Positions 1 to 64,000 of a DNA stretch of 64,000 nucleotides are shown here, piece after piece. Source of the DNA: Rhizodiscina lignyota. Its lineage: Eukaryota. The stretch lies in assembly GCA_010015805.1 (NCBI GenBank), contig ML978134.1, forward strand, positions 124,001 to 188,000, read 5' to 3'. The notes beneath the pieces are model-generated. The model worked only from the letters and a program-made list of their open reading frames with translations, was not told the origin of the DNA and did no database searches. Positions within the stretch are counted from its first letter, which is position 1, and every line of letters starts with the position of its first letter. The translations under genes and the position numbers were made by a program.

Positions 1-1540
1 AATCCCCCGAAATCGTTGAATTTGAGCACGCAGGAGCTCTGACACGAAGTCGCCGAGTATGTAAGTTTGCGGCTCTTCTCCTTGTTGGCGGATCGCTGCC
101 TGGTGGCTCGGGGTATCGTTCGTGCAACCGCATGATATCCTTCTCAGCTTCACGAATCAATTTCCCAAACCCGTCGGGCGGAGTCTGATACAAGTGACGA
201 AACTCGAAAAGTGGAACTTGTCGATCGCTGTTGTACATTCTCTCCAATTTCCTCCCCCAGCCGCCAATGGAGCCGTCGATGACTTGGTCAACCCATGTTA
301 GCAAATCAGGATTCCGGCCTTTGCGGTTGTCACTATGTGTAATGCCGTCAATCCAATTCTTAACTGTTTGTTCTCTGTGTTCACCCGAAATGTCTTTTTC
401 TCCAAAGAACGCCAGATCCAGTCTCGTTCGCCCATAGCTGTCCCTGTGCGGTACCGGGGCTTTCTCATCTCCATCGCACCAACCCTTGTCAAGCACTGCC
501 GTGGTATCGTGCTTATCGTTCTTGTAGCAAACGAGAACGCTGACAACGCTATAGAGATCGAGTGGACTGGAGAACTTATACCTGATTTGATAGTAAAGAC
601 TTATGAAATCCGAACGAGGCATAATTGGAAGTAAATTCTTGAGACTTTGGCCTTTGGTGGCCCACCCGTCGAATACTTTTGCCCAGGATACAAGCAAGGA
701 GAAAAAGCCTAGAATATCCTGATACTTTTCCATGTCAGCGGGTTTCAGGAGGGGGTGTGCTTGAAAAAAGTCCTTTGTGACGGCGATAAGAGGAGACGAT
801 GTTCGTGCGCTGAACAACCAGCCGGCAGATTTTGAGGTAGTCCTGTATTTCACGATAAGCTCTTGAATAGCTTCCAAAGGCATAGGCGCCGTCAACTGCG
901 GTTGAAAGCGCATCTTTGTGTAATCAGGGTCCAAGAGTCCCAGGAGCTTCTTCTCAGGCTCGCGGATTCGCCAAGTACAAGGGTTTTCGTCGACGGTAAC
1001 TCGTTGACCCTGTATTGGTTTCCACTTTTTAAAATCTTTCGCGATAGCCCTGGCTGCCGGGACCGCTTGATTGTCGCCAATTTTCACCGTCTTGCCGTTA
1101 ATCCAGTATTCAGGAGTAAGGAGTTGGTTCTTGGCCAGGGTAGTATCAGCGGTGAGCACTCAATCAGAGTCCATGTCTCCTCTGCCGTCGAGCTGTTTGC
1201 CCTTGGCCGCGTTATAATCCTCATCGTCGCAATCTCCCACCATTTCAATCTTGACCTTACTAGTTTCAAGTTCCACACCGATACCTCCAGATCCATCTGT
1301 AGTGGAGCCATCCTCGTCACCGGAGCTCTCCCCCGCTGCTACTTCACTATCTTCATCTAAACCGCCAGGACATGAGCCACCCGCCGGATTCGAGGCTCTC
1401 TTAGCGTAGTCCGGAAGAACATGTCGCCTCAGAACGTCGGAACGATCCGAGGATTGAAGGGAGATGACATAGAGAGGGAGGAAAACAAGAGAAAGGACAA
1501 GTATAAGGGCCCCCTGGAGAGCAAGCGGTGTAGTCTTCAT
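1..1540 (-). pseudogene. Uncharacterised secreted/membrane-anchored fungal protein (>510 codons, 3' end outside window) interrupted by a single in-frame TGA at 1160-1162
   Basis: ATG at 1540 with hydrophobic N-terminus (MKTTPLALQGALILVLSLVFLPLYVIS). Manual translation past the TGA stays open for 386 codons to position 1 (VLTADTTLAKNQLLTPEYWINGK...QPQLTAPMPLEAI...DILGFFSLLVSWAK...IMPRSDF...IDGSIGGWG...VPLFEFRHL). No splice donor skipping the stop was seen. Confidence 0.8.
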
Positions 1541-1689
1541 GGTTTTGGAGGGGAATGGAACTGAAAAACAGGAAAATAATTTGGCATTGTGGAGATTGGA
1601 GATAGAGGAGAGAGAGCTTCTATATTTGCAGCAGAAGTGGATGAATCGGTGTAGAGTGAACATGATCCGACGCTTTAGCCTTCAGCTAC

Positions 1690-2300
1690 AGCTCCGTGAC
1701 CGCGTTCCAACATTGTGGCCACTGCCCCCAATATAGCACGGTCAACGAATGATATAGAAGACAGCTTTTGGAGGTAACAGAAGACGGTGACAATAGACGA
1801 ATAGGAAGGTAAAGTGTGTACCTCGTGCACGTAGGTGATGCAATAGAAGAAGGTCAGGATAGTGCTATGCCGTAAAACTAGCCCTAAGAAAACGGCAAGG
1901 AAGAGGTAAGCGAATGTGCCGACTGTATTGAGGACACATTCCAGCTCATCAACCCCAACTCTGTGACCGCATTGCAACGTTGTATCCGCTGTCCCCACTG
2001 TGGCACGGTCAACGAATAACGGAGAAAATACATAGACCCCGGAGGCGATAGAAAACGGTGACAACATGCGAATAAGAAGGTAAAGTATTCGCCTCGAGAA
2101 TTTAGATAATGTGATAGAAAGAAGTAAGGATAGAACTGTGCCTTAATCCCCTAGCCCCAAGACAACGGTAAGAAAGAGATAAGTAAGTATGCCAACGACA
2201 TGTACGTTAAGATACGTTCCAGCTGATTACTACTGGCTCTGTAAACACGTTCTAATACTATGTCGGCCGCTCGAAATATAGGACGGTCAACAAATAACAT
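1690..2300. repeat. Degenerate tandem repeat, ~270-bp unit, ~2.2 copies
   Basis: Anchor (C/G)ACGGTCAAC(G/A)AAT at 1737, 2004 and 2282. Shared blocks ACGGTGACAA...GAATA(G/A)GAAGGTAAAGT, AGGATAG, CTAGCCC and TTCCAGCT recur in the same order. Confidence 0.8.
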
Positions 2301-2814
2301 AAATATACCTCAGAATTGTAGAAGACGTCAATAATGGATCAATAGGGGAAGGAAGTGAGGATGTGATCTGCTGACCCCAAGAGACCGGAATGGTAAGAAT
2401 GAGACAAATGCAAACTCTCCTGGGGACATATTCCAGATCCATCGATCCACTGGTAGAGAAAATTATCTGCCATGCGGCACTGCTAAAGGCAATGAGGCAA
2501 GCGTATTGATTGTGGAGCTTCATGTTGTGGTGTAGACACGAAGAATCTCAGTGTGTTCGAGAAATCCTTCCGCCCCACCCCCGCCACTCCACAGGGGTAC
2601 TGTACTTCCCGCCACGTGATGTTGGCCTCCACATGGGTACCTCTCTTAATAATTGTATTGCAACTCTTCCATCACTCTGAAACCATCATCTCCGCCAGAC
2701 CTTTGACCTCACCTTCTCTTCATGGCAGCTCGACACTTGTGACTCTCTACCGCAGCTTTCGAATGGTGTTGATTATGCTACCATGAGAATTACTCAGGCA
2801 TCTCCCACTTCGAA

Positions 2815-3931
2815 ATGCAACCCCTACCTGTTCAACCAGCTCCATGCAGTGGAATTCGCCTTACTTGTCTTCCTGCTGAGCTTCTCGGCCATATTCTATT
2901 CAGCCTCTCAAGCCTCTCCGACGTTCTCTCTCTAGCGGCGACCTGCCAACGAGCACGAGTCATCTGCGACGACAACGCAACGTCCATATGTAGAAATATT
3001 GTCATCTACTATCGGCAAGCAAGACAACTCCTTGCGGACCAAGGTGGTCCGAAGCTTGAAGATAGACTTTTGACTCACCATGTCGCAATGATGTTGCGAA
3101 ACTGGCGTGTCATCGAAAGATCTATCACCCAGTTCGAGTGGCAAGTTGTGCGGCACATAACATGTACGTGATCCAAGCCACTGCTCCCAAGTGTCATCCA
3201 CTGTCTCTCTTATTCTTTGTTTTCCTTTTTTTCCTTCTGTGCTCTAAAATCCTCTTTCTAATGTCGGTGACGCGCCCAAAGGCACAGCCCATGTACTAAA
3301 GCGGCTATACGGCCTTGATCGACATCCATTGAGCCTCACGCCATCAGAGCGACGCCGCTTTGTCCGGTCCTACTACACAGTGTGGTCGCTTATGATTATC
3401 TCTCCAAATCTCTGGCCGTCACGCCTCGCCCCGGTCTCGTCGATCAGAGAATTTTACTACCTGACAGAGCTATGCCTTCTCCCACAATCCATCGGACGTG
3501 ATGAGAGTCTACCCCTTGTCAATTATTCGGGGACGGACTCGGATACTCACAACGACTCGGTTCTCCACTTCGTGCCTTCAGAGCAGCGTCAGAAGCTAAG
3601 AGAAGAAGTGCTGAAGCGCATTGAGCCCCTACGTGAGTATGTGCCGGATTGGATTCGGGAATGGGAACCGGTGGACCTCTCAGAGTATGGGCCGACAGAT
3701 GGTTACGGGCCGTTCGTATTGCTGTGTGATCACTTCCAGTCGTACCTGAAACAGCTGTATGGCTATTGGCCAGCGATCCCGCCGGTAAACGAAGACAACA
3801 TCTGGAGTGATAGTGAGGATGAAGACGACACCGGGAGCGATAGCAACGACCAAGACTACATCTGCAGCGATAGTGGGGACGAAGTCTATTTCTGGAGTGA
3901 TAGGGAGGATGAAATCATCGTGCTCCCGTAG
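2815..3931 (+). CDS. F-box-like domain protein with acidic repetitive C-terminus (2 exons)
   Basis: N-terminal LTCLPAELLGHILFSLSSLSDVLSLAATCQR F-box pattern. Intron GTACGT at 3164 to AG at 3281 or 3287 joins the two ORFs in frame (...HPLSLTPSERRRFVRSYY). Confidence 0.75.
3791..3910 (+). repeat. Coding 30-bp tandem repeat x4 (EDNIWSDSED/EDDTGSDSND/QDYICSDSGD/EVYFWSDRED)
   Basis: Four aligned 30-nt units read directly from the sequence. Confidence 0.9.
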
Positions 3932-6900
3932 ATCAAGTTTACACAAGAGGTCTATCACTTGATAAGACTCATGGGACAAAGTGTACATGTTGATCAATAG
4001 ACGATCATCGTCGTCGTCGAACTAATACATTCTCACACAACGCAGCAATCCTGGAATCTGCGTTGCATTGGGAACTATTCCAGATACTAATTTGGCTTCT
4101 AGACAGGCACCGAAGATCAGTACCGCACAAATCTTATCATGCTTTTCTTTGCTCGTATGCGATGTCATTCGGCACCTGTGCCGCAGAGCTGGCCGCCACC
4201 CAGCATAGCGAAAACGCTGATGATCAACTAGCCGTCCCTCGCGCCGTTCCTCAACATTTCACATGCATGATATGCAAGTCGGTGCATTCCTGTAGCTGCG
4301 GACCATTAACGCTACGCCCCTTCTGATGCTTACTCGCGTGGTGGATGTACGAAACAAAGGCCCCATCTTTCTACAAGTCGCCGTAATTCTTATTCCCTCG
4401 CTGTAGCTACAATCCTAGGCATAGTCGAAGAGGCTGCTTGCTTTCTGCGACGTAATCCACCGTGGTCGAGCGGCTATGATCAGATGGGGCGGGTTATCGG
4501 CGAGTATGCTCTTGTGGGTAATACACGTACCCCTGACGCTCCATAACGCGAGATAAAACTGACAGGGAAACTGAGAGGCGGCACAAGTCGCAAGGTAGCT
4601 AATTCCATACTGGGACTTCTCGGCTGGCCCCCTTTGGCCGATCGTCTTCCACACTGCCTGATATGCCTTCGGTCAGATCAATAGTCTCGTGCTATACGCC
4701 GACGCAATCGCCTTTAATGATAAGCTGCGAAAGCACGCTGTCCTCATGATTCGACATTGCGAGACATTGGCCCTCACAGCTCCTGGCAGCTCGATAATCT
4801 CTCCTGCAAGTGCGCCGCACGGAAGTGTGCTGGAGGTCCAGTACCCACCCTGAACCTCTTGCAAAGATTGTAGACATTTTGTCTGGAGGGTAGAGGCAGA
4901 GTTGTGCTGCAGCTGCGACGATCCGAACCAGGGAGCTGAGTAGAATGCCGGGTAAAAATTGAACAAGGTCCTCGATACTGTGCGCGCGATTTGAAGACGG
5001 ATAGATGCGTGTCCGATCGAGGTTTCAACAACAGCGCCCCCTGCCGTTGAATATGGAACTTGACTCCGTAAATAGGTATTCCAGTCCAGTCCCTAACAAT
5101 TTTGTCAGCGCGAAGTGTGTTTACGGTGTATACGCTCTATGCTGTATCTTCATCCATACCAACACCAGATGATATGAGACAGCGAAGGTCGACTCACTCA
5201 CCTCGCCTTCCTTTGTACGTGCGTCAGCATAACAGTTGATGGTGTATATGGCTCAGGCAGTGGATTGCCAGCATGGCAGTGGCCGTGGCCCCCTGTTCCT
5301 CTCACTTGTCCACCTCGAAAAATACCGGCTCGGTGGACATGAAAACTGATGCGGCATTCTCATTGCGAAAGTAGAATGGAGAATCGGAAGAGACAGTCGG
5401 GGCCAACTGGAGTTGGTGGGCAGAAGTGTTGACTAGCTTGTTCGCGGTGTTCTGCTGTCGAGACTGCTTGCTTGTGAGTTGGCTGCTGCTTAGGTTTTCG
5501 CTCATATTGATTCTCCGTCTTGTATTTCGTATTGCAATTCCATATTTTACTTCGGGCCAAACATGCCTCGCATAATGAAATTGTGAGAGCTCCGAGATAC
5601 GTGTATTTACATCTGCATAGTGTGTACGACGAGCGCCAAAGGTAACAATCCCTTAAGTGCACAAGGTCCAAGGAGAGTATTCGTCCAATTGAAATAGTGT
5701 GTACCAGAGAGTTCGACCCTCGCAGAAGGCAGCTCATTGTGAGTTCAATTAAACAATCAATTGAGGGCCGATTGAGACAACCAATCCAATGGTAGTGTAC
5801 TTCAACCCTAGCACCCAATGATAATGTATCTTAAGAGTATATAACTTTTAAGCACGGTGTTTCTCTGATCGGGTGGCTTGAGAGACAATTCGGAAGCCAG
5901 CTGAAGCTGTCTGTCTCATAATATTTCAAAGCAGTTCCTCAACCGGCTCATCTGAAGTCAAACTGTTGTCGTACGTCGGCGCTCGCGCTCCTGAAAATGT
6001 CATATCAGGAGCATGTTGCTCGCGTTGCTCCAGGGAGAGCTGACCAAGGCCCTGTTGCAGTTAAAAGCGCTTAAATCCGTTCTGATTGAAGAACTTTTTG
6101 TGGTTTTACAGAGTTGCATTGTCCCGATTAAGAATATCCGTCGTTGGTTGGCGCCCCTGAGTCCGGATCTCCACCGAAATCGCCGAATCACCGACCGGAT
6201 CTTGCGAAATATCTCGGCGATGGGTGTGCTCAGTCGTTTAGATTCTATCTTCAGTTAACTTGCATAAACTCCAAAGCCGATGCTCAGATATAGAATATAT
6301 CTACGAAAGTAGTTAATCGCCGGTGGGCGATAGAATTGGGTGGATTGTACCGAAGTTCTCGGTGCGTGAGACACCTGGAACTGCTTGGCCTCGAGCGCCT
6401 CTGACGGTCTCCGGACTCTAGCTCCTTTCGCACAACCGCCTCTGGTGTAATTCATTCTTTGCGTAAACGCATGGGATTATTAAAGCTTTATCATCTACGG
6501 AATTTAGATTGATGTATATTCCCGATCTCGTCTGGCGGAGTTGAGAGGAAGAGCTTGAGAGGACTGGACGGGCCGGCCGAAGACCGCGAAAGCCCGTTGT
6601 ACAGAGTCCCAACACTTGAGCAACGGTCTGTTTTCGTCATCAGAACCTTCAAACATGTGGGCCTTGCATAGAATGGAATGGCTTTTATGGAAAATTTATA
6701 TGTCGTATGGTAGAAGAGTATGGAGAACAGATCGAAAAGGTTGGGCCGCAAATCGACGTCAACACGATCTTCTAATATGAGCGACATCAATCTGGAAGAG
6801 GTTTGGCTAATACTATTAAGGCAGATATAACAACAAAACTGCAGCCAAGTGACTAATGTGGAGCGGCAGGAATGGACTTAAGCAACATTTCCGCGTCTAC

Positions 6901-7077
6901 TTGCGAAGCTCCCTCTCAGTATTGACAATTGATCGACCTTTTTTATTATAAGAGACTCCGGACGTTGGATAGTTGTCTCTCACACCAATCCTTTTAGTAT
7001 CTGTTTCTTAGTCCTTATCCTAGCTATAAATTCACCTCTCCATCTTTCGGCAGCCAGTACGTTCCACATCAAAAACC

Positions 7078-8244
7078 ATGACCTTACCCACAGAATATCG
7101 AGTTGTGCGAGGCGCGCCAGATAGCAAGCCTGTCATAGGCCTCGCAAAGAGCAAGGCCAAGCTTGAACCAAATGATGTTGCAATGAAGATCACCCATTCC
7201 GGATTATGTTCAACGGACCTGCATTTCATGGACAAAGATATAGTTCTGGGCCATGAAGGCGTCGGAGTCGTACAAGATGTTGGCAGCGCTGTCACCAAGT
7301 TCAAACCGTAAGCCCAAGTTGTGTTCGGCTCGTACATTACTGAGCTTACGATGTCTATAGTGGCGACCGCGTCGGCTTCGGATTCGTCAAGGACGGTTGT
7401 GGCGAATGTGAGGCGTGCCAAAAGGGACTTCACTTTCACTGCAAGGTCGCTCCGCGGAGGTTCGGCGTCGGTGATGAGAATCAAGGGTCGTTTGGCGAGT
7501 TTGCGATATGGCCTGATACCAATCTGCACAAGATTCCGGACGAGTTATCGAGCGAAGAGGCAGCACCGTTGCTGTGTGCTGGTATGTATCAGTCGGGTGA
7601 GGAAGAATCGTTACTCTGACATATTGCAACTGCAGGCATTACCGTCTTCCAGCCTCTTCAAGAGTTTGACATGAAGCAAGGCAATCGCGTTGGCATTATC
7701 GGCATAGGGGGACTAGGCCACCTGGCAATTCAGTTCGCTGCCAAGAGAGGTGCGGAGGTCGTCGTGTTTTCGAGCTCAGAAGACAAGAGAGAGGAAGCAG
7801 AATGCTTTGGTGCTTCTGAATTCTATGTCACGAAGGATCTCGCAAACAAGAAACCGGAGAAAGGTTTAGATATGCTGATCATTACCAGCACATCACATCC
7901 AGATTGGCCGACGTAAGTTCATTCAAAATATGTTTAAAATGAAGCCGGTTCTAAAATTCAGTAGGTTCCTCGGGATGTTAAACCCACGTGGTCATGTCTG
8001 CTTTTTCGAATTCACGTCCGAGGACCTCCACATGCCCTATTTGACAGTGGCCTTTAGCGAGCTTAATCTTCATGGGGGTTTGGCCAGGACGCCAAAAGAA
8101 ATTCAAGACACGCTGGAGTTTGCGGCGAAGCACGGGGTGAAGACGGCGATAGAAACTTTTCCAATGACCGAAGAAGGGACTGCAAGGGCTTTGGAGAAAT
8201 TAAAATCGGGCAAGATGAGATATCGCGGAGTATTCGAAATTTGA
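7078..8244 (+). CDS. Zn-dependent medium-chain alcohol dehydrogenase (cinnamyl-alcohol dehydrogenase/Adh6-like), 4 exons
   Basis: CSTDLH, GHEG, structural-Zn CGECEAC...C, PLLCAG, GIGGLGH. Introns 7308-7360, 7582-7635, 7913-7964. Confidence 0.93.
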
Positions 8245-8398
8245 GCTTTGTCTCCGAGACCAGTGATATCGATTAATTACATAATAGACATTCCAGTATC
8301 ATAAAGTCATGAACCAGTGCTCGAACGCTATGAAATTACGTGTGATGGATATAGTCTGAACGAATGTACGCCGACCCAGATGATCATTATGCCATGCC

Positions 8399-9301
8399 TT
8401 ACGAGGCTCGTGAAGTTTGGGAGCCCGGGGGACTGGAAGAGAAACCTGCAGGTGTATATCTTCTTGCCGCAGCAGAAGGATTCATGCTGCCATCGTACAT
8501 GGATGCCTGCTGATATCCTTGGGGAGGAGGCGAGGCATATGGATGTGCCGGTACCTGCGGGCTACGACTCTGCGGTGGAGTATACGACACGCCTGCTTGC
8601 ATGGAAGCTGATCGACCGCTATATGGGTTTTGAACGTTTGGATATGGCGCCTGTAGTTCGCTTATCAGCGCAAACTCTCTTCAACACGGAGTATTTTGGT
8701 TACTTACAGATTGAACCGGGGGTGGCATATTAGCAGCTGGGAACGAGACTTGGCGTCCATTTGGAACATTGGGATATGTCCGAGGGTTGTAAGTTGGTAC
8801 GGCCGTGGGCCCTGCTGCCGGTACTGATGGGGAGAACGATGGCGAGTACACGGGCCTATTCATGGCCTGCGGGGGATATCGGCGGTCCCAGGGGTCATAC
8901 GACTTGTCGCTGCGGTGATAGTCCCTGTCATACCCCCTCTGTCGCCTACGCCTCTCTCGACGACGTTCTTGATCTGATGACAGATCCTCTTCTTCAGAAG
9001 CGTGTGGCGAGTAGGAAGATGCTCGCCTACGGTGGCGTGGTCTGCGGTCCCGCTCATCTCGATCGTATCTCCCAGCCCTGCTGCCGTATCGATCCTCCGC
9101 TGCCTCGCTACGATGGCGACGATGGTTCCTCGAGCTCGAATCTCTATCTCTACCCCTTTCTTTGTCCTTGCTCTTATTCCTCTCATCCCCCTCTTTGTCT
9201 GGTTTGATACCATGGATGCGGTCCCACACCTTCTCCGGCACCTTGTCGGTGCCAAGCTTGATAGCCTGCAGGGCGACCTTGGTATACAATGCACTAGCCA
9301 T
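8399..9301 (-). CDS. Low-complexity hypothetical protein (Arg/Asp/Ser-rich middle, Pro/Tyr-rich C-terminus), 2 exons
   Basis: ATG 9301 (MASALYTKVALQAIKLGTDKVPEKVWDRIHG). GTAAGT intron near 8706-8652 links to the APYPNVQNPY...RAS* exon. Confidence 0.7.
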
Positions 9302-10147
9302 TTCCACAAGAGTAAATGATAATCGATACAAGAGAAATACAAAAGGGACTGGAGGGTGGTGAGCAGCGGCGTTTAAAAGTCCATGTAAAGATCAATCTGC
9401 GATGACGACGTCGTGCATATCCATCACGAAAGCAGCGTGGCGGTGAAAGCTGGAGGCCCCTGCGGAGAAACGGTGCGCACAGAATGGAACTGAACTGCCG
9501 GGATTCCCCAGGGGTGAAACGCGCGCTCTTCGAGAGGCAACAATGACCTCCGTCATCTTACAGTGTGGGGAGCAGCACAGCGCGTTTAATTGGGCGGACG
9601 CAGAATCCGCGCGCCACGTGTCGCTCTCAAGTCTTCCATTGCTGTCCACCGTGGGATTTTCGATTGCAGAAAACAACCCGATGACAGCCGCATCAGTATG
9701 CGAGGTACAAATCGATCTTGATTCCGATTGGTGCAAGACACTTTGTAAACAAAAGTGTTTTATTCTACTCTACTTAGAGTTTAAATACAGCAGTTAATGA
9801 GGTGATATGATATCAGTCGTTGTTATATCCGGTGGCTGGCGGTACGACATCGTCAGCCTCGGATAGAGCGCCGACAAAGTGGATACGCAGGGGCTGCAAA
9901 ACTTTGGAAAAACTTGGAATCGTAAGAGCACTCCGTGTTCGTGCGACGATAGAATCATCGAACTTGATTTCCTGTAATGTACATTGGGGAAACTTGCGAG
10001 TCCTGAAAACAAAACAGTGAGAGTCCCAGTGTCGTTAGTGCGCATGGATATAAGAGGTTTCTTGACGAAGCCGTTACCTAATCAACATCTTCTATCAGGG
10101 CGCACGAAGGGCTCCCGTAATGGTTGATAGAAGAACAGCAGCAGCGC

Positions 10148-11650
10148 TCAAAAGAATACAATGGTCCGAATCTCAATGCTTTCTCGCGTTGGCGGATTTG
10201 GGGGCGAGCTTGGATCTTCAAACGCGCTGTGGCCGACGAAACGAGCACGGCCATCAGTCTCAGAGTCGTACGTCTTCAGCAAAATAGCTTGATCAGGATG
10301 CATCTTTGGGAAATACCACCACTTGTGCTCTGGCGAGTAGCGCATCACATAGTTCTCGCCCTTGCGATCGCGGTACCACAAGTGCAGCTTGAAGAAGTCG
10401 TCGGGAGGCACAGAGGTGGTGTCGCACATTGCCAAAGGACGCTCCTCGACGATGTTGTGGAGAGGTTTCCACACGTTGATGAAAGCTACGCGGCGAGACA
10501 GGAGCTTCTCCGCTTCGTCCGGCAAAAGCTGGCGTACTCGCAATGGACCTGAGTCGGCGGTATAGTCGCAGTGCACCAGCATTATCGGGGCGCGCTGCGA
10601 CGTGTTGGTTTCTTGAGTGATTTTCTTGGCATCATTGACCTTAGTTCTGATTGTGTGGTCGAAGACCAGTACGCGGTTGGCTCCAACGCTCTTCTTGAGA
10701 AACTCCACGACTTCGGGATAGAACTTTGATTTGACTATCTCATCGTCCGTCCAGCTACTGAACTCTGTCTTGAAATCATGTAATGAAAAGCCTTCCCTAT
10801 CAATCGAAAAGTCTTTCGCACGGTCCCAGCCGTTATGGATTGCAACATCACGCGGATCATCCCCAGGCAAGTGGATCTCCTTCGCTTTCTCCGACTCGTA
10901 GTAGTACAGCTCTGTGAGCTTCGGATCAAGATTCTTGGTGTAATTTAGCGTTGAACGAACCTGGGAGGGACCGTTCACTGTACCGTTCGTACCATTTGGC
11001 GCCGCCATGGCAGCAAGCGTGTCGACAGGTCCCTGTGTCTTTTTCCAGCACGGGAGCTGCTCTATTCCTTCGGTCATCCATCGCTTGAGATTTGGATGCT
11101 CGTCAAGCGGCAGCTTCGCCACCCCATAAAGGTGCATCGGCGCCGCAAGTGCAATATCGGCAATTGTGACCTCATCGCCACAGATCCACTTGTGCTTTGC
11201 GAGCTGATTGTCGAGGATCGTGGCCATCTTGTGCCATTTCGTTGTCTCCGCATCGAGCACGGATTGATCTGGTGGAGCTTTCATGATCGCTTTCACCATA
11301 TTCTCGACGATGAAGACGTAGCAGGTTGGAAACCAAACAGACGCCTCCCACAGCATCCAGCGGTTGACCTGTGCACGCTTCTTCAAGTCTTTGGGATATG
11401 CAGAGTGGCCACCGTCCCGGTCTGCTGCGTACATCAGGATCGCATTGGATTCGGTGATTGGCTCGGAATCATCCGTTGCGGATGGAACAGTTCCGAAAGG
11501 ATTCAGGTCCCTCGTGTAGTGTTCATCCTTATGCTCGCGTTTAAAATAATCCACATGGTTAAAATGAAACTTGGTACCAAGCAGTTCAAGGCCAGCGAGT
11601 GCTTTGCGGCTATTGCATGTGCATGGGTCACAGTAGACTTCGAAGACCAT
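10148..11650 (-). CDS. Glutathione S-transferase (theta-like) fused to CmcJ/NvfI/AsaB-like Fe(II)/2-oxoglutarate oxygenase domain; single exon, 500 aa
   Basis: N-half: NPFGTVP, ITESNAILMY, TIADIALA (GST N and C domains). C-half: FDHTIR, VHCDYT, INVWKP, PLAMCD, HSAF, RESIEIR motifs. Confidence 0.9.
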   Translation of the reverse strand: MVFEVYCDPCTCNSRKALAGLELLGTKFHFNHVDYFKREHKDEHYTRDLNPFGTVPSATDDSEPITESNAILMYAADRDGGHSAYPKDLKKRAQVNRWMLWEASVWFPTCYVFIVENMVKAIMKAPPDQSVLDAETTKWHKMATILDNQLAKHKWICGDEVTIADIALAAPMHLYGVAKLPLDEHPNLKRWMTEGIEQLPCWKKTQGPVDTLAAMAAPNGTNGTVNGPSQVRSTLNYTKNLDPKLTELYYYESEKAKEIHLPGDDPRDVAIHNGWDRAKDFSIDREGFSLHDFKTEFSSWTDDEIVKSKFYPEVVEFLKKSVGANRVLVFDHTIRTKVNDAKKITQETNTSQRAPIMLVHCDYTADSGPLRVRQLLPDEAEKLLSRRVAFINVWKPLHNIVEERPLAMCDTTSVPPDDFFKLHLWYRDRKGENYVMRYSPEHKWWYFPKMHPDQAILLKTYDSETDGRARFVGHSAFEDPSSPPNPPTRESIEIRTIVFF

Positions 11651-11736
11651 TTTGACGCTTGGGGATTGAACTTGAGAGGGCTGGTATGAGATGTAAGACA
11701 GGAGAGGTTAAGATACCTTTTAATAAGATCTCAATA

Positions 11737-11784
11737 GCCGTCCAGAGGATGATACGGCCGTCCAAAGGATGATACGGCCATCCA
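11737..11784. repeat. 20-bp tandem duplication (GCCGTCCARAGGATGATACG x2.4) between the TATA-like box and ATG of the GST fusion gene
   Basis: Units at 11737-11756 and 11757-11776, partial third copy. TATAAA on the minus strand near 11795-11800. Confidence 0.85.
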
Positions 11785-12639
11785 CGGCGTTAAGTTTATA
11801 AGCTCTGCAGCAATGACGGTCCGAATACGCCCCGCACTCCATGCTCAAGCCCCACTGCATCTCCGTTCCGCACGAAGCAGTGTGAGCGGATCTCTGCCGT
11901 TGAGTCGATGCCGAGGAGCATCTGGACACATCTAGAGAACAGCCGTAGCCAATTGCGGCCCACGACTTGCCTCTTTGAGACAATGCACGATTGAAAACGA
12001 TGCGATCGTCCGCTGTCGAGGTCCTATTGGCGATCAGGCTTCCTTTTCGCCGGGTTGTCCTCTGCATTGACGATATTCATTCAGCATTGCAAGCAAAGAC
12101 CGATAGTAATTGCTGCTGACGATGAGAATTCCATGTCGCGCGAGAAGATGGGCCCAAAAGAGCGCGTATATATGTGAGATACCTGAAACACGAGTGTCGA
12201 GACAGGTTGGATGTAACTTGTAAGCGACGCGTCTGAGGGTCCAACTCATGATGGGATTCTCCGTAGCAAGCCGAGAAACCGCCGTATTCTAACCGAGGCC
12301 AGAATGCTGAGTCATGCACGGAATTGAAGATTCTCTGAACTGAAACTGAACTGGATGAAGGGACCTGCCATTTCCTAAAATTGGGGAATCAAAGCTAACT
12401 AGTAGGTAAATCTCAGAAAATGCGCCGCTGTTTGATTTCAAAAACGCCGATCCATTGCATGCTGGGGGAATGGGCATACTTCCATTTCGTGCTGAGCCTA
12501 ATCCACAAGTTTGCGTTGCTGCCCTCGCGCAAGCGACCTGAAAACTGGCGTCAGCTCTCGTCGAATCCTTGAGAGGCCTCGTGTGTGGCGGCGTCTCAAG
12601 GGTTTTCAACGAACTCGTCGATGGAAGTTCCCAGAATCA

Positions 12640-12743
12640 GTCTATGTCCCGAAAGTCTATCCGAAAAGATGCAGATTCACCACGGTCTATACCTCGAAAG
12701 TCTATCCGTCGAAAGTCTATCCGAGCTGATGCAAATTCACCAC
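12640..12743. repeat. Local 60-bp duplication with internal GAAAGTCTATCCG subrepeats spanning the stop codon of the adjacent small gene
   Basis: GAAAGTCTATCCGA...GATGCA(G/A)ATTCACCAC at 12651 and 12711, plus an extra GAAAGTCTATCCG copy at ~12696. Confidence 0.8.
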
Positions 12744-12994
12744 ATCTTCTTCCAAAACGTTGCCTTATTTTGCTCTCTTCTCTCTGCGAGATTCTCGAGC
12801 CGGTCTCTGATGCTGCGAAGCTTTGTGTCCTGGTCCGAAGACATTCCGTCTAGCAAGCGAGTGTGCTCCGCTTTGAGCTCACCGAATTCCTGTTCGAGCT
12901 TCTCGTGCCATGGGTACAGAACGAAAACTTGAAAGCAAAGGGCCGAGCCGCCGATAAGAAAATTCGTGAGGGAGAAAGCGCGCGTGATTATCAT
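12737..12994 (-). CDS. Conserved small fungal single-TM/coiled-coil protein (85 aa)
   Basis: MIITRAFSLTNFLIGGSALCFQVFVLYPWHEKLEQEF matches a small conserved fungal family as recalled (often loosely annotated as mitochondrial phosphate carrier-related). Confidence 0.75.
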   Translation of the reverse strand: MIITRAFSLTNFLIGGSALCFQVFVLYPWHEKLEQEFGELKAEHTRLLDGMSSDQDTKLRSIRDRLENLAERREQNKATFWKKMW

Positions 12995-14085
12995 GGTTGT
13001 CGTGTGAATGCGTTCGATTAGCTTGAGGCCGCAAGTTGGGCTATTCGTAGAGGGGATCTTGATATCGGCGGGCGTAGCGAGCTTCGAGCGGTTATGAGTC
13101 AAGCCCAAGAGCGATCTTAATGTGACAGCAGTGAGAGGAGAGTGGATCGAGACAGAACTGAAATACCAAAGGTGAAAAGAATACAAGGTCTCTTAGATTG
13201 ATGGGAGGATTGCACCTGCGTTAAAACCTCGATCCGATGAGGCAAATTCAGACTGAGCAGGTGAGCATGCGACTTCGGCCAAGTACCCGCAGGGTAGCAC
13301 GGTATATCTATGTACTTTGCGCTGGACGAACACCTGCCACCTGTATCGATAGCGGGTATCTGTGCCTTGCATCCGTTCACGCTCTAGAGCCGGATTGGCC
13401 CGAATCTGACACTGTCGTGGGCAAAAGTGGTGTGACTTCGAGCCTCATTGCCGGGGTTCACCCTTGGATTGCGCTATTACCGGAGCCTCTTTGGAACTTT
13501 GGATGGTCTCGAAACTGTGTCGATTTTCTAGCTACTTCAATTAGTGTACCTCTAAGCATGCTCCAGCAAGTGAGAGCGATGGATCAGAATGCAGAAGACG
13601 GTTTTCTTTAACAATAAATGACGCGTGGTTGGGCTGTAGTTCAGTAGGTCGCTAAAAGTGTTCTAGGCGGCTGATTGAATCATGTGCAGTGTCGTTCTAG
13701 GCCTTGACATGAGCACGAGATTTGAATCAAACATCCAATAGCCATTGCGCAGAAGATTATGGCGCGAATTGTAATTTGCCGTGAGACATTTTCCTACAGG
13801 GTGCTGTAAAATTCGCCGGAAAGCTATCGAGGATGGGGATAAAGTCGAGATTGTGGCGAATTTTCTCCGAACTGGTGCATAGCAAGAAGGGGGATGGAAT
13901 ATGACGGAATCATCGAAGAACTCCTAGTATTTTGAGGACTTGAGCCTCTTTCAGATGTATTGATGGATGAGTGGAGAGAACGGTACATCTAGATGGAGAA
14001 ATGCGGTGCGCTGAAAAAGAAAAATCGTCACTGAAATTAGTCAAGTACATAGATAATTTTGATTTTTGGAGCGTGCTGAAAGCTA

Positions 14086-14171
14086 GGGTGTGTAGCTCAG
14101 TGGTTAGAGTATGGGATTGCAGTCAATCCGCAATTATCCTAGTGTCGTCGGTTCGATTCCGACTACACCCT
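14086..14171 (+). tRNA. tRNA-Cys (anticodon GCA) with 13-nt intron
   Basis: Acceptor stem GGGTGTG/TACACCC, D arm GCTC-AGTGGTTA-GAGT, anticodon stem TGGGA/TCCTA with TT-GCA-G, intron 14123-14135 after position 37, T arm GTCGG-TTCGATT-CCGAC, U73 discriminator, oligo-T Pol III terminator near 14190-14198. Confidence 0.96.
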
Positions 14172-14831
14172 TCTATTGTTCTTTTGACATTTTTTTTTGC
14201 TCTTTCTATTTGTCCAATATCGAGGCAGCTCTCTTCTTTGGGGTCTTCAAGAGGTTACTTATGCTCAAAATTCTTTGTCGCATTTCGGCTTAGGATAGCC
14301 AGTGTGGGGCCACTGCGGACAAGCGCCTCTGCCTCCCAGAACAGGCTGCTCAACTCGCCTGTTCTTTTTGATTCTCACGCCCTTGACCCTGATTTTAACT
14401 CTACTTCCTGCATTGATATAAACCCATGGGCCGTGGTCTGAGTTCTAGAGAATAAAATCGAGACGTAGCAGATTTCAATTAGTGAGAGTTGTTTCCCCCG
14501 GACGTTCACAAGACCGCAACAGCTCTGGAGCAAAAGCACCCCAGAGTAGATTGAAACTCTTGTTTCAGAGCCTCCAGAAGACTAACTACCGGCCTGCGGC
14601 AGCAGCACCTCCCCGCAGTCGATTGCACGATGTCGATCACCGGAAATATACAGGGAAGCAAGCATCCTTACCTTCATTCCTGTCAGAACGTGGATCGAGT
14701 GCGGAGAACACCCCGGATATATGGACTTCATTGTTGCGCCTTGACGGTCCAAGTATCTCTGCTCTTTCATAAATGTATCCATTCGTCTCTCATTCCCATC
14801 TCGTCGAGTGTCCTGCTTCGCCTAGCTCACC

Positions 14832-16501
14832 ATGGCGAGAACGTACACAGCGTACAATCTTCGAATCATCCTGGTCTTGACATTGGGAAGCTTGACCTTC
14901 GGATATGCATATTCCGTCATTTCAAATACACTCGGACAACCTGGCTTTATTCAGAAGTTCGGTCTTGATGGCAGTACTTCATATGCAAATGCAATCACTG
15001 GTTCTGTCAATGGAGTATTTGCCGCTGGTGGAACCTTTGGGGCATTACTAACAGGATGGATGTGCGAAGCAAGAGGGAGAAAGGAGACGATGCGGCTCGG
15101 TGCTTTAATCACAGTTGTTGGCAGCGCACTACAGACTGGTAGCGTAGATATTGCCATGTTTCTGGTTTCCCGAGGCATCACCGGATTTGGCATTGGCATG
15201 CTAGTTGTGCTGATTCCGATCTACCAAGCTGAGATATGTATGATGCACAAATATACAGCAGAGATCTCCAGCTTACATACAATCAGCTCCTCCAAACGCT
15301 CGAGGCTGGCTTGTAGGACAGCACGGCTCATGGATCGTCTCAGGTTACGCTATTGCGGGATGGGTTGGCGTCGGAACGTACTACTCGAGCAATCTTTCTT
15401 TTCAGTGGCGCTTTCCGATCTCTATATCCTGTCTGCCGCCGCTTGGGCTTCTTGCTTGCAGCCCATGGGTCCCGGAATCTCCCCGATGGCGTACGTTTAG
15501 GCTCACATCGCGCCTTGGGGATGTCCAACTGACTGTTTCCAGTGCTGACTCGAGACCGCGTGGAGGATGCTTGGAACATTGTCCGCAGATTGCATGGGGA
15601 TCCAAATGATGAGGAAGATACTTTTGCACGCAACGAGTTCTACCAGATGGTCCAGCAAGTGCAGGTCGATTCGTCCGCCTGGGCGCAAACCGGCAACAAG
15701 GGACTCTTCACCAAGCCTTCGTATCGTAAACGAATGTGGATGGGCTTCTTCATTCAGTATTCGGCCCAAACGACAGGAGCTATGGTGATCTACCTGTACA
15801 TGGTGCAGCTGTATCAGAATCTGGGCGAAACAGGAGGTATTCCACTTATTCTCGGAGCGGCGTATGTTACTGTGGCAGCAATGTCGAACTTTCTCGGAGC
15901 GTACCTTTTGGACAAGGTTGGTCGGAAGCCATTATTGGGTAGGTACGCCCCTGAGTATTGAAATTATGATCGTACATCATTAATATGAATCGCAGCAACC
16001 GGACTCACGGGATGCATGATCTGTCTTTCCCTTGTCACAGCAATGGTGGCCCGATTCGCAGGAACAACCAACAAAGCCGGCAATGGAATGGGCGTCTTCT
16101 TCGTCTTCTCATTCATCGCATTCTACGGCGGTGGCATCGATGTCGTATCGTACGTCTACTGCAGTGAGATTTTCCCAACCCACATCCGATCGCAAGGTAT
16201 GGCGTGGGCCATTGTTGGCACGTTCCTGTCCACCCTGGTTTATGTCGAAGCGGCTCCAACGGCATTGGCAAACATCCAATGGCGCTATTATCTCGTCTTC
16301 ATATGCTTGACGCTAGTTAACATTATCATCCTGTGGTTTTGGTGTCCCGAGACGAAGAACCTCTCGCTTGAAGAGATTAACGAGCGCTTTGGAGACGAGG
16401 TCGTCGTGCATTTGGCGGATGTTAATGCGAAGCACGAGGGAATACCACTGGAGCAGTTCACTGGAATGCCACGAGAGCAGCGAGAAAGCTCCGGGAAGTG
16501 A
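14832..16501 (+). CDS. MFS sugar porter family transporter, 4 exons
   Basis: GRK loop motifs, PIYQAEI-(intron)-PP..RGWLVG, PESPRW, FFIQYSAQTTG, YCSEIFPT, PETKNLSLEEI. Confidence 0.93.
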
Positions 16502-17185
16502 CTTAGAGTGATAGACAAATAGATGGAGATTGTACATAGAAGACCAAGTGTGAAAGTCTGGACGCAAACCGTGAGGATGGTCTACCGTCTACGATAGTCA
16601 GGCAAAAGTTGAGTGAGGATAAGTGGATTCTAAACCCACTGAAATCTGCGGTTTTACTCTTGCCGGGGATGTGCTCTACGTGTGCAACATAGTGGTTTGA
16701 GTTTCGCTTTGAATTGCTTCGATTTGAAAAGCACAGCTTTCCGCAGGTCGTCTGAGTGCCAATGTGGCTTTCCCTGGAACCTCTTCCTCTACCGTCCGAC
16801 AGTGATTTAAGTGCCTATATATCTTTAGATGCAGCCTATTCTTCTACTGATCTTCTATACATTGAGCATGCGCGCGATGGCGTGAAGAGCGTCATTGTTG
16901 GGGTCACTTGAGATGTCTGAAGAGGCGTTTATTTGTCGGGTGTAGCATTATTGGTAGGATTTTCAGTCCATAAAATTCGGTATCTACTCAGAGGTCGGGC
17001 GGGTCGTTGAAATGCTAAGAAAATAGCATAGGAGGAGCATCGTCTTATCATGTGGAACTATCACCGGAGGCATGCTCACTATCGAAGCGTCTCGATGTTC
17101 TAGTATCAACAGGCAGATATGGGAAGTGTAAACTCTTCAATGTCTATTGTCGAGAAATTCATTCCCACTGGTACATGCATATATT

Positions 17186-18243
17186 TTAAGCGCCATCCAC
17201 GCCCCACACAGTCACTGTCCCGTCACTGCCGCCGCTAACCCACTCTGGCCTCACTGGGCAGAACGCCACAGCACTCACCACCTTCTTGGCCTTATACACA
17301 TCATCCTTGAATGGAGATAGACGATGCCTCTCTTCCCCGGTAGCCACATCCCAAACAAACACCTCTCCTGCTTCACTGCCACCAAGGACAATCATGTCCT
17401 CCATGCCGAACGTGCTCCGAATGCGGAAGGAGTTATTGATATATCCAGGCGCAGTGAAGCTCTGGATCATTTCGCCGCTCTTCTTGCTCATCATTCGAAT
17501 CGTGGAGTCGGTGGTGGTGACGATGTACGCCCGGTTGTCCATTGTCGGCATGACAGACGTGACTGGGACGGCAATGACGTCTATGATGATATTGGCCATG
17601 CGGATATCATAACAGTAGACCTTTCCATCTAAGCTGCCAGCGTAGATTTGCTTATCGATGACCTTGATGCTCGTCACGGTGTCTATCGCGTGCGCAAATG
17701 TCTGAATTGGCTTGTACGGTGGTCCGATCGTATCCCAGATGTGGACCTTGGCGTCCGAACCACCACTTATGACGGTACAGTCGTCTTCGCCACCCAATGC
17801 GACTGCCTCGACGCGTCCTGTGTGTCCCTCATATCGATGAAGTGTAGTTGCAGTTGCCACGTCCCAAAGGAACACGCGCTTGTCCCCTCCACCGCTCGCG
17901 AACCGCGCATTGTCGAATGAAACGGCAATGTCGAGGATTTCGTGGACATGAGCGTTGTATGACTGAACATGATTACATGTGGATGCATTGAACAAGCGGA
18001 TTGCACGGTCGGTGGCGCCGGTGAGGATCTGGAGATTGACCTGGATTAGCTTGAGCAATTGAGAGTGGAAGGAGTATCACATACATATTCCGCACCGCCA
18101 TTACTATAGGTCACCGCATGGACTTGTCCTGTGTTTCATTAGCACATGTAACTGATCTTCATGAAAAATTCCGGGGGGGAGCAGGTACCTTTGTGGCCTT
18201 CGAGCTGCTTGAGCTGGCGCGTGGGGAAGTCGGAGGAGCTCAT
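17186..18243 (-). CDS. WD40-repeat protein WDR83/MORG1-like, 3 coding exons
   Basis: MSSSDFPTRQLKQLEGHKG|QVHAVTYSNGGAEY|ILTGATDRAIRLFN...RFASGGGDKRVFLWDV...YCYDIRM. Confidence 0.85.
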
Positions 18244-18626
18244 CAACTGCTTTTCAAATGGAGCATATTGCAGTCCTGAGACTAACTTGCAGCATCTACC
18301 TCAGGCTGCTAGACGCGCTCTTGATTGAAGTTGCTGTCGTCGAGGACTTGGCGACTGAACTCGTGGAACCAGAGCCGCTATTTTCCAGGAGGGCCCATCT
18401 TCGTGTGATATTCGGTGTTTCGTCGGCCGCGTGCAGCTGGCGATAGAGTGGTCGATGGTGTTGAAATGTGGGTGAATTTTCGAGAAGACCAACACGGTTA
18501 TATTCCCGAGCTTCGGAGAAGCTTGATATTCCGAAAGAGTTTAATCCGATTAACCTGCAGGAAAAAGCGCAAAGTAAAAGACAAATATCTTCCATATCGA
18601 TGGTGATGGAGGAACTTCGGCAGAGC

Positions 18627-18654
18627 AGGGTTAGGGTTTGCTCTCGCGCGAAAT
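18627..18654. promoter_or_regulatory. Telomere-like AGGGTTAGGGTTT element plus ATTTCGCGC motif upstream of the WDR83-like gene
   Basis: 13-mer at 18627-18639; GCGCGAAAT at 18646-18654. The same two motifs occur upstream of PWP2. Confidence 0.5.
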
Positions 18655-19355
18655 GCGGAACGGCAGCTAAGCTCGCGTGTCATCGTCCCAATCAACGACC
18701 TCATCACATACAGCTCCTCCACACCCCCTTTTCCCGGATGCGCGGACGGCTTGCTCGCCTGCTCGGGCGCTGCCTAGTGCCCGAATGCATGTGGAACATC
18801 CAATGGCCTGCTTGATCTCAGAAACGGGCGCGAAGATATCAATTGTCCTCGAGCACCTCCGAGCGAGACGGATTTCATTCCAATTGTTTAGCTCTGGATT
18901 ATGGCATACACGCTGACAATTCATGAAACACTTCTGGGCTCTGGCTTTATCTAACACCATATGTAAGACGCTGTGTCCTCCCTCCGTCGGTACTTGGAAT
19001 GGCGCATATCTCCTGCCCTAAGGGAACAAATGTTTGCTACTACCCAGCTCGTGCAGCTGGGGTAGCCGGTGACGCCATTGGAGGATATTGGCTTCGCGCC
19101 CCTGCGTGATTGAGCGATGTGGGCGTGACCGGATCGACGACCTACATGGTCACTTCAGTAGCTTTACTGAAAGCGTCTCGAGAGCGGAGACGTCGAGTGC
19201 GACGCGATGGTGTGTGGTGACAAGGCTGCTTGCGCGATATATTCGCTGTCCAGCTGCGCGCGGTTGTGTAACCTTTTCTTTTCTGTCTGTGAGCATCCTT
19301 CAGTGTCAACATCTCAATTGCGCTTCGTTGCGGGTTTGCGATTCCACCGCTCGAG

Positions 19356-19950
19356 ATGCTCGCTCAAGGGTCCTTCCGCATCTTGCTGTCAATAATCACC
19401 TTTCTCTCGGCTTTAGCCGCGGCCCAGCAATCTTTCATTTTCGAGCTCCCGTCGTACACCTCCGCGAAAGGTTGCATTCAGAAATGCGTTTCCCAAGGAT
19501 CGATTACGGGCATCAACAGCTTCGGCTGTAATGTCGGCTCGCCTGCTTCATGCTTGTGCAGCGCCAAACCATCGTCATTTGTCTCTTCATACGGATTTAC
19601 GTGTGCATCGAGTGCATGCGGGAACGTTGACGATGCCTCGGCGGCTTCGAGAATATGGAGCTCCTACTGTGTCGTGAACAGTGCACTTCCTGCAGCGGCG
19701 GGCATGGAAACTGGTGTGCCAACTGCTGGTTCCACACCAACAGATAGTCCAGCTTCAGGTATGAAATGCTGCCTTTGCTATTGCATGATGCAAGCCGAAT
19801 TGATTATGTACAGGAAGCACGCCTGGCCCTGCAACCCCAACGCCAACGACAGGAGCGGCCAGCAAAACTCTTGGGCTTGCTCACAGTGGCACTCTTGCAT
19901 TGGGCGTCGTGGTGGGAATTAGCTTACCAGCTCTATTGATGAGCGTTTGA
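19356..19950 (+). CDS. Small secreted CFEM-like (8-Cys) probable GPI-anchored protein, 2 exons
   Basis: Signal peptide; CIQKC...GC...CLCS...CASSAC...YC; Ser/Thr/Pro stalk. Intron ~19759-19813 gives a hydrophobic C-terminus (TLALGVVVGISLPALLMSV*). Confidence 0.85.
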
Positions 19951-20344
19951 AGACATTAGAATAAGCCGTTCTTGACGGAAATTAAGATTGATGAAGGACA
20001 TGAGTTTCTAGCGTGGTATTCACGAATGAGTTTCAGCGATTGAGGGCTTCCTGAGATACCAGTGTTGCTTTTAAGGGCACACAATGACTTTTACGGACAA
20101 AGTAAAGCTTTGTAATTCAGCGAGCTTTTGTCTTTCAGCTCCTATACCCCCTTTCCGTTACACTACACCCTCGCAGAGGCTCATGTAGCATGAACGGCAA
20201 ATAGATTATGACAGAAGAAGAAACTCCACCGACGACATCCTCGATTACGCAAAAAGTTATAGGAAAGGAACAAAGTGAAAAAGTAAAGAGTCGTTGGTAT
20301 CTCGCTCCAAGCACCCACCAGCACCAAGTTCCCTAAAACGCAGC

Positions 20345-21762
20345 TTAACGACGGCCGTGGCTCCTGTTCACGCTTCCCTGAAGCGCCTCGACCTCCTGCT
20401 CCAACGACTTGATCATCGCATGGCTCTGCTCCAGGTCCTTGTTCAACCTGTCCCTCTCGCTGATCAACTTCTGCTCCCACGACCTGAACCTCTGTTCCTC
20501 CACCTTGACCTGCTCCGTGAAGCGCTTGCGCAGTGCCTCCTCCTCTTCCTTGAACTTTGGGTTGTCCAACTTCCTCGGCCTCGCCTCACCGAACTTGCGC
20601 GTCTCCATCTGCTGTGCGCGGTACGCCTCGTAATGGTTCTCCTCCGTTGTGTGGATCAGGTCGAGCATGTGCGTGCGGATGAGGATTGCGCGCAGTTTCT
20701 TGAAGTCGCAGTGCTCCTCATTTTCAACTTCCGCGACACCCCACGCGTACTGGCGGCCCTTGACGGTGCGGTTGTCACCGGTCTGAACGTCCTTCTCCGA
20801 ACCGATGACGCTGAATGGCATGGCGGCGATGAGGGATCGGGCATGCTGCAAACCGGGCTCATCGTCCTCCTCGAGAGGAGGCTGGTAGATTTGAATGCCT
20901 TGTGCTTCGATGACTGCACGGACCTTGTTTTTGTGAGCTGCGAAATTCCCCTCTGTGAAATTTCGGACTTACTCTCTGCTTGAACTTTTGCAAATCGGCA
21001 GGGCTGAGCGTATCCGCCTTGGCAATGACAGGGATGAGGTTCACGCGCGTGCAAAGACGCTTCATGACCTCAATGTCAAGGGGCTTAAGGGTGTGGCCGG
21101 TGGGACGGATGAAGTAGAGGCAGGCGTGCACGCGAAGGTCAATCTTCTCGGTTCGGCGTGGCTGCTGCTCCTGAAGCATGTACGACTCATGCTGATCGTC
21201 GAGGAACTCGATGATCGGCTGCCACGAGTCGCGATTATTCACGTAGTCGCCAAAACCGGGAGTGTCGATGACCGTAAGGCGGACTGTGAACCACCTTGTA
21301 AGCCCATGTATCTGCTCGTATATCCCATATGTCTAAGTCTGATCAAACCTTTGAAGAACTTCTCCTCTAGCTCAGCCTTTGTGATCTCAATCTCGACAGT
21401 CTTGTCAACCTGCTTGTTGTGGCGGCGCTTGTGATCGGCATAGTTCTTGATCGTGGTGGAGAACAGCGTGTTGATGAAGGTGGTCTTGCCGAGGCCAGAT
21501 TCGCCAGCAACCTGTTATAGAGTTAATCACGCACGCGCTGAAAGAGGTCTTTGGCACGTACCATAATCGTAAAGGCTGCCCCGCGCTTTGCGACAATTTT
21601 GTGCCTGAGAGGCTTGTTAGGACATGTGAAGTTCATCTGCACGCGATAACTCCATACCGTTGATTCGGCAACTGTAAAGCAAATGTCAGTAACTACTTGT
21701 CAAGACGGGAAATATGAGGGACTCACGTTGGCAATGCCAATTGGAGAAGCGGTTTCCGCCAT
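20345..21762 (-). CDS. CDC12: Septin, Cdc12/AspC/Spn4 group, multi-exon with a 14-nt micro-exon (21671-21658)
   Basis: [66 protein letters not shown], C-terminal coiled coil. Confidence 0.93.
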
Positions 21763-23156
21763 TGTGAGTTGATGTGGTTGCGCGTCGTTAGGGTCTGGCA
21801 CTCAGGAGGCTCGCTGTTCTTTGGCGATTACTGTGTATAGAGACACAAGAGAGATGCGACCAAATCTTTCAGATGAAAGAGGCGCGAAGAGGTGTTCAGA
21901 GGAGGTCTTGTTGATGTTGAGTCTTTGCAAGTTCGTGAATTGAACTTTCCTGTGAGTTGTCACCCCCTGAGAGCTCCAGCGCCCTTGCCAAGGCCAACTT
22001 TGCGCGCACCCTGGGCCGGACTACGGCAGAAGATAAATCCGCATCTTGGCATTTCACTCTGCATCTGTACCCCAGCCCAGGCCAGGTAGCCCTGCCCTTC
22101 AAGAGCGGCCGCCCGCTGAAGGGCTCTCCCTTTTGTCCACACCGCACCTCCGACTACCTTACAGACATCACTTCACATGCAACCCCTACGTTCCTTCCAG
22201 GTCGCCCACCCTGTGTCAATGCTCTGCGTTCATTCAGCCGATCTCTACCGCACTATTTTTATCTTCTATTGCTTTTAGCGGTATGCCACCACCAATGGCG
22301 GAGCTATTATCTCCATCATGTCTTACTTAAGCGGCTATCTACGTATTTCGCTCCCTCAGAGCACCTTCCCCGTATAGGATTGGAGGCATGTTGGTGTCCA
22401 AGCTCAATCTCCATATTCCTTAGCCCAGAGCCTTTAGTCCGTTTTTGCCAGTAGATCGAGACTTTAGCATTCAGGCCCCCAACTCTCGTTTTGGGTTGGC
22501 TCATCGTCCGTTCTATCCACGACCCGCTTTCAAAGGAGTGGTAGAGAACCCTTCGATTAGTTCATTGGCCTCGGTTTGCTCTAATCTATGGTCCTTACCA
22601 GTCGACCGGACGGAAAAGACCCTACCATTTCCTGAGCTAAGCAGAGATGGACGTGTTTACATGTAGTTTGACATGTCCTGGTAGAAACAGCCATGTAGTA
22701 CTTGATGACGGTGCCATTATCGGCCGGAGAAGGACCGAACTGCGCTGAAATGGCATTTATACCTGGTGGTTTCTCCCTCTACCACCTTCATCAAGTGGTT
22801 TCCTAGACCTTTGCGGCCTAGAAATGTTGCTGTAAGAGCGCAATGAACTATCTCCGCTTGTTTCAGCGGCAAGTGCAGAACCCAGTCCTCGGGAACACTC
22901 ACTACTAGTAAGGAAATGGTTCGGTCGTTTCTTTGATAAGCTGACAATTTCTTGCCTTTTGATTGATTTTCGTCTAAGTCCTCGGATGCCACGAGGGGTC
23001 TTTGCACCTGTTGTGCTTTCTATTGCCCCCCTACGTTAGCCTGGACTGTCTCACTGGGCATTTATGTGTCCAGTATATAACATCCTACTCGTCGCTTAGA
23101 CTATTGTCGTTTCTCCTTTCTGCGCATTCACCAGTCAAAACATCCGCACTGTCGCC

Positions 23157-25029
23157 ATGGCTCCCCAGGCTTCTTTTCTCGGAACTGGCCTAACTGCAGT
23201 TCCTATTGTTCTGATAGCTATATCTGCCTGTCTCTTTTTCCTGTATCGCCGATTCTTACCCAAACCCATTCCTGGTATCCCATACAATGAGAAAGCGGCC
23301 AAAAGCTTGCTAGGCGACATTCCTGCCTTGGTGAAAGCCACTCAAGAAACGCAGGAGATTGTGGCATGGCTGAACTCGCAGTTGCACCTCCACAACTCTC
23401 CAATTGCCCAGGTCTTCACCAAACCGTTTTCGAAACCTTGGGTCATCGTGGGAGACTCTATAGAAGCTGAAGACATTCTCACGCGCCGCAACCACGAGTT
23501 CGCCAAATCTACGATTCAGACCAACGTCTTTCATGGCCTCGTGCCCAAGCACCATATTACTATGGACTCTACACCCGAGTTCAAGCAGCACCGTCAACTC
23601 ATCCAAGATCTGATCACGCCGAATTTCCTGCACCAAATCACCGCGCCTCAGATTCATGCTCGATTCTCTGCCCTGATAAGCCTCTGGGAGCATAAGATGC
23701 GACTTGCGGACGGCCATCCCTTTTCTGTGAAACAGGACATATACAACGCTGGGATGGACACAATCTGGTCTGCAGCATTTGGGCTTGACAGTCCTGTGAA
23801 CGCCACTAATTCTCAGGCCGCCCTGCTGTCAAAGTTAACTTCCGTGGATGCACCAAGCAATTTGAACGAGCCCATAATATTCCCGGAAGCACCGTATCCG
23901 CAAGAGTTCACGGCCGTCATGGAACTGGTGGATACGCTTGAGGTGCGGAACCCTAGCCTGCTCTTTGTTGCCCATGAGATATTTACTGACTTTTTGTCTT
24001 TCAGGTGCCACTTAAAAGTCCGGTGCCACTATTTGCTCATTGGTGTGTACGCCAGACTCGCAAATACAAGAATAATTTTGCGATTAAGGAGAAGGTACTG
24101 AAAGCTGAAATCGACAAACGAGCTGTCCTCTTGAACGGGATGGAGAAGAAGGACTTTACGGTTCGATGTGGTTTGGATGATATCCTTCGTCGCGAGTTGA
24201 TCGCAGCAGAGAAACAAGGGCGGCAGCCAGGGTTCCACACGAGGACTATATATGACGAGGTAAGTTTCATCCGAGCTGCGCTTGATTTGAGATGTCCGGA
24301 AATGCTAACTGTAGTCTGCCCATATAGACTCTAGGCTACGTTGTAGGAGGCAGCGAAACCACGGGGACTGCTATCAATTGGGCCATGAAATTCTTCGCTT
24401 GGTACCCCAACATCCAAAAGAAGCTCCGCCCTGCCCTTCGCGAGGCTTTCACTCAAGCTCTTAAGGAGGGTCGCAACCCTTCGGCCCAGGAAATTACAAA
24501 GATGGCTATCCCGTATCTCGATGCTGTCCAAGAGGAAATCTTTCGCCATTCGCTCACAGAGGCAGCATCGTTCCGCAGGACTCTGCAGGAGGTAGAGATT
24601 CTCGGGCATCGCATCCCGAAGGGCGTAGATGTTTGGATGATGGGCTGTGGGCCTGGCTACCTCGAGCCCTCATTCGATATCCCTGACTCCCTGCGCAGTC
24701 CTACGACCCTGGCGTCAAAGAGCAAAATCGGACGGTGGGATCCAAAAGACATTCGTGATTTCAAACCAGAGAGATGGCTCGTGCATGATGGTAACGGGAA
24801 TGTCTCATTTAATCCCCAGGCAGGCCCGCATCTTACCTTCAGTCTGGGGCCAAGAGGTTGCTGGGGCAGACGCATGGCGTATCTAGAGATGCGCATTGTG
24901 CTGGTGCTGATCATTTGGAACTTCCAGATGCTGGACGTGCCGGAGGAGCTAACTGGCATGGAGGCCATAGACAAGATTGCGCATCAGCCTCAGAAGACGT
25001 ACGTGCGGCTTGCGAAGGCTGGGTATTGA
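23157..25029 (+). CDS. Cytochrome P450 monooxygenase, 3 exons
   Basis: N-terminal TM plus LPKPIPGIPYN, I-helix GGSETT, EIFR (ExxR), KPERW, heme motif FSLGPRGCWG. Confidence 0.95.
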
Positions 25030-26155
25030 TGGTTGAGTGCTCGAATTGGGTGGTATTTGTTTCGGCCGGGAATGAGATCGCGTCCGCCGGCCGTGGGTAC
25101 AAAGTTCCTCCGTTTGCCTTGAGGGATTCATAAGCCATGTTCGCATATTCAGTCGCTTATCCATGTCTTGTATCAAGGTTTATCAAAAAGACTATCGGTA
25201 GTGGATGACTGCACAATGAAAGGAGAACAGTTCGGATGTTTAGAAAGTATGAGATATGACACTCGCTCGGACTGATCATGTTGAACTGCTGATGCTAGCG
25301 ACCAACTCAGACCAGAGCTGTCTACCATATAGAGACAGTAGATGGCAATACGGAAGCCCTTCCACATAGGGTATGCATATCATCAGCATCTCAAATAGCG
25401 GTAAAGTCGATTAATAACCAGAATGCTTCGCGTCATCACGTTGGCTGCAACATATTATGTAGGCACTACTCCATACCAGTTCGGAATTAGATAATACAGT
25501 CGGAATCAGGATTCTTCTCCTGTTGGGCAGTGCGTATTCGCAAGAACTTTCGATTTTCCTCGTAAGCCTTCTACAAACAGCATGGATCTTTGCGACCGGT
25601 GGTTTTTGTCGAAAGGGCAAGGTAGGTTTGAATCTCAAACTATGTGTGATTCCTCATCGACCTACGGTTGGAATGAGACAGGATACCCATCAGGCAAAAC
25701 TACGGTTACTGAATTGTTCATGCCGTTTCTCCGTTCCAAGTTAGATTGGCCACACGCTCACAACTTACGATCAGCTTGCCCTTGTCATCAACCAGTCTCA
25801 ACAGTGCACCTCTAATCGTGGGCATGCAAGCTCAAAAGTTGAAGGCAAGACGGCGATACCGTTTGCTGAATTGGGGAGGCGGTGGTGTAATGAATGGTCT
25901 CTCTTGCGGCTGGTATGTAAGCGGCCGATGAGTCCTTTTCCCTGTTTCGTGAAATCGAGCAATCGAGGTGTGCCACGGAACAGCAAATGTCATTTCTTCG
26001 CGGAAACATGCGAAGAGCGCTTCACAGTTTTGAATGGTACAGTGTGATGGACAGCCTCTAGCGAGCAGCCAAAGATTATCGGCCCAATCAGCCCGACGGC
26101 GAAGAGCTTTGGTAGGGTTTGCCCAACCGATTAGGTAGGCTGCAGATATGTGACG

Positions 26156-26199
26156 AGGGTTAGGGTTTTTCTTCTTCTGTACGCGCCAAGATTTCGCGC
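26156..26199. promoter_or_regulatory. Telomere-like AGGGTTAGGGTTT element plus ATTTCGCGC motif upstream of PWP2
   Basis: 13-mer at 26156-26168 and 9-mer at 26191-26199, about 65-105 bp upstream of the ATG. Confidence 0.55.
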
Positions 26200-26262
26200 A
26201 TCAAAAAAGTCTCACCCACCAACGTCACCGTTCGAAATTATCACCGACTATGATATGACAAG

Positions 26263-29145
26263 ATGAAAACGGATTTCCGGGTATGTGAGCTCTCCGCTGA
26301 CTGTACGCGGCTCTCGCGACTCCAGCTAATGCAATTGCACAGTTCTCGAATCTCCTCGGCACCGTCTACAGCAGAGGCAACCTGCTGTTCACACCAGATG
26401 GAAATTCTCTTCTATCGCCAGTCGGAAACCGAGTCACGGTCTTTGACCTCGTAAAGTGCGCTCTATGCTCATAGTGTACTGGAATTCTATCTAGAATGGC
26501 AATTGACATGGAAATGTAGCAATAAATCACACACGCTACCTTTCTCCCATCGCCGCAATATCGCGCGATTAGCCCTTAACCCTCGCGGGAACCTCCTCCT
26601 CTCTATCGACGACGATGGCCATGCCATTCTGACCAACGTTCCTCGACGTATCGTCCTCTATCACTTCTCTCTGCGTGGAGCTGTAACTGCTCTTACGTTC
26701 GCTCCCTCGGGCCGCCATTTCGCTGTCGCCATCGGCCGGCAGATAGAAGTATGGCACACGCCTTCCACTCCCGAAGCCGGCACCGATGGTGAACTAGAAT
26801 TCGCGCCATTTGTCAGACATCGAGTGTATACAGGACACTTTGATGTAGTTCAGAGCTTTGACTGGAGCAGTGATTCAAGATTCTTTCTGAGCGCAAGTAA
26901 GGACTTGACTGCGAGGATATGGAGCTTGGATCCCGAAGAGGCCTTTGTGCCCACTACGCTCGCTGGTCACAAACAGGCTGTTAGAGGAGCCTGGTTTTCG
27001 AAAGACCAGGAAACGATATATACTGCTAGTAAAGACGGCGCTGTATTCCAGTGGAAATACCTTCCGCCCCATGACGCGGATCCAGATGACGAGGATATCG
27101 AAGACGACCAGATGCGATGGAGAATCGCAAAACGACACTATTTCATGCAAGCGCCGGCACATGTTAGTTGCGCTGCGTACCATGCGCCGTCCAATCTCCT
27201 CGTTGCGGGCTTCTCGAATGGGGTCTTCGGAATCTATGAAATGCCCGATTTTAACGCTATTCATAATCTTAGGTAGTACCGGGTCGTCCGATTTGCAGTA
27301 GAAAGCTAACTTATTTCTAGCATATCCCAAACACCAATCTCACATCTGACCATATCTCCAACCGGCGCATGGCTTGCCTTTGGCTCAACTGCTACTGGCC
27401 AGTTGCTCGTCTGGGATTGGCAGTCTGAGTCTCATATCTTGAAGCAGTCTGCGCATCATGATGCTTTGAACGCCCTTGTCTATTCCCCGTCAGGTTCTCA
27501 AATCATAACTACTGCAGATGACGGCAAAATCAAAGTCTGGGATACGGGCTCTGGATTTTGTTCCGTGACGTTCACAGAGCATTCATCAGGTGTTACAGCT
27601 GCGCAGTACGCGAAACGCGGACATGTCCTATTCACTGCAAGCTTGGATGGCAGTGTCCGAGCCTGGGATCTTCTGCGCTATAGAAACTTCAGAACCTTCA
27701 CTGCACCATCACGATTAAGTTTCACCTCTCTAGCCGTGGATCCTGCTGGTGAAGTGGTTTGTGCTGGTAGTCTTGACTCCTTCGACATCCACATATGGAG
27801 TGTACAGACGGGCCAGTTGCTTGATCGCTTATCGGGACATGAGGGGCCAGTATCTACTCTTGCTTTCACGCCGGACGGTTCAAGCCTTGTCTCGGGTTCG
27901 TGGGACAAGACTGTCCGTATATGGTCAATTTTCGCACGGACTCAGACATCCGAACCCATCCAACTGCAGGCAGATGTCCTCTGTGTTGCGACTAGACCTG
28001 ATGGCAAGCAGATCGCAGTGTCGACGCTGGATGGCGCGGTAACTTTTTGGTCTGTAAATGACGCGCTTCAGACACAAGGTGTCGACGGCCGCCGTGATGC
28101 CTCTGGAGGTCGCAAGCTTACTGACCGCCGCACTGCTGCGAATGTCGCTGGCACGAAGTCTTTCAATACGCTCGCTTACAGCGCAGACGGTAGCTGCGTC
28201 CTCGCGGGCGGTAATAGCAAATTCATCTGCCTCTACGAAGTCACTTCGGGCGTACTTCTTAAGAAGTTCACGGTCTCAGTCAACCTTTCCATAGAAGGAA
28301 CGCAGGAGTTCCTGAACAGCCGCAATCTCACAGCCGCAGGAGCGCGCGACCTTATTGATATGCAGGGCGAAGCGTCGGATCTTGAAGATCGAATCGACAA
28401 ATCTCTTCCTGGGGCTCAGCGTGGCGATGCAGGTGAGCGCAAGACGAGACCCGCTGTGCGAGTGACGGGTGTCGCTTTCAGCCCGACCGGTCGCAGCTTC
28501 TGCGCAGCGAGTACGGAAGGGCTGTTAGTTTACAGTCTGGATTCTGGTGTCGTGTTTGACCCTTTTGATCTGGATGTGGATGTGACGCCTGCATCCACGC
28601 TCAAGACTCTAAATCAAGGCGAGTACCTGAAAGCGTTGGCGATGGCGTTCCGTCTCAATTCGCCGCAGCTCATCAAAAAGGTGTATGAAGCGACACCAGT
28701 GAGCGACATACCGCTGGTTGTGCGCGACTTGCCGGAGGTGTACTTGGGAAGGCTCATGCGCTTTATTGCCGGCCAGATAGAGGGCGGTCCCCATTTAGAG
28801 TTTGGGCTGAAGTGGTCGGAGAGCATTGTTGTTGTCTGGGGAAGGACACTGAGAGACAAGAGGGGCGAGTTTGAAGAGGAGGTTAGGCTGCTGAGAAGGG
28901 CAGTGGAAGGTGTCGGGAGAGAAGTCAAGAGAATTGGAGAGAGGGAGTTGTGGGAGGTGGAGTTCTTGCTGGCGCAGAAGCCCATGGCTCAGAAGGGTGT
29001 GGCGATGCAGAGGAGAATCGATGATGTCGTGGCAAGACAGATCGTTGGAAACACCGAGATGTTAGAGAGCGAGGAGCAAGGAGATGAAGACGTTGAAGAT
29101 GACGACGCCGATGACGACGAAGGTGAATGGATGGGTCTTGATTAA
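26263..29145 (+). CDS. PWP2: Periodic tryptophan protein 2 (Utp1), SSU processome WD40 protein, 4 exons
   Basis: MKTDFR|FSNLLGTVYSRGNLLFTPDG...SPVGNRVTVFDL; SVRAWDLLRYRNFRTF; FDPFDLDVDVTP. Confidence 0.96.
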
Positions 29146-29185
29146 GGCTGCTCGCTAAGGACGCGCGATGACTCAAATGGCCCAG

Positions 29186-31592
29186 TTACAACTTGCTCCT
29201 CCGTTCCACCAACTCCTCTACCTTGGCGAACTGCTTGTAATACTCGAGGCAATGCTTATTTGCCAGGGTATCCGATGGCTTTATATTCCGTCCCGACACG
29301 ATCTGCTTCACCGGCAATTCAACCTTCTTCAGATTGATCGTCGTCTGCCAAACCAGTCAGTGCATTGTCCCGGCGAACCTTGCAGCTTCAGGTTGAGATG
29401 GGGTGTGACTTACTGGAATCTCTGGTGTCTCGAAGACATATTTCGGAATATGACGCTTGCTCAGTTCCTTTCCGATCCGATCTTTTACCGCACTGGCAAG
29501 CTGTTGGGTGAACTTCTTGCCTGGCTTCATTAGGAGAAACAGCATAACACTCTCATCGTTATCCTGAGGCCGTCGTTGTCCCACGCAGATGCTATCCTGG
29601 ATATCTGTGGAAAAGAATTCGTCTATCACGTTGTAAATCTCCGCCGAGCCAAATCGCACACCAGAAGGATTCAGCACACCATCAGCCCGGCCTAGGAAAA
29701 TAACCTGTCGTGTAACAGGATGTATCATGACGAAGTCGCCGTGCGCCCATACATCGTCAAACCGAGCGTAATATGCGTTAAAATACTTATCACCTGTTGG
29801 ATCGCCGTAGAAGTAGACCGGTTGGTTCGGGAACGACTTCGTAACTACGATCTCTCCGGGTACACCGTCCTCTACCTGTCTGCCTTTGACTCCTTTCCCG
29901 CCCTCCATTTGCTGGTCGTACACCTGGACGTCGATGCCTAAACTGGCTCCCTGGCATCCCCCGACGTACACTGGAGTGATGAGATTATCCGTACCTAGAC
30001 AACCCGCAAGATCGGTTCCTCCAGAGACGTTGGCAAGCTGAACGTGAGGTGGGAAACCGACATCGTATACCCACTCGAAGAGCGCGTCAGGGAATACCAT
30101 GCCGGTACTGGTTACTGTCTGAAGATTTGAGAGATCGGTCACATCGCGCGGATGGATTTTGTTCTTCTGCAACTCCTGAAGGTAGCGTGGTGAGATTCCC
30201 CAGTTGGTGACTCTGCAGAGGGTGATCAGCTCGAGACTCTGGAAATGCGACGGAGAGATAGAAAACCCAGGGGACATACTTTTGGTCACCTGCAAGCTTG
30301 ACGAACGCTTTCAGGTCCGGCATGAAGGGTGAGCCGTCGTACAAGATTGCGCGACCGCCATACAGGAGGTACATGAGCGACGATAAGTACATGATCCAGC
30401 CCGTCTGTCATCAGTCTTAGTGGATGTTTTGAAGTGGGTCGATAACTCGCAAAATGTTTGACTTACAGTGGTATATTGCATGCCAACCGTCTCTGCACCC
30501 ATACCGCGCTGGAGATAACCTTCCTTCATTGCATTCATCAACACACCTCCAACGCTATGCACAATGCATTTCGGCATACCGGTGGTACCGGAGCTGTACA
30601 CAATGAGGAACGGATCGCGGAACTCGACGCATTCAAACGTAAGAGTTGAATCGCCATTTGCTGCGCCCATGAACTCTGCCATGGTCGTAGCCCTTGGCAC
30701 ACCGCTGACATCCGCGGCGTCGTCGAATCGTGGCTGACTGACCAACCCATCGAATTCTCTCATTTCGTTCACACCCGCCACAATCTCTTTCATTTTCGAT
30801 CGCAGGTCAATCGTCTTTCCGTTGTACACGGCGAAGTCGTCTACGAACACCCATCGCGGCTTCACCTGTAGCAGACGATCCAACACACCCTTCGTCCCCA
30901 TATCAGTACTGCTGCTGCTGAACAACCCGCCAATACTCGTGGTTGCGAGGAACACCGTCAGGGTGTCGATACTATTGCTAGCAACAACCGCAACGCGATC
31001 GCCCTTCTTCAGTCCACGGGCGCGCATGGCGTTTGCGAGGAGCCCGACACGCCGGCGCAGATCGCCCCAAGTCAGGTTTACGACTGAAGTGACACCTTCG
31101 CGGACTTCGGTGCATGCAATTTTGTAGTCGTGCTTGATGGCAGTGCTGCGAACTGAGGTGTTCCTGGGGTTGGCGGTGAAAAGAACGTTTTCGGCCCAGT
31201 TCATACGGGTACCTTGGTACCAATGCGGGATGGAGTCCATGCGGAGAGTAGGGTCAACAGGCTGCTAATGGTTAGCTAGATGGTCACCAAGACAGCTGCA
31301 TATCTATGATGAATGGCGATCCAATCGGGGCCCAAGAGCTCTTAGGGAACATAATCAAGCTTACCCTGGCATAATCTCCTTCGTGAATGAGGGCGATTTC
31401 TTGCCAAAGGTCATTCCAGAACTCAATTCGGTTTTCTCCCACGCTCCATTTGTGAAGGTCATGGTACCCTTTCAAACTCAAGCCCCTCTTCTTGTTAACT
31501 TTCTCCATAAACCGCCATAACCGGGTAGTTTGAGGATGTGGATGCTCCCACAACTTCCTCGGCATGGGCAGAGAGGTCGTTGAATCCGACAT
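29186..31592 (-). CDS. Acetoacetyl-CoA synthetase (acetoacetate-CoA ligase) with C-terminal PTS1 (SKL), multi-exon
   Basis: MNWAENVL, YSSGTTGMPKCIVH, SGGTD, WAHGDF, GRADGVLNPSGVRFGSAEIY. Last exon TTINLKKVELPVK...ERRSKL*. Confidence 0.93.
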
Positions 31593-31744
31593 TGTCTCTT
31601 CGCACGGTTCAAGAATCTAAATACTTTGAACGAAAGAATTCCCTGGACCCAATTGAAAGATCTTATAACGAAATTTGAGTTCTGCAACGCGCGTAGGAAT
31701 CTGATTCCGCACTCCTCAGCAGTGTATCCGTCTAGGTAGAGAAG

Positions 31745-31921
31745 CCTCGGCGATCACTCGGGTAGAGTAATCCTGATAGCTAGCTTTCGGAATCCGCCTG
31801 AACAAAAGTACGGCCGCAATCTCTTTGAAGATGAAAGAAATATCTGAAGCTCTCAAGAAATCCATGTGCACCTCGTTTTCCGATTTATGTGGCTCCTGGG
31901 CCAGCGGGAGCAGTTCCGAGG
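31745..31921. promoter_or_regulatory. Two CCTCGG/CCGAGG motifs (FarA/FarB-type fatty-acid response element) upstream of the acyl-CoA synthetase
   Basis: CCTCGG at 31745-31750 and CCGAGG at 31916-31921. Confidence 0.45.
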
Positions 31922-32199
31922 TCATGCATCCCAGATCACAAAACGCCCCACACCGGCCGCAATCGGAAAGTCGTACATGATTGAGCTTAATTCGACGATG
32001 AAATCTTATACCAGCGTAGGATATACCTATTTAAACACACTAAATTGCCGAGTAGACAAGCTATGGATCTCCTGCAAGTTCCTTGGAGAAAGGTTGCGGC
32101 TGTAGTTAAGATAAGCGCATCAACCTTGGCCTAGTACGAGTAGGATAAGCCGGGCCTCCACACGAGACACACCTTGAAGGGCCTTATGTTAAGGTGTCT

Positions 32200-32470
32200 T
32201 TACTTGCTGCGACTTATCTGGTATTAGTTTTTCATAGTATAGAGTCAGATTATCAGGATATTACTACTAAAATCATTGTTTAGATAAAGTCGTAACTGGT
32301 TTTTTACGTAATTTATATATAGTGCATTACTACGACAGATACGGAGTCAGCGGTTTATAAAACTCTTCTTATTAGATACTCTTAGTCAAATTTGTTCTAG
32401 CTTTAAACGTCTAATTGGGAGCGTAAATTTAATTACTCAGCACGCTAAACCCAACAAAGAAATTATCTGG
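32200..32470. other. Short AT-rich, TpA-rich island, possible RIP-mutated repeat relic
   Basis: Abrupt visible drop in GC with many TA dinucleotides relative to the flanks; no ORF. Indices not computed. Confidence 0.4.
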
Positions 32471-32928
32471 ACGCACTAGCAATCCTCATTTTCTGCGGAA
32501 GTCTCTGCAAGTGAATTTCCACACAAGAGGTCAACAATCAAAGTCATCACCACAAACACCAGTAGTAAGACACGTCCTTTGCCTCGCCTTCAATCTTGGC
32601 ATTACTCGCACACATACATCAAGCAGCACATAAATTCCTCAAGCTGTAGAAATGACCTCCAGCCCATTTAACATCACCACCCTGCCTACTTTCCTTTGCA
32701 CAAAGAGAGCAACACTGCAATCGGACCCGAGCGGGCTACGACGCTTTGATCGCTAAATTTTCGTGCCTACTTCTTTGTTGCTTTGCTTGCCCCACAAGCT
32801 GAAGGCATCAACGTCGCAGATATCAGCGACAACCACACCAGCAACAACACTGGCCCTCCATCGAAAAGCAGCTCAGCCGCCGGGAGATCATTTCAATCCA
32901 ACTTTGACTATCCACTGAATCACCAACC

Positions 32929-34714
32929 ATGTCAGAGGCAGTCTACGATACCAAGACTCTCAAGGAGTCGCGCGCGCCGACTTTCCAGAGCTTAGGAGGA
33001 AAATTGCAAGCTCCCTTACTGCACGCGCTCGATGACATGGGCTATGAGTGAGTGATGCATCAAGACTCCCTGCCGACTCCTATAATCAAATCTAACCTGG
33101 TCCAGATTCATGACACCAGTACAGCAACAAGTCCTGGCCGCGCTTCCGTCAAGCTCTGGCGAATTCCTCGTCCAGGCCAAAACGGGGACCGGCAAAACCA
33201 TCGCTTTCCTCCTACCCGCTCTTCAAGAGTTACTGACTACCAAGCCTGTGCCCAAGCGCCAAGTTGCAATACTCATATTGTCTCCGACGCGCGAGCTCGC
33301 ACTCCAGATTGCAAAGGAATGCGACCAGCTCACTGCCCGGCTTCCCCAGCCGGTCGAATGTCACACCGCCATTGGCGGTACCACACGTGCATCGAACCTC
33401 AGCAAGTTCATGAATGGTAATCCAACGGTCCTCGTAGCGACGCCTGGCCGATTGAATGACTACGTCGGAGAGGACAAGGTGCGCGCAAAGTTCGCAAACT
33501 TGCGCACCCTCATCTTGGACGAGGCAGACAGGATGCTGGACCAAGGATTCATCGACGACATCAAACGCATGCTCAAAAGCCTGCCGCCCAAGAGTGAAGG
33601 ATGGAAGGGCATGTGCTTCTCTGCCACCCTCCCTCCCAAAGTCCAGGACGTCATCGCGCACGTTCTGAACCCCGGCTACACACGCCTGTCCACCATCGCT
33701 GCCAACGAACTGCCAACCGTAGCCTCAGTGCCGCAGTACGCCGTGCCCATTCCAAATATCCATGACACATTCACAACGCTTTTTGCCCTTCTACAGCGTG
33801 AATGCGCCGCAAACCCGACCAATTTCAAGACCATCGTCTTCGGTACAACGGCGAATGGCGTCGCGCTGCTATATTCGCTATTCGGCAAGCTTGCACCTAC
33901 TCTTCTTCCTGGTCTAAAAGTATACCAACTACACTCTCGTCTTAGCCAGAACATTCGGACGCGGACGACCGAGGAGTTCAAAGACGCCACGTCAGGCCTC
34001 ATGTTCGCGTCCGACGTTATCGGTCGAGGCATGGACTTTCCAAACGTCGGACTCGTCGTCCAGTTGGGGCTGCCAGCCGACGCCGAGCAGTACATTCACC
34101 GCGTCGGGCGCACTGCCCGTGCCGGAAATACTGGCCGCGCCGTCATTTTGCTCACCACTGCCGAAGCCTTCTTTTTGACGGTCAACAAGCATCTTCCTGT
34201 GGATCCTTATCCTGAAGATGTCGCGACCAGCGCGGCTGCGTGCAGGCCCCAAGTGGAAGCAGCGCTCGATGAAGTGGACTTTAATACGAGAGCAAAGGCG
34301 TACCAGGCATTCTTGGGCTTCCACAAGACGTTTGTCAAGAAGCTGAGAACCGACAATGTGGGGCTGGTAGCAATGGCAAACGAATATTCAAAGGCCATGC
34401 AATGCCCGGCACCACCACCGTTGGATAAGAAGATTGTGGGGAAGATGGGTCTGAAGGGCGTTAAAGGACTTGTCTATGCTGTTGCGCAACCACAAGGACC
34501 GTCGAGAGGAAGTGCGAATGATACTGTGAGCAAGGGCAAACGCGCTAGGACAAGCAATGTCACAGATGGAGTCGATGCCAAGCTGTCGTCGGCCTCTGAA
34601 CGCAATCCAAAGCGCGGCGGTACACTGGATCGTGAGGAGTCGAATCACCCTGCTAGGAGAGGTCAAGGGAGGAATAGGCGTGGAAGGGGAGCCACTGAGG
34701 GCAGGATGGCTTGA
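32929..34714 (+). CDS. DEAD-box ATP-dependent RNA helicase, Mss116/Has1-like, 2 exons
   Basis: Q motif MGYE|FMTPVQ, AKTGTGKT, PTRELA, TPGRL, DEAD, SAT, GRGMD, HRVGRTAR, basic RGG-like tail. Confidence 0.93.
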
Positions 34715-35113
34715 TACTGGCGGATCTGCCTTCTGAACCACTTGTTCGCCAGATTTCCTGCAACTATGGAACTGGGTGATACCGTCGATGACTTTCAACA
34801 AAATAGCAATACGAGGGTTCGCCGGTTACGCACACCACAGCGAAACCTCATTTGCAATCAGCCCTGGGCCACGAGCTCCGTCCTCCGGTCCAATGGCGCA
34901 CAATGCGTACCATTACAAACAACGCATATCATAGCATAGCATGGGAATGCTACAGTGCGGGCCATCACAAACAGCGGAGTTTTACGAAGAGCGGAATATT
35001 ACATAGACAGTGCATTATGGACTCTTACAAACAGCTATAAAACAGGAAAGTAGTACATGAATACCAAATTACGATAATCATACACAGCGAGAACGTGAAA
35101 TGATACAATGGGT

Positions 35114-35131
35114 CACCATTTCGTAATGGTG
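35114..35131. promoter_or_regulatory. Near-perfect 18-bp palindrome CACCATTTCGTAATGGTG (TTACGTAA-like bZIP site)
   Basis: Reverse complement CACCATTACGAAATGGTG; related ATTACGA motifs at ~35068 and ~35225. Confidence 0.45.
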
Positions 35132-35504
35132 GGCGATCCAAACAGGCACTTGGGCTCTGGAGTGAATTTGGCCATGTCTCTTTCGGGTATTCATCGTTCT
35201 CCTGCGGAGAAGCTGCTGATGTGCATTACGAAACGACAAAATTTGCATGCTCTTGAACCATTTTGAATATCGATATAGGAGCGGCCCTGAATCTGCCTCT
35301 ATCTCTGAGAAATTTATCGACCTTGTCTCAACCGTGCTGTCGCACTTTCATCGCTAGTGCCGACACTGTAACAACCCCTTTGTGGCGGCTTGATTTGTAA
35401 TGGCTGACGGCATCCGCTTTAAGCTCCGGAGTCAGCTCGAAATGTACCTGCTTCCCACAACATTTTCAGCAAATTAATAATGCCTCTCTGAGAAGAAAAG
35501 GAAA

Positions 35505-36302
35505 ATGATTTCAGAAGGTAATACAGCTCGGGAAAACAGCTGGCTGGGTGTCAAAGACCCCAAACAGAGGAAGAGGATTCAAGACCGATTAGCACAAAGA
35601 GCCCGCAGTAAGTCTCTGACCAGACATTTCATGTTGTTCATGTTTTCAGAGACGAGAGTCCTAACTTGTTTTGAAATAGGGAAACGGCTTGCGGACGGCA
35701 AAGCGGCCCGTACGAAGAAGATTGAGGCGAACAAAATCAGCATTAAACCTACTCAAGCTCGAGAGGAAAATGTAATTGAGAGAGGCCCAGAATACTCCCA
35801 GGTCTCTCTTGAGCTCGCCAGAGATCCTGTTATGGAAGCTATCAGGAGAGATGACATAAGCCATATCACTAAATACATTGATCAGGGCCCCACGAAAGAT
35901 GTGGATCCATTGAAGATATCCGTCTTCACGGCAATGTACGAGAACGGTATGGTCCAGGGGATTGCGTGTGGCACTTCATTCCCCTCCAAGTCTCGGCCGG
36001 CCGGACCAAATGTGCCATTTACATTACATCCGACGCTTCTTCAGCTGAACACGGTCCACTGGCAATGGATCGACCGATTCCCCTTCGCAGATGCACGAGA
36101 CCAAATGATCTTGAACATCGGGGAATTCGATGAAGAGGACTTCTTGAAGGACTTGTTTTCTATTCAAAGTTTCACGTTAATAGAAGGGTGCAAGAGTTGG
36201 AACCCATCGGGATGGAGAATCTGTCCTAAATTTCAACGAAAATGGGGGTGGCTATTTCCAAGTGTGCTTCCTGAATCCGTCGACTCCCTCACACCGCCTT
36301 GA
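35505..36302 (+). CDS. bZIP-like basic region plus DUF3425-type domain protein
   Basis: ENSWLGVKDPKQRKRIQDRLAQRAR|R (in-frame intron), LHPTLLQLNTVHWQWIDRFPF, SWNPSGW..FQRKWGWL. Confidence 0.88.
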   Translation: MISEGNTARENSWLGVKDPKQRKRIQDRLAQRARSKSLTRHFMLFMFSETRVLTCFEIGKRLADGKAARTKKIEANKISIKPTQAREENVIERGPEYSQVSLELARDPVMEAIRRDDISHITKYIDQGPTKDVDPLKISVFTAMYENGMVQGIACGTSFPSKSRPAGPNVPFTLHPTLLQLNTVHWQWIDRFPFADARDQMILNIGEFDEEDFLKDLFSIQSFTLIEGCKSWNPSGWRICPKFQRKWGWLFPSVLPESVDSLTPP

Positions 36303-36314
36303 AGAAGCTGCAAT

Positions 36315-37137
36315 CTAAACAGTCTCGCCGCATATTTTCCGGACGACCTGAATGACGATGTCGGGTTGGCTCAAGAACGCGAAATGCCCAGTCTTGACTT
36401 TGTGTATGTCAACGCTGTTCCCGCTATCTCTTTCGATCGTTTGGATGAATCTTTGCTGCATCTCTGGAGGCACCGTTTTGTCGATTTCACAGTACATATA
36501 TGACACGGGAACATCCTTGTATCCAGGATACGTCAACGCTCCGGTAAACGAGATTGTCGAATGCTCCTCCGCCTTCTTCGCCCACTTGAAGCCTTCTTCG
36601 TACGGAAGATCGGAGAAATTGAGCTGAGCATTTTCGATTGGCTCAAGCCACATGTAATCGCCCTGTGGGAATGGTTAGCAATCGCAGTGGTAATGCTTTG
36701 GGATAAAGCCCGACGTTTATCTTGAGGTATGGCGGAACTGAGTCGCCGGACATGATATCACTCGAAGACTCGCCAACAGCAGGCACAATCGCAGTGGCAT
36801 AAAGCACACGAATGATGCCTCCATTCTTGCCATCGGCTTCTCTCTGCGACTTCGCTAGACCGCGGATACTCTCACTTGCTGGAATTCCGCCATACGAGTG
36901 TGCTATGAGCAGAATGTCTCTGCCCTCATCAGCCAACGACTCAACGGCTTTGTGGATTGCTGCTGCGTCGTCAAGCATTGTTGCGGCCGGGGCTGGGTCC
37001 TTGCGACCGATTGATGGATATTCAACAAAGTGGACATCAGGATATCCGGCGTCGTTGAGCTGAGTTATGAAAAGCTCGTAGAATAGAGCTGGTGAAAAGG
37101 AGCCTGGGACGATGACAATTGTTGGCTTGGATGCCAT
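36315..37137 (-). CDS. Alpha/beta hydrolase (methylesterase-like, Abhydrolase_6), 2 exons
   Basis: IVIVPGSF oxyanion region, AHSYGG nucleophile, CEIDK Asp, TGHFAF His. Confidence 0.92.
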
Positions 37138-37857
37138 TGCTTTTGAAAGCGAATGAATCGTAGCCCAGGAGACTCAGCAATATTAGACGTGTTGGAGAAT
37201 ATAGTACGAAGTACTGAGATAGTATGCTCAACCTGTTCCAAACCTTCTATTTAAATACCTTAATGACGCAAACCTCTGTAATCTCCCGATAACCGCATAT
37301 TGTATAATTGGCCACATTAACGCTTTGACTCTAGCTTCAAGTAGTTTTGTGAGCGAAAGGGAGGCCTCCGAGCCCGAAAAGCGCTGTATTAAAAATCGTT
37401 GCGATTTCAAAGCTGTCAGAAGGAGGTTTTCTGAGTTGGCAACTGCAATTTCGAATGGCTGCATTCTCGGCTGGGTTCAACAATAGTCCAAGATGGTACA
37501 ATATGATTGGACAAGAAATGTCAGAAAATGTCAGAAACTAGCCGTCTTGGCAAGCCTCAGATTCGGCCTTTCGAAAGCTCCGAAACATCATTATAAAATG
37601 TATGATTAGTCACATAGCAAGCCCCACGTGGGCCTAAAAGGGCGAATGAGGATCTCTCTCTCTGCGAAACATCATGTCACAATAGTGACTTTCATGGTCT
37701 TTCTCTAGAAATGACATGATGCATAATGATTCATTTCATGCAAACTTTTCCTGTACGCCAGCAATATGGATAGTTTTAGAGGCTTTTCAAAAGCCCCGTG
37801 CCTCAATGCGATGATCCCACTCCTTTTTGCAAATCATTCTTCACCAAATGTCGGCTC

Positions 37858-39597
37858 CTATTGGGCTTCAAGTACTTTGCTCCCCTCGTTCCGCACTCTG
37901 ATAAAATCTTCTCTCCATTGATCCACCTCCTGCAAAGCCTGTCGTGGCCTCTTCTTCCTAATGATGAGGAAAGACTGAAGCTCTGCGGGCGAGAACGTCT
38001 CCTCAGGAACGCGATCGGCGAATTCATTTGCCAGATCTTCAAGCTCCTCCTTCGATAATGGTGGCTCCGGTTCTGTTGTCAAATACTCGAAGACTGACGG
38101 TACCTTTGGCGTTGTCGGCGGTGTGACATGGCCGTTCGACAGATTGCCGTCCGCCGCCCCTGCATCATGTCCGCCCTTTTCTTCAAGGCTTCTATCAGGC
38201 TCCTCATTCGCCACCTTCGCTTCATCGCTAAACCTCGGTGGCCTTCCCCTCTCTTCCTCAAACATGCGTGTAAAGATCTCGTGCGCCTGATGCCGCGTCG
38301 CCAACGTAAACTTAATCTGCATATCAACCCGTCCTGGTCGAATCAAGGCATTGTCAAGCTCCTCCGGGTGATTCGTGGTCATGACCAATACTCTACCTTC
38401 ATGGCTTGCCACTCCATCAATCGCATTCAAAAGGCCAGACAGCGAGATGCCCTGTCTAGCGGGATCTGAAGGCTTTTCGTTCCGACGCTGGTCACTCAGG
38501 TGATCACGCGAGAGGCCAGCCGTATCGATGTCTTCGAGGAGGACGATGCAACGCCGAGGAAGGTTGTTGAATAGCAACATCAGCTCACTCTCCGTGATCG
38601 CAGATAACCCGCTCTCGTTCAATGACACCACATGAATGTCCAGTCCAAAAAGACCCGCAAGCGCAAAGCTCAAGCTGGACTTTCCGGTACCTGGTGGTCC
38701 ATGGAAGAGGTAGCCTCTCCGATATGGAATACCTCGTGTGGCATACCATTTTGGACTCGCGGGATGAAGATACTCGTTCACATCTGCAACGAGGCGTGCC
38801 TTCTGTTCCGGATCCAGTACGACCGTTTCCAGTGGTCTTGATGGCCTTTGTGTGACTACGCTCCAATGACCCGGTGGCCGGCGCTGGTCTTTTGCAGTTG
38901 GCCGTTTGATCGTCGTAAGCGTCGTTTGCTTCTCCACAGCCCAGATCTTGACATGCTCAATCCAATCTTTCAACGGGTTCGTGGAGCGTCCAATGCACTT
39001 GATTGTCAATCTGTGCTCTTCAATATTCTGGTATGGTGTGTTCCGCGTCTCCTTTTGGATCCGTTGGAAGATGAAGAGGTTTCGATTATGCCAGAACCAA
39101 TGCGTTCCCACAGCGGGCTCGTATCGTGGTGGCTTCTTCGCAGCCCACTTGCCGAAATGAAAGAGCCCGTCCTCCGAAATGTACTCTTCTGCTGCTTCAT
39201 CCTCCTGTGGCGACGTATTCTGGGATACGGCGATGAGTCTACGACTTTCTTTCGTCATCCGGTGCTCGCTGACCCAAGCGAGTACATGGCGGAACAAATC
39301 ATCCTTCCCATCGATTGTGACATGAGACATCCACACATCGTTTAACGATTTGTAGATCGTATTCCAGAAGTATTTACCTCCGCTGATGACAGCGAAACAG
39401 AGCAGCCCCGTTGTGACCACTATGCCTATGTCAAAACCGAAGATTTGGAGTATGAAACGTGAAATCAGACTATATCCTGGTATGAATGCCTCAAGAATGT
39501 TCGGAGAGAGGTCTGTCAGGTTCAGAGACGCAGTTGAATTTGCGTCCGGGTTTACGCTCGACTGCCTGAGCATGCGATCGAGGCGGCGAAAGTCCAT
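37858..39597 (-). CDS. BCS1-like AAA ATPase, single exon, 579 aa
   Basis: BCS1_N-type N-terminus; GIPYRRGYLFHGPPGTGKS, LLEDID, LSGLLNAIDG, TTNH, LIRPGRVD. Confidence 0.95.
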   Translation of the reverse strand: MDFRRLDRMLRQSSVNPDANSTASLNLTDLSPNILEAFIPGYSLISRFILQIFGFDIGIVVTTGLLCFAVISGGKYFWNTIYKSLNDVWMSHVTIDGKDDLFRHVLAWVSEHRMTKESRRLIAVSQNTSPQEDEAAEEYISEDGLFHFGKWAAKKPPRYEPAVGTHWFWHNRNLFIFQRIQKETRNTPYQNIEEHRLTIKCIGRSTNPLKDWIEHVKIWAVEKQTTLTTIKRPTAKDQRRPPGHWSVVTQRPSRPLETVVLDPEQKARLVADVNEYLHPASPKWYATRGIPYRRGYLFHGPPGTGKSSLSFALAGLFGLDIHVVSLNESGLSAITESELMLLFNNLPRRCIVLLEDIDTAGLSRDHLSDQRRNEKPSDPARQGISLSGLLNAIDGVASHEGRVLVMTTNHPEELDNALIRPGRVDMQIKFTLATRHQAHEIFTRMFEEERGRPPRFSDEAKVANEEPDRSLEEKGGHDAGAADGNLSNGHVTPPTTPKVPSVFEYLTTEPEPPLSKEELEDLANEFADRVPEETFSPAELQSFLIIRKKRPRQALQEVDQWREDFIRVRNEGSKVLEAQ

Positions 39598-40237
39598 GGC
39601 GAGGTCCGATATGACAATCTCGGTCTTACCAGTAATTTATGAAGTGAAGGTTGAATGCTTCAGTATTTCAATTTGCCACTGGAATGACTGACTCAATAAG
39701 TGAGAGACACTCGTAAGGTGGACTGCCACTGGACGCAATTGTGTGAAGGCAAAAGAAAGGCCCTTCACTGCGAATACCGTAGGAGTTAGAGAGGTAGCAC
39801 ACTACTTAAATAAAGTAAGTGAAGGCGGCCTCAAGACCAAGTACGATAATGTGGCTGCTGCCTGGTGTGCCGCATGATTGTACAGGGTTGTGTGAGCAAA
39901 TGAGTGGATCATGGTTGATCATGTTGATCATTCGCCACTCCGTGGCATCTCGTGCATATTTCGCCGCCACCTTTGCTCCAGAGCCAACGTATCGTATCTG
40001 AAAGTTGGAATTATGTTTTACGTCGGTGCCTGTCAATCCCGAGATCTAGGCATGTCTATTGGACTGCCTTTTACCCTATACCCTCATTCATATGTGAACA
40101 GGCTACATAACGAAGTGGCAAATTTCGGGCACCAAATCAAGCCGAACTTCCCATGACTATAGAGAAGTAGAGATCTATATTCTGTTGCGATGTTTTTTCC
40201 AGTGTGCCAACTCAATCATTTACAGCTATGTTCTCTC

Positions 40238-41573
40238 CTATTCATTCCATAGCACTCTTGCCACGCTTCCGCCGTCGCTCATTGTAACATTAGTCGTCCC
40301 TGTCGCTATAGCTGTTTTCCCAATTTCCCCTGTACTAGAATCTCGTTTAAACACTCTAACATTTCCAGAGTATTGATTTGCAACAGCTAGCAAGCTGCCC
40401 TCCTTCGTTATCGCAAAGTTTCGCGGCCAGGCGCCTCCGGAGGGAGCCATTCCGATTAGAGATAGAGCGCCAGTATTCAGATCCACAGTGTAAGAAATAA
40501 GAGTGTCTGACGACTGGCCATCATATATACTGCGAGAATCGGTCCTTGTACTGAGAACGATCGCGTTGGAGATGGAGATGCGATCTCTGCCGGTATGACA
40601 AGCCCACGTGGATCCTGGGGTCCGCCGTCGCCAAAACCAGTCTGATATGTCGAGTCGTTGTAGAATTGTTGGAATCCGATGGTCTCATTTGGGTGGTACA
40701 GCACTTCGAAGCCGTGAAGCGAGTTTGTGAGCTCGCCAAGCACGTAAATGAAAGTCTTCTCCTGCCCTTTCACAAAAGCGCAGTGCCGAGGACCATTGCC
40801 AGGGGCGACAGAGTGAGGATCAAGCTCAAGGAGGCGATTATCCCAGCCGATGCGAAACGAGCGTATGGCATCCGCACCACGGTCCATCAGCACGACGTAC
40901 TTTCCGGTAGGGTCAAGGAAAATACCATGCGGATATGACTGGCTCTGCAGGGTGAAGTTCAGAACGGGCGACGGTCCTGGCTCTGAGATGTGATAGTGGA
41001 AAGTCTGCAGTCTAATCAGAGACGATTCATTTGTTGTATCCCAAACGGATGCTCCGCCGCCAGCATAGTGCGCCAAACCGAGTCTGTTTGGTGCGATGAT
41101 CGTGCCGTGAACCGGGCCATAATCTGTCGTGACATTGTTCAGGAGTGAGGGTTCTGAATAGCTTTGGCTGGTGCTGTCTATTGACCAAGACGATAAAGAG
41201 CCCGAATTTGGCAGAGTCTTGAGGCATTCAGAATCAGGCACGTCCCAAGTTTTCTGTATGCGCCACTCACGTAAGCCTCGTTCAAACAATAGAGAGTGTT
41301 TGTGCTCTTGTCCAATTCAAGCCAGCCAGGGTTCCAGCCACAATCGGCTGTTTGCCAAATAGTATTAAGAGAATAGTTACTTCCGGATTTAACTAGTGCA
41401 AGGTGATAAATAGGAGAGGCGTAGCTTGCAACCCAAAGACTTGGAAGCGAAGCATTATGCAGTGCCATGTTTGTGCTAAACAGGCTTGCTATTGGGAAGG
41501 ATGATAGCGACTGAAGCATGCCCGAGGTATTGAAATTGAAGGAGAAGGTGTCTTTCAAATATGAGAAATCCAT
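40238..41573 (-). pseudogene. Lactonase family 7-bladed beta-propeller (6-phosphogluconolactonase/muconate-lactonising-like) with an apparent frameshift at ~40562-40582
   Basis: QSYPHGIFLDPTG, DRGAD, GNGPRH, LGELTN, PAEIA, then WPRNFAI and AVANQ in a different frame. One normal intron near 41270-41218. Confidence 0.75.
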
Positions 41574-42396
41574 CGTGACATTGAAAGTCTCCAGATCCGG
41601 GCGTCGTATGCTTATGACAAGGCAAGAGTGGATCTTTTCGAGGACAAATAGCTTGGCGGCTTCAGAGGGTGAATTATATCCGAAGTGCTAGTGGACATGT
41701 CTCTCTACACTCTGTGTTGAAAGGAAATTCAATAACTTCTCACACATGAACGGTTGTGCAGTCGATGTGGTAGAGCCGTCGGCTAGTTTATTCCGGAAAC
41801 AGTTTCGTTAGTGCTGATCCAAGAAGTTGGAACCCATCGAAGTAGGTATTGATAGCTGTTCAGGCGGATCTTGTCGATAGCCGCAGAGCGGGACGAAAGT
41901 TTGAACGAGAAGTTCGAGTAACAGTAACCCGATTCGCCGACAGTTCAAAATATTCGAAATTACTACTCCATACTTGAGGTTCATAATCCTATGCTGCCTC
42001 CTCATATTTGCCTGGGGCACTCCAAGAGAATTGCATCGGCGGCGACTGTATATACGCACCCCCAACCTTCAGTATTAACCCACTTTCAGGAGTTAGTTGT
42101 GTTGGAAGTGAAACTGAGTTGTCTTCCTCACAGTGAACGTTTTCCTCCCTGTAAACTCCGTCGCCCAACAGCGCAGCGAACAGCGTTGACAATTTGACAT
42201 CGTGGAAGAGCGTACGCTTGGCATTTATATCAACATATCTGAGCTATTCGCATGTGGAAAAGATGCCTGAATGTGTTTGTATATGCAATTGTATATAACT
42301 CATAACAGGTACCCCTGTCGTGCACCGGGTCGCGTCGATCCTGAAAGAAGTAGGTCCCAAGTGGGTTATATTGCGTTAAAGTTAAAAAGTCTCTCT

Positions 42397-44406
42397 CTAA
42401 AATCTCTGCCAGGCTCTCTCCGTAGCTCTATCATCTCTTGAAAACTCAGCTCTTACTCTACGCTTCATTTCTTTAGGATCGAATCTCTCAGGTTCATGCT
42501 CAGGCTGGAGCTGGTCCTCAGGTTCACGGTCAACGCCAATATTTGCCAAAATAGTTAAACGGTAATCTCTGGACGCAGCGTCGGAAAGATCCTCTGAAGT
42601 TACGAGACTAGCAGAGACTGCGCCAAGCTGATTAGCCATGTCCTGCAATGAATCTTCCAAGGGAACAACATAGCCGTCTCCAAAAGCATCGACGGCTATG
42701 AGATGTCCATATACGCGTCCATCGGTGGCGTCTACGATCCACGAGCCTGAGTCTCCAGGAAGAAGAGCTATACCGATTTGATTAGCGACGGCGTACAGTG
42801 GTGACAATAATAAATATACACGTACCTTGATGAGTTTCACGAAGCCTCAGGCCATGTGTCTTAATTGACGGTTTGTTGAATGAAGTTGCAAAGCTCGAGT
42901 TATGACAGACAAGTTGTCCAGGAAGAGCGCCTCTAGATGCCGTAAGGACGTAGACTACATACTCCTCATCTACATTGGTCGATCCCATTTCAGTCAATTC
43001 AAAAGCTTGCTTATGCGGTGCCCCATGACTGTTAAACCAGTTCTAGAAAGAGTTAACCAGAGCAGAACTACTTCCATTCCTAAGGCACATACACTTATTG
43101 TGTCCAACGGCAGTCCAGTGATGCGCGCAATATCCATTCTTTGCCCATCACTCGGTTCTGGTTGGATTCGGTGCCAACCCTCAAGAAACTCGCGTTGATT
43201 CTTAGTTAGGCCAGTCCTGTGTGTCAGTGAGTGTGTCATGGCCTTGATATGCCTATCACCGACCGTCCATCTGTTTCTGCCCACCTTCAACAGACGCGCT
43301 AAGTACTTTGGGCTATCTACAAGTGCCCAATCGAAATCGGCTCTTTCATTGAGAGAATCGGCTTCAGCTGAAGAAGCAAACAACGATCCAATCTCTTCAT
43401 GTTTGTGCATGCAGCATCGCTGTTGCTCAACCGACTCCTCCGGATCGGTTTCTAATAATGCGAGCTTAACATTTGGTAATGCTTCTTGATCGAGTTCCAC
43501 GGATGTGATGCTCCCATCGTCGCTAAGAGCTTCCTTATGGAAATCGTCGATCTCCATGCCGCTATCAATACCGGATTCATCATCATCATCTGTTGACGTA
43601 GTAGAAGAAGTCTGGGTCCATTGACAGATGTGATTTGCAGTAAATGCAAAAAGACGGAAGTTGTCGTCTGACCACGTAACTTTTACTGGACTACTGAGAG
43701 TACCCCTTGGAGGCCCGGCCATCTCTTGTGGTGCTCCGGAGTCTAGTACACGAATTGGGAGGCAAATCTGGCTCATGTATCCAATATTCGATGGTTGATG
43801 CGCGAGCTCGCAGTCACAGCTGAGAGTTATGACCAGTTCTCCCGCGAGCAAGTTTGGAGGCAACTCGCTCACCAAGATCTTAAAAGAAGGTCTGTCGGCA
43901 TGGTCCGCGCTCGAGTATTCCTCTCTGACGACGGACTGGTTGAAGAACTGTCGTACTCGTTTGCACAAATGTTTGCTGCAGAATACTACCACGTACGGAG
44001 TGGCAGTTTCATAATTTTCTCCAAGCATCTTTAGTTTTACGGAGAGAGGCCCGTGTTGACCCTTGACTACCAACAAATGCCTGTGGAAATCATCTTTGAA
44101 TAATTCTTGTAGATCGTTGAAGCGATTCCGGATTGCATCGGGGATGTGGATATCGAACTGTTTCAAGTTCACGGGTTTCGGTCGTGAGAATCTTCTTTTC
44201 CCAACTTGTTCACCCTCGATAGTCGTGGATCGTCGCTTCAGGAGAGTGTCTCGTTTGGCACTGCTCGTCACAGAAGAGTAGCCAGAATCAGCGAACTCGG
44301 CTGATTTCTCTAAATCGAGCTGAGAACAGCCAGCAGGCTCAAATGGGTGAACCTTCTGTGATAATGAGCCTTCAAGTTCTAGATTAGAGACAGTTCGAGA
44401 CGCCAT
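42397..44406 (-). CDS. Trypsin-fold serine protease-like protein (~630 aa) with an inserted degenerate homeodomain; at least 3 exons
   Basis: FTANHI (His codon 43630-43632), DFDWALV (Asp 43330-43332), PGDSGSWIVD (Ser 42748-42750), VYGHLIA. Introns 43092-43043 (GTATGT..TTAAC..TAG) and 42825-42768 (GTACGT..CTAAT..TAG) join three ORF fragments in frame. Confidence 0.85.
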
Positions 44407-44911
44407 GTTTGTGCGCGTGGTGATCACTGGTGGATAACGACAGCCCCATTCGAAGACTCCATATCGTGTACCGTAATCATTATCTCGCTGTCTGGGCGAG
44501 CACGTCGCACACCTTGAAGCTGCTCAAGGTAATATAATGATTGCGTAGGCTCATGTATCGAGGCATGCACCTGACCTCATCGTATAAAACGTTGAGGGCG
44601 GGGCCTGGAATGGGGCGAGGTGCATCACGGCGCTTGCTAAACTGGGCAATGCATACGTTAACGAATTAGGGGCTGCCCTCCCTTGCAGAGTTGAGATAAA
44701 TGGTCGCGTGAACTCTGCATTTCCCAGCCTTACCTATGTAGCCCGACCGTCACACGCCCACTCTGCGGATCTGTTATTAACGTTATGATTGGCCCCATCT
44801 CATTATTCAGGCCATTCAGTTGCTGAAGCCTGTTCTCCCAGTACACTCTTCGCTGTTCAATGGGCCTATGCAGTTGACTTCTTGCATCAGCATACTACTG
44901 TCCAGGTCACT

Positions 44912-46099
44912 ATGGTAGATTCTAACATATATCCGCATTTCCCGTTATCGAGGGTTAGCAAATCAGAGCTTCGACGTCTATGTAGAACTTTGTGGTCGTG
45001 GGAGTTTTGCTCCATATGCGAGAAGCAGAGCGCGAGATGTCCTTCGAAGGACTGTGCATCTCATCAAGAAAAGCGCCTCAATCGGTTCCTTGACTATTAC
45101 AAACGAATATGCGCGACGTATGAGCCCTGCATTGAAGATGGAGCGCGTCCAATTCTGCGTACACACGAAGACCTCTGCAGCCTGATCAAAGCGATTCGAG
45201 AAGGCTCAAATGTTCCACGGTCGGAACTCAACAGCCTCACCCTGATCATGAGCTCGACATCGCCAGATAGAGAAAAGAATATAGCTATTAGTATGGCGGT
45301 GGATGTATTGACGATGTTTGGCTGTGGCTCTGATCAAGGAAACCCGGCTTTGCTAGAGCAGGGTCTCAACAACGCTCCGTGGAATCCGGAAGAGAGCCTG
45401 CACCAATTTGTTCGAAACTCTTTCACGGAGATGAACCATCCAGCTTTCGAGGATACCAGTTCCACATCTTACCACGAGGTGTGTAGGGCCCTCGTAGCTC
45501 GGAAGCTCTCCAAGCATGCAGGCCTGTCTTTCAAGGCAACAGAAAATCTACGACACCATTTGCGCCTGGATAGGAAGGAGGGACATATACAGATATTCCA
45601 TTATACTTCATTCATAAAGGAGCATCTTCGCTGTACACGAGACTGCATCGACTCTACCACCGACGGCTCAATGTGTTTTCCTAACGGTGTTCTGCCTCGC
45701 CAGCTGTGCCTTGAAGTCCTCGACTCAATCCAGAAGGTCCTCTTCCCATTGACAGACAAGAAGTCGCGCGCCTTACTCCTATCCTTAGTCTCATCTGAAG
45801 GGTTTGACCCCGACACACTTCGCTTCGAGTCAACAAGCATCCGCCGACCAGACGAGAAGGACATCCCATTCCTCTTCCTCGGAGATAGACTTGCAAACTT
45901 ATATGCCGAGCTAGAGAACCCTCAGCCACGTAACTGGCTCGATAAGTGGCTGCAGCGGAAGAGTAATGCTCGGCATGTGATGTTGACTACGCTGGTCGGA
46001 GTTCTAATCGCTGTTCTCTTGGGTATTTGTGGGCTGGCGTTGGCTGGCTTCCAGGCTTGGATTTCCTGGCAACAGTGGAAGCATCCGGTGAGCAACTAG
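44912..46099 (+). CDS. Uncharacterised 395-aa protein with N-terminal C-x2-C-x6-C-x4-C cluster and C-terminal membrane segment; single exon
   Basis: Long ORF; TENLRHHLRLD, SIQKVLFP, FLGDRLANLYAELENPQP, then ~30 hydrophobic residues (HVMLTTLVGVLIAVLLGICGLALAGFQAWISW). Confidence 0.85.
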   Translation: MVDSNIYPHFPLSRVSKSELRRLCRTLWSWEFCSICEKQSARCPSKDCASHQEKRLNRFLDYYKRICATYEPCIEDGARPILRTHEDLCSLIKAIREGSNVPRSELNSLTLIMSSTSPDREKNIAISMAVDVLTMFGCGSDQGNPALLEQGLNNAPWNPEESLHQFVRNSFTEMNHPAFEDTSSTSYHEVCRALVARKLSKHAGLSFKATENLRHHLRLDRKEGHIQIFHYTSFIKEHLRCTRDCIDSTTDGSMCFPNGVLPRQLCLEVLDSIQKVLFPLTDKKSRALLLSLVSSEGFDPDTLRFESTSIRRPDEKDIPFLFLGDRLANLYAELENPQPRNWLDKWLQRKSNARHVMLTTLVGVLIAVLLGICGLALAGFQAWISWQQWKHPVSN

Positions 46100-46811
46100 A
46101 AAGTAAACAGGTTTACAGCATACACCTGCGCTTCGAAGATAGCTATGTTGCAACCTTCATCGTCACGTACGAAAAGTAATGGCAGTGCGGACGAACGTGT
46201 GCCTGTCGTTCATATCAGTACATCTGACAAGCCTGTAGCTGTAAGCTGTACACATGGTCGCATCGAGTTTACAGAAGAGGGGATGGAATTAGGGGCTATT
46301 ATCTAAGGGCCCTCTGCTGCGTCTTCTCTGTCTCAATCTCTGGTCTCAAAAAGAACGCTATCCTCCCATTGACAGCAATTTCTGTGCCATCTTGCCGTGC
46401 TCTTATCTTGCATCGATTTGAATTGCCCGCCCTAAATATGCGTAGCATAAAATTAACAAGAATCCGGCAGCTAACGAAGATGTGCTGCCGTTTCGACACC
46501 CCCGATCCAGACTCGCGAGATTTGATGGCGAAAGAGTGAAACCTCCGCTACAGAGCTGGCTCGGCAACTGTGGCGTCGGCACTCGACAAGGCATGGTGCC
46601 ACGTTGGCTTTGGCCAGTTTCCTGATGCTTTTTGGAATCTGTGGGATGGTGTTGAGCGCGTTCCAAGTTTGGCCCTCGTGGAAAAAGGTATTACGCTCGG
46701 AACGCAGCGCTAAGGAAAACCGATTTACGCCAGACACCAACGCTATGGAAAAGACTGTGGACCGGCCCATTGAAGAAGTGGATATTCGTCGCATTCGCGC
46801 AATGCTCAACA

Positions 46812-49539
46812 TCACGACGCTTTCTTCCGATCCTTCCTCCGACTCGGGCCCGCAGACAACGCACCACTGACAATTCTTTGTAACCCAGTGCGCTGTCTGT
46901 TCAACCCAGCAAAATCAATTATTGTTCCTCTCCGCTCAGTATCCATCGTTCCAGTGCTACCTCTTCTGCTCTGAGGGCCTGCGCTGGCTTGGCCAGAGAA
47001 GGCCTCCATACCACTCAGATGTGACGGCCGCCTTGCCGCCATTCTTGCGGCCTCTTCAGCCTCTTTGCGCTGTAAGCTCTCGCTTGGTAGCAAAATGGCG
47101 CGGTCCAGGGCGTACGGAAGACCGCGATGGCGACCACGAAGCTGCATAGCTATGATGACGAGTTTGCTCAATACCCGAAATTGAGCAGAGAAGCTGGCGT
47201 TCGTACCGGGATACCCGAGACTGAGACCAACAGTGCCGTAGGCGGATACGATCTCGAACAGACACGCAAAGATGGTGAAGGCGTAGTCGGAATTGTTCTG
47301 AAGCTTGTCTCCTTCCACGATGCAGACGATAAACAGGCCCAGGAAGACATACCACAGGTCGAAAGATAGTTGGCGTCGCAAATGTGCACCGATGTAGCTT
47401 GTCTCTCCCTCATTCTCGGTTTCTTCTTCACCTTTACCGTATATGCCGAGCGATTTCTCCTCGTAGACGTTCGTGCGGCGGATTGAGATAGCAATCGGAT
47501 AAACAGAAATGTACATCATGATCAAGTAGGATACTTGGATGGCGGGATGAAGTTGGGCAAGGCTGACGACAGAAAAGCCAGCAGTACGGGTAGAGAAAGC
47601 TTGATAAACACCATCAAGGAATCGAATACCGCCAGGCAGGACTGTAACAACATCATCGTTGAGCTGGAATATTGTCAGCGAATAAGATCACTTTCGTCGA
47701 GGGTATACCAGACTAACGTCAAGAATAATGAAGAATATGATATCAATGGCGTTTAGGATGACCAAGATCGCAAACAGCCACCATGTTGCCTGTTTGGGAA
47801 AGAGGAGTGTGAAGCATCGACGTGGATGATCGAGCAAAAATTGTAGCTCCTCGTAGAGAGGGGTACCGTACGTGACCATTTTTGACTGAGCCCAGATGAC
47901 AAAACGAAGCATGCAAGGGAAGCCTGTATTCCCAATCACAATCAGGAAAGATCCAATCAGTAACGGAAAAACGGCTTTTTGGAATGAGCTCATCGAATCC
48001 GGCGTCAGAGTGAAGCCCAAGTCTGTGAAGTGCGACATTGCCGTGAAAATGCCCCACCAGGTCGGATTCTGCGATACAGCCTCAGGAACGGACTTGTAAC
48101 TGGTATGGAGAATCCAAGGCCAGAAACAGACGAGACCGAGCATGTGAAATCCGAGATAGTAAATGGTCAGTATCCATGCCAGAGTCTTAAGCGCCCGGTA
48201 CTCTACACCGCCGAGCTCTTCTCTCTGGTCTTCCGTAAGGTCAATGAAAAGCGAGTTTCTTCCTATCGTCGGCGCATAACTCAGGTAAGGTATCGGATCA
48301 CGCTCTCGATCGCTTCTGCCACTAAGAAAGCTGGTAAATGTTCCAGTACGCCCACGTCTGCGAAGTTGCATACTTTTGTTATCGTCGTCACCATCCTTGG
48401 AGCGCCTCGGCGATATTATGTTTGATAAGTTTGGCACCCATGTGAGATGAGGGTGACCCTTCTTTTGTGGCTCTGTCTCTGATTTGAGTGGGTGATCATC
48501 CAGGTTGAGCTCGTTCGGATCGTTAGAAGTAACGCGCTTTGCACGTTTTGTTTCATCTTCGTCTCCAGAAACAGTGTGATCAATCTCGTCTTCATCTTCT
48601 TCCACATGGCGCGGTATTTCACCACGATCAAAATCTCGCGGCCCAGGTACTCGAATCTTGGCCTTGTGGTTCCGTTGATTTTGGAGGAATGCAATGTTTT
48701 GTTCCCTTGTCCGTTGTTGTGGCATACGCTCCACACTATCCTGTGTCGCCGTTCTCCCCGGTCTTGGAGGCCGAACTTCATCAGCGAAAACAATGTCTCG
48801 TTGGAAAGTCGGTGACTCAAGGTTTGGTGATGATGGACTCCCCGGGCTTTGTGCTTCCGGAGTTTGGGTGCCATCGTGCAGTGTTGACCCACGAGCTTGG
48901 CCTTGCACCGCAATGTCAGAATCCGACTCGCTCTCCTTAGATTTGCCATTCATGTTGGCATCACCATTCTGTGAACGGAGAACGCGAATCTCACGCCCAC
49001 CAACACCACGCTCTTCTCTGTCCTGATCTAGGTCTGCTCTCATCTCACTCTTTGTCCGTGACCTTGTTCGTGTTCGGCGAAATGCTCGAGCATCGCGAAC
49101 CACGTTCTGAAATCGCTTTTCGAACCAATACAGCCGTATGAACACGACCATGGCATTGATCCAGATGGGGTTCGCAACGAAAGCGATTAAGAGGAGGGTA
49201 ACTTGTTGGGACAAGAATAGATTGTTGATATCGATCGTGTTGAGGCCACTCTGCGTTGAAGCTCCACTGGCGAAGAATAGAGCGTCTGTGTAAGACATGC
49301 CACCGACGCCGTATACGATCACCGAGCCAAGCATGACCAGGAAGATAAGGTATATGTCTATGCAGCAACGGAATCAGTAAATTCCAACAAAAGTGTGTTT
49401 ACGGGACGCCCATACAATGCAGGACTATAAAGTTGAAATGCCGAAAGAACGGCAAACTGGTAATCTTTGGCAGGTATTTCTTAACCCACCCTGCCCTCTC
49501 ATTCGCTACCAATTGCAATTTAACCCATTTGCCGAACAT
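46812..49539 (-). CDS. TRK1: Trk-family potassium transporter, 3 exons
   Basis: Four pore motifs ASTQSGLN, HFTDLGF, STRTAGF and SAYGTVGLS; MMYISVYP; RGRHRGLP. Confidence 0.94.
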
Positions 49540-50510
49540 CTTGGTCGATCCTGGTGAGCGTCGGACTAACTCGGAGGTTCGTAGTTGACGTGGCAGAGAT
49601 TGTGTCGGAAAATGGGTCGGTGGCTGTGAAAAGCTGGTTTTCAAAGCTCGACACCGCCCGTCTCTCCGATGAAGAGATCGTTTTAATGAAAGAAGCTCCA
49701 GTGGTGTTGAATTGGCCGCTTTGAGTCGTCCGTGAGGACCGACGGTCTAAGAAAGTCGCATTGCGGGAGACGGAAAGCTGACGGGTCGCGTGTGGCGGAA
49801 GGAAGTCAAGGACAGTCAGTGCCAGAGGGTGCGGCGCTTTCGATGCGCCAAAATGTAGGAATTGTGATTGATGTCAAGTGTCATGACTGTGTTGGCGCCA
49901 TGCGAGCGATCAATTGAGTGTCGCGGAGAAGGGAGTAAGTAGACGCATGCAGGAAGGAAGTAAAAGAAATTGGGATCCATGACACCGCTTTGTCCCCCGT
50001 AAGAAGTCGAATCCTCATCGCGATGACGCCACGCTAACGGCCGCGCTAACTCTCTGAAGCAAGGCGCGCGATCACGTGCGGCTTATCCCGGCTAGGCATC
50101 TCGCAACGCCTCCTTTTCTTGCGGCCCCATCGCATTTGGACCGGCTTAATCCTGACACCCTCATACTGCTCAGGGCCCTGGTGCCTGTGAATGAGGAGAC
50201 ATTCCGATGATTCTCTGAAAGTCATCAGCACGATATTGCGAGGTTCAGAGGGCTCTGCTAGCGATCAAGCTTGTGGGTTTTCAAATAGTAGTTCAGGTTA
50301 TTCAGATATTCGGACGACTATGGTCTACCATGCTTCCTCCAGGCCCTTTAGAGAGACTAATTTCCGACATCTGGCCAAATTGGCTGGTACGAGTAAAAGA
50401 TCTCGTTGATCAATCTCAGCTCAAAAGTCCTCCAGTTCAATTTCCTTCTTCTCATGCGCCAACCCCTTGCTCCTTTCCACTGTTCCTGTGTATGCTACCT
50501 CACGCTGCGC

Positions 50511-50942
50511 TTAGCACACGTAGAGCGAGATATTCTCCTTGTCAGAACAAGTCAACGTTTTGCCGCCGTTGAAGCCATTGGTTCCTGGGCAATCATCGCC
50601 CGCCACGACGCTGAACGGCAAGCCGATGTTGCCATTAACGCTGTTAACACTCCAATAGACCATCGGCGGCTGATCTGAGTAGCCCCAGATGAGCTTCGCG
50701 GTGTCGGGGGAATAGTAGTTTGGATTGGTGGTGACGCCGATGCTGTTACCGGTTCCCTGGTATGACTCGCTCCAGGTGCGTCCAGTAGGAAGCTTGAAGG
50801 TATGGGCAGTCTCCCCTGGGCCTGCGCGAGTGATGCTGACCCAGAGATCCTGCTTGCAGCGGTTGGTGACGCTCGCGCTGCCGGCATACGCAGAGGAAGC
50901 CATCGCGAGGAGCGCGACTGCAGAGAGAGATGCGAAATGCAT
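50511..50942 (-). CDS. Small secreted Bys1-like (thaumatin-like fold) protein, 143 aa
   Basis: Signal peptide; ASVTNRC, VYWSVNSVNG, TLTC, terminal SLYVC. Confidence 0.8.
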   Translation of the reverse strand: MHFASLSAVALLAMASSAYAGSASVTNRCKQDLWVSITRAGPGETAHTFKLPTGRTWSESYQGTGNSIGVTTNPNYYSPDTAKLIWGYSDQPPMVYWSVNSVNGNIGLPFSVVAGDDCPGTNGFNGGKTLTCSDKENISLYVC

Positions 50943-52084
50943 GATGAAGTGAATGGAGGTGTTCCTTGAAGAGCGATCGACTGAGGTTGGAGAAGCGTGA
51001 TCTGAACAGAGATTTCTAGTGAAGGAATGCTGTTCTTTCGGTCTGCGAGTTTGAAGGAGCGAGACAACGTACCTACATATACACGGCGCGAGTCCGCCCT
51101 CGACGCGGTCTGGGCCAATGGAATATGCCTCCATAATCAATCTCCGAGTAGTTGCACATTCAATAGACTGATCTCGCGCAGGACCTGTAGCAAACGTCGC
51201 AAATGCATCCATCCGTCCAAGCAAACACATGAATATCATGACCAGAGGCAAGGGGTGGCAATGCTTCGTTTCAATTGGTCTATCTGTACCACAATGCGCC
51301 ACAACCATGAGGGAATTAAGGTACGCTGCGTGCATCCGTCGCTCTAGGCGTGCACGTTGCGGTCCTTAGAGTGTTGCGGCTGAGATGGCGATCTGACCAA
51401 ACACGTGGATTGAGCCAATCGAATTCTAAGCCGTCGAACGACGGCGTACCAGAACAATGGAAAGTTAAGACCCAGTTCGTAGTCACTTGAAGCATCGAGG
51501 AACAAGGGAAGTGTACAACGAAAATGAAAGTGTAGGACCCTCACGCAACAAATATCTTTGAGGTGACATCCCCAATTCATATTGCCCTTGCGTATATCCC
51601 CACAAGCGTTTCAGGAAATTGCCGCTTCCGGTATTTGTGTTCCCAGGAACATCATGAGGCTTACTCCTTGGGCCCACAAAGCTCGAGCAAGGCATAAGAC
51701 ATAACTTGGAAGGTGATGTCAGTGTCTTGATGATCTCCTGTTACCGCCGCTCTGTAAGAGCAGCTTCTCACGCTGACCAACATGCCACGGCAATGCTTGT
51801 GAACAAGGAGTCCACATCTTCTGTGATGAACTTCGTCGGCCGAAAATCAGCTTCATTCTGTCAGCCTGCCATATCCAGACAGGAAAATGTGAACTTCTCG
51901 CAAGTACCCAAGTAGCGACCCCGCCCGTGGCATTACACAGACTAAGGACTCCGCCTCGCGCCGCTTCCGCTTTTTAACTCGTAACTGCTACGTAGTTGCC
52001 ATTTGAAGTACCTACCTTCAACTGAGGGACTTGAGCAATTCCGAGGTCTGAAATTCGCATCGTGACTTTGTACCATTCCAGACA

Positions 52085-53242
52085 ATGCTCCCCCGTGCAT
52101 CTTCGAAGATTTTTGGAGCCCGCTCCACTTTTTCCCGCTCGCGGGCCATTCGACTGCCTGCACCCCAGGCTGTTAAGTGGGCCGCTTGCATAAATAGGTA
52201 CTTGACGTCCACTACCCCGGATCCGCCCTGGAAATCTTCTGCGATTTCTCGAAAACTGCCGGATTATGATAGCGTTGAGGCTGGATATCGGTTCAGGGAG
52301 TTCGAGGTATCGTACCGTACGCAATTTACATTCTGGACTACTGAAAGCTGATCATCGTAGTTGGATGGGCGGGTGTTCGTTGTTACCGGAGGAGCTCAGG
52401 GATTAGGATTGACGATGGCCGAAGCACTAGTAGAGGCTGGCGGACATGGTATGCGCCTCTGATTCTGAAACCACAAATGGTTTTTCATTGACGTTTTATA
52501 GTGTACTGTCTCGATAGACAGGCCGAAGCAGCTCCGGAATTCTACGCGACGAAGGAGCAATTGGCGCAACACTTTCAGGGCTCTCTCAACTACAGACGTG
52601 TAGACGTTCAACATGCGAAGGAGCTGGATGAAGTTGTGGCAGAGATCGCCGGCGAACATCAGCGCATGGATGGCCTCGTCGCCGCAGCAGGCGTACAGAG
52701 AGTCACTCCAGCACTGGAATATCCTCCGGAGAAGATTACGGCTATGATGAATATCAACTACGGAGGCGTATATCTCTCCGCTGTCAGTTGCGCTCGACAG
52801 ATGATCAAGTACAAGACTCCTGGCGCAATGGTTCTAATCGGCTCCATGAGCGGACTCATTGCCAACAAAGGCTTCACCTCAACCGTCTATAACTCCTCCA
52901 AGGCTGCCGTCATCCAACTGGGCCGAAGTTTAGCTATGGAATGGGGAAAGATAGTCGACGGGAAGCCAATTCGAGTAAACGTGCTCTGTCCTGGCAACAT
53001 CATAACTCCGGTAGGTATGGCTACGCAATTTGTGACTCACGATATTAACTTGCTTGTAGATGGTCAGAAAGAATTTCGAGGATGACCCCGGACTTCGCGA
53101 GATTTGGGAGCGAGAAAACATGCTCGGTCGCATTTCTGAACCTCACGAATATCGAGGAGCTGTGCTCTTCATGCTGAGTGACGCGTCTTCATTCATGACT
53201 GGATCACATCTTGTGATCGACGGCGGCTATACTGCCTGGTAG
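52085..53242 (+). CDS. Short-chain dehydrogenase/reductase (D-arabinitol/sorbose reductase-like) with probable mitochondrial presequence, 4 exons
   Basis: [35 protein letters not shown]; Arg/Ser-rich N-terminus. Confidence 0.92.
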
Positions 53243-54166
53243 GCGGAACTTTCGCAGAGCACCAACTTGTGGCTATCGTAACGCTTAAGCTAAAAAAAAA
53301 ACTTGAAAGACATAAGATATACAAAGACTTTTGAGTGTGCCCCCAGACCCCAGTTCATGTGATCGTTCTTCCTGAGTAAGGTGTACACCGGTGTACACAG
53401 ATCCTGATGCTGTAGACTTGTTGAACGAGTCAGTCAACTGGCACGGCTCGGAGTCGCCGTGGGCTTCGGAGTCCTAATTTCCGATGCCTTTCTCCTTATT
53501 TTAGTGTCTATAATCGGCCAGGGAGCCCTCTCCTCCCTCGGCCCTCTCAATCCTTTAATTCACAAGCTTTCTAAGCCCTTTTCGAGACTGCTCACTATTT
53601 TCAACGATTTGATGTGAGATTCGTTCGACAAGACTTTACTTGGGTTCGGAAAATGTGCTGCAAATATCCAATTGCGGCGGCTCGAGTTCTATATGTGCGT
53701 ATGAAGAGAGAGAATCCTTCACAGCTTATGTAAAATCTCCAGAGCTCAGAATTGCAGCGAATCGATCGTTGTAAAGAAAATTGACATGAACGTGAACTGC
53801 TTCTCGATCTTCGATCACAGTACTGGAACCAAACGAAGCAGTTATGTGACCTGTGGGGCACAGTCCTTGCAGTACCATGCTAGAGAACGGGGAAATTCAG
53901 ACAATCCGGCGCATTCAAGATGAAACCACTTCGTTTTGCACTGTATACATATTGTTAGAATGAACTCTGAAATCCTCAAGATCTTGGGTGTTTGAGTGAC
54001 TCACCTGCTTTCCGTCGCAGCCCAGCATGACTGCTTCGTCAAATCCACCACAGCACTGCGACGTGTCCTTTCGCTTCAAAGTAGCATCGGCGTATAGAGT
54101 ACGGCTCTGGTCTCCAGGCTTGCTAAGAAATTGGTGTAGCATTTGACGAGGGTCCTCGAATGTGAA

Positions 54167-55578
54167 TCAAAATTTCTTGTCACGATCCTCCTGATGGTAG
54201 AAAGAAAGCTTGAGCTTCATCACACGCGCCATGTCGGGTTTGCTCTGACCACGCAAAGCAGGGCGGCTTTCAAGCCATTTGAGCATCTTCTCGAAAAGGG
54301 CTTCTTGAACTTCAGTAAGATTCGAGGCGCCTGAAAAGTGGCCGTCTATGTCCCCGGAAATAATCTTGTTCTGGACGAATTTGTCCTTTACATGGACGTG
54401 GATGGTAATTTGATCCAGACAGTACGGCACGAGGTTATGCAGATCTGGCTCGAGCTTCGGCAACGTGGTGTAGGCAGGCAATGTGATAGCCTTTGCGGTC
54501 ATTGGTGCACTGGAAAAATCCACTACAATGCCACTCGCGATCTGTGCATCCGTAAAGGCGGCGTCAATGTCTCCGAAAAATACGCCGTCATGCTCAAGCC
54601 AGACTTCGATATGTCCAAAGAGCTGTTCGGCGAGGCTGCTGGCAGTAGCTCCTGGAGGCAGGTAGTCCATGACTCTCAGTGCTGGGTGCATGCGCTGGAC
54701 ATTTTCCGGAGGACCAAGGAAGACCTCAAAGTGGATTTGTCGCTTGAACTGCGTCAGATTTTGCACTCGGCCGCGAGGGATCCTCCTATTTATTGAGGAT
54801 GCAATTGCGCTTCGGACGTCGTGATACGTCATATCCGTATCTGCCTCGGGCTTTTCAAGTACACTAAACTTGAAATCAACCCAGCGGTCGAACATGCCCA
54901 GAGTTCGGGCTACGAAGGGTAACTTTAGCTCAAGAATGCTCTGTGGCATTGGCGGGGCTCGGTGACAACAGCCTGACGTTTGGGCGCTGATGGGACGATT
55001 GTCGCCTCCAACAGCTCCGAAAGCTGGTGAAAGACTCTTGGGCGACGGAGTAATATCTGCCGAGCTCGATGGAGTAGCACCTGTAGGAGCCGGTGATACC
55101 AGTTTTGCTCGCTTTTGCGGCGGTGTAGGCGTGCTTTCTCCAATGTCGTAGTCCGAGGGGGACGACTCCAAGAGGAGTTGCACCTGACGCTTCGCAACGT
55201 GGCGATTGGACGCAGAATTCCTTTTGGCCACTTGGCTTTGGCGAGAGATGAAGCGCGCATAGACTTTTAGAGCGTTGTTTTTGGCCAGCTTAAAGTAATC
55301 GCCTTTATCCCACTTCGGAGCTGAGATTCTGCTGCCATAACTCCACTGATGTGTGTAAATCCACAGGTCGTAGGTGTTTGCGTCCTTTGCGTATATTTCA
55401 TAGCCGCTTTCCAACAGCTCCTGCAAGTGTATCAGCTAGATGAAGATGATCATGTGAAGGGGTTTGCTCTCACCTTGTACGTCAAAGCGTCTCCAATAAC
55501 GACCGCAAAGCCATCATTAGATTCCTCAAATAGCAGAAGCTCTACTACTTCACAGTGGCTGTCGGGCTTGGAAGCCAT
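54167..55578 (-). CDS. Hypothetical protein of unknown family (~450 aa), 2 exons
   Basis: MASKPDSHCEVVELLLFEE...LTYK|ELLESGY joined by a GTGAG..CAG intron to a 419-codon ORF; NLS-like PPQKRAKL. Confidence 0.7.
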
Positions 55579-56649
55579 TATCAATGAGATCTTCATGCGT
55601 AAGGGGAGGAGAAGAGTGAGGTTGAGAGAACAAGGTATAAGGTTGAAAGGAAGAAGTGTGGGGTGTATATAGCATTAGGCAGCCGCGAAAGATCGAAGAG
55701 AAGGCTTCAGATCTCAAACGAGTGAATTGAAGGCAGCAGTTTAGTAAACTGCAGAAACTGAAGCACAAGTGAAGTAACCGACCAAGTTAATTTGTTGGCG
55801 GTTATAAATGGCGTAGCGAGTGAATGTTACGACTTCTACGACATAGGGTACTGAGAAGTTTAAGGAGGCGGAGATGGCGCGTTGAACCAGCGGGCTCGAG
55901 TCAGATACCAGGGAACCTGGATTGATACTGGGAGCTAGGTACACTCCCAGCACAAGCGGAGGGCAGTTGGAGGTTGGTTGAAGTTGTGAATCGTCACGCT
56001 CCAGAATGCGCAAATTGACAAATTCGAAGGAGTTCGCTCGCAATTTTCGGCGGCTCTAGCAAGAGCAGGTTCATGAATCGTAGTGGTTCGAGGCCAGATT
56101 TGCCATGATCAAGTGACGACAGCTAACATGATCAATGCCATGTTAGTACACCCGACTGAGACAGTGGGAATCAATCCATTAACAATTTGCTGAAGTCGGA
56201 GTCTTACGGCTTGATACACTTCCAGCATGAGCAAACTGATAGGTTCTGGCAGGTTTGCCGGCGGACAGAGTCCGCTCAAGTTGGAACAGCTAATACAGCC
56301 AGCGGCGCAAAGCTTTAACCCAGTCAGGAACTGTTGCCCTGGCGTCTTCGCCTCTATTTTGAAGATTTCGATACATCCGCTGTTAAGCACACAGAGAAGC
56401 AGCAGGACAGAAAATCAAGGAGATTGATCGAGGAGAGAAACCTACGAGGAGACAAAAGGCGACATGTGCGAGATATATGCAGTGCAGAGTGCTGACGTCG
56501 GTGGCGTGGCGGCGCACCTTACAGCTCCTGACATCTGCAGCTCCTCCGTGTAAATGTATGTAGTGAAAGGCAACCGTGACATAATTGCGACTTTAATATG
56601 GAGCATAGACGTTGAATTTGTTGTTGAAATGCACATATTTTTAACACTT

Positions 56650-57674
56650 GCACCTTTGGCATAGATATTTTCACACGCCCAATTCGGCAATGTATATTTG
56701 GCTTTGCGATGCCTCAAGAAGCATCATCATTACCACAGTGAGGTGCTGTGCTCATGGGAAGGCCAACATATGTCTAAGTCTCGAAAGATTGATTGTGAAT
56801 TCGACAAAAACAATGTCATTCACTTGCCGGACACGCATCAAATGGACAGGATCCCTCAACATGTCTAAGCGTAGACCTCGAACGCTTTGCCCAAACCAGC
56901 GAGGACGAAGATAAAGAAATGGATGGATACCAGTATTTTCCGTTCATTCTTCCAGGATGGATTTCTCGAGCCTCGCGTGGCAAGCAAAGTCAGTCGTCGT
57001 TCAACATTCTCCAGGCAATTGACAGACAAGCGTTGCGAGTAATTCCGAATCATTTCCCTGGGTAGGTACGTATATTCCTCTTTCCGTTCGTTCTTCGGGT
57101 ATCCACATCGATGGATGCTGTTGTCAATCTACGGTTGGCATCAACTTTATACAGTCTAAAGCCTTCGCCGCACCTTTATATGACTCTAGCACGGCATAGT
57201 TGGGATATACCAAGTTCGTGCCCAGTCCGATGTGGCAACTTTTGATCGGTAGCCGTAAGTGAATAGTCGGGGAGCTGATCGAATGTATGCATTGTGTCGG
57301 CGTCCAAGGTACGTTGCAATCACAAGCGATAGTCATCGTCAGCTTCGAATCCACTTGCCTCCAGGTTGTCGCGATTCTGGCTTTGATGATAACTTATGCA
57401 ATTTGGTGTTACAAACACTGTCTGCAAGGACACATTCGGGATGAGCCTTCAATGTGGATTAGGCTATCTCACAGCCAACAAACATTGCTGACGAGAGACA
57501 GGTTGGAGTAACCATTACACGAAAGACTAGGCTGTTGTCGACGGATTTATTTCCCCGGTGATGCTCTTGATAGTAACGACTGTTGACTTTACTCTAACGG
57601 GTATGGTGCTATTCATCTTCTTTGTGGAGTCCCACTGGAGACGGACGAAGAATGCGGAAGTCCACCAATTCTAG
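56650..57674 (+). pseudogene. Decayed MFS transporter (HOL1-like drug/amine transporter family)
   Basis: Ordered fragments GKQSQSSFNILQAID, INFIQSKAFAAPLYDSSTA*LGYTKF (TAG at 57197-57199), AIVIVSFESTCLQVVAILALMITYAIWCYK and GFISPVMLL...RRTKNAEVHQF* resemble the C-terminal half of that family as recalled. 5' boundary approximate. Confidence 0.6.
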
Positions 57675-58231
57675 AGTATCTCGTCAGCCCTTGAAGTTAC
57701 AAGGCTATGTGATCATCCCGCGGTCGGATGATAGAATCTAGCCCTCGAATCATTGTGTGAGACAAATAGTAATATGTGGGTATTCGTATTGGCTTCGGTC
57801 GCTTCTTCTGTCGCCGTGGCCCGTGTGGGCTGCAAAATAAGGTATGGTCACGGAGCATTTGGCCTTCGGGTCGTCATTATTCGGGCTCTTGATGTTCTGC
57901 ATGCTTAGGGATTCTGGAAATGGAATAATGCTTTTGCAGTGAGTAAAAGGCCTCACTTGAGTTAATTCCACGTGGATACAGAAGAGTGAAGGTGATGCGA
58001 AGTGCCGCTGAAGACGAGCAGCTGCCCCACGGTCCAAGATCTCCGGCCGCCGAACCCCTGAACACCCAACAACTGCCGATGCGGTCCAACGCTCAAATGT
58101 CATGAACAACTGATCGTCCGATGGCAAACCACAGCTCATAAATGTGTTGGCCATGCTCTATTCACTACCGAAAGCGAGAAAGCCCTCAATCTCTCAATTG
58201 AGGCATCGTGCATTGTTAATTCCTGCTCGCA

Positions 58232-59472
58232 ATGGCCACAGAAACGCAGACTGAGCCCGCGCCACCGGGCTTCAAGCAATGGAAACAAGATATCACCAAT
58301 GGCGTAAGCTTTCTAACAAAATGGAAAATGTATTTGACCAAGCTGATTGGAGCGCAAATAGGCAATAAGTCGTGAGCCTTCGCCGAACCGTGGCGCCTCC
58401 GTTCCAGATACCAAAGCTATCGGTGACGATCGAGAGAGCATCACACAATGGCGGCAAAGAAACAACATCGATCCTTCGAAGCAAGTACGGCTCGTCAAAT
58501 TGGCACATATGCGATACCAGCACCCCGACCTTGCCCAGATCACCACATTCTTGCGCGACTTTGGCATGCATGTTGTCAAGAGAACAGAAGACAAGATATG
58601 GTACAGGGGTTATGGTCCAGATCAATATGTCTACTATGCGCAGAAGGGACCAAAAAAGTTTATGGGAGGAACATATGAAGTGGAGAGTTATGAGGACTTG
58701 GAGAAGGCCTCGAAGATTGAGGGCGCCACCCAAATTGAGAAGCTGGATGATGCGCCCGGAGGTGGCTACCTAGTATCAGTGAACGATCCAGAGGGCTTCC
58801 CAGTCAACTTCATGTTTGGACAAGAGCCAGCCGAGACAGGAAAGCTCCCAGAGAAGCTTTTGTACAACTTTGAAGAAGATAAGCCGCGGGTTCGGGAATT
58901 CCAGCGCTTTCAACCTGGCCCCGCCGCCGTTCATAAGGTTTGTTTCGAGTGTTATGCATGTATTAGTTTCTTGCTAATAATCTTATCAGCTTGGCCACTA
59001 TGGATTGTGCGTGCTGAACTTCGACGACCAGATGAAGTGGTACACACAGAATTTCAACCTCGTGCCAACGGACTTCCTCCATGTTCCCGGCGAGGGAGGG
59101 AAGAACAAGAATGTGGCTCTCTTTGCCCACATCGACAGGGGACAGGGCTATGTCGACCACCATACATTCTTCATGTCAACAAATCCAACGTCACATGTTC
59201 ACCACTGCTCATTCGAAGTACACGATTTCGACACACAACAGCTCGGTCACGCATGGCTGGATAAGAAAGGATACACCTCAGTTTGGGGCGTTGGACGCCA
59301 TATCCTCGGCAGTCAGTTATTCGACTACTGGTGGGATACAACTGGTAATATGGTCGAGCATTACGCGGACGGCGATCAGATCAACGAAGATACCCCAATT
59401 AGTTACGGTCCTGCAGGGCACGAGAGTCTCGCTATCTGGGGTCCAGAAGTACCCAAGTGGTTCCTGGATTAG
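58232..59472 (+). CDS. VOC-superfamily extradiol ring-cleavage dioxygenase (trihydroxytoluene oxygenase-like), 3 exons
   Basis: KLAHMRYQHPDL, DPEGFP, VHK|LGHYG, DHHTFF, HVHHCSFE, WGVGRHILGSQLFDYWWD, VEHYADGD. Confidence 0.92.
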
Positions 59473-59609
59473 CCGCCACAGATTTGCGCTAACGTTTCTT
59501 AATATTATGAAGATACTGATTTGAATTATAACATATCATATCTCGAAATTTGAATCACATGAGGGCTGAGACAGATATCCCTTCTCCATGTACTTATTCC
59601 TCGACGTTC

Positions 59610-60577
59610 TCAGTATTCTTCGTATCGAACCTCGTTTACCAAGGTACCAATCTTCTCGATTTCGATCCTGATGTCTCCTCCGTCTTCCAACACCACGCGT
59701 GGCTGGCGGAAGAAGCCGATTCCAGCCGGAGTGCCGGTCAAGAAGATTGTACCCGCTTCTAACGTTGTGCCCTGCGATAGGTAAGAGATCTGCTTCTTGA
59801 TATCAAATATCATGTCTTTCGTGTGACCATCTTGAACGGTCTGTCCATTGTAGATGGCCTTGATCCCAAGCGTCTGTGGATCTTTAATTACGCTGCTTGA
59901 GACGAGGACCGGACCTACAAGCTATGAGATCTTCTGAAAGAGTACTCAATCGAACTAAACTGACCGATTGGACAAGAGTTGTCTAAACCCTTGGACATTG
60001 ACCACTGAGTTGTAATCATCTGCAGCGTTCGTGCTGACACATCATTCGAAGAAGTGTAGCCAAGCACGTAGTCGAGAGCCTCGTCTTCTGGAATATCACG
60101 ACCGCTCTTGCCTATGACGAGACATAGCTCTGCCTCATAGTCACTCGTGCCATCTTGAGCGCATTTCGGAATGGTAATTGCTGCCGGCCAGGGGTCGGTC
60201 AGTGAGCTACGAGGCTTGGTGAATAAGATCGGAGCTTTTGGCAGTGCCATATTTGCTTCCTGCGCGGCTCATTCAGCATATGATCTTATATCGGCGACTG
60301 GAAGTGGTCTTACTGCCGCATGATCCTTGTAATTGAGCCCAAGGCATCGAATATAGCTGCATTGCTCCCGGCTTACAGGCGAAAGGAGCTTCTTAACAGT
60401 GTAGACATGCTTGGTGATCTTTCCGCTGAAAATATCTCCGTTGATCAGATATGCTTTAATGTCAACGCCATTGACACTGTCCAGACCAACATCTCTTGAT
60501 ATGTCAACAAGCTGACCGAGATGAGTCTGGTCATCTTCGACCGCGACGAAGCGGATCAGGTGCGTCCACTCTGGCAT
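59610..60577 (-). CDS. Fumarylacetoacetate hydrolase (FAH) family protein, 3 exons
   Basis: RCLGLNYKDHA, PILFTKP, DYEAEL, NDVSAR, SKGLD, LTGTPAGIG. Confidence 0.94.
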
Positions 60578-61041
60578 GCTGGAAAATTGTAAATTCGATG
60601 ATGTTGAAGACTACAGAACTTCGCGGCTAAAATAATTTGTGTACCTGACCGGGTCTTTACCATCGTCGGCAGTTGTTTTCGCTGTCTTCTATTTGCGCCG
60701 ACCAAATTGCGGAGATGGCCCGCAATCAGCGAATCGTCCGTGTGGGGACAATTCGCCCGCCTCGCATCTGCACGTGCCTCCTCCTCTCTTACATACGAAA
60801 CCCCAGGAATTGGAATCAGGACCCTCGTCTTACATCTCTCTACCGCCACTCGCTGCACTCGCTGAGCAGTCTTACATCGACGAATCAGATAGGCTATTGA
60901 TCGTACCCCGGCACTAAGAAAAGACAGCTCGAACACAATGTTGCGCCGACTTTTTTCCCCTCCAGCTGGAGACTTATGTAGCACAGGACTGCAAATGCAG
61001 CCATCTCCAATTCAAGACCCAGAGTTGTAATCAACAACAGT

Positions 61042-62928
61042 ATGGAAAATCCTCAAACCACCGATGTACTAATTTGCGGATGCGGACCAACCGGGGCACT
61101 GCTTTCCACATTACTAGGCCGATACGGCGTTCCAAACATTGTACTCGAACGTGAGCTTGAGATCACCCAAGACGCTCGCGGAGCCGGCCTTGATGAGGAT
61201 GGCATTCGTTATCTTCAAGCTTGCGGGATATACGACAAAGTCTTCACAGACATCGGCCATTGCATGGGCAATCTATTCTTTCTCAGCGGTGCACATCACG
61301 ACTTACACCGTAAACCGATGATGAAGATGACTTATAGTACGACTGAAGGGGGCACCGGACATCCAGGCTTCATATTCCACAAACAACCACGCATTGAGAA
61401 GCATCTTAGAGCAAAGATGGCAGCCTCAGGATTTTCCGAGTTGCGAGTTGGAGCGACAGTTTGCTCGATCAGAGAAGACGACGACTGGGTGTACGCTACG
61501 TATTCCGATCCTGAAGGCAAAGAGCACCATGTGCGGAGCAAATTCTTCGTCGGCTGTGATGGGAAAACTGGCTTTACACGGAAGATGTACCTGGAACCGC
61601 GCGGCGTCTCCTTGGACCGAGCACATAAAGTCACGTACGATGAAGTTTGGGTCGCTATGAATTTGAAGTTGTCACTACCAACGCCACAATCGCATCCAGA
61701 CTTTCCACTTTGGGCTAAAGGATACACGCCTCAAGAGGTCTATGACCTGTTCTTTCCGTTCAATTTCCGTTTTCTTTGCAATCCATCTCGAGCAGCAGTC
61801 TGCGGGCGACTGGGCCGTCCCGACGACCGACTCTGGCGCTTCGAGTTTGTCATCCTCCCGGGCGAAGACGGTGCGGAAATGGCGAGCGTAGAGTCTATTA
61901 GACGAGTTGTGTATCCATATCTCAAGCACCCTGGGCGACGATATGGCCTCAGCAAGGACGTCTCTTATCCCGAAGACTGCATAGAAGTGCTAAGAAGCCG
62001 CCCATTCCTTTTCAATGCTCGAAGCTGCAACAAATGGGCCCTCGATCGAGTCATACTAGCTGGGGATGCTGCCCACGTCTTTCCTCCCTTTGGGGGCCAA
62101 GGCATAGCCTCTGGTTTTCGCGATGCCATTTCTCTCGCCTGGAGGCTTGTCCTTGCTACCCAACAAGCGTCATCAAACGGCCAACCTCCAGACTTTCGTA
62201 GACTCTTCCTCGGGTGGTATTCGGAAAGAAAGCAGCAACTGGATGACTCCCTCGCTGCTACGGTCGAGAATGGTAACTACGTTACCGCAACTGACCCCCT
62301 CCAGATTTTCATTCGAGACTGGAGTCTCTGGTTTATGCAATTGATTCCGAGCTGGAGGCACTGGCTTGAGCTCGGCGGCCGTCGAGATGGAATGACAAAA
62401 TATCGCTGGGAGGCCGACAAGGACATGGTCTTTTTACCAGAGCTTTCCGGTGGCGTCAATTGTCCTCAGGTGTACTGCCGTCAGATAAGCAAAGATGCGC
62501 GGGTGCAATTCACGGACGATGTCATCTTTGCTCACGACAAGGCAGCTTTATTCCAGGTCCTTGTACTCCTACCCGATATACATCAACTCGACGAAGTTAC
62601 TGAGGCTCTGAAAGGAATCGAAGATGTATCCAGTTGCATACTAAGGGCAAATGAAGCGACTATCATTATTCAGTCGACGACGACCTTGCCATATCACGAA
62701 GCTGATGTAGCAGTATATCGTCTTGCTTCCGGAGAAGAGTTTGCAAATGACGAGTTCTTGTGCGGAGGCCGACCCAAACCAGAAGGTTACGACCCGCATC
62801 GGATTTCGAAGGAGGTCAGCGGTAGACGATATGTCATCCTCCGTCCAGATCGCTTTGTGTTCGCCGCATGTAATACGAAAGATGAGCTCCACGCCGCGGC
62901 CAAACAGCTCGCTCTACTCGCTATATAG
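61042..62928 (+). CDS. FAD-dependent aromatic monooxygenase, MhpA-like (3-(3-hydroxyphenyl)propionate hydroxylase family), single exon
   Basis: GCGPTG dinucleotide fold, VGCDG, LAGDAAHVFPPFGGQG, C-terminal ILRPDRFVF. Confidence 0.93.
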   Translation: MENPQTTDVLICGCGPTGALLSTLLGRYGVPNIVLERELEITQDARGAGLDEDGIRYLQACGIYDKVFTDIGHCMGNLFFLSGAHHDLHRKPMMKMTYSTTEGGTGHPGFIFHKQPRIEKHLRAKMAASGFSELRVGATVCSIREDDDWVYATYSDPEGKEHHVRSKFFVGCDGKTGFTRKMYLEPRGVSLDRAHKVTYDEVWVAMNLKLSLPTPQSHPDFPLWAKGYTPQEVYDLFFPFNFRFLCNPSRAAVCGRLGRPDDRLWRFEFVILPGEDGAEMASVESIRRVVYPYLKHPGRRYGLSKDVSYPEDCIEVLRSRPFLFNARSCNKWALDRVILAGDAAHVFPPFGGQGIASGFRDAISLAWRLVLATQQASSNGQPPDFRRLFLGWYSERKQQLDDSLAATVENGNYVTATDPLQIFIRDWSLWFMQLIPSWRHWLELGGRRDGMTKYRWEADKDMVFLPELSGGVNCPQVYCRQISKDARVQFTDDVIFAHDKAALFQVLVLLPDIHQLDEVTEALKGIEDVSSCILRANEATIIIQSTTTLPYHEADVAVYRLASGEEFANDEFLCGGRPKPEGYDPHRISKEVSGRRYVILRPDRFVFAACNTKDELHAAAKQLALLAI

Positions 62929-63531
62929 TATCAAAACCGGATCTCAGAAGTGAACAATCGATTGTCCCCCACGAAATGAGGCATTGATTGAATAAGCAGC
63001 CGGATCTTCGGCGGTCCAATTTCGGTCTCGGGTGTTGGAGTACTAAAGAGGTGAGCTTACCTGGGCCCCCATCATAAATTTCAACTAGTTACAAGAAGAT
63101 TGTATGATATAATAGAGAATTTCCTGATATGTAATAGCCAAACCATTTGATTCGATGCTCTCAATGCCCTTCAAAGATGCGATCCTGAATGGTTATTGCT
63201 GACATTCATATCATGACTGTTATGAGCTTACTTGGCAGGTCTTCCTTCTTTGGATGTAGATAGGTATGGAAAGATCTAACTATTCAAGCGTTTGCGGCCG
63301 CCTACGAGCTCAAAACTCGTGCGGAAACAAGCCACTCCCGCCGCTACAGTTCTTTTATCCGCACATGCATGTATATTCCTAACACTTCCCCACATCCAGA
63401 ATGCCGGAAGAAACATTCTGCCATAATTAGTTATATTACTTACAGGTAGTCAAAATGTCGATTTCGAGGCTGCAATACAAATTGCCAGCCATAAAAACAA
63501 GTCGCAGTCCACACCGCTGCTAGACAAGACC

Positions 63532-64000: not shown

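Follow-up and report, generated by a model that had tools for sequence, protein, structure and literature searches.

Tail-anchored transcription factors are usually activated by proteolytic release. Such factors, of which PMC9545932 mentions a tail-anchored NAC example, are among the described systems closest to the locus considered here. In yeast, the latent factors Stp1 and Stp2 are cut by Ssy5, a component of a sensor in the plasma membrane (PMC8781990, PMC3145550); a census of fungal serine proteases gives Ssy5 as the only fungal invention (PMC5567314). In Aspergillus nidulans, SltB is reported to cleave itself and the C2H2 factor SltA (PMC4985261), and in plants NAL1 is described as hydrolysing the FZP protein (PMC12012508).

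The DNA analysed here is a 64,000-nucleotide stretch of the Rhizodiscina lignyota genome, hereafter the window. A sequence-only reading had proposed two divergent genes with a spacer of about 505 bp, lying between a lactonase and a Trk gene. Both points were borne out, as the start codons of gene A (44406, - strand) and gene B (44912, + strand) are divergent and 505 bp apart, and Pfam Lactonase and TrkH matches were found in the flanking ORFs (Table 1). Gene A, a protease gene, and gene B, which encodes its candidate membrane partner, form one conserved two-gene module of the Pezizomycotina that has not been described before; no description of the pair or of either family was found in the literature, including term look-ups in PMC9815663, PMC8851545 and PMC12881547. 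Downstream of gene B lies a relic copy of its juxtamembrane and membrane segment, with 39% identity over 46 aa by tblastn and an HMM i-Evalue of 2e-6 (900 bp searched). C[AT]CAGCC k-mers, which are enriched in related loci, were considered as a shared promoter motif; they are missing from the 505-bp intergenic region of the window, and the candidate was dropped.

Table 1. Features of the gene pair and its flanks, in positions of the window.
Feature	Position	Strand	Remarks
Lactonase ORF (flank)	40238-41573		Pfam match
Gene A	44406-42397 (annotated model: 44406-41989)	-	
Gene A last exon (annotated model)	41989..42216	-	not conserved in relatives
Gene A intron 3 (annotated model, P0001)	42217-42456	-	240 nt
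Gene A exon 3	42457..42767	-	second protease lobe, Gly-Asp-Ser517-Gly; unspliced form stops at 42399-42397
Ser517 codon	42748-42750	-	GDSG at 42756
Gene A intron 2	42768..42825	-	58 nt, GTACGT...TAG; directly 5' of GDSG motif; P0001 agrees
Gene A exon 2	42826..43042	-	residues 439-510 and first base of codon 511
Homeodomain-like insert	43025..43221	-	residues 396-444, across intron 1, between Asp359 and Ser517
Gene A intron 1	43043..43092	-	50 nt, GTATGT...TAG; read from sequence, P0001 agrees
Gene A exon 1	43093..44406	-	residues 1-438; ORF; identical to P0001 1-438; HMM 257.9 bits
Catalytic Asp359 codon	43330..43332	-	DWAL motif; Asp in 53/53 aligned relatives
Catalytic His259 codon	43630..43632	-	TANH motif; His in 52/53 aligned relatives
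DSGYSS motif	44272..44289	-	residues 40-45; short motif present family-wide, each column kept in 42-47 of 53 sequences
Divergent intergenic region	44407..44911	.	505 bp, presumed bidirectional promoter
Gene B	44912..46099	+	395 aa, single exon; predicted tail-anchored protein
Gene B four-cysteine motif	45008-45055	+	Cys33/36/43/48
Gene B membrane helix 354-390	45971-46081	+	predicted structure
Relic copy of gene B juxtamembrane and membrane segment	46553..46684	+	profile positions 336-381
TrkH ORF (flank)	46812-49334		Pfam match

Over exon 1, gene A is 100% identical to the annotated R. lignyota protein P0001 (689 aa). Encoded in this exon are the DSGYSS motif of the N-terminal part, the first protease lobe, to which His259 and Asp359 belong, and the larger part of a homeodomain insert. 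Intron 1 interrupts helix 3 of the insert, and it is supported by the Pfam homeodomain score (PF00046): joining exons 1 and 2 lifts the score from 17.5 bits, short of the 22.9 cut-off, to 28.4 bits. The gene end first read at 42397 stands as the stop of the unspliced alternative, whereas the P0001 model splices on to 41989.

The complete His/Asp/Ser triad and the lack of a signal peptide read earlier in the protease were both recovered. His259, Asp359 and Ser517 are kept in relatives, and the catalytic residues come in the PA-clan order, with His in a TAxH, Asp in a D-x-A-L and Ser/Cys in a G-D-S-G motif. Of the 53 aligned relatives, 42 have Ser and 11 have Cys at position 517, and G-x-S/C-G is kept in every linked protease copy with a readable motif. 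The Asp-to-Ser spacing of chymotrypsin is about 93 residues. In the gene A family its median is 94, and the value of 158 in the gene A product is due to the homeodomain insert between Asp359 and Ser517. No 19-residue window of the product has a hydrophobicity above 1.39, so that neither a signal peptide nor a membrane segment is predicted. By these sequence features the gene A product is classed as a putative cytosolic PA-clan (chymotrypsin/trypsin) endopeptidase with a Ser nucleophile, replaced by Cys in some relatives, and it is likely to be catalytically active.

The evidence for a trypsin fold consists of the motifs, the spacing and an Atlas model of P0001 (pTM 0.56), the neighbours of which are bacterial S1 peptidase, Trypsin_2 and Nal1_C/Peptidase_S64 clusters (TM by target 0.59-0.70). 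The family is large and fungal, with 856 representatives, and has no match of its own in the Pfam copy used. Trypsin_2 matched two of 53 family members weakly (best E 0.028, below family-membership level), Peptidase_S64 and Nal1_C matched none of the 53 (E up to 1), and profile searches of PDB sequences with the whole protease family or the second lobe alone found no protease. Word-indexed searches with exon 1 or the family alignment matched only the gene A product; the relatives came from a full HMMER scan. The phosphodegron consensus is DSGxxS/T. At least one copy of a DSGYxS/T motif that resembles it is present in 44 of the 53 gene A relatives and two copies in 22 of them. The form DSGxxT is named in PMC2287288.

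The homeodomain insert, which the sequence-only reading did not mention, is found in this copy alone within the gene A family. Homeodomains usually have a recognition helix of the form WFxNxR, with Asn51 and Arg53. The corresponding helix of the insert is WFNSHG, aligned to WFQNRR of solved homeodomains, and since Asn51 and Arg53 are missing this degenerate homeodomain may not bind DNA. Among 150 listed proteins (P0001 and 149 listed relatives), nine carry transcription-factor-type Pfam domains above the cut-offs (homeodomain, C2H2, Myb in two, Zn_clus, Fungal_trans_2, NDT80_PhoG, HLH and GATA_AreA) and three carry NLR- or repeat-type parts. In P0232 the protease is N-terminal to NACHT-WD40, in P0239 it precedes TPR repeats, one member has ankyrin repeats, and a kinase domain is also carried by some relatives. 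About nine in ten family members have no DNA-binding domain, and most are without any accessory domain. DNA-binding-type domains share an open frame with the second protease lobe in five of 30 linked loci; these five belong mostly to one related group with a common Abhydrolase_11 neighbour and are thus not independent. In one lineage the protease occurs as three tandem copies. Merged gene models may account for some of the fusions in the databases, an example being P0096 with its two protease copies.

The gene B product is predicted to be a tail-anchored membrane protein. Its only hydrophobic stretch covers residues 352-386 of 395 and it has no signal peptide, and the same architecture, one C-terminal hydrophobic stretch and no signal peptide, is found in the paralogues P0019 and P0030; the R. 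lignyota genome contains three partner paralogues. The N-terminal cysteine cluster, globular middle and hydrophobic C-terminus noted earlier correspond to Cys33, 36, 43 and 48 (kept in 50, 44, 49 and 48 of 52 relatives, respectively), to a model with 18 helices and three short strands (pLDDT 89.8, pTM 0.85), and to a membrane helix at residues 354-390. His216, Glu268, Asp299, Arg349 and Gln381 are invariant polar residues of the partner family (52/52), His230 is kept in 51 of 52, and the extreme C-terminus, QAWIxYQQWKHP, shows more conservation than a simple anchor would normally have.

Foldseek comparison of the gene B model with the PDB gave nothing at E up to 0.001, and a profile search of PDB sequences with the partner family found no relative. 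A cyclin or TFIIB-type likeness occupied the top Foldseek rows at a probability of at most 0.07 and was not confirmed by VIA comparison, since the long terminal helix accounted for every match in both VIA lists for the model and the globular part was barely probed. Plant DUF247 (TM 0.36) and fungal DUF6601 (TM 0.35-0.40), weak Atlas neighbours without support from Pfam scans, are leads only. The earlier remark that no gasdermin motif is recognised in the partner is upheld: the 52 partner relatives matched 27 Pfam families at E up to 1, and none of the 25 matched most often is a gasdermin family.

The pairing itself is conserved. The enrichment of neighbouring proteases among partner homologues, proposed as a check with the first reading, was found: of 36 metagenomic partner loci that stayed distinct when merged at 95% nucleotide identity and had 1500 bp or more of flank upstream, 30 have a divergent gene A relative within 1200 bp of the gene B relative, and the gap between alignment ends in related loci has a median of 411 bp. 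In six of the 36 loci the protease is absent even at relaxed search thresholds. No protease lies downstream of the partner in any of the 27 loci with at least 1500 bp on that side (179,499 bp searched). With 30 of 36 loci positive upstream, head-to-head, against 0 of 27 downstream, the pairing is far above chance. After stricter merging it was still present in 20 of the 24 groups formed at 70% amino-acid identity and in 13 of the 16 formed at 60%.

In annotated genomes, consecutive locus tags are found in Peltula (M1816_002942/3), Icmadophila (MMC33_005082/3) and Exophiala spinifera (PV08_01999/01998), tags two apart in Phlyctema (PVAG01_10864/10866), and matches on separate contigs in Apiospora aurea. 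The genomes with adjacent tags add three further classes, and counting the window the pair is present in five. Linked members are spread across both family trees, and partner identities across classes are 33-62%. Both genes are under purifying selection: over seven pairs, gene-wide dN/dS was 0.17-0.25 in the partner and 0.19-0.64 in the protease, and the whole-gene values of the partner gave no indication of diversifying selection. Co-divergence was assessed by a Mantel test (r = 0.93, reached by 0 of 999 permutations), which covers only 15 loci, mostly of one lineage, and shows shared descent only. The other neighbours vary by lineage, being Lactonase and TrkH in the window and Abhydrolase_11, GH32 and others elsewhere. 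Neither family matched a PADLOC defence model.

Genes A and B are very probably functionally coupled. We tentatively read the pair, at somewhat less than an even chance, as a membrane-linked proteolytic signalling switch with a transcriptional output. Both genes would be expressed from the shared divergent promoter of about 0.4-0.5 kb. Gene B would provide a tail-anchored protein with a large helical domain on the cytosolic side, which would hold the protease, regulate it or be its substrate. When triggered by a signal, the protease would cleave its partner, itself or both, and so free a soluble fragment acting on transcription, with a logic as in Ssy5 or SltB. A DNA-binding part may be located on the protease itself, as suggested by the degenerate homeodomain here and by C2H2, Myb, Zn2Cys6, bHLH or NDT80 domains in relatives. 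We infer the physical interaction of the products, which of them cuts the other, and the transcriptional output. The switch is favoured over a cell-death effector because transcription-factor domains outnumber NLR-type parts in the relatives and because the nearest characterised proteases cleave transcription regulators. Counted against it are the NLR-like architectures and the three tandem protease copies, which fit an immune role better, as well as the absence of a DNA-binding domain from about nine in ten family members and of a protease from six of 36 partner loci.

A rather unlikely alternative is that the genes are coupled and form no switch, the protease controlling the level or maturation of a partner enzyme or receptor, or both products being subunits of one membrane-associated complex unrelated to transcription or cell death. 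The invariant polar residues and the four-cysteine motif, as in a metal or active site, would suit this explanation, as would the confident partner model, expected for a folded enzyme or receptor domain, and the many family proteases lacking accessory domains. However, it leaves the repeated fusions to several DNA-binding classes and the NLR-like fusions unexplained, and no known enzyme fold is recognised in the partner.

The immune or cell-death effector module first proposed, of which the complete triad, the tail-anchored partner without a gasdermin match and the real two-gene unit stand, is not the best fit in its effector part. In this explanation, which we consider unlikely, the protease would act as sensor or activator, and cleavage of the cytosolic domain of the partner would free its membrane part to oligomerise and damage the membrane, following gasdermin/HET-Q2 logic. 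The adjacency of 30 in 36 is similar to that of fungal gasdermin genes, 80% of 1,884 of which reportedly lie no more than 10 kb from a protease gene (PMC8851545), and the NACHT-WD40 (P0232), TPR (P0239), ankyrin or kinase fusions resemble those described for gasdermin-linked proteases (PMC12881547). The tandem protease copies, the three partner paralogues in the genome and a partner C-terminus too conserved for a simple anchor also agree with it, and a bacterial trypsin-like protease cleaving a gasdermin is described (PMC13475620). However, the partner is predicted to be mostly helical and permanently anchored, it has no gasdermin match in the Pfam scan above, and neither family is matched by PADLOC. 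NLR- or repeat-type parts are fewer than transcription-factor domains (3 against 9 of 150 listed proteins), and the nearest proteases are of a signalling type. Furthermore, the partner is conserved across classes with a dN/dS of about 0.2, and whole-gene diversifying selection is not seen. A passive synteny relic, in which the products share a promoter region and have no functional tie, is highly improbable, since, common as divergent pairs are in compact fungal genomes and different as the other neighbours are between lineages, this pair alone is kept while the surrounding genes change, in five classes, down to 33% partner identity, always head-to-head and with no protease copy on the other side of the partner.

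Although unnamed and uncharacterised, both families occur widely among filamentous ascomycetes, lichen fungi, black yeasts and plant-associated species included. Few gene pairs in fungi stay head-to-head in five classes amid changing surroundings, and such persistence strongly suggests a direct functional tie. A proteolytic switch, should the pair be one, would be a new route from the membrane to gene expression or cell death and would account for the fusions of the protease to many kinds of transcription factor and to NLR-type sensors. In a broader reading, which we hold to be rather doubtful, the pair would belong to an undescribed regulated-proteolysis pathway widespread in the Pezizomycotina, with a tail-anchored receptor or tether of new fold for a neighbour-encoded PA-clan protease, and with the protease domain as a portable activation module repeatedly fused to DNA-binding domains (at least six classes) and to NACHT-WD40, TPR and kinase parts. 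If true, fungi would have one more system of receptor-activated proteolysis, in addition to the Slt pathway and the SPS sensor, and the protease would be their second invented PA-clan family besides Ssy5. The gene A family would add to the census count of fungal serine protease inventions (PMC5567314).

Several known systems share parts of this arrangement. Tail-anchored membrane-tethered transcription factors, e.g. the plant NAC factors, likewise have a cytosolic domain on a single C-terminal membrane helix, whereas gene B has no recognisable known DNA-binding domain. The plant trypsin-like NAL1 (Pfam Nal1_C) is related in that Nal1_C clusters are among the structural/feature neighbours of P0001 in the Atlas; unlike gene A, it is a plant protein forming a soluble cage of two trimers, with no membrane partner and no sequence-level match.

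HET-Q1/HET-Q2 and other gasdermin-protease clusters also place a membrane-acting protein beside a protease at a similar clustering rate, some of the proteases having NACHT, WD40, TPR or kinase parts (PMC8851545, PMC12881547). However, their proteases are described as subtilisin (S8) or caspase-like CHAT, and transcription-factor fusions like those of the gene A family are not described for them in the available texts (PMC8851545, PMC12881547). 'Trypsin' does not appear in those texts, and the supplementary tables of PMC8851545 may list other protease types. The gene B product also differs from the gasdermins in its predicted helical, tail-anchored form.

The SltB/SltA system of A. nidulans, acting in cation stress, is Pezizomycotina-specific, and SltB is a chymotrypsin-like serine protease (PMC4985261, PMC4557415); compared with gene A by description only, SltB carries a pseudokinase at its N-terminus, and the available text mentions no tail-anchored partner for it (PMC4985261). 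Ssy5 (MEROPS S64) of the yeast Ssy1-Ptr3-Ssy5 system is, like the gene A product, a fungal intracellular PA-clan serine endoprotease, and it works with a membrane protein through limited cleavage of transcription factors (PMC8781990, PMC3145550, PMC5567314). Both have a regulatory N-terminal part that contains a serine-rich phospho-motif, and the Atlas neighbours of P0001 include clusters with 10-22% Peptidase_S64 members, although the gene A family has no Pfam Peptidase_S64 match (0/53, E up to 1). The partner of Ssy5 is a transporter-like receptor, whereas the partner here is a predicted tail-anchored protein of unrecognised fold; and, unlike in the Ssy5 system, genes A and B are adjacent and a DNA-binding domain is fused to the protease in some members.

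The window is fungal DNA of Rhizodiscina lignyota, a Dothideomycete, and the product of exon 1 of the protease gene (gene A) is 100% identical to the hypothetical protein NA57DRAFT_60447 of this species in the public record. The annotated product, P0001, has 689 residues; without the third splice, the frame runs to a stop at 42397, the left border taken in the sequence-only reading. The start codons of gene A and of its partner (gene B) are 505 bp apart, and the outer neighbours of the pair are a Lactonase-family gene and a gene for a TrkH-family potassium transporter. The gene coordinates, the gap and the two flanks thus bear out in every point the earlier description of a divergent pair.

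Coordinates of the features of the pair in the window and of the metagenome loci (L-numbers) mentioned in the text
Feature	Position	Strand	Remark
Gene A start ATG	44406	minus	sequence reading
Gene A intron 1	43092-43043	minus	GTATGT...TAG; read from sequence, same in annotated P0001
Gene A intron 2	42825-42768	minus	GTACGT...TAG; read from sequence, same in annotated P0001
Gene A intron 3	42456-42217	minus	annotated P0001 only; gene end then 41989
Homeodomain insert in gene A	43025-43221	minus	between catalytic Asp and Ser
DSGYxS/T motif in gene A	44272-44289	minus	near N-terminus
Gene B	44912-46099	plus	one open frame, 395 residues
Gene B relic	46553-46684	plus	juxtamembrane and membrane segment
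L009, tandem protease copies			three copies upstream of one partner gene
L010, tandem protease copies	1-9511		three copies upstream of one partner gene
L012, tandem protease copies	1-9405		three copies upstream of one partner gene
L025, upstream genes	1439-5685	plus	DUF7025 and AAA lid domain

No protease family was matched when P0001 was scanned against Pfam, the homeodomain being the sole family over its cut-off (residues 396-444, 28.4 bits vs 22.9), and a word-indexed search with exon 1 found no relatives. When 1.84 billion representatives were scanned in full with HMMER, 856 relatives were found at E <=0.001 and 335 at E <=1e-10, which typically align to two stretches of P0001, about 35-375 and 465-575. 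Across 53 aligned family members, the catalytic His259 is conserved in all but one (52) and Asp359 without exception; the nucleophile position, 517, holds Ser in 42 and Cys in 11 of them, and Gly515, Gly518 and Trp520 are invariant. A nucleophile position limited to Ser or Cys is what would be expected of an active PA-clan peptidase family, and the gene A product is probably an active, cytosolic PA-clan protease. Indirect evidence for the fold comes from the ESM Atlas model of P0001 (pTM 0.56), which has bacterial S1 peptidases as structural neighbours (TM by target 0.70), followed by clusters of Trypsin_2 (0.67) and of Nal1_C or Peptidase_S64 (0.59-0.63). Trypsin_2 matches 2/53 members (best E 0.028), and searches of PDB with the protein or the family, by sequence or profile, matched no protease; judged by sequence, nothing solved or curated is close to the family. 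UniRef gives P0246, a cluster mate of the gene A relative P0101, the name 'DUF8035 domain-containing protein'. The DUF8035 model is outside the Pfam copy used, and a newer release may cover part of the family.

From the catalytic Asp to the Ser, family members have a median spacing of 94 residues; in chymotrypsin the distance is 93. In P0001 it is 158, the highest among 52, and since the excess corresponds to the homeodomain, the latter is an insertion into the protease. This insert, split by an intron after homeodomain position 46, is found in P0001 alone among the 53 aligned proteins. Its recognition helix reads WFNSHG in place of the WFQNRR of solved homeodomains, the usual Asn51 and Arg53 being missing, and it may therefore not bind DNA. 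Near their N-terminus, most family members carry a DSGYxS/T motif, present in at least one copy in 44/53 and in two copies in 22/53, the second being near the C-terminus; it also occurs in 23/35 of the protease copies linked to a partner gene. The motif has the DSGxxS/T form of a phosphodegron and may be one, or it might just as well mark a place where the protease cuts itself, with Tyr at P1. A DSGxxT form is mentioned in the literature (PMC2287288).

The domain census covered 150 proteins, P0001 and 149 relatives among the matches listed, and nine of these carry transcription-factor-type domains over the Pfam cut-offs: a homeodomain (P0001), C2H2 (P0133), Myb (P0137 and P0225), Zn_clus (P0168), Fungal_trans_2 (P0096), NDT80_PhoG (P0193), HLH (P0209) and GATA_AreA (P0125). 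NLR- or repeat-type parts are found in three (NACHT-WD40 in P0232, TPR in P0239 and ankyrin repeats in one member), and one member each carries a protein kinase, a DUF7025-type AAA ATPase, a transglutaminase, SH3, muHD, DUF6594 or MFS domain. Some of these fusions may be merged gene models. In metagenomic DNA, the second protease lobe shares one stop-free frame with C2H2 and/or Myb in 5/30 linked groups (L015, L041, L045, L047 and L048, mostly one related group); L038 is a sixth case slightly below the cut-off, and L078 carries DUF7896. The family is repeatedly fused to DNA-binding domains.

An indexed search with gene B gave 94 matches, itself included, all from Pezizomycotina or without a name. 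Two of the matches, the paralogues P0019 and P0030 of the same genome, are 44% and 41% identical to it, and one of these paralogues is on the window's own 806-kb contig. None of 52 family members had a Pfam match, DpnD_N appearing in ten of them below threshold, and no solved relative of the family was found. Trp28 and Trp30 are conserved, the cysteines of a Cys33-x2-Cys36-x6-Cys43-x4-Cys48 motif are present in 50, 44, 49 and 48 of the 52 members, respectively, and His216, Glu268, Asp299, Arg349 and Gln381 are invariant. The juxtamembrane and C-terminal stretch is also strongly conserved. The confident AlphaFold model (mean pLDDT 89.8, pTM 0.85) is made mostly of helices, the last a long terminal one (354-390), besides three short strands (206-229); the sole strongly hydrophobic stretch is 352-386. 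As modelled, the product is a tail-anchored protein with most of its mass in the cytosol. Foldseek gave no PDB match to the model at E <=0.001, and both VIA lists were taken up by matches to the terminal helix, the globular part being barely covered; no fold match was recognised for this predicted globular part, for which we do not claim a novel fold. A relic of gene B lies ~450 bp downstream of the gene, near the 3' end of the Trk gene, which is on the opposite strand, and corresponds to family profile positions 336-381 (39% identity over 46 residues).

Loci around gene B relatives were collected from metagenome contigs (417 pattern matches, 140 confirmed, best 80 kept), searched as six-frame stop-to-stop fragments with the gene A family profile, and merged into 65 groups when their partner genes were >=95% identical in DNA. 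All protease hits lie on the upstream side of the partner gene and are encoded on the strand opposite to it. Among groups with >=1500 bp of upstream sequence, 30/36 have the protease within 1200 bp (32/39 when a flank of >=1000 bp is required), with a median gap between alignment ends of 411 bp (range 278-1084); of the 27 groups with >=1500 bp downstream, which served as the internal control, none has one on that side (179,499 bp searched). Protease neighbours are thus enriched among the partner homologues, as anticipated in the sequence-only reading. Stricter merging gave 20/24 groups at 70% and 13/16 at 60% amino-acid identity. The exceptions are L070, with the protease 5 kb away, and L025, L034/L035, L063, L064 and L068, where searching at relaxed thresholds turned up no hidden copy. 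G-x-S/C-G is kept in every linked protease with a readable motif. The tandem protease copies of L009, L010 and L012 each have a Cys nucleophile (GDCGSW). The ATPase type encoded upstream in the protease-less L025 also occurs in P0217, as a fusion with the protease domain.

In annotated genomes, the pair has consecutive locus tags in Peltula sp., Icmadophila ericetorum and Exophiala spinifera, and tags two apart in Phlyctema vagabunda. In Podospora didyma, both genes are on one 3.9-Mb contig with non-positional identifiers, and they are on different contigs in Apiospora aurea and a fragmented Geoglossum assembly. With the window, the pair occurs in Dothideomycetes, Lichinomycetes, Lecanoromycetes, Eurotiomycetes and Leotiomycetes. 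Linked members are spread over the trees of both families with unlinked ones interspersed, which suggests an ancestral pairing that was occasionally lost. Both genes are under purifying selection: in seven pairs from one lineage, dN/dS is 0.17-0.25 for gene B and 0.19-0.64 for the first lobe of the protease.

Literature searches found no description of either family or of the pair, and 'trypsin' occurs 0 times in a fungal NLR-domain catalogue, a gasdermin-protease paper and a 2025 review (main texts, supplements aside). Judged by its sequences, the pair would belong to the known kind of protease-plus-partner modules, in a version apparently not described before, and is relevant to fungal signalling and cell-death research.

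A coupling of the two genes by some other means than those considered here is rather unlikely. The protease-activated executioner module proposed in the sequence-only reading is a little less probable still; it is favoured by the NLR-like protease relatives, by the tandem protease copies and by the analogy with gasdermin clusters (PMC8851545). That a pair recurring in five classes should reflect mere synteny is very improbable.

The conserved pair combines a tail-anchored protein with a cytosolic PA-clan protease that is probably active. Together with the fusions to DNA-binding domains and the nearest characterised proteases, this leads us to propose, with somewhat less than even confidence, a membrane-linked proteolytic switch, in which the gene B product would act on the protease as a tether or regulator, or be its substrate, with the release of a soluble fragment. 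The proteases nearest in kind (Ssy5, SltB and NAL1) are signalling enzymes that all cleave transcription regulators. In the published accounts, Ssy5 acts within a sensor of the plasma membrane and becomes active when its phosphodegron-bearing prodomain is lost (PMC3145550, PMC8781990), SltB cuts both itself and SltA, a C2H2 factor (PMC4985261), and NAL1 hydrolyses FZP (PMC12012508).

What the first reader, a model, noticed from the sequence alone, without database searches (positions are those of the whole stretch)
43022..43218. Degenerate homeodomain inserted inside the protease catalytic domain, completed only by splicing
Seen: removing the 50-nt intron 43092-43043 gives RTGLTKNQREFLEGWHRIQPEPSDGQRMDIARITGLPLDTIS|NWFNSHG. 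This aligns without gaps to homeodomain positions 5-53 (R5, T6, T9, Q12, L16, E17, P26, R31, I34, A35, G39, L40, I45, W48, F49). The DNA-contacting N51 and R53 are replaced by S and G, and F20 by H. It lies between the catalytic Asp (DWAL) and Ser (GDSGS). A possible in-frame 90-nt intron immediately upstream (GTACTT..CTGAC..CAG ending at 43217) hints at exon capture. Inference: a fold-retaining but DNA-binding-deficient homeodomain could act as an integrated decoy or sensor gating the protease, by analogy to integrated domains in plant NLRs. The ORF track does not show this.
Basis: partly seen in the sequence, partly recalled or inferred. Interest (0 to 1): 0.85.

Follow-up and report, generated by a model that had tools for sequence, protein, structure and literature searches.

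The report
Worn homeodomain inserted in fungal protease
A wood-dwelling fungus carries a protease gene with a worn-down copy of a DNA-binding homeodomain inserted into the middle of its catalytic domain; the insertion is real and so far unique, but its function is unknown.

Summary
A minus-strand gene (44406-41989) matches the public model KAF2094403.1 of Rhizodiscina lignyota (689 aa). That model removes the 50-nt intron 43092-43043, joining ...LPLDTIS to NWFNSHG.

The spliced protein hits Pfam Homeodomain above its curated cut-off (28.4 vs 22.9 bits, residues 396-444, no gaps). Exon 1 alone scores 17.5. HD positions 51 and 53 are Ser and Gly, and position 20 is His.

The host protein belongs to a large Pezizomycotina family with no Pfam model (856 representatives at E<=1e-3). 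The family has conserved TAGH / DWAL / GDSGS motifs and a Ser/Cys swap at the nucleophile. Its nearest structural neighbours are trypsin-like. The Asp-to-nucleophile distance is 158 residues here, against a family median of 94.5 and a maximum of 126. The roughly 63-residue insert sits in the variable linker between the two barrels, and none of 149 homologues has it.

Not shown:
- No RNA run was available, so splicing is untested.
- The decoy or gating role is untested.
- The extra 90-nt intron has no support.

In relatives, 19 of 149 carry extra domains, and 8 of these are transcription-factor types. A DSGYxSxxxSP motif is family-wide.

Verdict: a real, novel domain architecture, found in one species only, with function open.

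The parts
41989..44406 (-). Whole coding region of the gene (public model KAF2094403.1, 689 aa): four exons and three introns.
   Evidence: tblastn of the public protein on the window gives 44406-43093, 43057-42824, 42768-42457 and 42231-41992.
43093..44406 (-). Exon 1 (residues 1-438): DSGYSS motif, conserved N-domain, protease barrel 1 with H259 and D359, and homeodomain positions 1-46.
   Evidence: Translation. Family alignment.
43043..43092 (-). Intron 1, 50 nt, phase 0, between homeodomain positions 46 and 47. GTATGT donor, TTAAC branch-like site, pyrimidine tail, TAG acceptor. If retained, the frame runs into a stop at 42994.
   Evidence: ORF 42994..44523 ends in ...ISKLLN*. It is used in the public model. 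Of 55 frame-restoring GT..AG pairs, it is the only one with a consensus donor, a branch site and typical length. No RNA evidence.
42826..43042 (-). Exon 2 (residues 439-511, last codon split): NWFNSHG (end of the homeodomain), then the start of protease barrel 2.
42768..42825 (-). Intron 2, 58 nt, GTACGT...CTAAT...TAG, phase 1.
42457..42767 (-). Exon 3: LLPGDSGSWIVD... carries the nucleophile S517 (42750-42748) and the VYGHLIA strand.
42217..42456 (-). Intron 3 of the public model (240 nt, GTAAGA...AG). Unverified. If not spliced, the protein ends 19 residues later at the stop at 42399-42397.
   Evidence: No family homology beyond about residue 615.
41989..42216 (-). Exon 4 of the public model (residues 614-689 plus stop). 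No homologue and no Pfam family.
43001..43230 (-). Homeodomain-derived module, HD positions 1-60 = residues 393-452, interrupted by intron 1. The Pfam match is residues 396-444 (43221-43093 plus 43042-43025).
43022..43030 (-). Codons for S443-H444-G445, standing at HD positions 51-53 where Asn-Arg-Arg is usual. Canonical DNA contacts are lost.
   Evidence: HESX1, LHX4 and SIX1 alignments. The role of N51 and R53 is established knowledge, recalled.
43630..43632 (-). Codon of H259 (TANH; family consensus TAGH).
43330..43332 (-). Codon of D359 (DWAL; invariant in A2).
42748..42750 (-). Codon of S517 (GDSGS). This position is Ser in 78 and Cys in 21 of the 99 aligned family members.
44272..44289 (-). 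DSGYSS (residues 40-45), this protein's copy of the family-wide DSGYx[ST] motif.
43217..43306 (-). Present as sequence only and judged not to be an intron.
   Evidence: Not spliced in the public model. It covers the segment that aligns to the family linker start.

Best explanation
SHOWN. The gene encodes a member of a large, unnamed Pezizomycotina family. The family has a short Ser-rich DSGYxS motif, a conserved N-domain of about 150-190 residues, and a chymotrypsin-fold (PA-clan-like) His/Asp/Ser-or-Cys protease domain. In this one protein a module of about 63 residues, derived from a homeodomain, is inserted in the variable linker that joins the two beta-barrels. It begins about 20 residues after the catalytic Asp strand. 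The module is split by a 50-nt intron at HD position 46/47. Only the spliced mRNA encodes both helix 3 (WF) and the downstream barrel carrying the Ser nucleophile. The catalytic triad and the GDSGS motif are intact. The homeodomain keeps its fold-determining residues but has lost N51 and R53, and it has Gly53 and Pro55 in helix 3.

INFERRED. The protease works as in its relatives. The homeodomain no longer reads DNA in the canonical way. It is displayed on the surface as an appendage. I think its most likely role is a docking or targeting exosite for a protein partner or for non-specific nucleic acid. This would be one more case of this family's repeated capture of transcription-factor-type domains. 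I do not think it is a lid on the active site.

The structural half of this statement is about 0.9 likely. The functional half is about 0.35 likely.
For: - Gene model.
- Homeodomain: Pfam 28.4 bits against a cut-off of 22.9, no gaps. 27 of 28 PDB hits are homeodomains. In the Atlas model 10 of 10 structural neighbours are homeodomain clusters, TM 0.61-0.66.
- Dependence on splicing: 17.5 bits for exon 1 alone, 28.4 spliced. The unspliced frame stops at 42994.
- Family size: 856 representatives at E<=1e-3 and 335 at <=1e-10.
- Family motifs: consensus TAGH / DWAL / GDSGSWVVD..VYGHVVA. 99 of 150 have H, D and a nucleophile aligned, 78 Ser and 21 Cys.
- Protease fold: Trypsin_2 is the only recurrent Pfam family (4 of 69 members, best E 0.0056). 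The matches span profile positions 13-143 of 144 from the His to the Ser region. Atlas structural neighbours of residues 225-575 include Trypsin, Trypsin_2, Pro_Al_protease and Nal1_C clusters, TM 0.40-0.56 over 163-227 residues.
- Insertion: no homologue's aligned stretch covers residues 399-436, 0 of 149. Asp-to-nucleophile distance is 156 against median 92 and maximum 124, n=84, and 158 against median 94.5 and maximum 126, n=98. The family median equals the Asp102-Ser195 spacing of chymotrypsin (recalled numbering). The insert falls where family column occupancy drops to near zero. The five nearest tree neighbours also lack it.
- Not an assembly chimera: an independent contig of a DNA run covers 42000-44600 with no differences.
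- Family habit of domain capture: 19 of 149 homologues carry an extra Pfam domain. Eight are transcription-factor types (Fungal_trans_2, AreA region, C2H2, Myb x2, Zn_clus, NDT80, HLH). They are scattered over the tree.
- Precedent for a homeodomain that does not bind DNA and acts through protein contacts: HOPX (abstracts of PMC6997107 and PMC9179269 in the listing).
Against: - No RNA evidence for any junction. Only a DNA run was found.
- No orthologue carries the insert, so there is no test for selective constraint.
- The query keeps only 50 of 63 well-conserved family columns (79% against a median of 87%, 10th lowest of 85). It has lost several glycines near the His and the linker Asn, and it sits on a long branch. 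Relaxed constraint or an inactive protease is therefore possible.
- The protease fold is not proven. There is no Pfam protease hit for the query at E<=10. The PDB profile search found nothing. hhalign against DegP/DegQ/DegS was not significant (probability 0.18, E 0.33), although the single alignment puts GDSGS on GNSGG. The Atlas model is low-confidence (mean pLDDT 0.56), and its scores are leads only.
- Some 'fusions' in relatives may be merged gene models, for example the MFS transporter.
- The docking role rests on analogy alone.
Confidence: 0.45

Rival explanations
1. Neutral passenger. The homeodomain fragment was captured by a genomic accident into a loop that tolerates insertions. It is simply carried along and decaying, with no function. 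The protease works, or decays, independently of it.
For: - Found in one species only: 0 of 149 homologues have it.
- The linker is the most variable part of the domain.
- DNA-contact residues are lost, and helix 3 is broken by Gly and Pro.
- The host protein is itself among the more divergent members, 79% against a median of 87% of conserved columns.
- The family accretes unrelated domains freely.
Against: - The fold signature still passes Pfam's cut-off, although no donor close enough to share 5-residue words exists in 5.8 billion clusters. The capture is therefore not very recent, yet the core has not eroded.
- All exons are open, the splice signals are consensus and the triad is intact.
Confidence: 0.3
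2. One reading: an integrated decoy or sensor. The homeodomain mimics a transcription factor that some foreign or endogenous factor targets, and binding to it switches the protease on or off.
For: - The family contains NLR-type architectures: NACHT+WD40 in P0141, TPR in P0148, Ank in P0149.
- It contains many captured transcription-factor domains.
- Loss of DNA-contact residues with the fold retained is what a bait would look like.
Against: - This protein has no NACHT, NB-ARC or repeat sensor domain.
- No other member has any domain at this position. The largest other Asp-to-nucleophile distance is 126.
- The linker is not adjacent in sequence to a catalytic motif.
- The neighbouring genes are ordinary: lactonase, TrkH, BCS1, helicase.
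- No evidence of diversifying selection can be obtained.
Confidence: 0.1
3. Not a working gene. The junction is not used, the model is a prediction artefact, or the locus is a decaying pseudogene whose open frames are residual.
For: - No RNA evidence.
- The 3' end of the model is unsupported: a 240-nt intron, and an exon 4 with no homologue.
- The host is divergent on a long branch.
- 55 alternative GT..AG pairs would also keep the frame open.
Against: - Homology to the family continues on both sides of intron 1, in the two frames that only a splice or a frameshift can join.
- The chosen intron alone has a consensus donor, a branch site and a typical length.
- There is no stop in 1.9 kb of exons, and the triad is intact.
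- Splicing raises the homeodomain score by about 11 bits.
Confidence: 0.1
4. Still a DNA-binding or latent transcription-factor module. The homeodomain tethers the protease to chromatin, or is released by self-cleavage to act as a transcription factor, as the C-terminal DNA-binding domains of relatives might be.
For: - Eight of 19 domain-bearing relatives carry transcription-factor domains. The Myb fusion is shared by sister representatives P0134 and P0100.
- R5, R31, W48 and F49 are retained.
- Known trypsin-fold proteases act on transcription factors: Ssy5 on Stp1/Stp2 (PMC3145550 abstract and section 12; PMC6761765 abstract) and NAL1 on FZP (PMC12012508 abstract).
Against: - N51 and R53 are replaced, and there is Gly53/Pro55 in the recognition helix.
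- The N-terminal arm is not basic (HSLTHRTG).
- The module is embedded inside the catalytic domain, so releasing it would cut the protease in two.
Confidence: 0.05

Closest known systems
Homeodomain (Pfam PF00046), typical 60-residue class
   Same: Gapless match to profile positions 3-51, above the curated cut-off. R5, L16, R31, I34, A35, L40, I45, W48 and F49 are kept. Three-helix structural match in the Atlas model.
   Different: N51 is Ser, R52 is His, R53 is Gly, there is Pro at 55, and F20 is His with Trp at 19, as in the SIX1 alignment. The N-terminal arm is not basic. It is embedded inside an enzyme domain rather than in a transcription factor.
HOPX, the homeodomain-only protein
   Same: A homeodomain fold that lacks residues needed for DNA binding and acts through protein partners (abstracts of PMC6997107, PMC9179269 and PMC12608687, seen in the listing). 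It is a precedent for a repurposed homeodomain.
   Different: HOPX is a free-standing animal protein. Here the module is an internal insert in a fungal protease-like protein. No homology beyond the shared fold was tested.
PA-clan serine proteases of the Trypsin_2 / HtrA kind (PF13365)
   Same: His, Asp, Ser in the same order. The family's median Asp-to-Ser spacing is 94.5, against Asp102-Ser195 in chymotrypsin (recalled numbering). A GDSGS-type nucleophile motif is followed by a G-H/I strand. There are sub-threshold Trypsin_2 matches in 4 of 69 members, and the structural neighbours are trypsin-like.
   Different: No member reaches the Pfam cut-off, and hhalign against DegP/DegQ/DegS was not significant. 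There is an acidic stretch of about 45 extra residues between His and Asp (median 90). 21 of 99 members have Cys as nucleophile. The proteins are intracellular-looking, with a large conserved N-domain and no PDZ.
Ssy5 (Peptidase_S64), the yeast SPS-sensor signalling protease
   Same: Works-like lead. Ssy5 is an intracellular chymotrypsin-type protease with a large N-terminal prodomain that carries a Ser-rich phosphodegron near its N-terminus. It acts on latent transcription factors (PMC3145550 abstract and section 12; PMC6761765 abstract). The family here has a Ser-rich DSGYxSxxxSP motif at residues ~30-90, a conserved N-domain and then the protease. A cluster with 15% Peptidase_S64 members appears among the Atlas feature neighbours at score 0.85, which is a lead only.
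   Different: No Pfam Peptidase_S64 match for the query at E<=10, and it is not among the families listed for 69 members. The motif differs from Ssy5's. Autoprocessing and degradation are untested.
NAL1 (Nal1_C, PF25819), a plant trypsin-like protease
   Same: Nal1_C clusters are among the nearest structural and feature neighbours of residues 225-575. NAL1 proteolyses a transcription factor, FZP (PMC12012508 abstract).
   Different: No Pfam Nal1_C hit. Different kingdom. Hexameric cage assembly not tested.
Integrated domains of plant NLR immune receptors
   Same: A transcription-factor-type domain placed in a non-transcription-factor host protein. One relative of this family is an NACHT-WD40 protein (P0141).
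   Different: The query has no nucleotide-binding or repeat domain. The insert is inside a catalytic domain. No evidence of bait function.

Membership tests
Homeodomain (PF00046) | Profile HMM score at or above the curated gathering cut-off | tested here: met
   28.4 bits against 22.9, E 1.5e-6, residues 396-444 on profile positions 3-51 of 57. This holds only for the spliced protein. Exon 1 alone scores 17.5.
Homeodomain (PF00046) | Three-helix homeodomain fold | tested here: inconclusive
   In the ESM Atlas's own model, residues 389-460 match 10 of 10 homeodomain clusters at TM 0.61-0.66. However, the model's mean pLDDT is 0.56 and short-stretch TM scores are weak evidence.
Homeodomain (PF00046) | Conserved hydrophobic core (L16, F20, L/I34, L40, V/I45, W48, F49) | tested here: met
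   6 of 7 are kept. Position 20 is His, with Trp at 19 (alignments).
Homeodomain (PF00046) | Recognition-helix DNA contacts Asn51 and Arg53 | tested here: not met
   WFNSHG in place of WFQNRR, so Ser at 51 and Gly at 53.
Homeodomain (PF00046) | Sequence-specific DNA binding | not testable with these tools
   Needs EMSA or SELEX on the isolated insert.
PA-clan (chymotrypsin-fold) Ser/Cys protease | His, Asp and nucleophile in that order within conserved motifs | tested here: met
   TANH (H259), DWAL (D359), GDSGS (S517). H, D and S/C are aligned in 99 of 150 family representatives.
PA-clan (chymotrypsin-fold) Ser/Cys protease | Significant match to a curated PA-clan model (Trypsin, Trypsin_2, Peptidase_S64, Nal1_C) | tested here: not met
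   No such hit for the query at E<=10. 4 of 69 members hit Trypsin_2, but all are below the cut-off of 27.6 (best 17.9 bits, E 0.0056). hhalign against DegP/Q/S gave E 0.33. The PDB profile search found nothing.
PA-clan (chymotrypsin-fold) Ser/Cys protease | Double beta-barrel fold with the triad at the interface | tested here: inconclusive
   Atlas-model neighbours of residues 225-575 include four Trypsin/Trypsin_2/Pro_Al_protease rows and two Nal1_C rows, TM 0.40-0.56, 163-227 residues aligned. No model of my own could be made.
PA-clan (chymotrypsin-fold) Ser/Cys protease | Peptidase activity | not testable with these tools
   Needs expression of wild type and an S517A mutant with an activity assay.
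Ssy5-type signalling protease (Peptidase_S64) | Match to PF08192 | tested here: not met
   No hit. The resemblance is in architecture only.
Ssy5-type signalling protease (Peptidase_S64) | Autoprocessed inhibitory prodomain with a phosphodegron | not testable with these tools
   A DSGYxS motif is present. Processing and degradation were not assayed.
NLR with integrated domain | NACHT or NB-ARC nucleotide-binding domain plus repeat sensor in the same protein | tested here: not met
   The only Pfam hits on the query are Homeodomain and Homeobox_KN.

The most novel reading that the evidence does not exclude
The host family is a previously undescribed class of Ssy5-like, degron-controlled intracellular signalling proteases of Pezizomycotina. 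These proteases are repeatedly hard-wired to transcription-factor domains, either as cis-substrates or as baits. In this protein a captured homeodomain has been stripped of DNA reading and built into the protease core, where it acts as a docking or sensing element for a homeodomain partner. Partner binding at the inter-barrel linker would then control proteolysis.
Probability: 0.12. Interest if true: 0.8.

Novelty: new variant of a known kind. Interest (0 to 1): 0.45.

Why it matters
A homeodomain placed inside an enzyme's catalytic domain is an architecture I could not find described. Full-text searches returned nothing relevant, and UniRef only auto-names the protein 'Homeobox domain-containing'.

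If the insert is functional, it would be a natural example of a transcription-factor fold reused as a regulatory or targeting element of a protease. It would also be a ready-made test case for how well the inter-barrel linker of chymotrypsin-fold enzymes tolerates insertions.

The wider value may lie in the host family. It is a large fungal protease-like family with no Pfam model. It shows a Ser/Cys nucleophile swap, a conserved beta-TrCP-like DSGYxSxxxSP motif, and repeated fusions to DNA-binding domains and NLR modules. This makes a 'protease-gated transcription factor' hypothesis testable in model fungi.

As it stands, the finding rests on one species and has no expression data.

Tried and rejected
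- RNA support: the look-up of sequencing runs listed no RNA holder, only one DNA run. Laying that run showed one contig identical over 42000-44600 and no joints. The junction test could not be done.
No model of my own and no PDB fold search were possible. The ESM Atlas's stored model was used instead.
- The window's own genome is not held. Paralogous homeobox genes and the donor could therefore not be sought.
- Word-indexed protein searches returned only the protein itself. This was so with exon 1, with the homeodomain region 388-458 at E<=10 (7 candidates), and with alignment A2 (8000 candidates scored). The last is uninformative, since even alignment members were not returned.
- The metagenome scan with exon 1 gave 45 pattern matches and 0 confirmed.
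- The PDB profile search with A1 gave only a chance ribosomal hit.
- hhalign of A2 against E. coli DegP/DegQ/DegS was not significant.
- Base composition is flat across the insert. There are no flanking direct repeats or target-site duplication. There is no paralogue in the window.
- Rfam found nothing on either strand of 41500-45000. Antisense ORFs and exon 4 match no Pfam family.
- Earlier notes of this scan: none.
- The 90-nt upstream 'intron' (43306-43217) was considered and rejected. It has a weak GTACTT donor, it is not used in the public model, and it would delete HD R5 and the linker start that aligns with the family.
- A TALE-class homeodomain was considered and rejected. Homeobox_KN scores 18.3, below its cut-off of 24. 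Alignments to typical 60-residue homeodomains have no gaps, whereas PBX/Exd alignments need a 3-residue gap.
- The neighbouring genes (lactonase, TrkH, BCS1-type AAA, DEAD helicase, SDR, Bys1, and a 436-aa ORF with no family) give no functional hint.
- Haridas et al. 2020 (PMC7082219): only passages found by term search were read. Its supplementary tables were not opened. They may say whether a transcriptome existed for this species.
Full report
WHAT IS IN THE SEQUENCE

The region lies in a minus-strand gene. Reading the strand and translating the pieces gives the following:
- An ATG at 44406.
- Exon 1, 44406-43093 (438 codons), ending ...ITGLPLDTIS.
- A 50-nt intron, 43092-43043 (GTATGT...TTAAC...CTCTTTCTAG).
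- Exon 2, 43042-42826, starting NWFNSHG.
- A 58-nt intron, 42825-42768 (GTACGT...CTAAT...TAG).
- Exon 3, from 42767, starting (A)LLPGDSGSW.

A search of 5.8 billion protein clusters with exon 1 returned exactly one protein. It is the public record KAF2094403.1, 'hypothetical protein NA57DRAFT_60447' of Rhizodiscina lignyota. UniRef auto-names it 'Homeobox domain-containing protein'. The species belongs to Dothideomycetes, Aulographales.

It also uses a third intron of 240 nt (42456-42217) leading to a last exon ending at 41989. The finding's coordinates 43218-43022 are exactly R397 to G445.

IS THE JUNCTION REAL?

If intron 1 is retained, the frame runs into a stop at 42994. The product would then lack the second half of the protease domain, including the Ser.

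Family homology continues on both sides of the intron in two different frames. A splice is therefore needed somewhere in this region. An enumeration found 55 GT..AG pairs that keep the frame open. Only 43092-43043 combines a consensus fungal donor, a branch-like TTAAC, a pyrimidine tail and a typical length.

Splicing raises the homeodomain score from 17.5 bits (exon 1 alone) to 28.4 bits.

I could not test the junction in RNA. The only public run that holds the stretch is a DNA run. Its contig covers 42000-44600 with no differences. That argues against an assembly chimera but says nothing about transcripts. The genome paper says the gene models come from the JGI pipeline (PMC7082219, passages only). 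I did not open its supplements.

IS IT A HOMEODOMAIN?

Yes, by sequence.
- Pfam Homeodomain PF00046 matches residues 396-444 to profile positions 3-51 without gaps. The score is 28.4 bits against a curated cut-off of 22.9, with E 1.5e-6.
- Homeobox_KN (the TALE type) scores 18.3, below its cut-off of 24.
- Against all PDB sequences, 27 of 28 weak hits are homeodomains on residues 396-451. HESX1 and LHX4 align without gaps.

In standard numbering R397 is position 5. R5, L16, R31, I34, A35, L40, I45, W48 and F49 are present. Position 20 is His, with Trp at 19 as in the SIX1 alignment. Positions 50-53 read N-S-H-G where Q/K-N-R-R is usual, and position 55 is Pro.

The Asn51 and Arg53 contacts are missing; that these residues are the key contacts is established knowledge, recalled. 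The recognition helix is probably shortened.

In the ESM Atlas's stored model of this very protein, residues 389-460 match homeodomain clusters in 10 of 10 rows at TM 0.61-0.66. That model is of low overall confidence (pLDDT 0.56), so I count it as supporting evidence and not proof.

WHAT IS THE HOST PROTEIN?

An exhaustive phmmer search of 1.84 billion representatives found 856 relatives at E<=1e-3 and 335 at <=1e-10. The six best that I looked up are 'hypothetical' proteins of diverse Pezizomycotina. No Pfam family covers the shared part.

Alignments of 85 and 69 members (A1, A2) give the consensus ...ATLGGxIxV...LYGxTAGH...DWAL...PN...GDSGSWVVDxxTxEVYGHVVA. After aligning all 150 representatives to a family HMM, 99 have His, Asp and a nucleophile in register, with 78 Ser and 21 Cys. 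A Ser/Cys swap of this kind is typical of chymotrypsin-fold (PA-clan) proteases (recalled).

The family's median Asp-to-nucleophile distance is 94.5, which matches the Asp102-Ser195 spacing of chymotrypsin (recalled numbering).

Further evidence on the fold:
- Trypsin_2 is the only Pfam family that recurs among members. It hits 4 of 69, all below the cut-off, with a best E of 0.0056. The matches run from the His region to the Ser region (profile 13-143 of 144).
- The Atlas structural neighbours of residues 225-575 include four Trypsin/Trypsin_2/Pro_Al_protease rows and two Nal1_C rows. TM is 0.40-0.56 over 163-227 aligned residues.
- Against this, a profile search of PDB sequences found nothing. 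hhalign against E. coli DegP/DegQ/DegS was not significant (E 0.33), although its single alignment puts GDSGS on GNSGG.

I rate 'PA-clan-like protease domain' at about 0.9. Membership of any curated family was tested and not met.

IS THE HOMEODOMAIN AN INSERTION, AND IS IT UNIQUE?

Homologues align to residues ~35-375 and ~465-575. None of the 149 has an aligned stretch covering residues 399-436.

The Asp-to-nucleophile distance is 156 in the query against a median of 92 and a maximum of 124 (n=84, MAFFT). By HMM alignment it is 158 against 94.5 and 126 (n=98). The excess of about 63 residues is the size of a homeodomain.

The insert falls about 20 residues after DWAL. This is where the family's column occupancy drops to near zero, and it lies before the conserved start of the second barrel. 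That places it in the inter-barrel linker. The five nearest neighbours in a FastTree tree (99 sequences, 447 columns, midpoint root, supports not examined) also lack it.

No homologue hits Pfam Homeodomain. The thresholds were E<=1e-3 for 56 proteins and E<=1e-5 for 93. In addition, 0 of the 68 homologues in A2 hit it at E<=1.

No donor homeodomain could be found. The word-indexed search with residues 388-458 found only the protein itself among 7 candidates. There is no compositional break, no flanking repeat and no paralogue in the window.

STATE OF THE HOST

The triad and GDSGS are intact. However, the query keeps only 50 of 63 well-conserved columns (79%, against a median of 87%; 10th lowest of 85). 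It has lost glycines near the His (TLGG to TLSS, TAGH to TANH) and the linker Asn. It also sits on a long branch. An impaired enzyme cannot be excluded.

FAMILY CONTEXT

Nineteen of 149 homologues carry an additional Pfam domain above its cut-off:
- Transcription-factor types (8): Fungal_trans_2, AreA region, C2H2, Myb (two proteins), Zn_clus, NDT80, HLH.
- Others (11): DUF6594, Pkinase, NACHT+WD40, TPR, Ank, Ecl1, transglutaminase/Rad4, muHD, SH3, AAA, MFS.

Almost all of these domains lie C-terminal to the protease, and none lies inside it. The domain-bearing members are scattered over the tree.

Some fusions look inherited:
- The Myb protein P0134 has a sister, P0100, with a sub-threshold Myb match.
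- The NDT80 model recurs in two Neopestalotiopsis species.
- The Zn_clus and Fungal_trans_2 members are sisters.

Others, such as the MFS transporter, may be merged gene models.

A short motif, DSGYx[ST], usually followed by xxx(S/T)P, occurs in 123 of 150 members, against 7 expected from shuffles. There are 119 occurrences upstream of the His and 47 downstream of the nucleophile, and 41 proteins carry two or more copies. The query has DSGYSS at residues 40-45. The S-x3-S-x3-S spacing and the DSGxxS core recall beta-TrCP phosphodegrons (recalled). Four of the six papers that contain these hexapeptides are about beta-TrCP (listing only).

HOW IT MOST LIKELY WORKS

Shown: a homeodomain-derived module whose completion depends on splicing sits in the inter-barrel linker of a protease-like domain with an intact triad.

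Inferred:
- The enzyme works like its relatives.
- The module has lost canonical DNA reading.
- It is a surface appendage. I think the most likely role is docking or targeting, in line with the family's habit of acquiring transcription-factor domains. HOPX is a precedent for a DNA-blind homeodomain that works through protein contacts (abstracts).

I give the whole statement 0.45. The structural half is about 0.9 and the functional half about 0.35.

Rivals:
- A neutral, decaying passenger in a tolerant loop: 0.3.
- A non-functional or mis-modelled gene: 0.1.
- A still DNA-binding or releasable transcription-factor module: 0.05.

The decoy idea is weakened by three things. There is no NLR module in this protein. 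No domain is swapped in at this position in any relative. The genomic neighbourhood is ordinary. It is not excluded.

COMPARISON WITH KNOWN SYSTEMS

The nearest analogies for the host are Ssy5 and NAL1.
- Ssy5 has a prodomain with a Ser-rich phosphodegron. It is autoprocessed and cleaves the latent transcription factors Stp1/Stp2 (PMC3145550 abstract and section 12; PMC6761765 abstract).
- NAL1 is a trypsin-like protease that proteolyses the transcription factor FZP (PMC12012508 abstract).

Membership of either family was tested by Pfam and not met. The insert is a member of the homeodomain family by the Pfam criterion. It fails the DNA-contact criterion.

NOVELTY AND SCORE

Full-text searches found no description of a homeodomain inside a protease domain. 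They also found no description of a trypsin-like N-terminal domain in fungal NLRs: and the main text of PMC9815663 has 0 occurrences of 'trypsin'.

The homeodomain itself is already flagged by automatic annotation, but the architecture is not described. It is a new variant of known kinds, namely domain insertion, a PA-clan protease and a degenerate homeodomain. It is known from one species, with no expression or functional data. Interest: 0.45.

Noticed in passing
window 44272-44289 (-), residues 40-45 of the protein; family-wide in P0004-P0153: A conserved short motif DSGYx[ST]xxx(S/T)P occurs in 123 of 150 family representatives, against 7 expected by shuffling. There are 119 occurrences N-terminal of the His and 47 C-terminal of the nucleophile, and 41 proteins have two or more. 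The S-x3-S-x3-S spacing looks like a GSK3/beta-TrCP-type phosphodegron (recalled). An alternative is a pair of self-cleavage sites flanking the protease module.
   Followed up: partly
homologues P0005-P0153 (no window coordinates): The host family has no Pfam model. 19 of 149 homologues carry extra domains, 8 of them transcription-factor types (Fungal_trans_2, AreA region, C2H2, Myb x2, Zn_clus, NDT80, HLH). Others include Pkinase, NACHT+WD40, TPR, Ank, SH3, muHD, Ecl1, transglutaminase, AAA, DUF6594 and MFS. They are scattered over the tree. Some may be merged gene models.
   Followed up: partly
family alignment, column of S517 (window 42748-42750): The nucleophile is Ser in 78 and Cys in 21 of 99 aligned members. 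The query (Ser) sits in a mostly-Cys clade.
   Followed up: partly
homologues with one matched stretch, e.g. P0028, P0032, P0043-P0054: 39 of 150 representatives align at His and Asp but have nothing at the nucleophile column. They are typically 400-490 aa and end soon after DWAL. They are either truncated gene models (missed introns) or a short sub-family lacking the second barrel.
   Followed up: no
window 41989-42456 (-): The public model's third intron (240 nt) and last exon (76 residues) have no homologue and no Pfam match. Without that splice the protein would end 19 residues after exon 3, at the stop at 42399-42397. The 3' end of the gene is uncertain.
   Followed up: partly
P0005 (Lecanicillium saksenae, 1477 aa): The best-scoring homologue contains two copies of the family module (N-domain and nucleophile region at ~108-504 and ~1019-1314), with a Fungal_trans_2 domain (712-897) between them.
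   Followed up: no
window 44789-46099 (+): A divergently oriented 436-codon open frame lies next to the gene. Its last ~35 residues are hydrophobic. It has no Pfam match at E<=0.01.
   Followed up: partly
window 40238-41687 (-): A lactonase (7-bladed beta-propeller, PF10282) gene is split over three open frames, presumably by introns. It is an ordinary neighbour.
   Followed up: partly
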